Position numbers and translations under genes: made by a program. The notes under the pieces were generated by a model that ran no database searches, was not told the DNA's origin, and saw only the letters and a program-made list of their open reading frames with translations. Of a DNA stretch of 64,000 nucleotides, positions 1 to 64,000 are shown piece after piece. This stretch comes from Eledone cirrhosa (Eukaryota), in NCBI GenBank assembly GCA_964016885.1, contig OZ024742.1, positions 285,634,001-285,698,000 on the forward strand, read 5' to 3'. Within the stretch, counting starts at the first letter, position 1. Every line of letters begins with the position of its first letter.

Positions 1-121
1 TAGTGCAATGCATATAATCTATGAAGAAACGGAAAATAGCAGATTACATATGGGCTATATCGAATAATAATTATTATTTCTACTCTATACTGCAATGCAT
101 GGCGCCCGACCCTACAATAAC

Positions 122-290
122 AATTGTTTCTACTTTTCGCACAAGGCCAGCAATTATCCCAGTGTATTACTGGTACTTTATTTTATCGACCCCGTAAGGA
201 TGAAAGGCAAAGTTAACCTCGGTGGGATTTGAACTCAGACTATAAAAGGGCAAACTCTATGCTGCAATGCATGGCGTCCCACCCTATAAT
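122..290 (-). mobile_element. SINE family 1 copy
   Basis: Reverse complement of the 8184-8372 sequence. Confidence 0.85.
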
Positions 291-291
291 G

Positions 292-325
<34 letters not shown>

Positions 326-326
<1 letters not shown>

Positions 327-598
327 GTTCGATTTTAAATCGTATTGGGTAATTACTAGTAGGTTTGGCAATTGCCGAAGCAGGAAGATTCTCCCCCTCC
401 CCGCCCCTCATAATCGGATTTAGAGCTTGGGGTGCCCAGGGCAGCTAGAGTTTGATTGGCTCCTCATATAACAACAGACTGGACCTAGTCCTCTGGGCAC
501 CTCATGCTCTAAATCCGATCATAAGGGGGGGGGGGGAGAATCTTCCTGCTTCGGCAATTGCCAAACCTACTAGTAGTTACCCAATTTAAAATCGAACA
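326..598. mobile_element. Fold-back / MITE-like element with ~125-bp terminal inverted repeats
   Basis: tgttcgattttaaa..gggtaattactagtaggtttggcaattgccgaagcaggaagattctc mirrored at 495-598. Confidence 0.75.
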
Positions 599-868
599 TT
601 TTAATATGTGTGTATGCAGCTTGTAGTTGAAAACAGATCCACCCTCTCTCTCTTTGTTCTCATTACGATATTTCAAAAGGTTTTTTAAGATCGAAATATG
701 ATTTAAAAAACAAACAGACAAACTGTAATACTGTTTTATTAAAATTGCATTACAGGGTTTTCAGGTTCCTGTTTTACTTCCTATATATAATACTTCAAAA
801 AACCTATATACCTTACCACTTTCAAATATAATTATATATATATATATCTACATACACACACATACAGT

Positions 869-930
<62 letters not shown>

Positions 931-1517
931 TATATATATATATATATATGGGAGATAAATGCGTGTATGAAGTTTTTTATTTCATAGATCTGCAACTATA
1001 GTTTTATGACTCACTAACTCCATCTTAGGATTAAGTGTGCCGGTATTACACATCTATGAACATATATATATATGATTTGATTACACACAGAAAAGTAGAG
1101 AGACAGAATGGAAAAGGAAAAGAAAAGAGAGGAGAAAGAAAGAATGTACTTTAATTTAAACATCCTCTAAACAAAGACTTCCAAGAAATAATGTAAATTT
1201 AAATTTTATAATAAAAAAAATATCACAGCGAAATGTCTGTCTTATGAAGTTGTTTACATTGAATTTCTTAGTCTTGAAAATGTCGGATGTGATTTCCGAG
1301 AACAACAATTTTCACTCGTAAACATATTCGTCACTAACTTTGTCAAGGTAACCGTAGACTGCTGAGATCGACAATAGTTGAGTGCAAAAGACACAAAAGA
1401 AATTAACATGGACAACGATAAATGGTAGTAATTTTGGCACAAGTTCCTTTTAGAGGAGATGTTTTTTTACCTCCTTCAACGTTTGATTATGTCTCTTTAA
1501 ACAAAAAGGAATAATAA

Positions 1518-2410
1518 TTATTCTTTCTACATTTGGCACAAGGCTAGCAATTTGAAAGGAAGGGAAAAGTCGATTAAATCGATCTTGGTGTGTTACTGGT
1601 ATATTATTTTATTGACCCCTTAATGATGAAAATCAAAGCGAACCTCGACAGGATTTGAACTCAGATCGGAAAGGGGCGTAGCTCTATGCCATATAGCATA
1701 TTGTCCGACGCTCTACCGATACTGCCAATCCACCGCCTTGGGAGTAATAATAATGGTTTCTGATTTAGGCACAATGCCAACAATTTTTGGGGGAGGGGAA
1801 AGTCGATTAAATCGACCCCAGTACATTACTGGTACTTTATTTTACCGACCTCGTAAGGATGAAAGACAAAGCTAACCTCGGCGGGATTTGAACTCAGATC
1901 ATAAAGGGCCGTAACTCTATGCTGCAAAGCATGGCGTCCGACCCTCTACCGATTCTGCCAATCCACTGCACTGGGAATAGTAATGATAATAATGGTTTCT
2001 GATTTAGGCAGAAGGATAATAATTTTTTAGGGGAGGGGAAAGTCGATTAAATCTACATCATTGTATTACTGGTACTTTATTTATCGTCCCTGTATGAATG
2101 AAAGGCAAAGCTAACCGCGGCGGAATTTGAAGTCAGAACGTAAGAGATGTAACAAATATTGCTGCTCTATCCACAAATTTGCAGGCCCTGTGCATAAATT
2201 TGTAATCAACATTAAGTATTAGATTGATGTGGATTGGTAGCATCGGTAGAGCGTTGGACAAAATGATTTGCAGTATGAGTTGCGACCCTTTACCTTCTGA
2301 GTTTAAATCCCACCAAGGTCAATTTTAATTGTTATCCTTCCAGGACTCGATAAAATAAAGAACCAGTATAGTACTGGGGTCGATTTAGTCGTTTTTCCCA
2401 TTCCCCTCAA
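1518..2410. mobile_element. Cluster of SINE family 1 copies: three head-to-tail on minus (1518-2150), one on plus (2228-2410)
   Basis: Repeated B box and body motifs. Confidence 0.85.
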
Positions 2411-2864
2411 ATTCAAGTGAAAATCCGAAGGTGATACTTCAAATCATTTTATTAACTTCTACGTTCGTTTCAATTTTAGTACAAAAAGGTAACATTAAAA
2501 TATCCCCAGAAAATCAATATTAGATTTAGTGAATTCTTGTTTCTCACCCCAAATGAAAACACCAAACCATGGTCAATAAATTATAGATATTTAAAAGTCT
2601 TTAAAAAAACAACACATATGCAAGATAGTTGATTAACTGACCGAAAGAAAGCATTAGTTTCATTAGGCATCATGCAATTAGATTAAAGTTCTAAAGGTAT
2701 TATGTAAGACAAAACTACAGTATGGTTTATATATAAACACAAATATATATTTTACTTACTAAATATTTTCATTTTGCGGACATAACTATTATATATGTAT
2801 GCATGTGTGAGGGAGTTGTAGATCCCGAGTGAAATCAGAGGTAGTCAGTTATATAGTAGAGTTT

Positions 2865-3036
2865 ATCGGTAGAGGGTCGGACGCCATGCATTGCAGCACA
2901 GAGTTACGTCCCTTTACGGACTGAGATTAAATCCAGCCGAGGTTAACTTTGCCTTTCATCCTTACGGGGTCGATAAAATAAAGTACCAGTAATGTACTGG
3001 GTAATTGCTGCCCTTGTTCCAAAAGTAGAAACAATT
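2865..3036 (+). mobile_element. SINE family 1 copy
   Basis: Matches 8184-8372. Confidence 0.85.
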
Positions 3037-3265
3037 ATATATATATATATATATATATATACAGTTTTTTCCGTTGTGTTGTAATATAAATTTATATATG
3101 CACACACAGTAGATTATCAGCTCACGTAGAGTTTGCTCGACGGTTCCAGTTGTAGTTCCAAAAGTAACTAAAAGTTTGTAGATAGCTGTTTTAGGTTATG
3201 TAACTGTTATAGAAACACGTGTCAATAAATTCCTTTCAACTAAACTGTATCCATTCAAATTTTTC

Positions 3266-3320
<55 letters not shown>

Positions 3321-4347
3321 GCATGTGTGTGTGCGTTTGCTTATGAGAAATGTGGGGCTCATTCTTATAGACACATGAATAAATGCATGCATATACACTC
3401 AATTACACATATATACATACACACTCAACCATAACTTACAAACATTCACACACATATTTGCACAGATGCAGTCTAGTAATTGCACATACACACATATACG
3501 TATATACACATAATTTATAAATGCACACACATAAGCACATACATATATTATAATAATTGTACATACATACACAGACATATACGAAAATACGTACATACAG
3601 CACATCACATACATATACACAGGTACTTAACCATAACTTAAAATCATTCGCACACACTTTCACATAAACTAGAACACACGTACACGCATACGCATACACA
3701 AATCACCACACAGTCACACAGAATCTCACATATGCACACAAACAAACATACATACACATGAATGTACACACAGATGCACATCCATCCAGACACACAGACA
3801 CACACAGAGACACACAAATATCCAGAGAGATGTCCATCCAGACTCACATACACATACATACAAGCACACATATGTACACGGAAACATATATAGACACAGA
3901 CACATATACACACACAGATGTATACGCAAACATATATAGACACACATACACACACATAAACTAGCATAGATGTACACACAAATGTCCAGACACACATACT
4001 CACACAGACATACGCACACATAAACATACACACAGACACACACACACACACACACAGAGCAACGGTTTGCAATGAATGGACGCAGTAATCAATGGTGCAG
4101 TGCAGTATTAGATTGTTATCAATATGTTCTCAAGATGCCAACAATGCGGCCATGTCTAGACAATTCCTATTAAATACACCTCTATAACACTGGCAACCTG
4201 AATGTGTATATATATGTATGTGTGTGTGTGTGTGTGTAATTTACACACGTACACATAATGCCTATATTATTTCCATAAAAACACCAACCGGCATGATACT
4301 GACACCTCATGCGTGTTTGTACATATATGTACATTTGTATGTATGTG

Positions 4348-4388
<41 letters not shown>

Positions 4389-4474
4389 ATAATAATAAAT
4401 TTGAAGACGAAAATCCAAAGAGGGCTCGATAAGGATAAATATATATCAAATATACAAGAACCGTAGAGCAAATA

Positions 4475-5405
4475 TTTATTAAAATAACATTAAAGTTTAA
4501 GCAAAAAATCGCTGCTTTCACCCTTAACGGGATCTTCTGAAACTAACAAAGACTTTGTTTCAACCTTACATTTGTAGACAATGTTACTAGAGAGGCATTT
4601 CCCGGATAGGGGACAATCAACCCGATTCCTACAATTACAGTTAGTACTAACTACAGGGTTGCACGTGTTCCTACTGCTAGGTAGTTTAGCTAAATTTGAA
4701 GCTGTGATGTTATGTGCAAGGTTAGGAGTTGATTGCCTCCTATCCGGGAAATGCCTCTCTAGTAACATTGTCTACAAATGTAAGGTTGAAACACCCACGT
4801 CCCGTAGGTCCTACATAGGGTTAACTGCCAATAGATTCAAGCAACGTCTTTACATGCATACCCATTCTTTTCGTTACCCTCTACGAAGGAATATGACGTC
4901 ACTTTCAGCTTATATCTGGAGTCTAAAAGACAACCACACCCAATATAAGTTACACTGGGAGATCCTAGCTAGGGCTAGATCGTATAACGGAAATAAAAGA
5001 CCTTGTGACCTCTGCGCCGCTGAGGCCCTGGAAATACTCTACGCCACAGACCACATCTTAAACAAAAAAAAATCTGAGGCAATTTCGGCTTGTAAACATA
5101 AATTGCACAAAACTTTCCTGTATTACAGCCCCACATTATACCCTAACGGATAGTACGATCTATACGTGGATATTTTACGTCTTGATGTGGTAGCTAAGTA
5201 TATGTTATGTTTATACCATTACTTATTTGCATAGGGAACGTTTCCACGATCCAAAGTATCGTCTTCCTGTCTTCCTCCGGTTGCAACGTTTTTTGAAATA
5301 TCCACTTCTGCGTTTACAGATTGACTTTGTTAGTTTCAGAAGATCCTGTTAAGGGTGAAAGCAGTGATTCTTTGCTTAAATTTTAATCTGTTATTTTAAT
5401 AAATA
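4475..5405 (+). mobile_element. Rearranged, truncated PLE copy: inverted EN/pLTR piece followed by EN, intron-less 3' UTR and HHR pLTR
   Basis: 4558-4625 is an inverted copy of 4728-4792; HHR-pLTR at 5332-5382 (+) and 4494-4544 (-); 3' UTR matches 15117-16160 minus the intron. Confidence 0.85.
4725..5153 (+). pseudogene. 5'-truncated PLE GIY-YIG endonuclease (Naiad-like)
   Basis: CLSSNIVYKCKV..SYIGLTANRFKQRLYMH..LSAYIWSLK..CDLCAAE..LNKK.SE..CKH. Confidence 0.9.
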
Positions 5406-5453
5406 TATCTCTATATATATATGTATGTATGTATATATATATATATATATATG

Positions 5454-5512
<59 letters not shown>

Positions 5513-5513
5513 T

Positions 5514-5559
<46 letters not shown>

Positions 5560-5565
<6 letters not shown>

Positions 5566-6865
5566 CGTATTTAAGAAAGCCACAACAATGCAAAGGGAAA
5601 TCTCGAGGTAGGAAGTGAAATATAGATAGGAAAAACAGGTGAAAGTGAAAGTTGAGAGAGACAAAGATGAAAACAAAACAAAGGTAGAAGGGTTACCGTA
5701 GTAGAGATTTTAATCCCAATATTTCGGGCTCACGCCCATCAACGGGGGAAAAGTTCCAAAAGGGGGGAAAAACAGGCCAAGCGGAGAAAGTGGTGATGTC
5801 GTTAAGACAGGAATGCCGTTATGGGGAGAAAAAAATATTAAAATTTAAACGAGGGAGAGAATGCGCGTGCGCGTGATAAGCTGTGGCAAAAGCTACTGAC
5901 CAAATGGGTTAAATCAAGAGGGTGCGTTAGCGTGTGAAAGCCGTAAGATATGTGTATGTAAATATATATGTGTGTGTGACTGTGTGTGTATAAGTGTAAG
6001 TGTGTATATGTGTGAGTGTGTGTGTGTGTGAAAGATAGTGGGCTGTAGAAGTTGGAAATCAAAGGGTGTGAAAGGTGGTAGGTTGTAAAATATGTGTGCG
6101 TGTATAAATATAGATGTGTGTGTGTGTAAGCGTATGGGTATACATGTGTGTGTGTAACTGCGTATGTATATGTGTGAGTGCGTTTGTGTGTGAAAGATAG
6201 TGGGCTGTAGAAGCTGGAAATCAAAGGGTGTGAAAGGTGGTAGGTTGTAAAAACATGTGTGCGTGTAAAATATAGAAGTGTGTGTGCATGCGTATGGGTA
6301 TGCATATACGTGCGTGTGTGTGAAGATAGCAGGCCGTAGGCTGTGAATGGTCATTATGGTTAAGTTAGCCATGTCAGCTCATTTCTCTCAGCCCGGTTGT
6401 TAAGTGGGGGTCTGAGGTTCTTAATAACAAGTGCTTCCTTTATCCTTAAGGATCCGATGCTGCGTTCAGTCGCTAGGACTGTGACCAAGGGTCTACCCTG
6501 TGGGTTTCCGCATTTGAGGATATGTTTACGGAAGGAAGATGCGTTGGTGTTGATATGTTCCTTGATACGAACATGTAGGGGTCGGATGGTGCTACCTATG
6601 TAAAACTTGTTACATTTATCGCATTGAATCTTATATACGACATAGGTGCGTAGGCAATCTGCCCCCCGTATCGGGCAGTTGCTGAGGGAACACGTCCCAT
6701 CTGCCTCGTAGGGTTTGTTGGAGAGGCATCTTCGCAGCGAAGGTCCTGTGTGGGCCAAATGTATGTCAAGTCCCTCCGTACGTATGGCCCTGCGGATGGC
6801 GTTCGTGGTATATTCACTCAGGTGAATACGGGGGGCAGATTGCCTACGCACCTATGTCGTATATA
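5560..6865 (-). mobile_element. Truncated PLE: EN, CA-rich tail with ~160-bp internal duplication, degenerate HHR at 5714-5749
   Basis: EN ORF; minus-strand tcccc-gttgat-gggc gtga gccc-GAAA-tatt-ggga; (TA)n both sides. Confidence 0.7.
6360..6851 (-). pseudogene. 5'-truncated PLE GIY-YIG endonuclease with CCHH zinc finger (Neptune/Poseidon-type)
   Basis: [66 protein letters not shown]. Confidence 0.9.
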
Positions 6866-6892
6866 AGATTCATATATATATATATGTATATA

Positions 6893-6948
<56 letters not shown>

Positions 6949-6955
6949 TATATAC

Positions 6956-7069
<114 letters not shown>

Positions 7070-7439
7070 CTTTTCTTTCTCGTTTTCTTATGCATAATCT
7101 GCTTCTCAGTAGTCTTCAGAATTTGAAATTTTATTTTATATCATTTTTCTATTACTTGTCTCACTAGTTCTTTTTGGTTGCCAACTGTGAGGAGTACTCC
7201 ATACTTCCGCTAGTCTGTCATGGCTTACTAGCTCTATGCGGACGTTTAAATTGAATAAATAAATATACAAATTATACACGGGTGTGTATATATAATTCCT
7301 TCGATGCTGGCTAGTAAGCCATCGTGGGATTTGAACATATATATATATATATAGCGTTGGAATAATTACCACAAGGTATTTTGTCTGATATATGTGTCTC
7401 TATGTATGAATAGACACACCTACACACACAGACACAGAG

Positions 7440-7564
<125 letters not shown>

Positions 7565-7565
7565 T

Positions 7566-8163
7566 CTATATATATAAAACTGTGGTTGTCTGTCTGTCTA
7601 TCGATTTTTGGCACACATCTCCTCTTAGAATCTCTCACGGAATTGCACCGAAATTGCTATACTTGTACATTGAACCCTAGCGAAGACATCGGAAAAAAAA
7701 AATTTCAAATTGACCCACCCTATGTGACGAAATCGAATATAATGTATCGATTTTTGAGCGTAAGTTATCAGTTATTTCCCTTTGTTCTGTTTACATTGAG
7801 CGTCTTACGTAAAAAATTACGCTGGCTTTCTCAGCGTTTAAAATGACATTAACACAATAACTGATAATTTGGTTACGCTAATGTTTTTCTCTGCGTTGCA
7901 GTGTTTACATTTTCGATCTTTGTTAATAAATAACCAGTGCAGTTTTTATCCCCAGCATCCTCTTTTGTTATAACATTCGGGTTATCGTTATGTTTTCTTA
8001 ACTTCATAAGGCATATTGTTGGTTGAGGGAATATTAATCAAAAACACCACATGCAAGTCTGCACAGTAGACACTACAGTTTTTAAGCCAAAAAAGAAACT
8101 TAACATTGTAACTTTAACACAGCTACTGAGCGACCCCGAGCAACGCCGGGCTTTACTGCTAGT
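7566..8163 (+). mobile_element. Non-autonomous Helitron-like element
   Basis: 5' tctatatatataaaac..(gtct)n, 3' hairpin cccgagcaacgccggg followed by ctagt. Confidence 0.7.
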
Positions 8164-8183
8164 ATTATATAAATATATATATA

Positions 8184-8372
8184 GGGCGGTGAATTGGCAG
8201 TATCAGTAGAGGGTCGGACGCCATGCTTTCCAGCATAGTTACGTCCCTTTACGATCTGAGTTCAAATCCCGCCGAGGTTGACTTTGCCTTTCATCCTTAC
8301 GGGGTCGATAAAATAAAGTACCAGTAATGCACTGGGTAATTGCTGGCCTTGTGCCTAAAGTAGAAACAATTA
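8184..8372 (+). mobile_element. tRNA-derived SINE, family 1 (representative copy)
   Basis: A box tggcagtatcagtagag, B box gagttcaaatcc, conserved body ctttgcctttcatccttacggggtcgataaaataaagtaccag; more than 20 copies in the window. Confidence 0.9.
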
Positions 8373-8592
8373 TATAAATATATATTAAGATTCTTGTGAA
8401 TTTGAAGAGATAATAGCACAAAGCTCCAGACAGATAGTAAATGATCTTTTATTTAACACAAATGATATTTTTACCAAATTCCAAACATATCTATTAAGTA
8501 TAGTTATCAAATATAGTTATTAGATACAATTATTAAATTTCACACATATCTAGTATATGTGAATGTATTTGAAAATATACTAGATATCATAT

Positions 8593-8685
<93 letters not shown>

Positions 8686-8690
8686 CATAG

Positions 8691-8748
<58 letters not shown>

Positions 8749-9257
8749 ATATGTAATATTTATATGTGTACGTATATATATATTTATATATGTATGTATA
8801 TATATTCAATATATATACATTTATATATGTATTTATATTTATATATGTATGTATATATATGTGTGTATATATATATATGTGTGTGCGTCTGTATATTCAT
8901 AAACTGACATTACAAAAGTACTTTCGACTTTCGTTTGATACGATCGAAGTTGGGGATCCTTCAAAGAATAAGATCTCCCACAGATTTCGCTTATCTTTAT
9001 ATTGGAAATTTGGAATTAACAAATAGATTAACTTTTTGATGTACTTTAGTAATTTCACGTTTACCTTGGTGTTTGTGCATGTACACACATGCACATGCGT
9101 TTATACATAAAGAAATGCACATACACAGAGAGATATATATGTTATATATATATTTATTAAAATAACAGATACATATATATATATATGCATATTTACATAC
9201 ATTGATATACATATATGCACATATATGCATATGTATGTATATGTATGTATGTATATG

Positions 9258-9332
<75 letters not shown>

Positions 9333-9468
9333 CGATTTGTCAAGCTATTTAAACGTATGTTATTACTCTGAGGACCTAACTTATCGAGTGCTTTGCTAAC
9401 TCATCATTTCATATAAGTAGGCCGAATTTACTTGCAAACCGCCAGAGATTCGATTTTACTAAATTTTC

Positions 9469-9611
<143 letters not shown>

Positions 9612-10272
9612 TATACATACATATATATATATATTATATATATAAACAAATTAACTCGAAAATAGAGTTTCGAGACGCGAGTGCATTAGGATTCTCAGAA
9701 AAATGGGAAAACTCGGCGTATGGAAGCTATTTGAACAGCAAAATACCATCGAAGCGTTGTTGGGTAAAATATTACCTCGAAGGACAGAGATCAGCGGCTA
9801 GATGTGAGTTGACTCGAAGGAAGAGAAGATAGGGAGGAGGAAATAGAATTGATGAAAGTGAAAAGGTTACAAACATTAAAATATGCTCTTCAGATCTCAA
9901 CCTCTAGCAGTTTCGACGAATTAATGAGATTACTGTGAAGAATAGGAGGCTCGTAATGGAGAAATAAATATCTTCGTTCATATAATGTTTGCGTTGGTGC
10001 AGGTTAGAGAAAGATAGAAAGATGGAGTGCGTCCGATCGACCTCAAGTCGTCGCGAGGAAGGTAGAATATTGGCGTCTGTCCTCCGTGCTTTCATTCTTT
10101 CTTTCTCTCCCTTCTCTTTCACTGCTCCGTATCTTTACCCCCTTCCTCACACTGTTACCTTCTTCCTTCTCCTCTCTCCCTTCTACAGGCCAGCTCTACT
10201 TACGACGCCAATATTTTTCTTTAGCGTTAGTGTAGATATGTGTGAAAGTACATGCGCCTGCATATATATATC

Positions 10273-10334
<62 letters not shown>

Positions 10335-10524
10335 ATTTATAAATATATATGTGTGTGTGTGGGTGTGTCTGCGTGTGAGTGTGTGTGAGTGTGTGTGTGT
10401 GAGTGTGTGTGTTTAATGTCATATCTCTGTCAGTCTTATCTCTATTTTAACATTTAGAGTAATGTTATAATGGATGAAAAATTCTCGAATTATAGTTACA
10501 CGCACACACACACACACACACACA

Positions 10525-10568
<44 letters not shown>

Positions 10569-10948
10569 TATATATATATAGCTATACATATACAGTGAAA
10601 GCCTGTCATTGAGCATTTAAACAACAATAACTATTTGCTAACATCATAATGTACGACCTCCACTGCTTGTACACACACATACACACACAGGTTTGTGTGT
10701 GTATGTATTTGTGTTAATAAATATGAATACATGGATGTATATTTCCATACTTTAATGTTTTTAAATTACAAGCGTTATGTACATTTCGGAGGCGTTGGTA
10801 GATAGTCATCATCTTGGAAGACTTCACTAGTCGGTAATATGTCGACGCTGTGACACAAGTTGACAATATGTCAACAACCTATGTAATAGAGACGTCTATT
10901 ACATATATATATATATATATGTGTGTATAATATATATATATATATATC

Positions 10949-11935
10949 CAAATATAAATTAGCGAGAATCGTATTTCAGCTCAGGAATTAACGAAAATCA
11001 ACGTCCAATATGTGTGGCAAGCGCTCGATGATTCATGTGAATCAGAGCTACAACATACGTTAAGGGCCAAACACACTGAGATGATGGTTAAACAGATCAT
11101 TCGCACAGCCAAAACAAACGACCAAGTAATTCGGGTCAAACAATAAAAATATATGTGTTGATAATTTACCCGGACCCTGGACTGTTGGTAAAATCCAGTA
11201 TTTGGTTTCTGCGACTCCAAAATCAGGTACTGTCCGCCTACATAAAGAATGTTGGGCTTCTGGTAAGATGATTGAACAAGGAAGCCGTGTTATCAACGGG
11301 TTTTTGCTCCAAATGCTATACATAAGTGTGGCTATTACTGACCCCACGTGGAGTTCAGCAAGGGAGGCAACACCTCTATTAGGCGAATGATTCAGTTGTG
11401 TATAATATTGCGAGAATGCAAAATATCACAAATCGAATAAAGCTCTCGACAGAATGGTTAAATATAACAGAGCTATTCAACAGTCAATAGAAGCAACTAA
11501 AAAATCAATAAAATTAACTGCTTAATAGCTAGACTCTGGAGATTAATACAAATATAAATTAGCGAGAATCGTATTTCAGCTCAGGAATTATCGAAAATCA
11601 ACGTCCGATATGTGTGGCAAGCGCTCGATGATTCATGTGAATCAGAGCTACAACATACGTTAAGGGCCAAACACACTGAGATGATGGTTAAACAGATCAT
11701 CCGCACAGCCAAAACAAACGACCAAGTAATTCGGGTCAAACAATAAAAATATATGTGTTGATAATTTACCCGGACCCTGGACTGTTGGTAAAGTCCAGTA
11801 TTTGGTTTCTGCGACTCCAAAATCAGGTACTGACAATTGGTATTGACAATTGTTTCATTGATAAGGTGAGTCTAGAGGTCGCTAATCGCTCGAAGTTGCA
11901 TCACTCGATCTCCATTACAACCTATGTAATAGAGA
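10949..11935. repeat. ~285-bp direct repeat with 600-bp period (10949-11232 / 11549-11832), probable pLTR-type partial tandem
   Basis: Near-identical copies, bounded by (TA)n; no convincing HHR core found. Confidence 0.7.
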
Positions 11936-11945
11936 CATCATATCA

Positions 11946-12023
<78 letters not shown>

Positions 12024-12053
12024 AAAGAATAGAGGTGTAACACACAAGTTATT

Positions 12054-14033
<1,980 letters not shown>

Positions 14034-14664
14034 TATATATATATATATATATGTGAAAAAATGGGGAGAAGAATACTGCAGGTTGCACATGGATAACATG
14101 TTATAAAATGAGTCCCTCATCAGTGATTTGCCAACGATCATAGATATTTCATTGCATTAAAAATCATATACCTCACGTTGGTGCAATAATAACTAAATTA
14201 AGTTATTAGGACAATTAAAACACGTAAAGCGAGTGAGACAAGTAAACAACAAAGAGGAAAGCTAACCGTAGATAGGAAGGGAACAAGCTACATAGTTATT
14301 CTGTTAGCATAAGCTAGGTGAATATATGAGCGCTTAGAAAAAAGACCTTTCGAGATGAATCCAAATGTAAGAAAGAAGGAAAATGTATTCGTCGCGAACG
14401 GGGTGAAGTGAGAAGGGGAGAAACAGTGAGTGAGTGAGTGGAAGTGTGAGGAAGAGTTAACTGACATGACAGAGGGGGCGAAAGAAAGTAGGAGAAACAG
14501 AGAGAACGAGGGAGCAGTAAGAGAGAGAGAGAGAAATACAGAATCGCAGTTTAGGTAAATATATGTGAAAAAATGGGGGGAAGAATACTGCAGGTTGCAC
14601 ATGGATAACATGTTATAAAATGAGTCCCTCATCAGTGATTTGCCAACGATCATATATATATATA

Positions 14665-14760
14665 TAAGCAAAGAATCGCTGCTTTCACCCTTAACGGGAT
14701 CTTCTGAAGATCCCGTTAAGGGTGAAAGCAGCGATTCTTTGCTTAAACTTTAATCTGTTA

Positions 14761-14765
<5 letters not shown>
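14665..14765. mobile_element. Palindromic (inverted + direct) mini-pLTR of the CAGAAGA HHR family
   Basis: Perfect 40-bp arms around position 14705; flanked by (TA)n. Confidence 0.8.
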
Positions 14766-14807
<42 letters not shown>

Positions 14808-14809
<2 letters not shown>

Positions 14810-15067
14810 AGGAGTGTTACGTGAAGTTACTGTAGGCTCACCCAGGTGAGCACTCGATGTTTGGGTTCACGTCAGTGGCGAGGTGTAGAGCTAGACAGAG
14901 TGTACTGTAACAATATAATAATACAAAGACGATTTGTTCAGCCTTCATTACGTTTATTGATTGGTGACGTGCGTTTCGCTATTGATCAGCTCATGGTTCG
15001 ATCTGTATCGATCTGGCCCAGCTCTGAAATAAAAAACTCGTCGGACCTCTGCTGTTGTAATGACAGA

Positions 15068-15070
<3 letters not shown>
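14808..15070 (-). mobile_element. Solo pLTR fragment related to the 19960-25902 PLE, with HHR-like motif at 14963-15047
   Basis: Matches 19965-20020 in the same orientation and 25800-25875 as reverse complement; bounded by (TA)n. Confidence 0.7.
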
Positions 15071-15116
<46 letters not shown>

Positions 15117-15117
<1 letters not shown>

Positions 15118-16155
15118 ACATTATACCCTAACCGATAGTACGATCTATACGTGGATATTTTACGTCTTGATGTGGTAGCTAAGTATATGTTATGTTTATA
15201 CCTTTACTTATTTGCATAGGTAAGTATATATTACCTGTATGTTTTGTGAAGGTACGTATACTTTCTCATACGTATATTTGATTGTATATGTTATGGCGTA
15301 TATTTTTATATATTCTGGTACATATGCTTTTGGTTATGTGTATACGGGGGTTTTGCGTCTGTGTGAGTATGCGGGTTCGTACGTATGTTGGGTGTATGTA
15401 TGTGTACTTCATGTTTTGGTTGACGTACGTCTCCGAACATTTGTGTATTTACATGTAGGTATGTGTGTGTGCTTGTTATATACGTATTTATTTATTTATA
15501 TACGTTTATTTAATTATTTAATTATTTATTTATTTGTATACACGCACACACACACACACATATTTATATGTGCGTGGTTTTGTCTACCTATGGCGAGTGT
15601 TTTCGCGTATGCTTGTGTATGTACGTATTTGGACGCGTGTATGTATTTATTTCATTTCAATTACCTCTGTATTGTATTTTATTTACTTTATTCTTAACTC
15701 TGAAGCGGAGAAGCATTCGGTTTCCAAGTTAGAATTTTAGTCTACGACTTCAGCTATACCATTTACGCGGTTTTGTCTTTGCGTGCAATTGTTCTCCACG
15801 CTCCACATATGACGTATTATCTTCGTTTTTTCCGTTCATTGCCAGAGAACGTCTCTATGAACCACCTAAGAGAACATTAGTCTACGACTTCTTTTATACC
15901 ATAAACGTGGTTCTGTCTTTGCGTGTAATTGTTTTTCACCGCTCCTATTAATGATGTATTATATTCGTTTTTCCCGTTCTTTGCCAGGGAACGTTTCCAC
16001 GAACCAAAGTATCGTCTTCCTGTCTTCCTCCGGTTGCAACGTTTTTTGAAATATTCCCTTCTGCGTTTACAGATTGACTTTGTTAGTTTCAGAAGATCCC
16101 GTTAAGGGTGAAAGCAGCGATTCTTTGCTTAAACTTTAATCTGTTATTTTAATAA

Positions 16156-16160
<5 letters not shown>
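15117..16160 (+). mobile_element. 3' UTR + pLTR of the same PLE family, retaining a 768-bp GT-AG intron (15220-15987)
   Basis: Near-identical to 5131-5405 except for the insert tttgcatag|GTAAGT...ttcccgttctttgcCAG|ggaacgtttcc; flanked by (TA)n. Confidence 0.9.
16085..16135 (+). ncRNA. Hammerhead-like motif with non-canonical CAGAAGA core (also 5332-5382 +, 4494-4544 -, 43920-43970 -)
   Basis: agttt-CAGAAGA-t-ccc gttaa ggg-t-GAAA-gca..tgc-TT-aaact, present in four copies. Confidence 0.65.
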
Positions 16161-16219
<59 letters not shown>

Positions 16220-16379
16220 GGAAAAAATGAAACGATATTTCATTTCCCACTCTTAGTACGGCTGTTACTTAAATAACATATATATAATAATAAAGTAAGA
16301 AGAAATATTAGATACCCATTTTTTCTTCTAATTCAAAAATGGGTACTTATTTATGTCTATTATTTCTAATTATTTCTTG

Positions 16380-16556
16380 GTGGATTGGCAGTATCAGTAG
16401 AGGGTCGGACGCCATGCTTTCCAGCATACTTACGTCCCTTTACGATCTGAGTTCAAATCCCGCCGAGGTTGACTTTGCCTTTCATCCTTACGGGGTCGAT
16501 AAAATAAAGTACCAGTAATGCACTGGGTTATTGCTGGCCTAAAGTAGAAACAATTA
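16380..16556 (+). mobile_element. SINE family 1 copy
   Basis: Near-identical to 8184-8372. Confidence 0.88.
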
Positions 16557-16748
16557 TTTCTTCTTACTTTATAATATGTTACATAGCTCTGATATTGAGT
16601 CAATTTAATTATTCCGATTATCTTGTCTCTCATAATCATAGAGCAACACTGGTTAAGGTCGACAACACACAATCTCACATACTTGTGAAAAATGTATGTG
16701 TAAATATGCATGTATATGTATGTATACACATATTTGTGTACCTCTCAT

Positions 16749-16780
<32 letters not shown>

Positions 16781-17457
16781 GGGGGTAACCACAGTTAGTA
16801 TTCAATACATTACTGGGGTGTAAGCATCAGGTTTAATATAGAATTGGCTTTCCTGATGATTTCTTTTGAATGAAACAGTTCTATTCCTGTAGAATATATA
16901 TATATATATACATTACATTTGTGATCATCATTGTTCTTTTCGTCCGTTTCTATACAATTTAGCACTAATGGAATTGTAGACTCCGACGCAATCCTACCCC
17001 AGTCCATAATTTCTATGTCAAACATCATATGAACATACTTTCAGGTGTCATTGTAGCGCGACAAGAAGTCTTTTGTTTGTTTTCGTTGACCCCCCCCCCC
17101 CCCCCTCCCCCTATCCCCCTTCTTTAGTCTCCATAGAGCAAGTCTTGAAAATGCAACCATCCGTATATTCAGGATATAATGTCGAAATAAAGCAATCCTG
17201 AGCGACAACTGAGATATTAGAATGTCAAGTTAATGGATGAATGTGAAGGAGCGTAGCTTACTGGTCAGGGATATCCAGCTTTAAATCGCAAGGCCGTGAG
17301 TTCGATTTCCCGGCAATGCATGACACTTTATTTCACGTTACACCAGTCCACTCAGCAGACACAAATTGGTTGTAATTATAATTCAAAGAGCCAACCTGGT
17401 CACACACAAGCTGCCACTCTGAATCTCCATGATAACTATAGTGAGGGTAAACGTGTC

Positions 17458-17846
17458 CAGACCTGTCAACTCTCCGTCCAATGGGGAGATATCCAACCCA
17501 CTTTGGGGTAGGTGAGAGGTATCTTCCCTTGTGAAAATGGGTATAGCTTTTATTATGTAAATTCGGAGGATTGGCAGTATCTGTAGTGGGTCGGACGCCA
17601 TGCTTTGACGCATAGAGTTACGGCCCTTGCCATTCTGAGTTCAAATCCCGCCGAGGTTAACTTTGCCTTTCAACCTTTTGGGGTCGATGAAATAAATTAC
17701 CAGTAATACACTGGGTAATTGCTGGCCTTGTGCCAAATGTAGAAACAATTATGTAAATTCTCCCCCTTTTTTCCTCATTTCTCCCCGTTTTGAGGCACTT
17801 TTTTTCATGGTACTCCCCGTTTGGGTATTTAGAGGTTAACAGGTCT
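17458..17846. mobile_element. hAT-like MITE, interrupted by a SINE and itself inserted in an older SINE
   Basis: TIRs cagacctgtcaac / gttaacaggtct, duplicated flank acgtgtc. Confidence 0.7.
17565..17748 (+). mobile_element. SINE family 1 copy with 13-bp target-site duplication
   Basis: attatgtaaattc on both sides. Confidence 0.88.
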
Positions 17847-20094
17847 ACGTGTCGGTGAAATGCTCAGCTAATTTCAAGAGTAGGCTATAAACACGTCGAA
17901 CAACTGGTACTCATCATTGGAATCAACTGAGGCTCAACAACAACTTTATGGCCGATGATCAATTGTCAGAATACTGTCACCATATTACAAGCAAGGGGCT
18001 GAGATACAAAGGTTATTTTAAATAATTAAAAATTAATCCCGTCTGATTACGAAAGAATTATCTTGATGCTTTATCTTCTCACCAGTACTTGTAATATTAA
18101 TTAATTAATTAAATTACTTTACTCATTACATATATTACTTGTATTCTGTTTAAAATTAATATTAATTAGATGACATTTGTAAAATTTATTTCCTGATTTT
18201 CACCACTGCAGGTGTAATTTTAGTGTATTAAAGTATCTTAGCTCACTACATTGTGTATGTTACCACCTTCCTTACTATTTGGTTTTTATGGAGTGGGTGT
18301 CCCTGAGCAAGCCCCACCCCCACCACCATGTCGCTCTGTTGTGTTGCTATGATCAACTAGGTATAACGCTATACTATAGAACGTTATAACCGGAATAAAC
18401 ACTTTAAATCCGTCTCGTATTATCCTGAGATGAACTTTTCAATGAGGAATAAGTACGTATATAAAAATGATACTGCTATCCAAGAAACTGAATATTTATG
18501 CTTTAAAAGACTTAATAAAAGCTATGCTACTTAGTGTATCCTACTTGATATCTTATGTGCGTTAATAATCTCGGTTTTAATCTTAAATAAACATGAGGAA
18601 GTACATGATACCATCTCCTTTATATCTTCTTAAGCTTCTCCTCACTGACGTCTTCCACTTAGTTACCTTACTAAATACTTCCATAAATACGGATCTTGAA
18701 AACATCCATTAATGAGGACATAGAAACAAGTTCTGTTTCCAAAAGAAATACCTTAACTCCTTGTGGAATGGTAGGGTCACCATCATAACACATACCGTGT
18801 CTTGGTCCTTTTTAAGCTGATGGAGCCCATACTTTTCTAGATCTAAACACAACCGATATTTTCAAGAGAGAATATATAGCGAAAGAATAATTGGCCTCAG
18901 AACTGAAATTGTATTTTGTCTATTGACTTCGAAAAGATGATAGGCAAAGCTGACCTCTCGGTGAGATCTGAACACAGAGCGCACAGAGCTAGAACAATTA
19001 TCGAGACATTTAACCCGACCCCCTAACGCCAATTTTCCGCCTTAGATTGTTCGAATAACATCAAAATCTAATTAGTGTTTATATGGATGAAATAACTTGC
19101 AATCTTACGCCATTCAAACTCGTGAACAACTCTAAGGTTAAAACCTCCAGTTTCTTAGAAACATTAAACCTAAGAATATTTAATTATCTTTCATAACAAC
19201 AGTATATCTGTTGGTGGAATAAATATTACTGTTGGGACGTAATTAAGTGAAATAACTATATCCGCGAAAACAATACAGCGTATCTTATTAACGAGATAAT
19301 ATACATGTCTAGCAAGGGTGGTGAATTGACAGAGTCGTTAGAACGTTGGACAGAATGCTTTGTGGTATTCGTTTCGGTTCTCTGATTCTCTAAGTTCAAT
19401 CTTGCCAAGATCAATTTTACCTTTCATCATTTACATGTCGATAAAAAAAAGTACGAGTCTAGTACTGGAGGTCGATTCTTCCTCGATATCTCTTTCTCAC
19501 TTCCCCTCTCAGTCACTCTCTATCTTTATCTGAAAGAAATCTGCTGTCTTCAGACCTGGAGAGGAGATAGGATCCGCCAGGTTTAACACTTCCTTAGAAA
19601 CGCTGTATTTCAATACGGCTCTACTACGACTTCTTCAGGAGTTATGGAACCATACATACATTTCTAGCGAAACTTCTCTCCTTTGCAAAAATAAAAATGA
19701 ACATGCGTAGGCATGGCTATGCTGTGTGCTTAAAGAGTTTGCTTCAAAAGCACGTCATTGATTCAGTTCCGTTGCACGGTGACTTTGGGCAAATATCGGC
19801 TCACCATGTTCATCGACGCCATGTGAGTTTAATTTGGCAGGTGGAAACTATAGAAGTCCGTCATATATATATATATAGTGCAAATTTATACGGGAACAAA
19901 ACAGAGAGGCAGACAAATAAAGGTTTATTAGGTTCACGCTTTTGAGAGTTGGGATATATATATATCCAGGGGGTGTAACTTGGAGTTACTGCAGGTTCTC
20001 CCGGGAGAGCACTCGATGTTTACCTGCAGTAACTCCAAGTTACACCCCCTGGATATTTAGCTCCTTTCTTTGTCGAGCGCTTATCTGGAACACC

Positions 20095-22620
20095 ATGGAA
20101 TTGTTCTACAACACTTCTTCCCTAAAGGACATACCTATACCTTCGGATGATGTGTACATGGACCTATTACTAAAGCAGACAAATAATTTCATCAGGAGGA
20201 TCCGCTGGAGGGCCTACCACTACAACAACAGAAGGGCCCCCGGATCAAGTGACAATTCCACCAACCACATAAAACAACTTTTTAAATCGACGAAAAACCC
20301 ACCGCAGAACCCACTCCTAGAGGAGTTTGAGGACAGGATCATTACCATGGTCCGGACCATTAGATTCAGGAAACCACCGCGAAACCCTGACAGAAGTGCA
20401 TTCCTGTCTGGGCTCGCATCTACTGTAAAAAAGATCAGGAATAGCCCTGGCATCATCGTACCAGCCGATAAAACAGGAAACTTATACCATTGGGAGTACA
20501 AAACTTACAACAAATGCATTACAAACGAAATCGTTAAAATATGAAAAACATCAACACGGGAAAACCTAGCACACATAAACAAACAGGCGAAACGAATAAT
20601 GACCGAATTGAGTATTGACGACAGGACTCATCCCTACAACCCTAGGACACCGAGACTATCTATTAAAGACCATAAACCGGACTTCCAGTCAAAACTACCG
20701 GTCAGGCTCATAGCCCCGTCTAAATCGGACCTAGGTAGACTTAGCAAACCAATCATTGACCGAATTATGCCTGAACTTAGAAATAGAACTAAACTCAGCC
20801 TATGGTCTTGTACAAAGGAGGTAATCGACTGGGTTTGTGGCATTGAAACTAAGTCGAATGTTCGATTAGTCCAATTGGACATTACAAACTACTTCGCATC
20901 TATATCCCCCAATCATCCTTAACAAGACACTGATCTCAGCCATGAACAGATCAAGCCTCACTAGAAATGAAGTGGACATCATACTAACAGCTAGGAAAAC
21001 TTTACTAGATTTTGACGGTAGATTGTGGGAGCGACAGAATAGACCAGATAGCTTCGACATTACCATAGGATCGACTGACTCCGCACAGGTTACATATATA
21101 GTAGGCATATACCTCTTAAATATATTAACAGACGAGATCCCCTCCTTGGGCGGCGGTGGCTTATACCGTGATGATGCCCTACTAATGACCCGTGGACTCA
21201 ATAATAACCAATTAGTTAGACTACACAAACGACTTAGGTGCATCTTTAAGACCCAAGGATTAGCGATAGAAATTAAACCTAACAATAGGACAGTAAACTT
21301 TTTAGATGTCACCCTAGAATTAGACTCAGGCCTCTACCGTCCATACCACAAACCTAATAAAAATTTTAAATACGTCAACAGACACCCCAACAACCCTAGG
21401 AGCATAATTAGCTAAATAGTTAAAAGCGTCTCCAATAGAGTGTCCACCCTGTCGGCAAATAGAAATATCTTCAACCAGCACGCGGAATACTACAACTCCG
21501 CACTTGTAAATGCTGGTTACATTGAGAAGGTTTCTTACATCGACTCAAATAGAACCGTAACGCCGCTAAACATAACCGGACCCTTAGAAACGAACATAGA
21601 AGAAGTCACCACACCTAGGACAAATAATAACCTAAGACCCTCTGTAGCCGGCAGGCAGCCAGCGTCACGCACAACTGTCAAGGAGATAAAGCCATACTCT
21701 CCACCCCCAATAAGGACTCCGACTATCGCACACGTTTGCGTAGCAATAGAGACAAAAGACATAACGCCAATAGATTACTTGGAACCCCTATGACACATAC
21801 GCCTGACCAAAACGCACCCAAACTAATACCCAACCACAAAAACCTCACTAAACACCGCAGAACCCGAAGTAGACCTGTCACATGGTACAACGTGTATTCT
21901 ATACACGTCGCCACCAATATACCGGGAATCTTCTTCAGGGCTCTCGAACAATGTTTTCCACGCACACATAAATACCACAAGCTCTTCAATAGACAAGCTC
22001 TTTAAATCTAGGCCACACAATAGCACGCACTAATAGGACAAAAATACGAAAACACATGGTTGCCCCACAACAAACCACCACCACAACCCAGAACGAAACC
22101 ACACACACAACACAACACAACACCCACATACCAGATCCACACCGCATGCCACCAACCGCCAATGTGCCACCACACCGGTTACACCCAACTGCAATTGCAA
22201 AAAACGGGCCGAATGCCCACCAAACGGGGAGTGCCTCGTTAAAAACATTGTTTACCGGTGTGATGTCACAGCCGGCAATAAAGAGTACTCATATATAGGT
22301 GCGACATCCACTACGTTTAAGGAGCGCTGGTATAACCATAGAAGCTCCTTTAAACATAGGCTGAAACGATCCTAAACCAGACTAGCCGATTTGATCTGGG
22401 ACCTCAAGGACAGGAACATCGAACCCCAGATCTCGTGGTCAGTGAAAAGACGCGTGGCACAACTCCCCAGTGACAGAAGCCACTACAGGTTATGCCTGGC
22501 TGAGGCGGCAGAAATAATTAAATTAAAATCTGCCATAAACTATAGGTCGGACATAATTGTCAATTGCAGACACACCAGGCTGAACACATTTTCGCACAAA
22601 CATTCGGGGGAGGACCGCGC
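20095..22620 (+). pseudogene. Decayed Penelope-like RT + GIY-YIG ORF (Naiad-like), several stops and frameshifts
   Basis: Fragments SLKDIPIPS..IRRIRWRA, PADKTGNLY, IKDHKPDF..VRLIAPSKSDLG, QLDITNYFASI, IGSTDSA, LYRDDAL, VNFLDVTLEL, YHKPN, CNCKKRAECP, IVYRC..YIGATSTTFKERWYNH, CLAE, NCRH; collinear with the 53238 ORF. Confidence 0.92.
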
Positions 22621-23540
22621 ACTAAACATGACCCAGCAAAATAATAACCACCTCTGCCCCGTCTCACCATCGCCCATCTCAGTGAATTTATTTTATTGTA
22701 TTGCATGTAACCATTTGTAAGCCCGTATATTGTATATCATGCCACATACATCACCCCCATCAAAAATCACATCGCCATGCACTCCTCATCTTTGCAACAT
22801 TGTGTTCTATCAGTCCTCTCTGTCAGGTTTTACCTTGCAAACCATAGTAACATCTGATCCTGTAAATACAATGTCAATCACATCACACCATCGCCACCAC
22901 CACCACAGCACACATCGTCATATGTCTACCATCCACACCCGCAACCTTATTCCCCCATGTTCCCTCCGTCTACCCTAACCTACAACCCCACGCTAAATTC
23001 GACCCTGTAAATGTACTGTCGCACACACCACCACCGCCACCACTAGATACATCCACATACTTCAACAATCATTAACATCATTAACATCATTAACATCATC
23101 AACACATATCATCCCTCACTCCCAGATCGACTGTGTTATATCCGCCCTCAGTTTGCCTTACCCTGTAACCCACTGTAACATCTGATCATGTAATCATTTT
23201 GTTGAACATATCACCCCAGCACCACCACCACCACCATGACCACAACACACATCGCTATACGTCCATACACTTTTTCCCCCCGCGTTCCCTATGTCACCTT
23301 TTAACCTGTAACCTATCGTATTATTCGATCCTGTATATTTTTTGTCGCTCACAACTCCACCACCACCACCACCACCACCACCACCACCACCACCACCACA
23401 AGACACAACTCCATACCTCAACATCCATTAACTTCATCAACACCGCCAACACATACCTTCCCTCTCGAACCAACGCAAGTGTGTGTGTCTGTGTGTAAGT
23501 ATTTTTTATATATATGTGCGTATACATATATTTATATGTA

Positions 23541-23601
<61 letters not shown>

Positions 23602-24297
23602 TATAAAGTATGTCCATAGAATCATTTGATAATATATATACACCATTTCCTCCCCCATTTAGCATAATTAACCACACAAAAAAATCAATTAGACCAGGCT
23701 ATAAGATTAAAAGGCACTTATGAAGAAATAGTAAATAAATAAACGATAGCAATCTCTTCGCGTGTATATATGTGTGTGTATATATGTATGTATGTGTGTG
23801 TATGTGTATGTTTATGTATACGTGTGTGTACGTGTATGTGTGCATAACAGTATGTGTGTGTGTGTGTGTTTGTGTGTATGTATGTATGTGTATGTCTATA
23901 TGTACAACACCATCTCCATTGGCTCTCACCTTCCCTCTATCTTTGTTCTACGCCCCCGCCCCCACCGATCCCCCCCTCTATATATATCCACACGCGCGCA
24001 TGCACATATCTGTGTGTATATATGCATATAGATATATGTATGTGTGGATCTATGTGGGCGCGTGTATGTGTGTGTATATAAGTGTGTACGTATGTATATA
24101 TATCAGTATATATGCGCATGTATACATATATATACAACGTATTTGTCAGACTAAGAGTGTCTAGGTATGTATCTCCCCATGGACCCGACACCACCAACAC
24201 ATCCACCACACCACCACAAACGCCACTACCATAAACAACCACACCACAACCACACCCCGCAACGCCAACCCGTCTACCGACAACCCACTACCCCCAC

Positions 24298-25657
24298 ATC
24301 ACAGCCCATCCCAGACAGCGCACTGTCACCAACATCTTATCATCACACCCACCCACACATACACTACAGGCCAAAGCCAATCCGCCACCACCACAACCCA
24401 TCCCAGACAGCGCACTGTCACCAACATCTTATCATCACACCCACCCACACATACACTACAGGCCAAAGCCAATCCGCCACCACCACAACCCATCCCAGAC
24501 AGCGCACTGTCACCAACATCTTATCATCACACCCACCCACACATACACTACAGGCCAAAGCCAATCCGCCACCACCACAACCCATCCCAGACAGCGCACT
24601 GTCACCAACATCTTATCATCACACCCACCCACACATACACTACAGGCCAAAGCCAATCCGCCACCACCACAACCCATCCCAGACAGCGCACTGTCACCAA
24701 CATCTTATCATCACACCCACCCACACATACACTACAGGCCAAAGCCAATCCGCCACCACCACAACCCATCCCAGACAGCGCACTGTCACCAACATCTTAT
24801 CATCACACCCACCCACACATACACTACAGGCCAAAGCCAATCCGCCACCACCACAGCCCATCCCAGACAGCGCACTGTCACCAACATCTTATCATCACAC
24901 CCACCCACACATACACTACAGGCCAAAGCCAATCCGCCACCACCACAGCCCATCCCAGACAGCGCACTGTCACCAACATCTTATCATCACACCCACCCAC
25001 ACATACACTACAGGCCAAAGCCAATCCGCCACCACCACAGCCCATCCCAGACAGCGCACTGTCACCAACATCTTATCATCACACCCACCCACACATACAC
25101 TACAGGCCAAAGCCAATCCGCCACCACCACAGCCCATCGCAGCCAGCGACCGTCACCAACATCTTATCATCACACCCACCCACACATACACTACAGGCCA
25201 AAGCCAATCCGCCACCACCACAACCCATCCCAGACAGCGCACTGTCACCAACATCTTATCATCACACCCACCCACACATACACTACAGGCCAAAGCCAAT
25301 CCGCCACCACCACAGCCCATCCCAGACAGCGCACTGTCACCAACATCTTATCATCACACCCACCCACACATACACTACAGGCCAAAGCCAATCCGCCACC
25401 ACCACAGCCCATCGCAGCCAGCGACCGTCACCAACATCTTATCATCACACCCACCCACACATACACTACAGGCCAAAGCCAATCCGCCACCACCACAACC
25501 CATCCCAGACAGCGCACTGTCACCAACATCTTATCATCACACCCACCCACACATACACTACAGGCCAAAGCCAATCCGCCACCACCACAGCCCATCCCAG
25601 CCAGCGACCGTCACCAACATCTTAACATCACATCCACCCCCACATACACTACAGGCC
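24298..25657 (+). repeat. 92-bp minisatellite, about 15 near-identical copies
   Basis: Unit cccatcccagacagcgcactgtcaccaacatc...ccaccaccacaa at 24305, 24397, ... Confidence 0.95.
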
Positions 25658-25766
25658 AGTACATCCCTTTGATCCTTCCCACCAATCAAAACAACTCATA
25701 TTGTCAAACTCTTGAACTTCTGTCTTTACCATATAGCATGTATTTCATTTTCTTATAGCATTTTAA

Positions 25767-25854
25767 AGGGCCCGTCGAGCTGCCGATCATTGAGTCGGGT
25801 AGGATCAATACAGATCGAACCTTGAGCTGATCAGTGGCGAAACGCGCGTCACCT
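25767..25854 (+). ncRNA. Degenerate hammerhead motif with long stem II
   Basis: agggc-CCGTCGA-gctgccgatca...tgatcagtggc-GAAA-cgcgcg-TC-acct; homolog at 14963-15047 (-) has core CCGACGA. Confidence 0.55.
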
Positions 25855-25901
25855 ACCAATAAATGTAATGAAGGAGTAACCAATCGTCCTTGTTATCCTT
25901 T

Positions 25902-25994
<93 letters not shown>

Positions 25995-26699
25995 ACGGGT
26001 ACAATCCACTCGATGGGCTTCGAAACAGCTCCCCCCTATATAATTTCACTCACAAAGCTTAGGTTAACCCGAGACTATGGTAAAAAATATTTTCTTAAGA
26101 TGTCACGCAGTGGGATCGAACCGAAAACCTCGTGTACAAGACTTGATTTAATGATGAGGAAGGGTGAGGGAGCAAAGGGACCCTGTACGTGTGTGCTTGA
26201 GTGTGTGTTTTGGAGGGAGGGGGGGGGGGCTCCACCAGCTACGGCCGCTGCAATTTATTTGTGTCCTGAGCTGAGCTTTTTAGTTTTAAGAGGGTTAAAA
26301 AATGTTTAATCTAATACCTGTATGTATAACTTTTCAATTCCAATTACTTGCACCAAGGTGACTTTGATATGTAAAACTGGGGGTTTGTTGTGTATTCCAC
26401 GCAACATCTGAAGTGTCCCCCCCCCCCCCCCCAGGTCTAAATCCATCCGTGTACATACAGAAGCTGTACATGAAAAAAGTGACACAAGACAAAGCATAAA
26501 AGTACATTCTTCTCTAGAAACCCATGTAAATCTATGACGTCATAGTCAAGAGTATACTTGTATAGGGGATTAAGTCTACAGACGATATAAGATGGAAAGG
26601 GAGTTAGTAACATTCATGCCTTTCCCATTGTCATAAATTAGGGAAACTAAAACACGACTATTTCTTTATTTCATCTTTTATATTCTTCTGTAGCTGAAA

Positions 26700-26747
26700 C
26701 AACTACTACTGTTACTACTACTATTGCCTCTACAACTGCTACTACTG

Positions 26748-26782
<35 letters not shown>

Positions 26783-26801
26783 GCTGCTGCTGCTGCTACT
26801 A

Positions 26802-26851
<50 letters not shown>

Positions 26852-26864
26852 GCTGCTGCTGCTG

Positions 26865-26917
<53 letters not shown>

Positions 26918-26933
26918 GCTGGTGCTGCTACTG

Positions 26934-26983
<50 letters not shown>

Positions 26984-27002
26984 GCTGCTGCTGCTGCTAC
27001 TA

Positions 27003-27058
<56 letters not shown>

Positions 27059-27071
27059 GCTGCTGCTGCTG

Positions 27072-27139
<68 letters not shown>

Positions 27140-27155
27140 GCTGGTGCTGCTACTG

Positions 27156-27211
<56 letters not shown>

Positions 27212-27224
27212 GCTGCTGCTGCTG

Positions 27225-27271
<47 letters not shown>

Positions 27272-27314
27272 GCTGCTGCTGCTGCTACTACTACTACTAC
27301 TACTACTACTACTG

Positions 27315-27361
<47 letters not shown>

Positions 27362-27377
27362 GCTGGTGCTGCTACTG

Positions 27378-27457
<80 letters not shown>

Positions 27458-27473
27458 GCTGGTGCTGCTACTG

Positions 27474-27529
<56 letters not shown>

Positions 27530-27548
27530 GCTGCTGGTGCTGCTACTG

Positions 27549-27622
<74 letters not shown>

Positions 27623-27644
27623 GCTGGTGCTGCTGCTGCTACTG

Positions 27645-27697
<53 letters not shown>

Positions 27698-27716
27698 GCT
27701 GGTGCTGCTGCTGCTG

Positions 27717-27772
<56 letters not shown>

Positions 27773-27791
27773 GCTGGTGCTGCTGCTGCTG

Positions 27792-27847
<56 letters not shown>

Positions 27848-27866
27848 GCTGGTGCTGCTGCTGCTG

Positions 27867-27922
<56 letters not shown>

Positions 27923-28017
27923 GCTGGTGCTGCTGCTGCTACTGCTATTGTTGCTGCTGCTGTTGAATATTTCTTCATCACAACCATAAAAAATTATCTC
28001 AGTACTAGTTTTTTTCT

Positions 28018-28076
<59 letters not shown>

Positions 28077-28077
28077 G

Positions 28078-28119
<42 letters not shown>

Positions 28120-28120
28120 T

Positions 28121-28151
<31 letters not shown>

Positions 28152-28154
28152 GCT

Positions 28155-28193
<39 letters not shown>

Positions 28194-28215
28194 GCTACTG
28201 CTGCTGCTGCTGCTA
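26700..28215. repeat. Compound (CTA)n/(CTG)n microsatellite with higher-order periodicity
   Basis: (CTA)n blocks punctuated by ctgctggtgctg or cttctgctgctg. Confidence 0.95.
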
Positions 28216-28344
28216 TTTTCGCATATGCAGTTTCGGTATCTATAGCTTCCATATTTCCTCCTCCTTCTTTTTGTATTAGATCCCCTCATCCCTCCACTTA
28301 CACCACTTACACTCATCACAGCCTGGTGAAAACCTTGCTTTCAT

Positions 28345-28895
28345 CCTCTTTTTCACCCCCTCTCATCCTCTCTTTTTCACTCCCTCTCAACCTCTCTTTT
28401 TCACTCCCTCTCATCCTCTCTTTTTCACTCCCTCTCATCCTCTCTTTTTCACCCCCTCTCATCCACCTCTTTTTCACCCCCTCTCATCCTCTCTTTTTCA
28501 CCCCCTCTCATCCTCTCTTTTTCACCCCCTCTCATCCTCTCTTTTTCACTCCCTCTCATCCTCTCTTTTTCACCCCCTCTCATCCTCTCTTTTTCACTCC
28601 CTCTCATCCTCTCTTTTTCACTCCCTCTCAACCTCTCTTTTTCACTCCCTCTCATCCTCTCTTTTTCACCCCCTCTCATCCTCTCTTTTTCACTCCCTCT
28701 CATCCTCTCTTTTTCACTCCCTCTCATCCTCTCTTTTTCACTCCCTCTCATCCTCTCTTTTTCACTCCCTCTCATCCTCTCTTTTTCACTCCCTCTCATC
28801 CTCTCTTTTTCACTCCCTCTCATCCTCTCTTTTTCACTCCCTCTCATCCTCTCTTTTTCACCCCCTCTCATCCTCTCTTTTTCACCCCCTCTCAC
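28345..28895. repeat. 24-bp pyrimidine-rich minisatellite
   Basis: Unit ctctttttcactccctctcatcct, about 23 copies. Confidence 0.95.
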
Positions 28896-29006
28896 TCTCA
28901 TCCTCTCTCTTTCCCTCCCTCTCCCTCTCATTCACACTCCTTTATCTATTCTTCCCTCAATGTTTCACTATCTTTCCCTCCCTCTCACATTCTGTCTCTC
29001 ACTCAC

Positions 29007-29068
<62 letters not shown>

Positions 29069-29634
29069 ATCTCTCTCTTTCATATCTCTTTCTTCCCCTC
29101 TCTCCCTCTCTTTCTCACTCATCTGTTCTTTTCTAGTATTCTGACAGTTTGCCAAAATAACACATGTAATCCTCCAGGTCCATCTGTCTACTGATACACA
29201 CACACAGATATATATACATATATATATACAGATATATATACATATATATATACATATATATACACATAGATATACGCACACACTAACACACATACATATA
29301 TATATACATAAATATATATAGATACATATATATACACAATATACGCACACACACACACACGCACACACATTATATATACGTATGCATACATACACGTATA
29401 TATTTACATAGACACTCACATATATGCATACATGCACACACATGTACGTATACATGTATACATGCATACATATGTATTTACATACAATGCATACATGCAT
29501 ACGTACGCACATACATACATACATACATACATACACACATATGCACACATACACATATATGATTACATGCACACACATGTACATATATATTTATATAGAT
29601 ATGTACATGCATACGTACTTATACATACATACAT

Positions 29635-30812
29635 GATGGTTGCCCCCCTCGTTATCGAATATGGACATTGCATGGTATACCATTATCAATAAATATTAAT
29701 TAATTCTATCGTGCAATGCCTGTGCGTGAAGATTTTTTCAAGTGAAGAAAGACTGTGCACTGAGCCAATCCCACTCTCTGAGCGACAGTAGCTATAACCC
29801 GAAAAGAAGAAAAGATCAACATCATCGGTAACTACTGAGCCGCAGGTTTTATGTCGGTGTTACCCCAGTTTCCTGAGTTGCCTTCTCCTAGAAGGCATGT
29901 ATGTATGTATATGTATATATGTATATGCATGTGTGCATGTGTATATATATATATATATGCGCGGGGACAGAAATAGTCGGGCTGGGTACCCAATCGTGTG
30001 GTTTAAACATACATACATACATACATACATACATACATACATACATACATACATACATTCATGCATTCATAACTGAGATATGTTAATAATTGCCTCAATA
30101 CAAATCTTGAGAAGCTGGGCTTCACAGAAACAGAAAGAACACAACTAGTTAGGAAATTGCAAGTACAATCCATTAATGGAACAGTAAAAATATGTAAAAC
30201 ATTCCAAAGATTTTGCATCTAATAACTGCATATACACATGTACAGATACAAAGCGTATGCACATGAACACATAAACTCAAAACACACCTCCACGCAAACA
30301 ATAACATCCATACCTGCACACACATGCATGCAGACATGCATACATATCTACCTAGTTGATGTTGTGTAAATTCCAATGAGAAAGTCTTGTAACTATGTTA
30401 AAAACCGACTCTCTCTCTATTGGCAAAAATTTGTGAAATTATAAAATCAGAAGAACATACATACATACATACACGATGATGGCTGCCCCCTCGTTATCGA
30501 GTATGGCCATTGCACGTTATACCATTATTAATAATTATTAATTAATTCTATTGTGCAATGCCTGCGCATGAAGATATTTTTTAAAGCGAGGAAAGATTGC
30601 ATTGAGCCAATCCCACTTTCTGAGCGACAGTTGCTATAACCCGAAAAGAAGAAAAGATCAACATCATTGGTAACTATTGAGCCACAGGTTTTATATCGGA
30701 GTTATCCCAGTTTCCTGAGTTGCCTTCTCCTAGAAGAATGCCCTATCAAAGGCTAGGGTCCTTCACTCCCAGTGGTTTAACCACGCGATCGGGTGTCTAA
30801 CCCGACTATTTC
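29635..30812. repeat. ~260-bp diverged direct repeat (29635-29895 / 30476-30740) associated with (CATA)n; LINE 5'-UTR-like on minus strand
   Basis: Direct repeat; minus-strand ttctaggagaaggcaactc motif shared with 58870-58945 and 63265-63345. Confidence 0.6.
30062..30455 (+). mobile_element. 3' end of an R4/Dong-like non-LTR retrotransposon inserted in (CATA)n
   Basis: Manual translation YVNNCLNTNLEKLGFTETERTQLVRKLQVQSINGTVKICKTFQRF* resembles RLE-LINE C-termini; (CATA)n on both sides. Confidence 0.55.
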
Positions 30813-31466
30813 TACATACATACATACATACATACATACATACATACATACATACATACATACATACATACATACATACATACATGCATACATACATACA
30901 TACTGTACCCATAGCTGACAAGACATAAGAATATGGTATACTGAAAGTCTTGTGGCAACACATTGGGAATCAGTTGTCCGACAGACCTTAAAATAATGTT
31001 GAAGATAAAAGACAAAGAAAACCATTTATGTTGAACTAATGAAAGCTCTACCAATAGCTACACCTGGCCTATAACTTTAGATTTATACCTGTGATTAGTG
31101 GAGCATATGGTTATGTAACTTACTGTCACTGTATGTATGTGTGTATAAATGTATGTGTGTATGCCTGTGCATGTAACTATGTGTGTGTGTGTGTGTGACA
31201 GCTCACACCTATGCAGGTTTAGCTAGCCTCCTCCAAGTTATATCTCGTTGGAGGTAACCTGGGTAGTTTATGATAGGGACCCCAGTCCTATCATCTCATT
31301 TCTACAGCTGAGTAAACTGGAGCAACGTGAAATAAAGTGTCTTGCTCAAGGAAACAACACATCTATGTATATATGTATGAATATGTATATGTATGTATGC
31401 ATGCATTTATGTTTATATATATATATATGTATTTTTTATATATATATATATACATGTGTATATATG

Positions 31467-31567
<101 letters not shown>

Positions 31568-31989
31568 GTGAGGTTTTTTTTACAAAATGAAAAATAACCG
31601 AGGTGTCCTACACGAGTGGAAGTATAAAAAAAGAGATGAAATCGAAAATGCAACTGAAGTCTTATTTTTTTTTAAAATATATATATTTATTTGGTTCCTT
31701 TACCGGTTTCGCAGTTCTTCTGCTTTTCAAAAGGTGAGTTGAGATGGAGGGTCTGTGGTTTTTCTCACATATATATATATACATAGATATCCACGGTAAG
31801 TTGAAGTTGTGGGGTCTAGTCTGTATGAAGAACTCACTGTAATCCATATGTTGAAAATGTTGTAGGTTAAGATAAATCCCGGAAAACAATAAAACATTAA
31901 AAGGAAAACAGAGTCATGATATAAGTTAAAACAATGAAATAAAAAATCAAGTCATTAGAGATATACTTCACTTCATTCTAGATGATGAT

Positions 31990-32179
31990 AATTGTTTCTA
32001 TTTTTGGAACAAGGCCACCAATTATTCCAGTGTATTACTGGTACTTTATTTTATCGACCCCGTAAGGATAAAAGGCAAAGTTAACCTCGGCGGGATTTGA
32101 ACTCAGTCCGTAAAGGGACGTAACTGTGCTGCAAAGCATGGCGCCCGACCCTCTACCGATACTGCCAATTCACCGCCCT
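31990..32179 (-). mobile_element. SINE family 1 copy
   Basis: Reverse complement match to 8184-8372. Confidence 0.88.
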
Positions 32180-32298
32180 AGATGATGGTAATACATTCTA
32201 GATGATGATAATACATTATGTATTATCATCATCTAGAAACGATCGTAAAGCAGTGAAGTATATCTCTAATGACTTGATTTTTTATTTCATTGTTTTAA

Positions 32299-32401
<103 letters not shown>

Positions 32402-32414
32402 ATATATATATATA

Positions 32415-34160
32415 CATAAAATTGAAAAAGTGAAGAATAACATGGTCAACAGTACAAAAAAGGGGATTTAATTGCAGCCTAACAATTGTTTCACTGATAG
32501 AGTCGTCTAAAAATTGCTGAACACTAAAAGCAATGCCACTCAATTTTAAATACGATGTTAACTCTATTAGATCTTCGAAAACTGTTAAAAAAATATATAT
32601 GTAACCGGCAAATTTACAAATTCAAATTACATCATCAATAATAATATTAATAATAAAGATATAGAGAGAAAAGGAGGAAGAAAGGGAGATAGATACAGTA
32701 AAGAAAGAAAGGAAAGGAAGGAGAAAGAAGAAGAAGGAAAAAGAGAAAGAAGGAGAAAAAGGAGAAATTATTATAGATAGAAATATAAAGAGAAGATATA
32801 TAGAAGATGATGTTAGATAGAGGAGAGACAAACATAAGTAGAGATAACGTAGGATAGAAAGAAGAATAGAGGGACAAATAAATGAATAAACGTTAATACA
32901 TGAATAAATGTAAATAAAAAGAGAAGTAGATATATAAAAAATATATGAAAAAATATATAAAAAAATATATAAAAATTGATAAATAAATAAATAAATAAAT
33001 AAGTTATATCTAATGTGATATAAAATGTTATAAAATGTGAAAAATGAAGAATAAAAATAAATACGTAAAAGTCAGTAAAAAGAGTAAAAATGTGCAAAGA
33101 ATATTTAAACATTAAAATTATTAAGAATGGTTTTTGAGAATTGTTGAAATATATGGAGAGATAATAAGGTGAAAATATGATAATGTTAAATATATTTATG
33201 TGTGTATTGGTTATTTTAATAAATAAATAAATAAATTAGTTTTAAGTTATATTATATGATAAAATAAAATGACAGAGATGAAATAAATTTAGGGAGAGAA
33301 ATATAAAGATAAAGAGTGAAAAATAGAGATATATAAAATAAGAATGTAAATATAAGAGGTTTTGATGTTGTTCTTTGATAGATGAATAAAATTATAATTA
33401 TAATTATAATTATAATTATAATGCTGATGATGTTGATAATGTGATATCATAATAGATCCAAGTGGTACAATCTGGGTTATGGAATAGATATGATGGAATT
33501 AAGCTGGTCTAAAGTTCTCAAATTTAGTCGCCGATTTATGTCGTCAAAAAATAGTTTGCATCTTAAGATGCAAACATGGAATATAAAATCAGCTGGACAA
33601 ATCTATCAAAAGCAAAGGCATATCAAATTGGTATGTCCCACTCTGGTCTCTGTAATATGGAACTTTTCCAAATTTTAAATTACAACAGAATTCTTCTTAA
33701 CAGTAAAATTGAAAAAAACTATTTTTTGTCGATAAAAATCGGCGACTAAATTTGAGAACTTTAGACCAACTTAATTCCATCCTATTTATTCCATAACCCA
33801 TTTGCCGGTTACATATATATTTTTTTAACAGTTTTCGAAGATCTAATAGAGTTAACATCGTATTTAAAATTGAGTGGCATTGCTTTTAGTGTTCAGCAAT
33901 TTTTAGACGACTCTATCAGTGAAACAATTGTTAGACTGCAAATAAATCCCCTTTTTTGTACTGTTGACCATGTTATTCTCCACTTTTTCAATTTTATTAC
34001 TCCAAGATAAACTTACATAGGAATACAAGTGAAATCATAAACTCGTCATCTACGTAAACCTCGTGTTAGGCCAAGCAACGCCGTACGCTAAAACTATCCA
34101 TAATAAGAAGTATTCGCAACCTCTAATTGGATTACCTATAACGATATTTTGTTATCCTTT
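32415..34160. mobile_element. PLE-type tail with inverted pLTR pair (32415-32612 / 33800-33998) carrying an HHR-like motif
   Basis: ~200-bp inverted repeat; cagttt-TCGAAGA-t-ctaatagagt...actctatcag-t-GAAA-caattg-TT-agactg at 33829-33938 and inverted at 32475-32584; (TA)n flanks. Confidence 0.7.
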
Positions 34161-35041
34161 ATATATATATACATATATATAAATTAAATATGTATTGTAT
34201 ATATAATACATATATAAAAATTACATATATATATATATAAATTATATATATATATAAATTTAATATATATATTAAATTAAAGTTAGACGCTTCAACGTAT
34301 GTGTTTATTTGGACTATGAAAAATAGTTTAACAAATTGAGCATAACATTCCCAGCGTCACCCGTTACAGTATTTTTCATTGTCAAAAAAATACGTGTGTT
34401 GAAGCTTCTAAATCTAGAAATACGTGTGTTGAAGCTTCTAAATCTTTTGAAAAAATGTTATTAGATCCACGTTTCTAAAAATAGATTATATATAATTAAT
34501 ATAATGGAAAATGATTTAAAAAAGAGTACATTAGAAAAACGATATATCAATTTCTTACTTAAATAGAGTTATAAAGGAATATTGACGTTTCGGATGCAAA
34601 ACATTCATTGGAAAGAAAAAGTGCTGGAAGAATATAGGATATAAGGGTGAAACAAACGAGGAAAAAAGGAAAATGCTTTAATCTTTCTCTTTCTCTCTCT
34701 TATACATATATATTAGAAAGAATCGAGACCCGACGATTGAGCTCTTGCCATTTCAACAGCTAGTCCAGACTCTTTATAATATAACCATACTCTACCATCC
34801 CAAGTATCTAGTACTCCGTTGAGTAATGGTCTAACCAGTTTCAAACTAATTCCATCCTGATTCATACACTGACACACACATATATATATAGAAAGAGATT
34901 AGTTTCGGGATCATATAGTTCCAGGTCTGACCCTATGGCGCGCTATTTGTTTTCTAATTGGTTAAGTTCTGTCTTTTACTGCCTCGTGACAACTTAAGCC
35001 TTTGAGTTGATGGAAACTGCGTAGAAGACGCTGAGCTGGTT

Positions 35042-35155
<114 letters not shown>

Positions 35156-36311
35156 TGGTCCCTCTCATTACATCATCGTTAAAGAAGAAAAATAAACTAC
35201 TTGAGAACTAGAAGAATGTGGGTTCACAAGGACCAAACTATTAAGAAAAGTAACAAAACTTACCAATTTCGAAAATAAGAATGTAGACAGTAAGACAAAA
35301 AAATTATATATATATATGTGTGTGAGTGTGTGTGTGTCTGTGTGTGTGCGCGTGCGTGTGTGTCTGTGTGTGTGCACATATATAATTATATATATATATA
35401 GTTACATATACAAAATTAACAAACATGTATTTACCCACACATGTGTATATATTTATATATATATATATATGTGAGAGAGAGGGGGGAGAAAGAGGGGGGG
35501 AGAGAATGGGGGGGGGGTTAAATAATCAAGAGATAGACAATGGTAAAGATAGAAAGGATGGCAGTAAATGTAATCTATTTTTGAATTAAGGCGCAAGAGA
35601 AACCGTGTGTAGTCTGTAACCCAAATTCAATCCACTTATAAAAAGGTTACACACATGGGCTGGGTTTGTTTACAAACAGAAAAAAAAAACTCTTCTAAGC
35701 GTGTGAACTAAGTGTGGGATAGTTTTTACAGTAATATTTCACTTTAATATTATCATAAAACTTTTTCTCGTGTTTTCTGTTTTTTCGCCGTCATGTGTTT
35801 TGGTATGTAGAGGGCACAAGGGAAGAACCGGGATATAGAGTGGAAGTAAGGATTCGGGAGAACCTGATGCCCTTAAAAATATGTATTTGTAGAGGGTGGT
35901 GGTGGTTGGAAGGTCTTTTGTATGGATGCAGTATGGCTAAATAGTAAATAAGTTTGTTTTTAAATAATTAAGTCCTGGGTTCAATCTCACTGCGTTGCAT
36001 TTGGAACGTGTGCATTTATATATGTATGTATGTTCTTCTTGTTTTATTACAGTAAGGTCGATAAATAAAGTACCAATAATACACTTGGGTCGATTTAATC
36101 GACTTTCCCCCTCACCCAAAATTGTTATCCTTGTGCCTAAATCAGAAATCATTATTTTATGTATATATGTATTATTGTTCAAAAGCTACTTATTGATTTA
36201 GAAGCTTTTATTTTTCTTCAAAATGTTCTTTATGATTCCAGATTTAATAAATTAATGTCTTCACCATAAACTTGCCATAAGTCGTATCTAAAATTATATA
36301 TATATATATAA

Positions 36312-36627
36312 AGACCCACTTCGGTCACGTATGACCATGAGATTTGCATCTATAAAGTTCCCCTCCGGGTATAATTGTTTGTGGAAGACCAGCAGTCGCT
36401 TATGCATAACGGTCTCCTCTTTCCATACCACCGATGTTGTCCAAGGGGAAGGTAATGGCCGATACAGCTTAGCACCAGTGACATCGCAACTCATTTCTAC
36501 AACTGAGTGAACTGGAACAACGTAAAATAAAGTCTATTGTTAAAAATACAACGCAGAGCCCTGTCCGAGACTGGAACTCACAACCTCACGATTGTAAGCC
36601 CGACGCTCTAACCACAAAGCCATGCGC
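36312..36627 (-). mobile_element. Second tRNA-derived SINE family (CORE-like body)
   Basis: Minus strand gcgcatggctttgtggttagagcgtcgggcttacaatcgtgaggttgtgagttccagtc..actttattttacgttgttccagttcactcag; related pieces at 17250-17450 (+) and 31290-31360 (-). Confidence 0.7.
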
Positions 36628-36828
36628 TTTTTATATATATAAATCCACGCAATTCTTATGATTCACCAAAACACTTGTGTGTAATTTATTTTGATTCATC
36701 ATAACCATTAACGTTGCCTTTCATCCTTCCACGGTCAATGGGATAAAGTAGCAGTCAAGTACTGAGGAGTGGGGGAACTTAATTGAGTAGCCCCTCCCAT
36801 TACATTTCTGTTTCCGTTACAAATTCTT

Positions 36829-36861
<33 letters not shown>

Positions 36862-37934
36862 GTAACTATTAGTCTTTTTTCATTGTGTCGTCACTGCATT
36901 ACATAGCATAGTGTGTGTGTTGGGTAAAATGCATTGTGGTTTTTTGTGGTGTTGTTTCTATTATATTGGGAGTTATTATATTGAGAGCTATTATATTGAG
37001 AGTAATCTTTGTAATGTGTACAGAGCTGTGTAGTGCTATTTTCTGTATGCTGTATATATTTGTAAGTCCTGGAGTTTTGGTTATGTATCATTCCCAGAGC
37101 ACCTATAATTTACCGTCTTTAATGTCTCCTTAATGTGAACCCTGTGTGGCTAATAAAGAAAGCATTATTATTATTATTGGTGATCCCCGCGAAATATATA
37201 ATGTATGGTGTGTGAGCAGAAATGTTGGGTGTTCTGACTCGACTTAGTTGGTGGGTTCCCTCATGTGTTTGTGTATGGGTAACCCTAAATGTTTTGTTTG
37301 CTTATGTATCATATCATGTTTAGTATTATGATTTATATTAATTTTATAATTATTTCATGTTTTATCAAATTTATCTATCAAGTGTATAACTTTGTCTTGT
37401 CCCACATTGTATTACTGTAACCCTTGTGTTTATAATGTTTACTGCATTCTATGTGCAAACCCTTATCTGTAATAAAGTAGTCACTATTATTTTATTGCAA
37501 TATTAGAGCAGTAGAATGGCAGAATTGTTAGAGCATCGGACGAGATTCTTTGTGGTATTTGTTTCGCGGAATTTATATCCTAATTTCAAAATTTATATCC
37601 TAATTTTCAACTTTGTCCTACACCCCCCTCCTCCCCCGGGACCAATAGTCCACTGCCTCCCAACAATTTCTAGTCTTGTGCCTAAATTAAAAACTATTAT
37701 TTTATTGCAATGTTTTTAGAAATGTTAATATCAATTTGTAAAGTTAAGGGTCGAAACACTCATTTCAGAGCGGTTTCTTCTCTGAAGACCTTCTGCTGTC
37801 CAGCCCTCCTGAGAATTTCTTATCACTGTGAGCAGAAGTATGTTGTGTGACGTCACATGATGACGTGAATGAAGAGCTCATTCAAACAGACATTAACGGC
37901 AGCCATTGTTAAGGTTTAAATCTTTATAATGACA

Positions 37935-37966
<32 letters not shown>

Positions 37967-38151
37967 CTTATAATGATACATACATTTTTAATGATACATT
38001 CATGTACTTATAATGACATATACATGTATATACATATACTTATAATGACATTACATACATTTTTATGTGCTTTATATATCATTAACAGCAGCAGAAACAC
38101 CCGTAACATTGCAGGAATATAGTATATCATTCTCTTGTGGACTAAATGAAG

Positions 38152-38272
<121 letters not shown>

Positions 38273-38464
38273 ATATAAGATATCGTTTAATATATAAAGT
38301 AGAATTGGAAATAGCACGGAAAATATATTTAAGGATCTGTTTTTCTTTTTTCTTCTTTGATACGTCAAAGTGACATTATTGAGAAAATGAGAGGAAAAAT
38401 TCTTTAAAAAAAAAAAGGAGTTTTATAATGTATATAAAATATATAAAATATATAAAATATATAA

Positions 38465-38512
38465 AATATAACCGATTTCGATGTATCAGTGTAAACCATC
38501 TTATCAAATGTT
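38465..38512 (-). ncRNA. Hammerhead-like motif (U3-A8 core) in pLTR fragment 38280-38645
   Basis: Minus strand aacat-TTGATAA-gatg...catc-GAAA-tcgg-TT-atatt. Confidence 0.55.
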
Positions 38513-38663
38513 GAATATTACAATTAAAAAGAATTAAATAGAATTGAAAATAAAAAATTTAAAATCTCTCTCTCTACTATCCTAAGTATTAAGTACTCTG
38601 GTGCATAATGGTCCAACTGGTATCTTACCACACCTCTTTGATCTATATATATATATATATATA

Positions 38664-39760
38664 TGAAAGACGTAAAATAAGAGAATTATGAAAATTGACT
38701 TACTTACTAAAATTTCACTCCAACTAATTAGTTTCTATAAGGGAATAAATATGGTTACGTAACGTAATCATAGAGAAACCTTACGTCATCAGGGAGTCTA
38801 TTCTCCGCTAAGTTCCTAGGCAATGCGTGGACACAAGGAACTCATATAAAAATAATTCAATGGATGGAAAAAAGCGAGCGGGGACTAAATTCCAGGACAT
38901 TGAAAAAATTCACTGCCTACTTGGTCAGTGGCAAATTCGAAAGAATCAGTCACGTGACACTGAGGTTAATCAGTGAGGAGTCAATAGACTCCCTGATGAC
39001 GTAAGGTTTCTCTATTATTACGTTACGTAACCATATTTATTCCCTTACAGAAACTAATTAGTTGGAGTGAAATTTTAGTAAGTAAGTCAATTTTCATAAT
39101 TCTCTTATTTTACGCCTTTCATATAATTGTTCTGCATCCCCTTGCATTGAACTACAAAGTTACTAAGACTAAACCTATATATTTGCTAGCATAGGTATGC
39201 ATCTGTATACATATGTTGGTAGATATACTAATTCTTTATAATTATCTCCAAATTATTTGTTGAGTAAAAATTTGCCGAAATTACTACTATGGTTCATGGT
39301 AGTGGTCAGGCCCCTGTCTTAATAACATCCCACTCCTCACTGATTAACCTCAGTGTTACGTGACTGATTCTTTCGAATTTACCACTGACTAAGTAGGCAG
39401 TGAATTTTTCAATGTCCTGGAATTTAGTCCCCGCTCGCTTTTTTCCATCCATTGAATTATTTTTATATGAATTCCTTGTGTCCACGCATTGCCTAGGAAC
39501 TTAGCTGAGAATAGACTCCCTGATGAAGTAAGGTTTCTCTATTATTACGTTACGTAACCATATTTATTCCCTTACAGAAACTAATTAGTTTGAGTGAAAT
39601 TTTAGTAAGTAAGTCAATTTTCATAATTCTCTTATTTTTCGTCTTTCATATAATTGTTCTGCATCCCCTTGCATTGAACTACAAAGTTACTAAGACTAAA
39701 CCTATATATTTTCTAGCATAGGTATGCATCTGTATACATATGTTGGTAGATATACTAATT

Positions 39761-39765
<5 letters not shown>
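38664..39765 (+). mobile_element. ORF-less HHR-bearing tandem element, 527-bp period, with inverted 5' copy (pLTR-derived or retrozyme-like, subfamily A)
   Basis: HHR at 38988-39068 and 39515-39595, inverted at 38717-38797; 38664-38980 is the reverse complement of ~39335-39650; (TA)n at both ends. Confidence 0.85.
38988..39068 (+). ncRNA. Hammerhead ribozyme, subfamily A
   Basis: actcc-CTGATGA-c-gtaagg...ccttac-a-GAAA-ctaattag-TT-ggagt; palindromic stem III. Confidence 0.85.
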
Positions 39766-39807
<42 letters not shown>

Positions 39808-41034
39808 CACACGCACACATGTGTGTGTGTGTGCGAGCCTAGGTTGAGTAAGCTTCATATAAACATTTATAGGACGGCGGCCAAGGATAAAAATTGAAGT
39901 AAAACATAATATATTTATATGAAGGAGAGTGTGTCAGTGTGTCATTGTTTTAAGTGGTTTGACACGTGACCAGACTCTTGAACACCTGGTCTAATTGTTT
40001 CTGATGATGAGGATGATGATGATGATGATTGCAATGAATTTAGTTATGATGAAGTTCATAAAGATGAGTATTGAGAGTAATCTTTGTAATGTGTACAGAG
40101 CTGTGTAGTGCTATTTTCTGTATGCTGTATATATTTGTAAGTCCTAGAGTTTTGGTTATGTATCATTCCCAGAGCACCTATAATTTACCGTCTTTAATGT
40201 CTCCTTAATGTGAACCCTGTGTGGCTAATAAAAGAAGCATTATTATTATTATTATTGGTGATCCCCACGAAATATATAATGTATGGTGTGTGAGCAGAAA
40301 TGTTGGGTGTTCTGACTCGACTTAGTTGGTGGGTTCCCTCATGTGTTTGTATATATAGGTAACCCTAAATGTTTTGTTTGCTTATGTATCATATCATGTT
40401 TAGTATTATGATTTATATTAATTTCATAATTTTTTCATGTTTTATCAAATTTATCTATCAAGTGTATAACTTTGTCTTGCCCCACGTGTATTACTGTAAC
40501 CCTTGTGTTTATAATGTTTACTGCATTCTAGGTGCAAACCCTTATCTGTAATAAAATAGTCACTATTATTTTATTGCAATATTAGAGCAGTAGAATGGCA
40601 GAATTGTTAGAGCATCGGACGAGATTCTTTGTGGTATTTGTTTCGGGGAATTTATATCCTAATTTCAAAATTTATATCCTAATTTTCAACTTTGCCCTAC
40701 ACCCCCTCCTCCCCCGGGACCAATAGTCCACTGCCTCCCAACAATTTCTAGTCTTGTGCCTAAATTAAAAACTATTATTTTATTGCAATATTTTTAGAAA
40801 TGTTAATATCAATTTGTAAAGTTAAGGGTCGAAACACTCATTTCAGAGCGGTTTCTTCTCTGAAGACCTTCTGCTGTCCAGCCCTCCTGAGAATTTCTTA
40901 TCACTGTGAGCAGAAGTATGTTGTGTGACGTCACATGATGAGCTCATTCAAACAGACATTAACGGCAGCCATTGTTAAGGTTTAAATCTAACAGATACAC
41001 ACACTTATAATGACATGCATATATATATATATAT

Positions 41035-41090
<56 letters not shown>

Positions 41091-41243
41091 TTATAATGAT
41101 ACATACATTTTTAATGATACATTCATGTACTTATAATGACATTACATACATTTTTATGTGCTTTATATATCATTAACAGCAGCAGAAACAACTGTAACAT
41201 TGCAGGAATATAGTATATCATTCTCTCGTGGACTAAATGAAGG

Positions 41244-41301
<58 letters not shown>

Positions 41302-41366
41302 GAAGATATGTAAGGTTAAAATTTGTTTGTGTGAATCAAAATGAACTCTCATTTTGGACTCTAACC

Positions 41367-42557
<1,191 letters not shown>

Positions 42558-42641
42558 AAAAGGTAAACACAAATAACAACACAATCGGTACAGTATATAT
42601 AAAGAATATATTAGGTTGACGCTTGAAATAGCAGGAAGAGG

Positions 42642-42680
42642 GTCTTAATGTTTCGGACCGGTAGTCCTTCATCAGAAGAC
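42642..42680 (-). ncRNA. Minimal hammerhead motif in a solo pLTR fragment (42555-42785)
   Basis: Minus strand gtctt-CTGATGA-a-ggac taccg gtcc-GAAA-cat-TA-agac. Confidence 0.7.
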
Positions 42681-42783
42681 AGAATGATAAATAAGATAGA
42701 TATAAGGCACAGGTGGGTGGAATTGGAAAAGATGGTACTCTGGTGCGTTATGGTCCACCTGGTATCTTACCACACCCTCTTTG

Positions 42784-42832
<49 letters not shown>

Positions 42833-43024
42833 CACACGCACATGTGTGTGTGTGTGCGAGCCTAGGTTGAGTAAGCTTCACGTAAACATTTATAGGACGG
42901 CGGCCAAGGATAAAAATTGAAGTAAAAGATAATATATTTATATGAAGGAGAGTGTGTCAGTGTGTCATTATTTTAAGTGGTTTGACACGTGACCAGACTC
43001 TTGAACACCTGGCCTAATCGTTTC

Positions 43025-43112
43025 TGATGATGAGGATGATGATGATGATGAGGATGATGATGATGATGATGATGATGATTGCAATGAATATAGTTATGAT
43101 GAAGTTGATAAA

Positions 43113-43157
<45 letters not shown>

Positions 43158-43550
43158 AGCAATGAAGAGGAGGGTGGTGATGATGATGAGGATGACATTT
43201 ATGGTGATGATGATAATAAAGGTAATTAGGAGGAGGAGGAGGAGGAGGAGGAGGAGGAGGAAGAGGAGGAGGACAATAAAAATATTTATAATGATGAGGC
43301 TGATAAGGAAGGTGATGAAGATGATGATGATGATGAAGGCAATTAGGATGAGGAGGAGAATGAGGATGAGGAGGAGGTGGAGGAGTAAGGAGAGGATTAG
43401 GAGAAGAGGAAGAGGATTACAATAAAATATCTATGATGATGAGGCTGATAAGGAAGATGAGGAAGAGGAGGACGAAAAAGAGGAAGGTGAGGACGATGAT
43501 GATGACAATGAAGATAATTAGAAGGAAGAGGAGTACAATGAAAATAGTTA
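43025..43550. repeat. (GAT)n/(GAG)n low-complexity tract, continuing at 44485-44770 beyond the Helitron-like insertion
   Basis: Simple trinucleotide repeats. Confidence 0.85.
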
Positions 43551-43552
43551 TG

Positions 43553-43846
43553 ACTAGCAGAATGGCCCGGCGTTGCTCGGGATTCTAAACATAGATTGGC
43601 ATGTTTATCCCTCCTTTCTGAAACAGTTTCGTCGCATCTTCACCAATTGATGCAGAAGTCCTAATAAAAAGTGAAGTCGCCTTGGGGGAATAGGCAAATA
43701 ATTTTCCATTAAGATTTTTCAAAAGCATGTAATTGCGTTCCCTCTCTTTTTTGTTGTTGTTTTTGCTGCTGTCGAGCCTCGTGAAATAAATACGTTTGTT
43801 TTTTGTTTATATTTTGTTATTGTGTATGCAAAAATATCTGTACACG

Positions 43847-43905
<59 letters not shown>

Positions 43906-44083
43906 AAATAACAGATTAAAGTTTAAGCAAAGAATTGCTGCTTTCACCCTTAACGGGATCTTCTGAAACTAAAAAAATCAATCTGTGAACGCAGAAATAA
44001 ATATTTCGAAAAACGTTACACACTATATATATATATATACACACACACTGTACTGCCTCTCTGTTTTGTTCCCGTTCCATTTT

Positions 44084-44161
<78 letters not shown>

Positions 44162-44483
44162 ATATACATATATATACACACGCACAGATAGTGTCATAAT
44201 GTCGTAATGCAGACAGTCAGACATACAGACAGATATTATAAAGGCGCGACGTTGTAGCTATGTATCTATCTAAAAAGACAGACTAAGAAAGATAGAGAGA
44301 GATCGTTACCGGCGCCTAATGCGGTCCCTAGGGCATTGAAAACTTGAAATATTTTTTGCCCAAAACACTCACACGACCATAAGCATTACATGTGTAAAGT
44401 TTGAAAAAATCGGTTGGGTGGTTCTCAAGTTTTAGGGAGTCGGACAGATAGACAAACAGACATTCTCTGTTTTAGATATATAG
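43553..44483 (-). mobile_element. Non-autonomous Helitron-like element carrying a nested HHR-pLTR fragment (43903-44020)
   Basis: actagcagaatggcccggcgttgctcggg at the left end, agatatataga with (gaca)n at the right end; same termini type as 7566-8163. Confidence 0.7.
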
Positions 44484-44838
44484 ATGACGCTGATGAGGTT
44501 AATAAGGAAGGTGATGGTGATGATGATGATGATGATAGTAAGGAAGAATAAGAGGATAGTGATAAGATAATTTTGATGAGGAGGACGGGGAGGCAGCTGT
44601 TGAGAATGAGGATAATTAGGACGATGATGATGTCAATGAAAATAATTATAATGACGACGATGATGATAAAGTAAGCTCTGATGATGTTGGTGATGATGAT
44701 GATGGTGATGTTAATGATGATGGTGATCGTGGTGACGATTTTGTTGATTGTGATAATGATGATGGTAATTATGTAAATAATTTTTTTTTTTTTAATGCAA
44801 CTTTGAATTGTGGGAAAGATTTGAGACATACTCTAGTT

Positions 44839-45019
44839 CAGACATGTCAAACATGCGGCCTGCACAAAGGTTTTTACTGCGCTAGTGTGTTTTATCTTCG
44901 GAATATAAAATAAAAATAAAAATCAGTTGTAATGTGCGCAATTAGTTGTCGTGTGTGGCCCTCTGTCAACACATATGTGACCCATGTGGTCCTCGGGGTC
45001 CCTCAGTTTGACATGCCTG
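44839..45019. mobile_element. hAT-type MITE
   Basis: TIRs cagacatgtcaaac / gtttgacatgcctg; 8-bp TSD ctctagtt / ctcttgtt. Confidence 0.8.
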
Positions 45020-45577
45020 CTCTTGTTTATCTTGTGTAAGATTGCATGTATTTGTCTCTGTGTGTGTGTCTGTGTCTGTGCGGTTAGAGTGCCACGCTGA
45101 ATCTCCTTGAGAACTACGTTAAGTGTACACGTGTCTGTGGAATGCTCAATCACTTGTGGGTTAATCTCACGAGCAATCTCTTCCGTTGTTTAAACAACAG
45201 GGACATACGTCGTCGGAACCGACCGAGACCCCAAAGTATTATTATGCCTGATACCTTGTATGTATTAATTTTGAGTTGATAGCAGCTGCGTTGTTCAAGT
45301 ATTTATCAAGTGTGTGTGGGTGTGTGTGTGTGTTGCAGTTGAAGTGCCTTCAAATATTAATTAAACAGACTATGGTTCATTGACGAAGTGTGGAGATACA
45401 GGAATCCCACCAAACACTACCACCACCACCACCACCACCACCATCACCACTACTGTTACTACTACTACTTAACCAAATCACGCCGTAGTGGTGATTTAAT
45501 TCAGCTGAGTATCAAGAGAAAAGCTCATCATAAACCAAATCTTATCCTGGGTCTTATAAAAACTTATTAAACTAAAT

Positions 45578-45892
45578 AATTGTTTCTACTTTTGGCACAA
45601 TGCCAGCAATTACCCAGTGCATTACTGGTACTTTATTTTATCGACCCCGTAAGGATGAAAGGCAAAGTTAACCTCGGCGGGATTTGAACTCAGATCATAA
45701 AGGGCCGTAACTCTTTGCTGCAAAGCATGGCGTCCGACCCTCTACCGATACTGCCAATCCACCACCACTTATCAAGCTAAATAATTGTTTCTACTTTTGG
45801 TACAAGGCCAGCAATTACCCAGTGCATTACTGGTACTTTATTTTATCGACCCCCGTAAAGATGAAAGGCAGAATTAACCTCGGCGAGATTTG
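45578..45892 (-). mobile_element. Two tandem SINE family 1 copies
   Basis: Reverse complement match; second copy truncated. Confidence 0.85.
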
Positions 45893-46224
45893 ATAATAAT
45901 ATAAGGAATATATGTATGTAGACATCTTTTCATTTTCCTTCATAAAAGAACCATGTATGTATGAACCAGTAACTCCTGAAGGAGTCATAGGGACACCGTT
46001 ATTGACTGACATACGGCGATTCTGGGGGCACTTTAAAACCTGGCGAAGCCTATCACCTCTCCAGGTCTGAATACAACAGATTTCTTCCAGTTGCTTATAA
46101 TAGCAAGAGAGACAGGGGTAGTGACAATGGGAATTTGATTCTATTATGTTCAATCCTTGTTAGGAATTTGTTGTTTTAGTATATATATAGATGCACACAC
46201 ACACACAGACCACACACACACAGA

Positions 46225-46335
<111 letters not shown>

Positions 46336-46689
46336 CACAATGTAAACTCTTGTTATAAAAGAAACTACAACTTTCTCTTTTACAATATATTGTAAAAGAT
46401 CTACCAACTATAAACAAAATCTTTGAGTACATGGAGGTCACGAAAAAGATTCAACAACAGAACCTCCTAGCTGCTTTACAGATTCCCTAGCTTCCCATTT
46501 TTTCTTCATCTTTTATTTTAAGGCTTATTTTGCCCCCTGTTGGCCTTCCTTATTTACATTACATTTCATTTACATTATATTTTATTTTTATATATCAGGG
46601 GGAGTAAACGTCAGTGATAGAAGAAAGAGAACAGATAGTTTGGAGGTGTATAGAAACAGGTACATTATTTTTTTTTTTTTTTTTTTCCA

Positions 46690-46905
46690 ACTGTAAGAAG
46701 TACTAGATACTTCCCCTAGTCTGCCATGGCTTACTAGCTCTATACGGACGCTTGAATTTATGTTTATTTTTATATTTATATTCACTTATATCTGTTTATC
46801 TTGTTTTTGTTTTGTTTCTAAACTCAATACGTTTCTAAAACGTCTGTATAGAGCTAGTAAGCCATGGCTTACTAGCTCTATACGGACGTTTAAATTGATT
46901 AAATA
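46690..46905 (+). repeat. Short repeat family with palindromic copy (46838-46891); another copy at 7178-7265
   Basis: Shared ctagtctgYcatggcttactagctctatRcggacgttt; direct + inverted arrangement like PLE pLTRs. Confidence 0.65.
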
Positions 46906-46972
46906 AATACATATGACACTTCCTAATTCCAATAGTTACTTCTCCTTCACCTGTATATATAATGATAATAAT

Positions 46973-47460
46973 AAGTGTTTCTACTATAGGCACAAGGCCA
47001 GCAATTTGAAGTGGGGGAAGTCGATTAAATCGAACCCAGTGCATGACTGGTGCTTTATTTTTATCGACCCCGTAAGGATGAAAGGCAAAGCTAACCTCGA
47101 CGGGATTTGAACTTAGAGCATAAAGAGCTGTAAACATCTGCTGTAAAGCATTTTGTTTGATGTTTTTTTTTTTTTTATTTAGGCACAAGTCCAGCAATTT
47201 TCGGAAGGATAGAAGACATAGTTGACCTTGAGTTTTGAACACAGCTATAATTAGTTACGGCACATTACCTTTTAAGCTTTTTATTCAACACTCTAACAAT
47301 TCTGTCAATCCAGCACTCTAATCTAGACACATACCTAACACTATGAAGGAAGAGGTAAAGTCGATTATATCGACCTCAGTACTACTTCACTGGTAATTTA
47401 TTTTTATCATCCCCGGAAGGATGAAAAGCAAAGTTAACTAACCACAGCGGGATTTCAACT
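46973..47460 (-). mobile_element. Cluster of SINE family 1 fragments
   Basis: Body and B box motifs. Confidence 0.75.
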
Positions 47461-47474
47461 CTTATTTTCATCTT

Positions 47475-47720
47475 TTTCTTCGTCGCCCACTTATTCCTAA
47501 AAGGGTCGTGAAGGCCCAGAGTCCTCAAACACTCCTTTCAGTTGGTCCTGACAGAAGCGACTGTCTCCAATTGATCCACCTGGATCCCCAAGCGTGACCA
47601 GCCGAGCTCAAATGTTATTCAACCGTCTTACTCGGAGTCTAACCCTGGGTCTCCTGCCGGTTGGTTTTGCTCGTAAAATCTGTCCAGAGATTCTTTCCCG
47701 AGACATTCTATCCATATGCC
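47475..47720 (-). mobile_element. RTE-like LINE 3' fragment
   Basis: Reverse complement homolog of 51125-51305. Confidence 0.7.
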
Positions 47721-48052
47721 TGTAATAATAATAATAATAATAAAATATTAAAAAAACAATAAATAGCACAAACCTTTATCTAAGGCTCTAACTATTCTGC
47801 CAATCCATCACATTTCATTTCTGCAAAAAGTCAACAATATGAAAGAAGAGGTAAGTCGATTAAATAACTACCACAAGCATTCATATGAATCACTACCTCC
47901 TTACAGACAACTAACGCTGCACACCAGGTCCGAACACAGAAGAGCCGAACTCCCACTGATCAACCCAGTAGTAAACTGGTATTTTATTATCAACCCCGGA
48001 AAGATGAAAGGCAAAGTTGACACACCTCAGTGAGATTTGAACTCAGAACGTA

Positions 48053-48152
48053 AAAATAAAATAAAATAAAATAAAATAAAATAAAATAAAATAAAATAAA
48101 ATAAAATAAAATAAAATAAAATAAAATAAAATAAAAAATAAAATAAAATAAT
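48053..48152. repeat. (AAAAT)n microsatellite inside a SINE
   Basis: Direct inspection. Confidence 0.95.
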
Positions 48153-48344
48153 AAGCAAATATCGCAAACCATTTATCCAATGCTCTACCGATTCTGTTAA
48201 TTCACAGTAGGCTTAGGTTAAGTATGTTAAGTAAGTTGTAATCATGTGCATGGTGGTAACAGATGAAATAAATGTACTTATATGAATATATGGGTCACTA
48301 TGTCATTACGTTAAGTGGTTCGGCACGTGATCCATTGTCAGAAG

Positions 48345-48448
48345 GAAGTTGTTAACGTTGTTGTTGTTGGCATTATCCCTGCTGATGTTGTTGTTGTTGT
48401 TATTGTTGGCATTATCCCTGCTGATGTTGTTGGCATTATCCCTGCGAA

Positions 48449-48481
<33 letters not shown>

Positions 48482-48542
48482 CACTCTCTTCGTTGGTATT
48501 GTTGTTGTTGTTGTTGTTGTTGCTATCACTCTCTTCGTTGGT

Positions 48543-48575
<33 letters not shown>

Positions 48576-48790
48576 GCTGTCACTCTCTTCGCTGATGCTG
48601 TTGTTGTTGTTGTTGTCGTCGTTGATACTGTTGTTGTTGTTGTTGTCACTCTCTTCCTTGATACTGTTGTTGTTGTTATCATCGTTGATCCTGTTGCTGT
48701 TGTTGTTGTCGTTGATCCTGTTGTTGTTGTTGTTGTTGTTGATACTGTTGTTGTTGTTGTTGTTGTTGTCATTGATATTGTTGTTATTGT
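48345..48790. repeat. Degenerate (GTT)n low-complexity repeat
   Basis: (gtt)n with recurrent ggcattatccct and cactctcttc spacers. Confidence 0.85.
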
Positions 48791-48861
48791 TTTAATCATT
48801 GATGCTACCGTCTTTTTGTTGTTGGAATTATTGTCGTTAGTATTGTTTCCATGATGCTGTT

Positions 48862-49211
48862 AGGGCGGTAGAGTGGCGGTGGATTGGCGGTAGAGGGTCT
48901 GACGTCATGCTTTGTAGCATAGAGTTACGGCCCTTTTATATATGAGTCCAAATCCCACCGAAGTTAACTTTACCTATCATCCTTACGAGGTCGATAAACC
49001 AATGCACCAGTAACGTACTGAGGTCGATTTAATCGACTTTCGCCTCTCCCCCTTCAATTACTGGCCTTGTGCCTATACTAGAAATCATTATTGTTCGAGT
49101 TCAAATCGCGCCGAGGTTGACTTTGCCTTTCATCCTTACGGGGTCGATAAAATAAAGTACCAGTAATACACTGATTAATTGTTGGCCTTGTGCCTAAAGT
49201 AGAAACAATTA
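48862..49211 (+). mobile_element. Two tandem SINE family 1 copies
   Basis: A/B boxes and body. Confidence 0.85.
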
Positions 49212-49291
49212 TTGTTCATGCTGTTGGTATTCTTGTTAATATTATCCTTGTTGATGTTGTTGCTGCTGTTGTTGTGGTTGTTCTTGCTGTT

Positions 49292-49830
49292 TGTTGTTGT
49301 GGGTGTTACTGTGGTTGTTATTGGTGTTGTTGTAGCTGTTATTGTTGATGTATCTGTTGTTACTGTTGTAGTGGCTGTTTGTTGTTGTGGGTGTTACTGT
49401 GGTTGTTATTGGTGTTGTTGTAGCTGTTATTGTTGATGTATCTGTTGTTACTGTTGTAGTGGCTGTTTGTTGTTGTGGGTGTTACTGTGGTTGTTATTGG
49501 TGTTGTTGTAGCTGTTATTGTTGATGTATCTGTTGTTACTGATGTAGTGGCTGTTTGTTGTTGTGGGTGTTACTGTGGTTGTTATTGGTGTTGTTGTAGC
49601 TGTTATTGTTGATGTATCTGTTGTTACTGTTGTAGTGGCTGTTTGTTGTTGTGGGTGTTACTGTGGTTGTTATTGGTGTTGTTGTAGCTGTTATTGTTGA
49701 TGTATCTGTTGTTACTGTTGTAGTGGCTGTTTGTTGTTGTGGATGTAACTGTGGTTGTTATTGGTGTTGTTGTAGCTGTTATTGTTGATGTATCTGTTGT
49801 TACTGTTGTTATGGGTGTTACTGTGGTTGT
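49292..49830. repeat. 88-bp (GTT)-derived minisatellite, about 6 copies
   Basis: gggtgttactgtgg recurs at 49301, 49389, ... Confidence 0.9.
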
Positions 49831-49884
49831 TGTCCTTATAGTTGATGTTCTTGTTGTTCTTGTTACTAGGATTATTACTATTGC

Positions 49885-50335
49885 CAGGGTTGTAGATTGA
49901 CAGCATCGGTTGAGCGTACGTAAAAGAAAAACCATAAATTATTTGATCCAGGCTCATTATGATCCGAGTTCAAATCCCTTCGAGATTAACTTTGCCTTCC
50001 ATTCTTTCGAGGTCGGTAAAATAATTTATTGGGGTTGATTTAATCGACTTTCTCTTTCCCCTCTAAAAACTGATGACCTTGTGCTTATATTAGAAGCCAG
50101 TATTGTTGTCGTTTAGGGCGGAGGATTGGCAGTATCGGTAGAGCGTCGGTTAATATGCTTTATTGCAGAGGGTCACGCCTCTTTATGATCTGAGTTAAAA
50201 TCACGCCGTGGCTAGCTTTGCCTTTCATCCTTACGGGGTCGATAAAATAAAGTACCAGTAATGGACTGGGGGTCGATTTAATCCACTTTCCCCCCAAAAA
50301 AATTATTGGCCTTGTGTCTAAATCAGAAATCAATT
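49885..50335 (+). mobile_element. Two tandem SINE family 1 copies
   Basis: A/B boxes and body. Confidence 0.8.
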
Positions 50336-50819
50336 ATTACTGTTGTCGTCGATATTGTTGTTACTGTCATTGCTGTTCCTGTTCCTGTTGTTGTTGTTAT
50401 TGCTGCTATCATTATTAATGTTGTTGTAGTTGCTGCTGTCATTATTGATGCTGTTCCTGTCGTTGTGTTGTCATTCTTGTTGTTGCTGTTGCTGCTGTTT
50501 CTGTCTTTGGTGTTGTGCTGCTGTAGTTGTTGTTCCTGTAATTATTGCTGCTGTTGTTTCTTGTTTTGTGTTTCAATCGCCTCACACTATTCATCTCTTT
50601 CTTCTATAAGTTTCTTCTTTTATATTTTCCTCTCTTCAACGTTTATCTTTCTGTTCCTCTTTCATCTTCCGGATTTCCGTAGCCCTCAATCATTTGAGGA
50701 AATTTCCTCTAATATTCTTGTATCTCTGCCATGAAAATCTTTACTTTAGAATTATATACATCTACATATATGTATGTACGTGTGTGGAGCATACGTACAC
50801 TCACACCCACACATGTGTG

Positions 50820-50876
<57 letters not shown>

Positions 50877-51124
50877 CGTGTGCGTATGTGTGTGTGTGTG
50901 TGTGGTCTGTGGTACGTAGACGCAGACAAGCCTCGAAAAACATCTCAATTCATTTAGTCGACGTAGTTATTCACTGCGAGTGTTGTACAATTTAATATAA
51001 ACTAGTTAGGACTATAACTAATATTTCTGTGAAATAAACGACGAGATATAATCTCCAATATAATCACACACAAAATATATGTTTATAACTGTCTTACGGT
51101 AACGTTCCTCATAATGATTCTGGT

Positions 51125-51372
51125 AAGAATGTCTGAGGAAAGAACCACTGGACAGATTTTACGGGCAAAACCAACCGGCAGAAGCATGGGTGGATCCCGA
51201 GCCCGAGCAAAATGGTTGGATAACATCCATGAGCTCGTCTGGTCTTCCTTGGGGATCCAGCCGGATCTGTTGGAGATAGCTGCTTCTGACAGGACCTGTT
51301 CTAGACAGCCCATGGTGGGAGGGGGAGGGGGAGAAGAAGAAGAAGAAGAAGAAGAAGAAGAAGAAGAAGAAG
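51125..51372 (+). mobile_element. RTE-like LINE 3' fragment with (GAA)n tail
   Basis: RMSEER..QILRAKPTGR..GSRARAKWLDNI; homologous pieces at 47475-47720 (-) and 60518-60590 (+). Confidence 0.7.
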
Positions 51373-51519
51373 CCTCACATTCATTCGTTTTGGCCAGGAA
51401 AAACTGACGTCATCAAACGTTGTCCAACATTTTTTAAGTCTTTCGACTCTGAACTCTAAAGCCTTCCCGTAGGTCAGTCGGTAATAGTGGCCTAATAAAT
51501 TGTCCAAATTCTCCATCTA

Positions 51520-52712
51520 GTTTCCAGCCTATCTACTAACATATGCGTACAGATGTACGCTAATGCCAGCAAATACATTTTAAATCTTTTTTTTTTAATT
51601 TTCTTATTTTACGTCCTTCATATTATTGTTCATATTATTGTTCTGCATCCTCCTGCATTGAACCACCTAGGTACTATGACATAACTTATGTATTTGCTGG
51701 CATTAGCGTACATCTGTACGCATATGTTAGTAGATATACTAAATTCTCTATATTTATCTCCAAATTATTTATTTGTTGAGCAAACCTGCCAAAACCACTA
51801 CTAATTCATTGGTGTGGTAGTAGGCTTCTGTCATCTTACCATCCCACTTCTTCCGACTAGCCTCAGTGTCACGTGATTGATTCTTTAGAATCTGCCATTT
51901 GACCAGAGACAGCGAGCTTTTCAGTGCATGGAATCCAGTCCCCGCTAGCTGTTCCATCTACCGAATTATTATTATTTTTATATGAGTCCCCAGTGTCCGC
52001 GCATTGCCTGGAGACTTAGCTGAGAATAGACTCCCTGATGACGCAATGAATTTTCGACAGTTTTATTACGTAACTGTCTTTATCCCATTGCAGAAACTAA
52101 TTAGTTGGAGTGAAAATTTTAGTAAGTTAATTTTAAAAAAAATTTTTTAAATTTTCTTATTTTACGTCTTTTATATTATTGTTCTGCATCCTCCTGCATT
52201 GAACCACCTAGGTACTATGACATAACCTGTGTATTTGCTGGCATTAGCGTACATCTGTACGCATGTGTTAGTAGATATACTAAATTCTCTATATTTTTCT
52301 CCAAATTACTTATTTGTTGAGCAAACCTGCCAAAACCACTACTAATTTATTGGTGTGATAATAGGCTTCTGTCATCTTACCATCCTACTCCTACCGACTA
52401 GCCTCAGTGTCACGTGATTGATTCTTTAGAATCAGCCATTTGACCAGAGACAGCGAGCTTTTCAGTGCATGGAATCCAGTCCCCGCTAGCTGTTCCATCT
52501 ACCGAATTATTATTATTTTTATATGAGTCCCCAGTGTCCGCGCATTGCCTGGAGACTTAGCTGAGAATAGACTCCCTGATGACGCAATGAATTCTCGACA
52601 GTTTTATTACGTAACTGTCTTCACCCCCATTGCAGAAACTAATTAGTTGGAGTGAAAATTTTAGTAAGTAAGTTAATTTTTAAAAAATTTAAAAAAATTT
52701 TCTTATTTTACG

Positions 52713-52718
<6 letters not shown>
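51520..52718 (+). mobile_element. ORF-less HHR-bearing tandem element, 541-bp period, with short inverted 5' piece (subfamily B)
   Basis: Two near-identical units, HHRs at 52030-52111 and 52571-52653; homologous to but diverged from 38664-39765; ends in (TA)n. Confidence 0.85.
52030..52111 (+). ncRNA. Hammerhead ribozyme, subfamily B (second copy 52571-52653)
   Basis: actcc-CTGATGA-c-gcaatg...cattgc-a-GAAA-ctaattag-TT-ggagt. Confidence 0.85.
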
Positions 52719-52798
<80 letters not shown>

Positions 52799-52830
52799 AT
52801 TATGTAATAAACAACATAAGGCAATTATTC

Positions 52831-52884
52831 CATTTACCAGTGGTTTCTTAAAAGCAAAAGGTTTTGCTTTCAATCCTCAGAATG
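52831..52884 (-). ncRNA. Hammerhead ribozyme motif in inverted pLTR
   Basis: Reverse complement of 52962-53015. Confidence 0.8.
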
Positions 52885-52961
52885 AAAACATCCTGGTTTG
52901 TTTATTGAATTTGGATTTTTGTTTTTTAAAATCCAAATTCAATAAACAAACCATGATTTTT

Positions 52962-53015
52962 CATTCTGAGGATTGAAAGCAAAACCTTTTGCTTTTAAGA
53001 AACCACTGGTAAATG
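52962..53015 (+). ncRNA. Type I hammerhead ribozyme motif in 5' pLTR
   Basis: catt-CTGAGGA-ttgaaagcaaaa/cc/ttttgcttttaa-GAAA-cca c tgg-TA-aatg: canonical core, stems I-III. Confidence 0.85.
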
Positions 53016-53237
53016 GAATAATTGCCTTATGTTGTTTATTACATAATAATAATAATTAAGCTCTGTTGCCTACATAGAGCACTCTTTTTTCCTGGACTTT
53101 TCCGATGGAATTACTTCATTTATACAGCTCCTACCGGGATTGATCGAAGCATATTCTATATTACATATACGATTGGCACTTTCCAGCCCGATTAGTTGAG
53201 CACTCTACAGTTTTCAGGAATTTAACCAACATACACC

Positions 53238-55373
53238 ATGGACCTTTATGATTTGGATTATTCTATCAAAAATATACCCACTCCTTCCAACACAACTTAC
53301 ACCAAAATCCTCATAGATAAAATCGAACAAGTCGTTAAAAGAATGAGATGGAAGGCAATGGTTTACGATGGACTATTCAGTGCTGATACTAAAGATTGTT
53401 TTGACATTAAATCCCGTAAATATCCACCTAGAATTAAAGACATGGCCAACTTCGAATTAGACCTCGTTAATCTAATTAGTGATATCAAATTTCGTAAGTA
53501 CAATAATAACTTTCAAACTAAACTTTCTAACGATATTTCTAATTTTAGAAATTCTACAAACACTTTCGTTCTTTCTGATAAAACTAAAAACCTCTTTGAA
53601 GTTAATAGTAATTTGTATAACCAACTTTTAACTAATAGTATTACCAATAAATATCAATTAACTAATAATAATACCTACAATACTATCAATAAAGAAGCTA
53701 AAGAACTAGCTAGTTCTTTACAAATAGATAACCGGATTGAAAGCTTAGCTAAGCGTAAAGAATATATTACCCTTAAAGACCATAAATTGGACTTTACTAA
53801 TCGACCTAGTTGTAGACTGATTAACCCGGCTAAATCCGAGGTTGGCCTTGTTAGTAAGAAAATCTTAAGAAAAATAATTCTCCAACTTAGAACTAAGACT
53901 GACCTATCACAATGGCTAAATACTTCCTCTGTTATTTCTTGCTTCAATAATATACAAGGTAAAAATAAGTATAGATTTACCCAATTTGATATTGTCGATT
54001 TTTACCCTTCTATTACTGTTTCCTTATTAACTAATGCCTTAGAATTTGCAAGACCCTTCATTAATATCTCTAAATTAGAAGAGGACATTATCTTTCATGC
54101 TAGAAAAACTTTACTTTTTACTAATGATAATATTTGGGTTAAAAAGTCAAACCCTGAAAACTCTTTTGATGTTGCAATGGGTTCATATGACAGTGCGGAT
54201 GTGTGTGACTTAGTAGGATTATTCCTTCTCCACACACTCAAAGAGAAATTTCCGTCCCATAATATCGGTTTATACCGTGATGACGGATTAGCAGTTTCTC
54301 ATACCACCAACGGCCATAATCTTGATAAATTCCGTAAAGATTTAATCAATACTTTTGCTAATCTTAACCTTAAAATTACTATAGATACGAACCTTACTAA
54401 TGCTAACTTTCTTGATATTAATCTTGATCTACTTACTGCCTCTTTTAAACCCTATCATAAACCTAATGAAAATCTTAGGTATATACACAAAGAGTCTTGC
54501 CATCCCCCTATAGTTTTTAATAATCTTATTCCTAACATTAGCCGTAGGATTTCTACCTTATCTTCGTCTATAGACATTTTTAATAAAGCCAACCCTTATT
54601 ATAATAAAGCCCTTAAGAACAGCGGTTTTACAGAAAAAATTTCTTATTTACCTACTCCCCCCCCCCCTAAAACTAACCATAATAACAGGAAAAGGAAGAT
54701 TATTTGGTTCACACCCCCCTTCTCTCTAACTGTCAAAACTAATGTAGGAAGGAAATTCCTTGAACTATTAGACAAACATTTTCCTCCTATTCATAGATAT
54801 TATAAGATTTTTAATAGGAATGTAGTTAAGATCAGCTACTCTTGTTGCCCATCTATGAAGTCCAAAATCACCAGTTCAAACCGTACGAGGATAAATCCAG
54901 GATGCAGTTGCAGGAAGCCGGATGAATGCCCATTGCAGGGTAAATGTAACACAAAATCTGTCGTTTATGAGGCTAAGATAACGCCAGTAATCAACAACCA
55001 GCCAGCCAGGAGTGAGCGATATGTCGGTATGACCCAGGACAGGTTTAAAACCAGATTTTACTCACATGTCGCTTCTTTTAAGCACTCCGATAAACGAACA
55101 TCAACGGCCCTCGCAAGTAAGGTATGGGATCTCAAGGATAGTAACATCCCGTACTCTATTGATTGGTCTATATTAGACCATTCGAGGGAGTACCAAAGGG
55201 GCACAAAGAATTGTTCTTTGTGTACCACAGAAAAGTATAGGATTTTGCTAAACTTGAGAGCCACTTCCGCTTGCCTTAACTCAAAGACTGAGATCTTCAG
55301 ATGCTGTCCTCATCTGAAATCGCATCTGATCTGTAACTGGATTGACACTCCTATGATAAATCAACCGCCTTGA
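53238..55373 (+). CDS. Penelope-like element polyprotein: reverse transcriptase + C-terminal GIY-YIG endonuclease (Naiad-like), uninterrupted 711 aa
   Basis: RT motifs [57 protein letters not shown]; linker [15 protein letters not shown] (CxCx5C); EN motifs [43 protein letters not shown]; good ATG context (caccATGg). Confidence 0.95.
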
Positions 55374-55564
55374 ACTCCTTCTCTGCTCTTTACTTCTGCT
55401 ACGGTTTTTATTTTGCTGATTCTACGTTCTGTACTCTTGTATATTTACTAAATCTTTTTCTCCCTTACCTCCCCTTATATTTTACCTCCTCTTATGCCCC
55501 CCCCCCCCCAATATATTCTTTTTGTTTTGCCCTTCACATACCTATGTGTATGTGTATGTATTTT

Positions 55565-55729
<165 letters not shown>

Positions 55730-55800
55730 ATGTGTATGTGTATATATATGTATATTTGTGTGTGTATATGTATGTATATGTGGATAAACCAGGTTTTTTT

Positions 55801-55854
55801 CATTCTGAAGATTGAAGGAAACATTTTTTGCTTTTAAGAAACCTCTGGTGAATG
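55801..55854 (+). ncRNA. Diverged internal hammerhead/pLTR copy, probably inactive
   Basis: catt-CTGAAGA...GAAA-cctctgg-TG-aatg; broken stem II and GUG at the cleavage triplet. Confidence 0.6.
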
Positions 55855-56007
55855 GAATAATTGCCTTATGTTGCTTTATTACTTTACTACTATATATACG
55901 TTTATGTAAGGTTCATTTGTCTTATCTAAGACTGAGTTTTACACATATACACATGTATATGTGTGTGTGTATGTGCATGCATATGTGTATATGTACGTAT
56001 ATGTGTA

Positions 56008-56050
<43 letters not shown>

Positions 56051-56073
56051 ATGTGTGTGTGTATTTATATATA

Positions 56074-56129
<56 letters not shown>

Positions 56130-56242
56130 TATTTGGTTGTGCGTGTTTTTTATATATACGTATTTGCATGTGTATAATTGTTTAGCTATGTATGTATATG
56201 TGTTTACGTATATGTGTGTGTGTGTGTGTGCGTTTATATTTT

Positions 56243-56307
<65 letters not shown>

Positions 56308-57006
56308 ATAATTACATATACATGTGTGTGTGTTTATATTGTATAAGTGTGCGTGTTTGTGTATGTATGTGTATGTATTTGTTTATGTATTTGTATATGT
56401 ATATTTATGTGTGAGAGTGTGTGTATGTGTTTACTATTTCGTACGTATGTATACGTGCTTTTGTGTGTATTACTTACCACGCGTGTCTGTCCTGTTAGCT
56501 GGTTCATGTAACGGTGTCAACAATTTTTTAATATATATCCCACATTTTCGAATATCTTTCGCGGATATAGAGGTTATCTCCCTTGCAGGACACCATGTGC
56601 GTCTCAACTAGGGTTGGCTTTTTTATTCGTTTGGACAAAGCCCGTTGATAAAGTATTCCGGTCCGCCGCTCTCTAGAAGTCTTATATATTTTTATGTGGG
56701 CTGATAGGGGGCGGATTAAGGAATTACAGAAACCCAAGAAGCTAGATTTACCATCTTTCTAGTGGGTCCGGGTAAGCTTTTTACATTCATATGATTTATT
56801 GATTTATTGATATTTTATCTGAGTGACCCGAATCTTCCTGATCGTAATTTTTCGGTCGTATGGGTGATTTTAGACATAATCTTTGTGTGTTGGTATTTTA
56901 ACGATAGTTATAGCTCTGATTTATCTGAATTATTGAGCCCTCTGCCACTCATGTCGAATTTGTTTATCGCGAACTCGTGAGCCGATTTTTCGATACTCGA
57001 TTATTC

Positions 57007-57063
<57 letters not shown>

Positions 57064-57242
57064 TTTTCTTATATTTATTTGCGTGTGTGAATATGTAGAG
57101 GAGTGCATTCATGTATGTGTATGTATGTACGTTTTGTATGTTTGTGTGAATGTATGTATATATATGTGTGTGTGTATGGCTATGTTTGTGTATGTGTATG
57201 CTTGTACACACACATGTGTATGTGTGTGTATGTGTATGTGTG

Positions 57243-57286
<44 letters not shown>

Positions 57287-57301
57287 TATATATATGTGTG
57301 T

Positions 57302-57366
<65 letters not shown>

Positions 57367-57639
57367 AATTTATGTATGTGTATATGTGTGTATATATGTG
57401 TATGTGTATGTAAGTGTACGTTTTATATATATGTGTATATGTATATATGTATGCGTACATATATATATGTATATATGTATGTGTGTGTAAGTATGCTTTT
57501 TTGTTTTTTTTGTGTGTGTGTTTGCATGTGTAGTTTTATTTTATTTTTCCTTTCCTTCTCCCTTCTCCAGCCTCACTTTCATATAGATTGCTTTTTTGTT
57601 TTTTAAAATCCAAATTCAATAAACAAACCAGGATTTTTT

Positions 57640-57693
57640 CATTCTGAGGATTGAAAGCAAAACCTTTTGCTTTTAAGAAACCACTGGTAAATG
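57640..57693 (+). ncRNA. Hammerhead ribozyme motif in 3' pLTR
   Basis: Identical to 52962-53015. Confidence 0.85.
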
Positions 57694-57798
57694 GAATAAT
57701 TGCCTTATGTTGTTTATTACATAATAATAATAATTAAGCTCTGTTGCCTACATAGAGCACTCTTTTTTCCTGGACTTTTCCGATGGAATTACTTCATT

Positions 57799-57830
<32 letters not shown>

Positions 57831-57983
57831 GGCATATATATATATATGTGTGTGTGTGTGTGTATTACACTCTCCTTAGTACAACCTCAAAGTACATACT
57901 GGAAACTACGCATCAAGTTCTCACTTTGGTGATCCAACAGTAATTTCACGTTACAACCCACAAAACTATATATACACACACAC

Positions 57984-58016
<33 letters not shown>

Positions 58017-58068
58017 TACACACACATACACTCACTCTCACACACACACATACACACACATACACTCA

Positions 58069-58201
<133 letters not shown>

Positions 58202-58444
58202 ACACACACACACACACACACAGACACAGACACACACACATATATATATATACAGCAATGCTCTTGTAATATGCTCTTCGTTGGTATACGAGAACATTGT
58301 GTTCATATATGTAAATACGTATATATTAGGTTTGGCGGTAGGAAGACTGTAAGGCCGAATGGCTGGTTGTGGGTTGGTAAAGTCTGTAACATAACAATGG
58401 TTAACATAACTAAGACAAAGAAGGTAGAATAACATCGGTCGTAC

Positions 58445-58476
<32 letters not shown>

Positions 58477-58715
58477 ATGTGTGAAAAAGAGAGAGAGAAA
58501 ACAAAACAAGGCAGAGGAAGATCACGCAAGATTATATATATATGTATATATATATGTATATATAAACACACACATATACATATATATATATATATATATA
58601 TATGTATATGTGTGTGTGTGTGTGTATGTCTATATATATATATATATGTATTGTATATATATGTGCGTATGGATGTATGTATATATATATATATATATAC
58701 AACCTGTCTCATATA

Positions 58716-59281
58716 GTACAACCTGTCTCATAGTCGGGTCGTTGGCGACTAAACTGGCAACCCCACCAAGGTTTCTTGGTGAGGAGAGTGACTTTGGACA
58801 TCCTGCAGGACTAAAAACAAAACCTGTCAAAGGGTAAAGGAGCTCTTAAGAGTCAATGGCCATCCAAAATCACCGGGAGAGATGACCCCTTAGCCTTTGT
58901 CAAGGCAGAATTCTAGGAGAAGGAAAACTCTGATATAACACCTGCAACTCTGATGGTATCCAATGATGTTGACTTGTTCTTCTTTTTGGTAATTATCATC
59001 TTGGTTAAGAGAGTGGGACTGGCTTTGTGCAGTGCCTTTGCTCACTATAAAAGCTTCACGGCACAGGCATTGCTTTATATCTGGAGATCTCTCTGCACTT
59101 GTCGTCACATGGTACCATGGGCCCAGCACTATGCGTCAATAATTGTCACAAGTGTAGTGTTTGTACCAGAGTTTTTAAGTCGCTGGCTGGACTAAAAAGT
59201 CACACTCGTTCAGCGCATCGGTAGGGGTTCTCCTACATTGATATAAAGTAGTGGCCGTACTCGAAAACGAGTTGGCAGCCA

Positions 59282-59284
<3 letters not shown>
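58716..59284. repeat. ~570-bp interspersed repeat; direct copy at 63112-63681, inverted partial copy at 59875-60097
   Basis: High identity between copies; same end abuts (TA)n each time. Confidence 0.85.
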
Positions 59285-59354
<70 letters not shown>

Positions 59355-59640
59355 ATATATATGTGCGTATGGATGTATGTATATATATATATATATATAT
59401 ATGTGTGAGTGTGTGTATCTCTATCTCATTTTGTTTGACCCGTTTAGCTTGTTCGCTTTTTTGGCTATGGTGGCTATGGCTTCTTAACCATCGACTCAGC
59501 GTGTATGACCATTTTAACTTATGTTTATAGCTATGCTATCCTCTTCATATGCATGGAGCGCTTGTCTGGCCAATATGGAAGTTGCGTTTCGCTAATTTCT
59601 ACCCGCCGAAATGCGATTCTCCCTAAATTTATATTTATAT

Positions 59641-59679
<39 letters not shown>

Positions 59680-59680
<1 letters not shown>

Positions 59681-59857
59681 CGAAGGAAATGTGGTAAGCA
59701 ACCAGGTGGACCATAACGCACCAAAGTACTCAATACTTGGGGTAGTAGAGTGGGTAATAGGAACCAGTAAGACCCCGACGGCTGAGCTCAAGCCGTTTCG
59801 ACGAATTAGCCGTCGAAACGGCTTGAGCTCAGCCGTCGGGGTCTTACTGGTTCCTAT
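59680..59857. mobile_element. pLTR fragment ending in a perfect palindrome (59757-59857) containing the 3' half of an HHR
   Basis: 47-bp arms; GAAA-cggc..gccg-TC-gggg; 59680-59750 is related to the reverse complement of 42725-42785 and 38575-38640. Confidence 0.65.
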
Positions 59858-60613
59858 ATATATATATATATATATGGTGGCTGCCAACTCGTTTTCGAGT
59901 ACGGCCACTACTTTATATCCATGTAGGAGAACCCCTACCGATGCGCTGAACAAGTGTGACTTTTTAGTCCAGCCAGCGACTTAAAAACTCTGGTACAAAC
60001 ACTACACTTGTGACAATTATTGACACATAGTGCTGGGCCCATGGTACCAGATATAAAGCAATGCCTGTGCCGTGAAGCTTTTATAGTGAGCAAAGGCATA
60101 TATATATGTGTGTGTATTGTATATAAATATGTGCGTATGGATGTATATATATAAATATGATATGTATGTGTGTACGTGTTTATGCATAAATGAGTATGTG
60201 TATTTGTATATGTAATATATGAGTGTCTGTTTATGTATATATGTATCTATGTATCCATGCATACGTATGAGATAAATAACTGAAAAGTTCCCTGCTTTTA
60301 TTTGACCTTAAATATCTTGAGTAAACAATTGATATCCACTTTTTAGGCCGTCAAAAACAATAGGTAGAGCAGGGTCACGTGTTTTGGGTTTGAATATTAT
60401 GTTGTTATTTTTTTACTTTTTTGTTACTTTACATATTTTTTGTATGTTTAGACGGTGTTTTGAGACAAATATTGTCTACAAGCGACTGTAAATATGACTT
60501 GAAATTTTATATTTTGCAGGACCGGCTGGAAGAAGTATTTGGAAACACTGCCCCCACGACCCTGTCAGGTATAAGTGGGCGAAGAAGAAGCATACACATA
60601 TACTGATATACAC

Positions 60614-60680
<67 letters not shown>

Positions 60681-60854
60681 CGTGTGTGTGTGTATGTGTG
60701 TGGGTGCGCGTGTGTGTGTGTGTGAGTGTGTGTAGACGATGTTATGCTTTAAGTGTGAAATCGACTGTAAATGGAGGCAACGAAAACTTTTGTTACCTGG
60801 TAATTATTATTATCTTTTTATTTTCGTCCTAATATTTCGGGACCTCTCAGAGCA

Positions 60855-60913
<59 letters not shown>

Positions 60914-61105
60914 AATGGAAGTTTAGTAAAATCGAAGTTTTGGCTGTGGCCAAGCTAACAATATACAATTATGAATGTGCAGCAAAGCACTCGTTAGGGC
61001 TGTGTCACCTTAGAGTAATAACATACGTTAGGTAGCTTGACAAATTGAAAACTGCGTCAGGCGAGCCTAGCCACATAATACTAAAGCAACGAAAAAATAA
61101 TCAGG

Positions 61106-61198
<93 letters not shown>

Positions 61199-62067
61199 TT
61201 GTTATTTATTCAATCGTTTATTTCCGAGAGTTGCGTAAGCCCCAACTCAATCAACAAATAATGGCGTAATCAGAATGGAGCACTCTATGTCAATAGTATG
61301 CATCCTCTAATGATATAATATCGCGTTTGACATTATACGAATGAACGTTTAGACTGGTTTGTCTAGTTACATAACTATATTTATTATTATGTAACATTTA
61401 TGTAATTACGTAACTGCAACAACAACTGGTATGTCATCATCAGATAGTTACATAAATAATAAATAAAGTTGTTGATATACATCCATCATTGACACACTAT
61501 GGAGTACTATTGCTGCATTTGTTCAAGTACTCTACATTCTGAGTTCAAATCCCGCCAGGGACAACTTTGTATTTCACCCTTCTGAGGTTTGTAAAATAAA
61601 GTATCAACCATGCATTGGGTTTGATTTAATCAACTTTGCTCTTCCCTCAAGTTTGCTGGCCTTGTGCCTAAATTAGAAATCAATATTTTTACTGAAATGA
61701 ATATAATGTGCTCAATGCTGGAGGTTGAGCAAAATACATAATGTAAACTTCCCATTTACCATTGTTTCATCAAAATCGTAATAAAGACAATTTGTAAAAA
61801 ATGTGTGGTATCTATCACCAGAAATAGAGCAATAGTGTGAGAAAATGAAATATAATAGAGGAGAAGAATTGGAAAGAATTAGAGGCTCAGACTATCTTAG
61901 AATATCACGAAATAGGATGAATGGAGATATATATACAGGGATTAATTCAGAAATTAACCAATATAAAATATAAACAAAATAATTAAATTAAAATGAAATA
62001 AAATACTATATATTTTTTTAAATCATAAAACAGAATTTATTGGATTCGTGAGTTTTGTATCTAATAA

Positions 62068-62252
62068 TAATTGTTTCTACTTTTGGCACAATGCCAGCAA
62101 TTATCCCCGTGCATTACTGGTACTTTATTTTATCGACCCCATATGGATGAAAGGCAAAGCTAACCATGGCAGGATTTGAACTCAGAACATAAAGGGCCAT
62201 AACTCTATGCTGTAAAGCATGGTGTCTGTCGCTCTACCAATTCTGCCAATCC
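62068..62252 (-). mobile_element. SINE family 1 copy
   Basis: Reverse complement match. Confidence 0.85.
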
Positions 62253-63682
62253 AATTTTCGATTGGGTTGCAAACAAGCAAACAGCCTCATTACGCAATGT
62301 ATTTTAAATGACCATCACCATCCTTTTGTTCTAGCGGTGACAAGGATGGCGATGATCATCTAAAAAACATAGCGCAACAAGGCTGTTTGTTTGCAAATAA
62401 ATTGAATATTATCATTATTCGATATAAAGCTCACGAATACATTCACGTATCCGCTAGGTTAGAGCTAAAAACGAAACTCTAATTTTGTTTTTATAGAATT
62501 TATTGTAATACAAAATATCCAGTAGTAAAAAAAAAACTGTACGATATATACATAGCAATATGGAAAAAATAAAGGGGGTGAGAAAAAAAATGAGAATTAA
62601 ACAACGAAAGTAAAGAAGACGGAGCAACAGGCTCTACACCCTAGTCTGAGCGGTGGTTCAGCTGCGGCACATAGTTAAAATGGCATTGCCGTGGCGAATG
62701 GCCAGTAACTCCCACCACAACAGCCACTACACCTCACGGGGCTCCTTCATCAGGCGGGCTAATTTTACGGAGGAAATGAGCAGTGCGGAGACGGATGACA
62801 CCTGAGGTTTTGACGGTGACTGGTACCAAATAGGAAGCAGTCAAACAAGCCCCAGTATTTAGTTATCTTCCTCTCCTCTGCGTTGCAGGCAGCAGTGCCC
62901 GGGTTTGCGGTCGAAGTGACAAAGTTAGAGATAAAGAACGAGTCTTAACACGTCGCGTCCTAGATAAGGGATTTACCTCCTTCGAATGGAAATACTATAA
63001 GACACACATTCCAATGAATTTTATATATTAGTATATTTCATGTGTGTATGTATATATGTATGTAAATATATGTCAGGTCACCAGTTGGTGCTACTGGTAA
63101 CATGTATCCCAGTACAACCTCGTGGTCGGGTCGTTGGCGACTAAACTGGCAACCCCACCAAGGTTTCTTGGTGAGGAGGGTGACTTTGGACAGACATCCT
63201 GCAGGACTAAAAACAAAACCTGTCAAAGGGCAAAGGAGCTCTTAAGAGTCAATGGCCATCCAAAATCACCGGGAGAGATGACTCCTTAGCTTTTGTCAAG
63301 GCAGAATTCTAGGAGAAGGAAAACTCTGATATAACACCTGCAACCCTGATGGTATCCAATGATGTTGACTTGTTCTTCTTTTTGGTAAATATCATCTTGG
63401 TTAAGAGAGTGGGACTGGCTTTGTGCAGTGCCTTTGCTCACTATAAAAGCTTCACGGCACAGGCATTGCTTTATATCTGGAGATCTCTCTGCACTTGTCA
63501 TCACATGGTAACATGGGCCTAGCACTATGTGTCAATAATTGTCACAAGTGTATTGTTTGTACCAGAGTTTTCAAGTCGCTGGCTGGATTAAAAAGTCACA
63601 CTCGTTCAGCGCATCAGTAGGGGTTCTCCTACATGGATATAAAGTAGTGGCCGTACTCGAAAACGAGTTGGCAGCCACCATG

Positions 63683-63754
<72 letters not shown>

Positions 63755-64000
63755 ATTATATACCACGTATATAATTCAGTTTCCAGTAATGCACTGGGTA
63801 ATTGCTGGCCTTGTGCCAAAAGTAGAAACAATTATTATAGTAAGAGATAACATTTTATTTCGTTTAACTATTTTCTATTAATATATTTTATTTTAACGTA
63901 TGTTTTTTTTTTTTATATATAGTGACCTTTTATATTCTGGGCTATCTTATTTCCTATCCACCTCAGTCATCAATCTTCTATTGTACATTTTATTCGTTAT

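Follow-up and report, generated by a model that had tools for sequence, protein, structure and literature searches.

Introns in the terminal repeats of Penelope-like elements (PLEs) are already known, and intron retention is a signature oddity of this group whose cause is stated to be unknown in PMC8557442. To explain it, PMC3846280 proposes either an antisense template or unspliced sense RNA as the template, and PMC2377424 invokes selection that disfavours intron-less copies. The relevant passages of PMC3846280 argue that the head-to-head structure of insertions and intron retention point to an antisense template, and leave unspliced sense RNA open. In Penelope of D. virilis, the pLTR carries a 75-bp intron situated 46 bp downstream of the start site; most transcripts have it spliced out, and production of reporter protein depends on it (PMC2377424). 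Chlamys-3_cRei of Chlamydomonas, a member of an N-terminal endonuclease clade without a hammerhead, has a 398-bp 5' UTR intron with Iso-Seq support, and the passage that describes it reports no intron-less genomic copies (PMC8557442). PAc (Poseidon), the PLE of Anolis carolinensis, uses sense RNA in vitro with internal initiation, and has several fixed 3' termini, with start sites inside the ORF and a tail of 30–40 nt (PMC11167929). The Hydra clade is described by RWK, a change from DKG to DKT, a CxCX5C linker, CxxC and CxH around conserved E and N residues, and (TA)n insertion, in units shorter than 3 kb (PMC8557442); the text and supplement excerpts of that paper, figures aside, mention no intron in Hydra-clade families. 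Our literature search, whose scope did not extend to figures and key subscription papers, so that an earlier mention is possible, found no census of spliced PLE copies, and passages of PMC12477816 and bioRxiv 10.64898/2026.07.22.740005 add nothing further on the question.

The window analysed here is a stretch of 64,000 nt from Eledone cirrhosa that holds two copies of a PLE family, one with and one without an intron; related copies were sought in the 3.0-Gb genome. The predicted protein identifies the element as a Penelope-like element with Hydra-clade motifs. Its unit, measured from tandem copies, is ~3.3 kb rather than the <3 kb of the Hydra clade because of the intron. The copy L147 encodes an intact 708-aa protein in a single ORF, and at least 1,600 of the 8,000 candidates scored are relatives of it, 120 of them listed at 39–57% identity. 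Pfam and PDB sequence searches with the family protein gave no match. The protein model (pLDDT 92) has telomerase RTs as its top seven PDB fold matches (best E 9e-9, with low TM-scores of 0.32–0.35). At the C-terminus, a GIY-YIG endonuclease is recognizable from Y..YIG and conserved R, H, E and N columns in 99 homologues, with H in L147 at the conserved R column; PF01541 weakly matches 2 of 10 homologues scanned, the query itself having no Pfam match, and there are Atlas clusters with GIY-YIG. The layout is that of a PLE as well, with partial-tandem pLTRs, an inverted 5'-truncated arm and a tail at one end. The telomerase-like RT fold, the GIY-YIG columns and the partial tandems thus bear out the assignment to PLEs made in a preliminary description of this DNA.

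The motifs shared with the Hydra clade (PMC8557442) are RW(K/R), DKT, the CxCX5C linker, CxxC before E, CxH after N, (TA)n, a candidate hammerhead layout and a single ORF of ~710 aa. In the present family they comprise RWR at residues 37–39 (K in 73% of homologues), DKT at 115–117, the linker cysteines C566-C568-C574, and C661/C664, E667, N680 and C689/H691, which are 99–100% conserved. In 278 of 298 arms, the 3' end is flanked by (TA)5. The Hydra assignment rests on the motifs and the (TA)n flanks; excerpts of the reference Hydra RTs look alike by eye. A first guess of the Nematis / Neptune clade was dropped, as the linker is CxCX5C and not CX2-5CxxC, and the motif is DKT and not DKG.

The intron-bearing copy in the window starts at 15117, where it is 5'-truncated at a (TA)n run. 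Its upstream pLTR exon (15117–15219, + strand) comprises the last ORF codons, the stop codon TAG at 15136–15138 and 81 nt up to the donor. The 768-nt GT-AG intron that follows (15220–15987, +) opens with GTAAGT and closes with CAG after a pyrimidine tract; it has the features of a U2-type intron (GT donor, pyrimidine tract, YAG acceptor). The corresponding intron of L147, a C-type copy, is 750 nt long. The downstream pLTR exon (15988–16160, +) ends at the first of three family 3' termini. Within the intron lies a duplicate of ~143 nt, the first unit of which (15731–15864, +) is 82% identical to 15871–16006 and carries a second, upstream acceptor (CAG, 15843–15845). This acceptor is used by none of the 163 spliced donors in the fetched loci, most of which were selected via the normal junction, and two A-variant matches use the normal acceptor.

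The intron-less arm (4728–5402, +) contains the C-terminal linker, the GIY-YIG coding region, a stop at 5151–5153, the junction and the downstream exon. When the flanks of the intron (15117–15219 and 15988–16160) are joined and aligned with the copy at 5131–5406, 266 of 277 columns match and the junction falls exactly at 5234/5235, so the precise removal of 768 nt claimed in the preliminary description is confirmed. Its placement of the intron downstream of the stop codon and about 100 nt upstream of a hammerhead also agrees with the measured distances, which are 81 nt from stop to junction and 102 nt from the acceptor to the start of the hammerhead-like core at 16090. The insertion is a composite and is larger than had been described: an inverted ORF piece (4556–4729, −) lies at the 5' junction of the insertion, and an inverted head-to-head arm (4383–4551, −) consists of the 3' part of the downstream exon and a tail of ~92 nt, and is too short to reveal its splice state.

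The hammerhead-like motif (16085–16135, +) comprises stem I, the core CAGAAGAT, a 3-bp stem II, TGAA, a 4-bp stem III and the return strand of stem I. On features drawn from PMC4209133, and on a by-eye comparison of layouts in which stems I–III and both core boxes fit File S2 of PMC8557442, we regard it as a candidate hammerhead in a Hydra-type layout, with a non-canonical core: it reads CAGA where the Hydra clade has CUGA, with A at position 4 (U4A). The constrained fold has an energy of −12.4 kcal/mol against −15.2 kcal/mol for the minimum-energy fold, so the hammerhead topology is not the most stable one; free folding does not single it out (z = −0.5), and Rfam at the gathering threshold has no match anywhere in the window, this motif included.

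In a partial tandem, 134 nt separate the downstream exon from the ORF ATG. Upstream of this ATG the unspliced leader contains 17 ATGs, and the 315-nt spliced leader has none; an ATG-free leader was obtained in 0.5% of 5,000 shuffles, and one ATG appears in the spliced leader if 40 nt of exon 1 are included. With splicing, the 17 upstream ATGs would all be lost, which makes a Penelope-type 5'-leader intron of the pLTR the best interpretation. The 3' UTR location given earlier stands for the downstream copy, but the intron is more than that, since in the partial tandem it is predicted to lie in the 5' leader of the downstream ORF. A pLTR intron is also present in Penelope of D. virilis (PMC2377424), which belongs to a different clade; the intron described here is ten times longer and full of upstream ATGs, and splicing and promoter activity are experimental results there, whereas here splicing, start site and expression are deduced from DNA copies. 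Chlamys-3_cRei (PMC8557442) likewise has a long 5'-leader intron tied to its pLTR. A counted minority of exact intron-less genomic copies distinguishes the present family from the described features of D. virilis Penelope (PMC2377424).

Both forms were counted genome-wide with exact 24-nt patterns, so that the counts are lower bounds and their units are arms, not insertions. Three marker types of the downstream exon, G-TTTC, C-TTTC and C-TTAC, define three subfamilies, in which we found 73 spliced against 3,635 intron-bearing arms (2.0% spliced), 151 against 1,853 (7.5%) and 14 against 1,717 (0.8%), respectively, a nine-fold variation in the spliced share (p=5e-38). The preliminary description knew the intron-less form from one copy; in total, 238 exact intron-less junctions stand beside 7,205 exact intron-bearing acceptors, or 3.2% of 7,443 arms. 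Acceptors are the fair denominator because their distance to the 3' end equals that of the spliced junction; set against the 2,478 exact donors, the spliced share would be 8.8%. The acceptor patterns contain one or two degenerate letters and the spliced patterns none, which gives a small bias to the intron form. Reversed-pattern controls had no match genome-wide. That the family retrotransposes both forms, as was proposed, holds to the extent that each was inserted many times, but in the very unequal proportion of about 97:3. The exact junctions in 238 DNA copies suggest that the intron is spliced out of RNA. Contigs from three runs of unrecorded type, compared with L147, contain a 750-nt GT..AG skip in two runs (one sample) and lack it in the third; these runs are possibly the assembly's own source and served only as a check on 3' termini.

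The arms of one insertion almost always share their splice state, which is a new observation here and constrains how tandem and inverted structures are built. We fetched 10 kb around all G-type spliced junctions, the first 40 clusters of a further list and the remaining C-TTAC clusters, and took the window's own G-type junction from the window sequence. Among 37 insertions with at least two callable arms and at least one of them spliced, 32 were all-spliced and five mixed. Three of the mixed cases are separate neighbours across a microsatellite (two of these being older relatives), and the other two, L133 and L134 (G000:C13, 100 kb apart, inverted), go back to a single insertion that was duplicated; its short arm is spliced and its long arm bears the intron, and no other real mixed case was found. 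Nine further loci, chosen for matching arms, were left out of the 37; with them the all-spliced total is 41. Arms of one insertion share rare alleles at 0.37–0.39% of sites, compared with 0.02% for random pairs, and differ from one another at about 3% of sites, so they were probably copied from the same template and not homogenized later. In L073, all three arms have a changed acceptor (GAG for CAG), which makes it a clear case of what appears to be one template copied three times.

How the intron-less copies arose can be weighed against these counts. That one or a few copies lost the intron by chance, through a DNA deletion between AG|G microhomologies, would be in keeping with the 3 nt (AG|G) shared by the boundaries of G-type copies, and microhomology deletions do disable PLE copies (PMC3846280). 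In C-type copies, on the other hand, AG is all that donor and acceptor have in common, and the microhomology route does not work for them; these copies hold 165 of the 238 exact junctions and make up two of the three subfamilies. Both arms moreover lose the same 750–768 nt together, unlike independent deletions. The counts and the concordance already refute this explanation, whose probability we regard as negligible; intron loss is neither chance nor a single event. One ancient intron loss (or gain) that gave rise to a self-amplifying intron-less subfamily would leave the splice label clustered on trees, as is observed. On trees that used only exon and ORF columns and a single arm for each locus and state, arms of poor upstream cover being left out, the label changes 24 times on 98 rows and 30 times on 130 rows, compared with means of 33 and 43 for shuffled labels (0 of 500 shuffles as low); part of this clustering stems from sampling, and tree support is weak, with two starred branches. 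The C-T-AA haplotype group is also rich in spliced copies (35 of 45 sampled C-TTTC spliced insertions against 4 of 21 intron-bearing ones), some of its alleles occurring mainly in them. A single spliced clade is nevertheless rejected (AU test, p-AU 0.008), and spliced copies bear the markers of each subfamily, the youngest included. In each haplotype group, their divergence from the subfamily majority is close to that of their unspliced counterparts (spliced/unspliced 2.26/2.30, 1.84/1.80, 1.99/1.54, 1.42/1.43 and 0.8/1.03%, the smaller cells holding only 2–8 copies). In a first sample of 89 spliced and 99 unspliced copies, no spliced-only allele was present in more than four insertions. We also considered, and rejected, a 2-nt deletion as the mark of an intron-less master lineage: this most suspicious haplotype is purely spliced in the sample and mixed in the genome search, where 10 of its 30 matches on C1–C3 lie at spliced junctions (assigned by hand) and 20 run into the intron, 18 of them with canonical and two with mutated donors. 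In the wider haplotype group, 19 of 93 matches on C1–C2 coincide with spliced junctions, as judged by hand. Each source lineage tested thus made both forms, at different rates. The lack of a single spliced clade and the equal age of spliced copies and their intron-bearing kin indicate that intron-less copies arose repeatedly, and a single ancient loss is very unlikely. Some secondary copying from intron-less donors may have occurred; that a few such donors added copies is a minor version of the same idea which we hold to be rather doubtful.

Three further explanations were weighed. Reverse-transcriptase-mediated intron loss is a route to precise loss, and recombination with spliced cDNA after insertion, or conversion from arm to arm, could have produced the mixed event L133/L134. 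If arms were converted independently, however, mostly mixed pairs would result, whereas 32 of 37 insertions are all-spliced, and arms that differ at about 3% of sites have not been homogenized; as a general explanation this is highly improbable. The hypothesis of PMC3846280 could be extended such that intron-bearing copies derive from an antisense RNA template and sense RNA serves only the 3% minority. It would explain the 97% retention at once, as well as the lack of a pile-up of intron-bearing arms at the supposed start site (1 of 50; see below). Both classes, however, have the same three 3' termini, (TA)n flanks and head-to-head layout, so that one route suffices, and the Anolis PLE uses sense RNA in vitro (PMC11167929); we consider antisense templates for the majority quite unlikely. 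Lastly, in an extension of what the preliminary description suggested, splicing of the 3' copy of the intron, 81 nt after a stop codon, could mark RNA for nonsense-mediated decay (NMD) and leave mainly unspliced RNA to copy. The 81 nt exceed the 50–55 nt between stop and junction that the rule for mammals sets as its limit. Long spliced 3' arms are nonetheless made routinely (89 of 165 spliced arms run at least 299 nt upstream of the junction), and the subfamilies differ nine-fold despite an unchanged stop-junction layout. Such a filter, compatible with the explanation we favour below, is unlikely to be the cause.

The 3' ends and the layout of the spliced insertions bear directly on the antisense question. 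The three termini, one at the end of the exon and two lying ~39 and ~92 nt past it, are common to 165 spliced and 137 unspliced arms (p=0.55) and are also visible as loose ends in the three-run contigs on L147. PAc of Anolis (PMC11167929) likewise has several fixed 3' termini, fitting internal RT starts on sense RNA; its start sites are inside the ORF, whereas the termini here, at 0, ~+39 and +92, are upstream of the ATG at +134. (TA)n flanks were found at 157 of 163 spliced and 121 of 135 unspliced arms. The 41 all-spliced insertions consist of 39 simple head-to-head pairs, one head-to-head pair with a tandem and one tandem, so a head-to-head pair is present in 40 of them. Because a spliced junction is only possible on the sense strand, the head-to-head structure would not need an antisense template, provided that most spliced insertions are primary. 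The tails and layout of the spliced insertions weaken the published antisense-template argument, which is a new observation, and a head-to-head structure made from sense RNA would agree with the sense-RNA internal initiation reported in vitro (PMC11167929). Only two spliced tandems are available, the full-length insertions L084:2359-7759 and L306:3363-6335; every pLTR in them is intron-less, their upstream arms reach past the supposed start window, and neither shows the 'upstream spliced, downstream unspliced' order that a plain linear mRNA model predicts.

This family carries a GT-AG intron in its pLTR that about three in 100 copies lack exactly, and we consider it likely that the reason is a reverse transcriptase that usually copies unspliced sense RNA and occasionally spliced RNA. 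The upstream pLTR of a partial tandem would hold the start site, and splicing would give an ATG-free leader, as in D. virilis Penelope. Reverse transcription would begin on sense RNA at the tail sites, in line with the in vitro result for the Anolis PLE, and both arms would be copied from one RNA or RNA class, the splice state being set per template. Most copying would use unspliced RNA, with spliced RNA serving more rarely or less well, and intron-less copies would seldom, if ever, found their own lineages. Donor selection alone cannot explain an intron in about 97% of arms. Thousands of unspliced and hundreds of spliced copies amount to a natural, strand-marked experiment: the spliced class starts only from sense RNA, so its architecture directly tests the antisense argument, and the census gives a genomic handle on how PLEs keep introns.

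A further new observation is a pile-up of arm ends just before the junction, ten times denser than further upstream. Of 165 spliced arms, 38 end 14–39 nt upstream of the junction, which is 1.46 per nt compared with 0.15 over the next 260 nt; for intron-bearing arms, the corresponding stretch before the donor holds one of 50 ends (p=2.5e-4), and the stretch equally far upstream of the acceptor four of 69 (p=1.3e-3). In these statistics the arms are not fully independent, and ends less than 13 nt from the junction are invisible to the patterns used. The pile-up predicts either a start site or a protein block. On balance we lean towards a transcription start site, the stop being the 5' end of the mRNA, a reading in keeping with Penelope's short first exon and with the steep drop beyond −40. 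Cap-derived or non-templated G before the short 5' ends shows no excess (6 of 38, counted by eye). An exon junction complex sits about 20–24 nt upstream of junctions, and a block by this complex is a possible but tentative reading. It fits the lack of a pile-up in unspliced arms and the pairing of short with long spliced arms: among the 15 loci that have several arms including a short spliced one, its partner is a spliced arm of at least 245 nt in 11, another short or medium spliced arm in two, and an intron-bearing arm in two (one event). Our literature search for exon-junction-complex effects on reverse transcription ends found nothing. Other causes are improbable. A fuller version, which we regard as speculative and rather unlikely, holds that sense RNA alone yields the full tail and head-to-head layout, that a single junction in one RNA is copied into both arms, that on spliced templates the reverse transcriptase stalls 14–39 nt upstream of the junction, at the position of the exon junction complex, and that introns are kept because spliced mRNPs are poor templates. 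The pairing of short with long spliced arms and the lack of a G excess speak in its favour. If this stall were real, the genome would be a fossil read-out of PLE reverse transcription, and introns would not be kept via antisense copying.

Older relatives of the family occur at 43894–44020 (−) in the window and in L074, L093, L098, L267 and L285, with downstream exons 88–92% identical. The relatives in these five loci have acceptors similar to the upstream duplicate unit; possibly, an old and a new acceptor are joined in the 143-nt duplication. A short palindromic remnant of the family, with only the hammerhead region in two orientations, lies at 14665–14772, and short inverted pairs of exon 2 only, similar to this remnant, were seen in many loci.

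The window also contains a second PLE family with the same motifs at 52786–57804. Its ORF (53226–55373, 715 codons from stop to stop) is 42% identical to that of the first, and its N-terminus resembles by eye Hydra-1_Obim (PMC8557442). It includes a pLTR arm in inverted orientation and a core reading CTGAGGA..GAAA. The stop is followed by a repeat-rich stretch of ~2.2 kb, at whose end, near 57570 and immediately ahead of the repeat, there are a pyrimidine tract and CAG; this stretch is possibly another pLTR intron. At 19921–21415 lies another PLE RT of this kind, the third in the window, which is broken and has RWR, DKT and YRDD motifs. The long open frames at 24155–25758 and 26651–29194 are tandem or simple repeats and not evidently genes. 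A dispersed SINE-like repeat of ~170 nt has many copies in the window at 84–92% identity, for example at 113–291, 2870–3036, 8204–8371, 16395–16558, 17588–17750, 31990–32155, 45575–45744 and 62063–62226.
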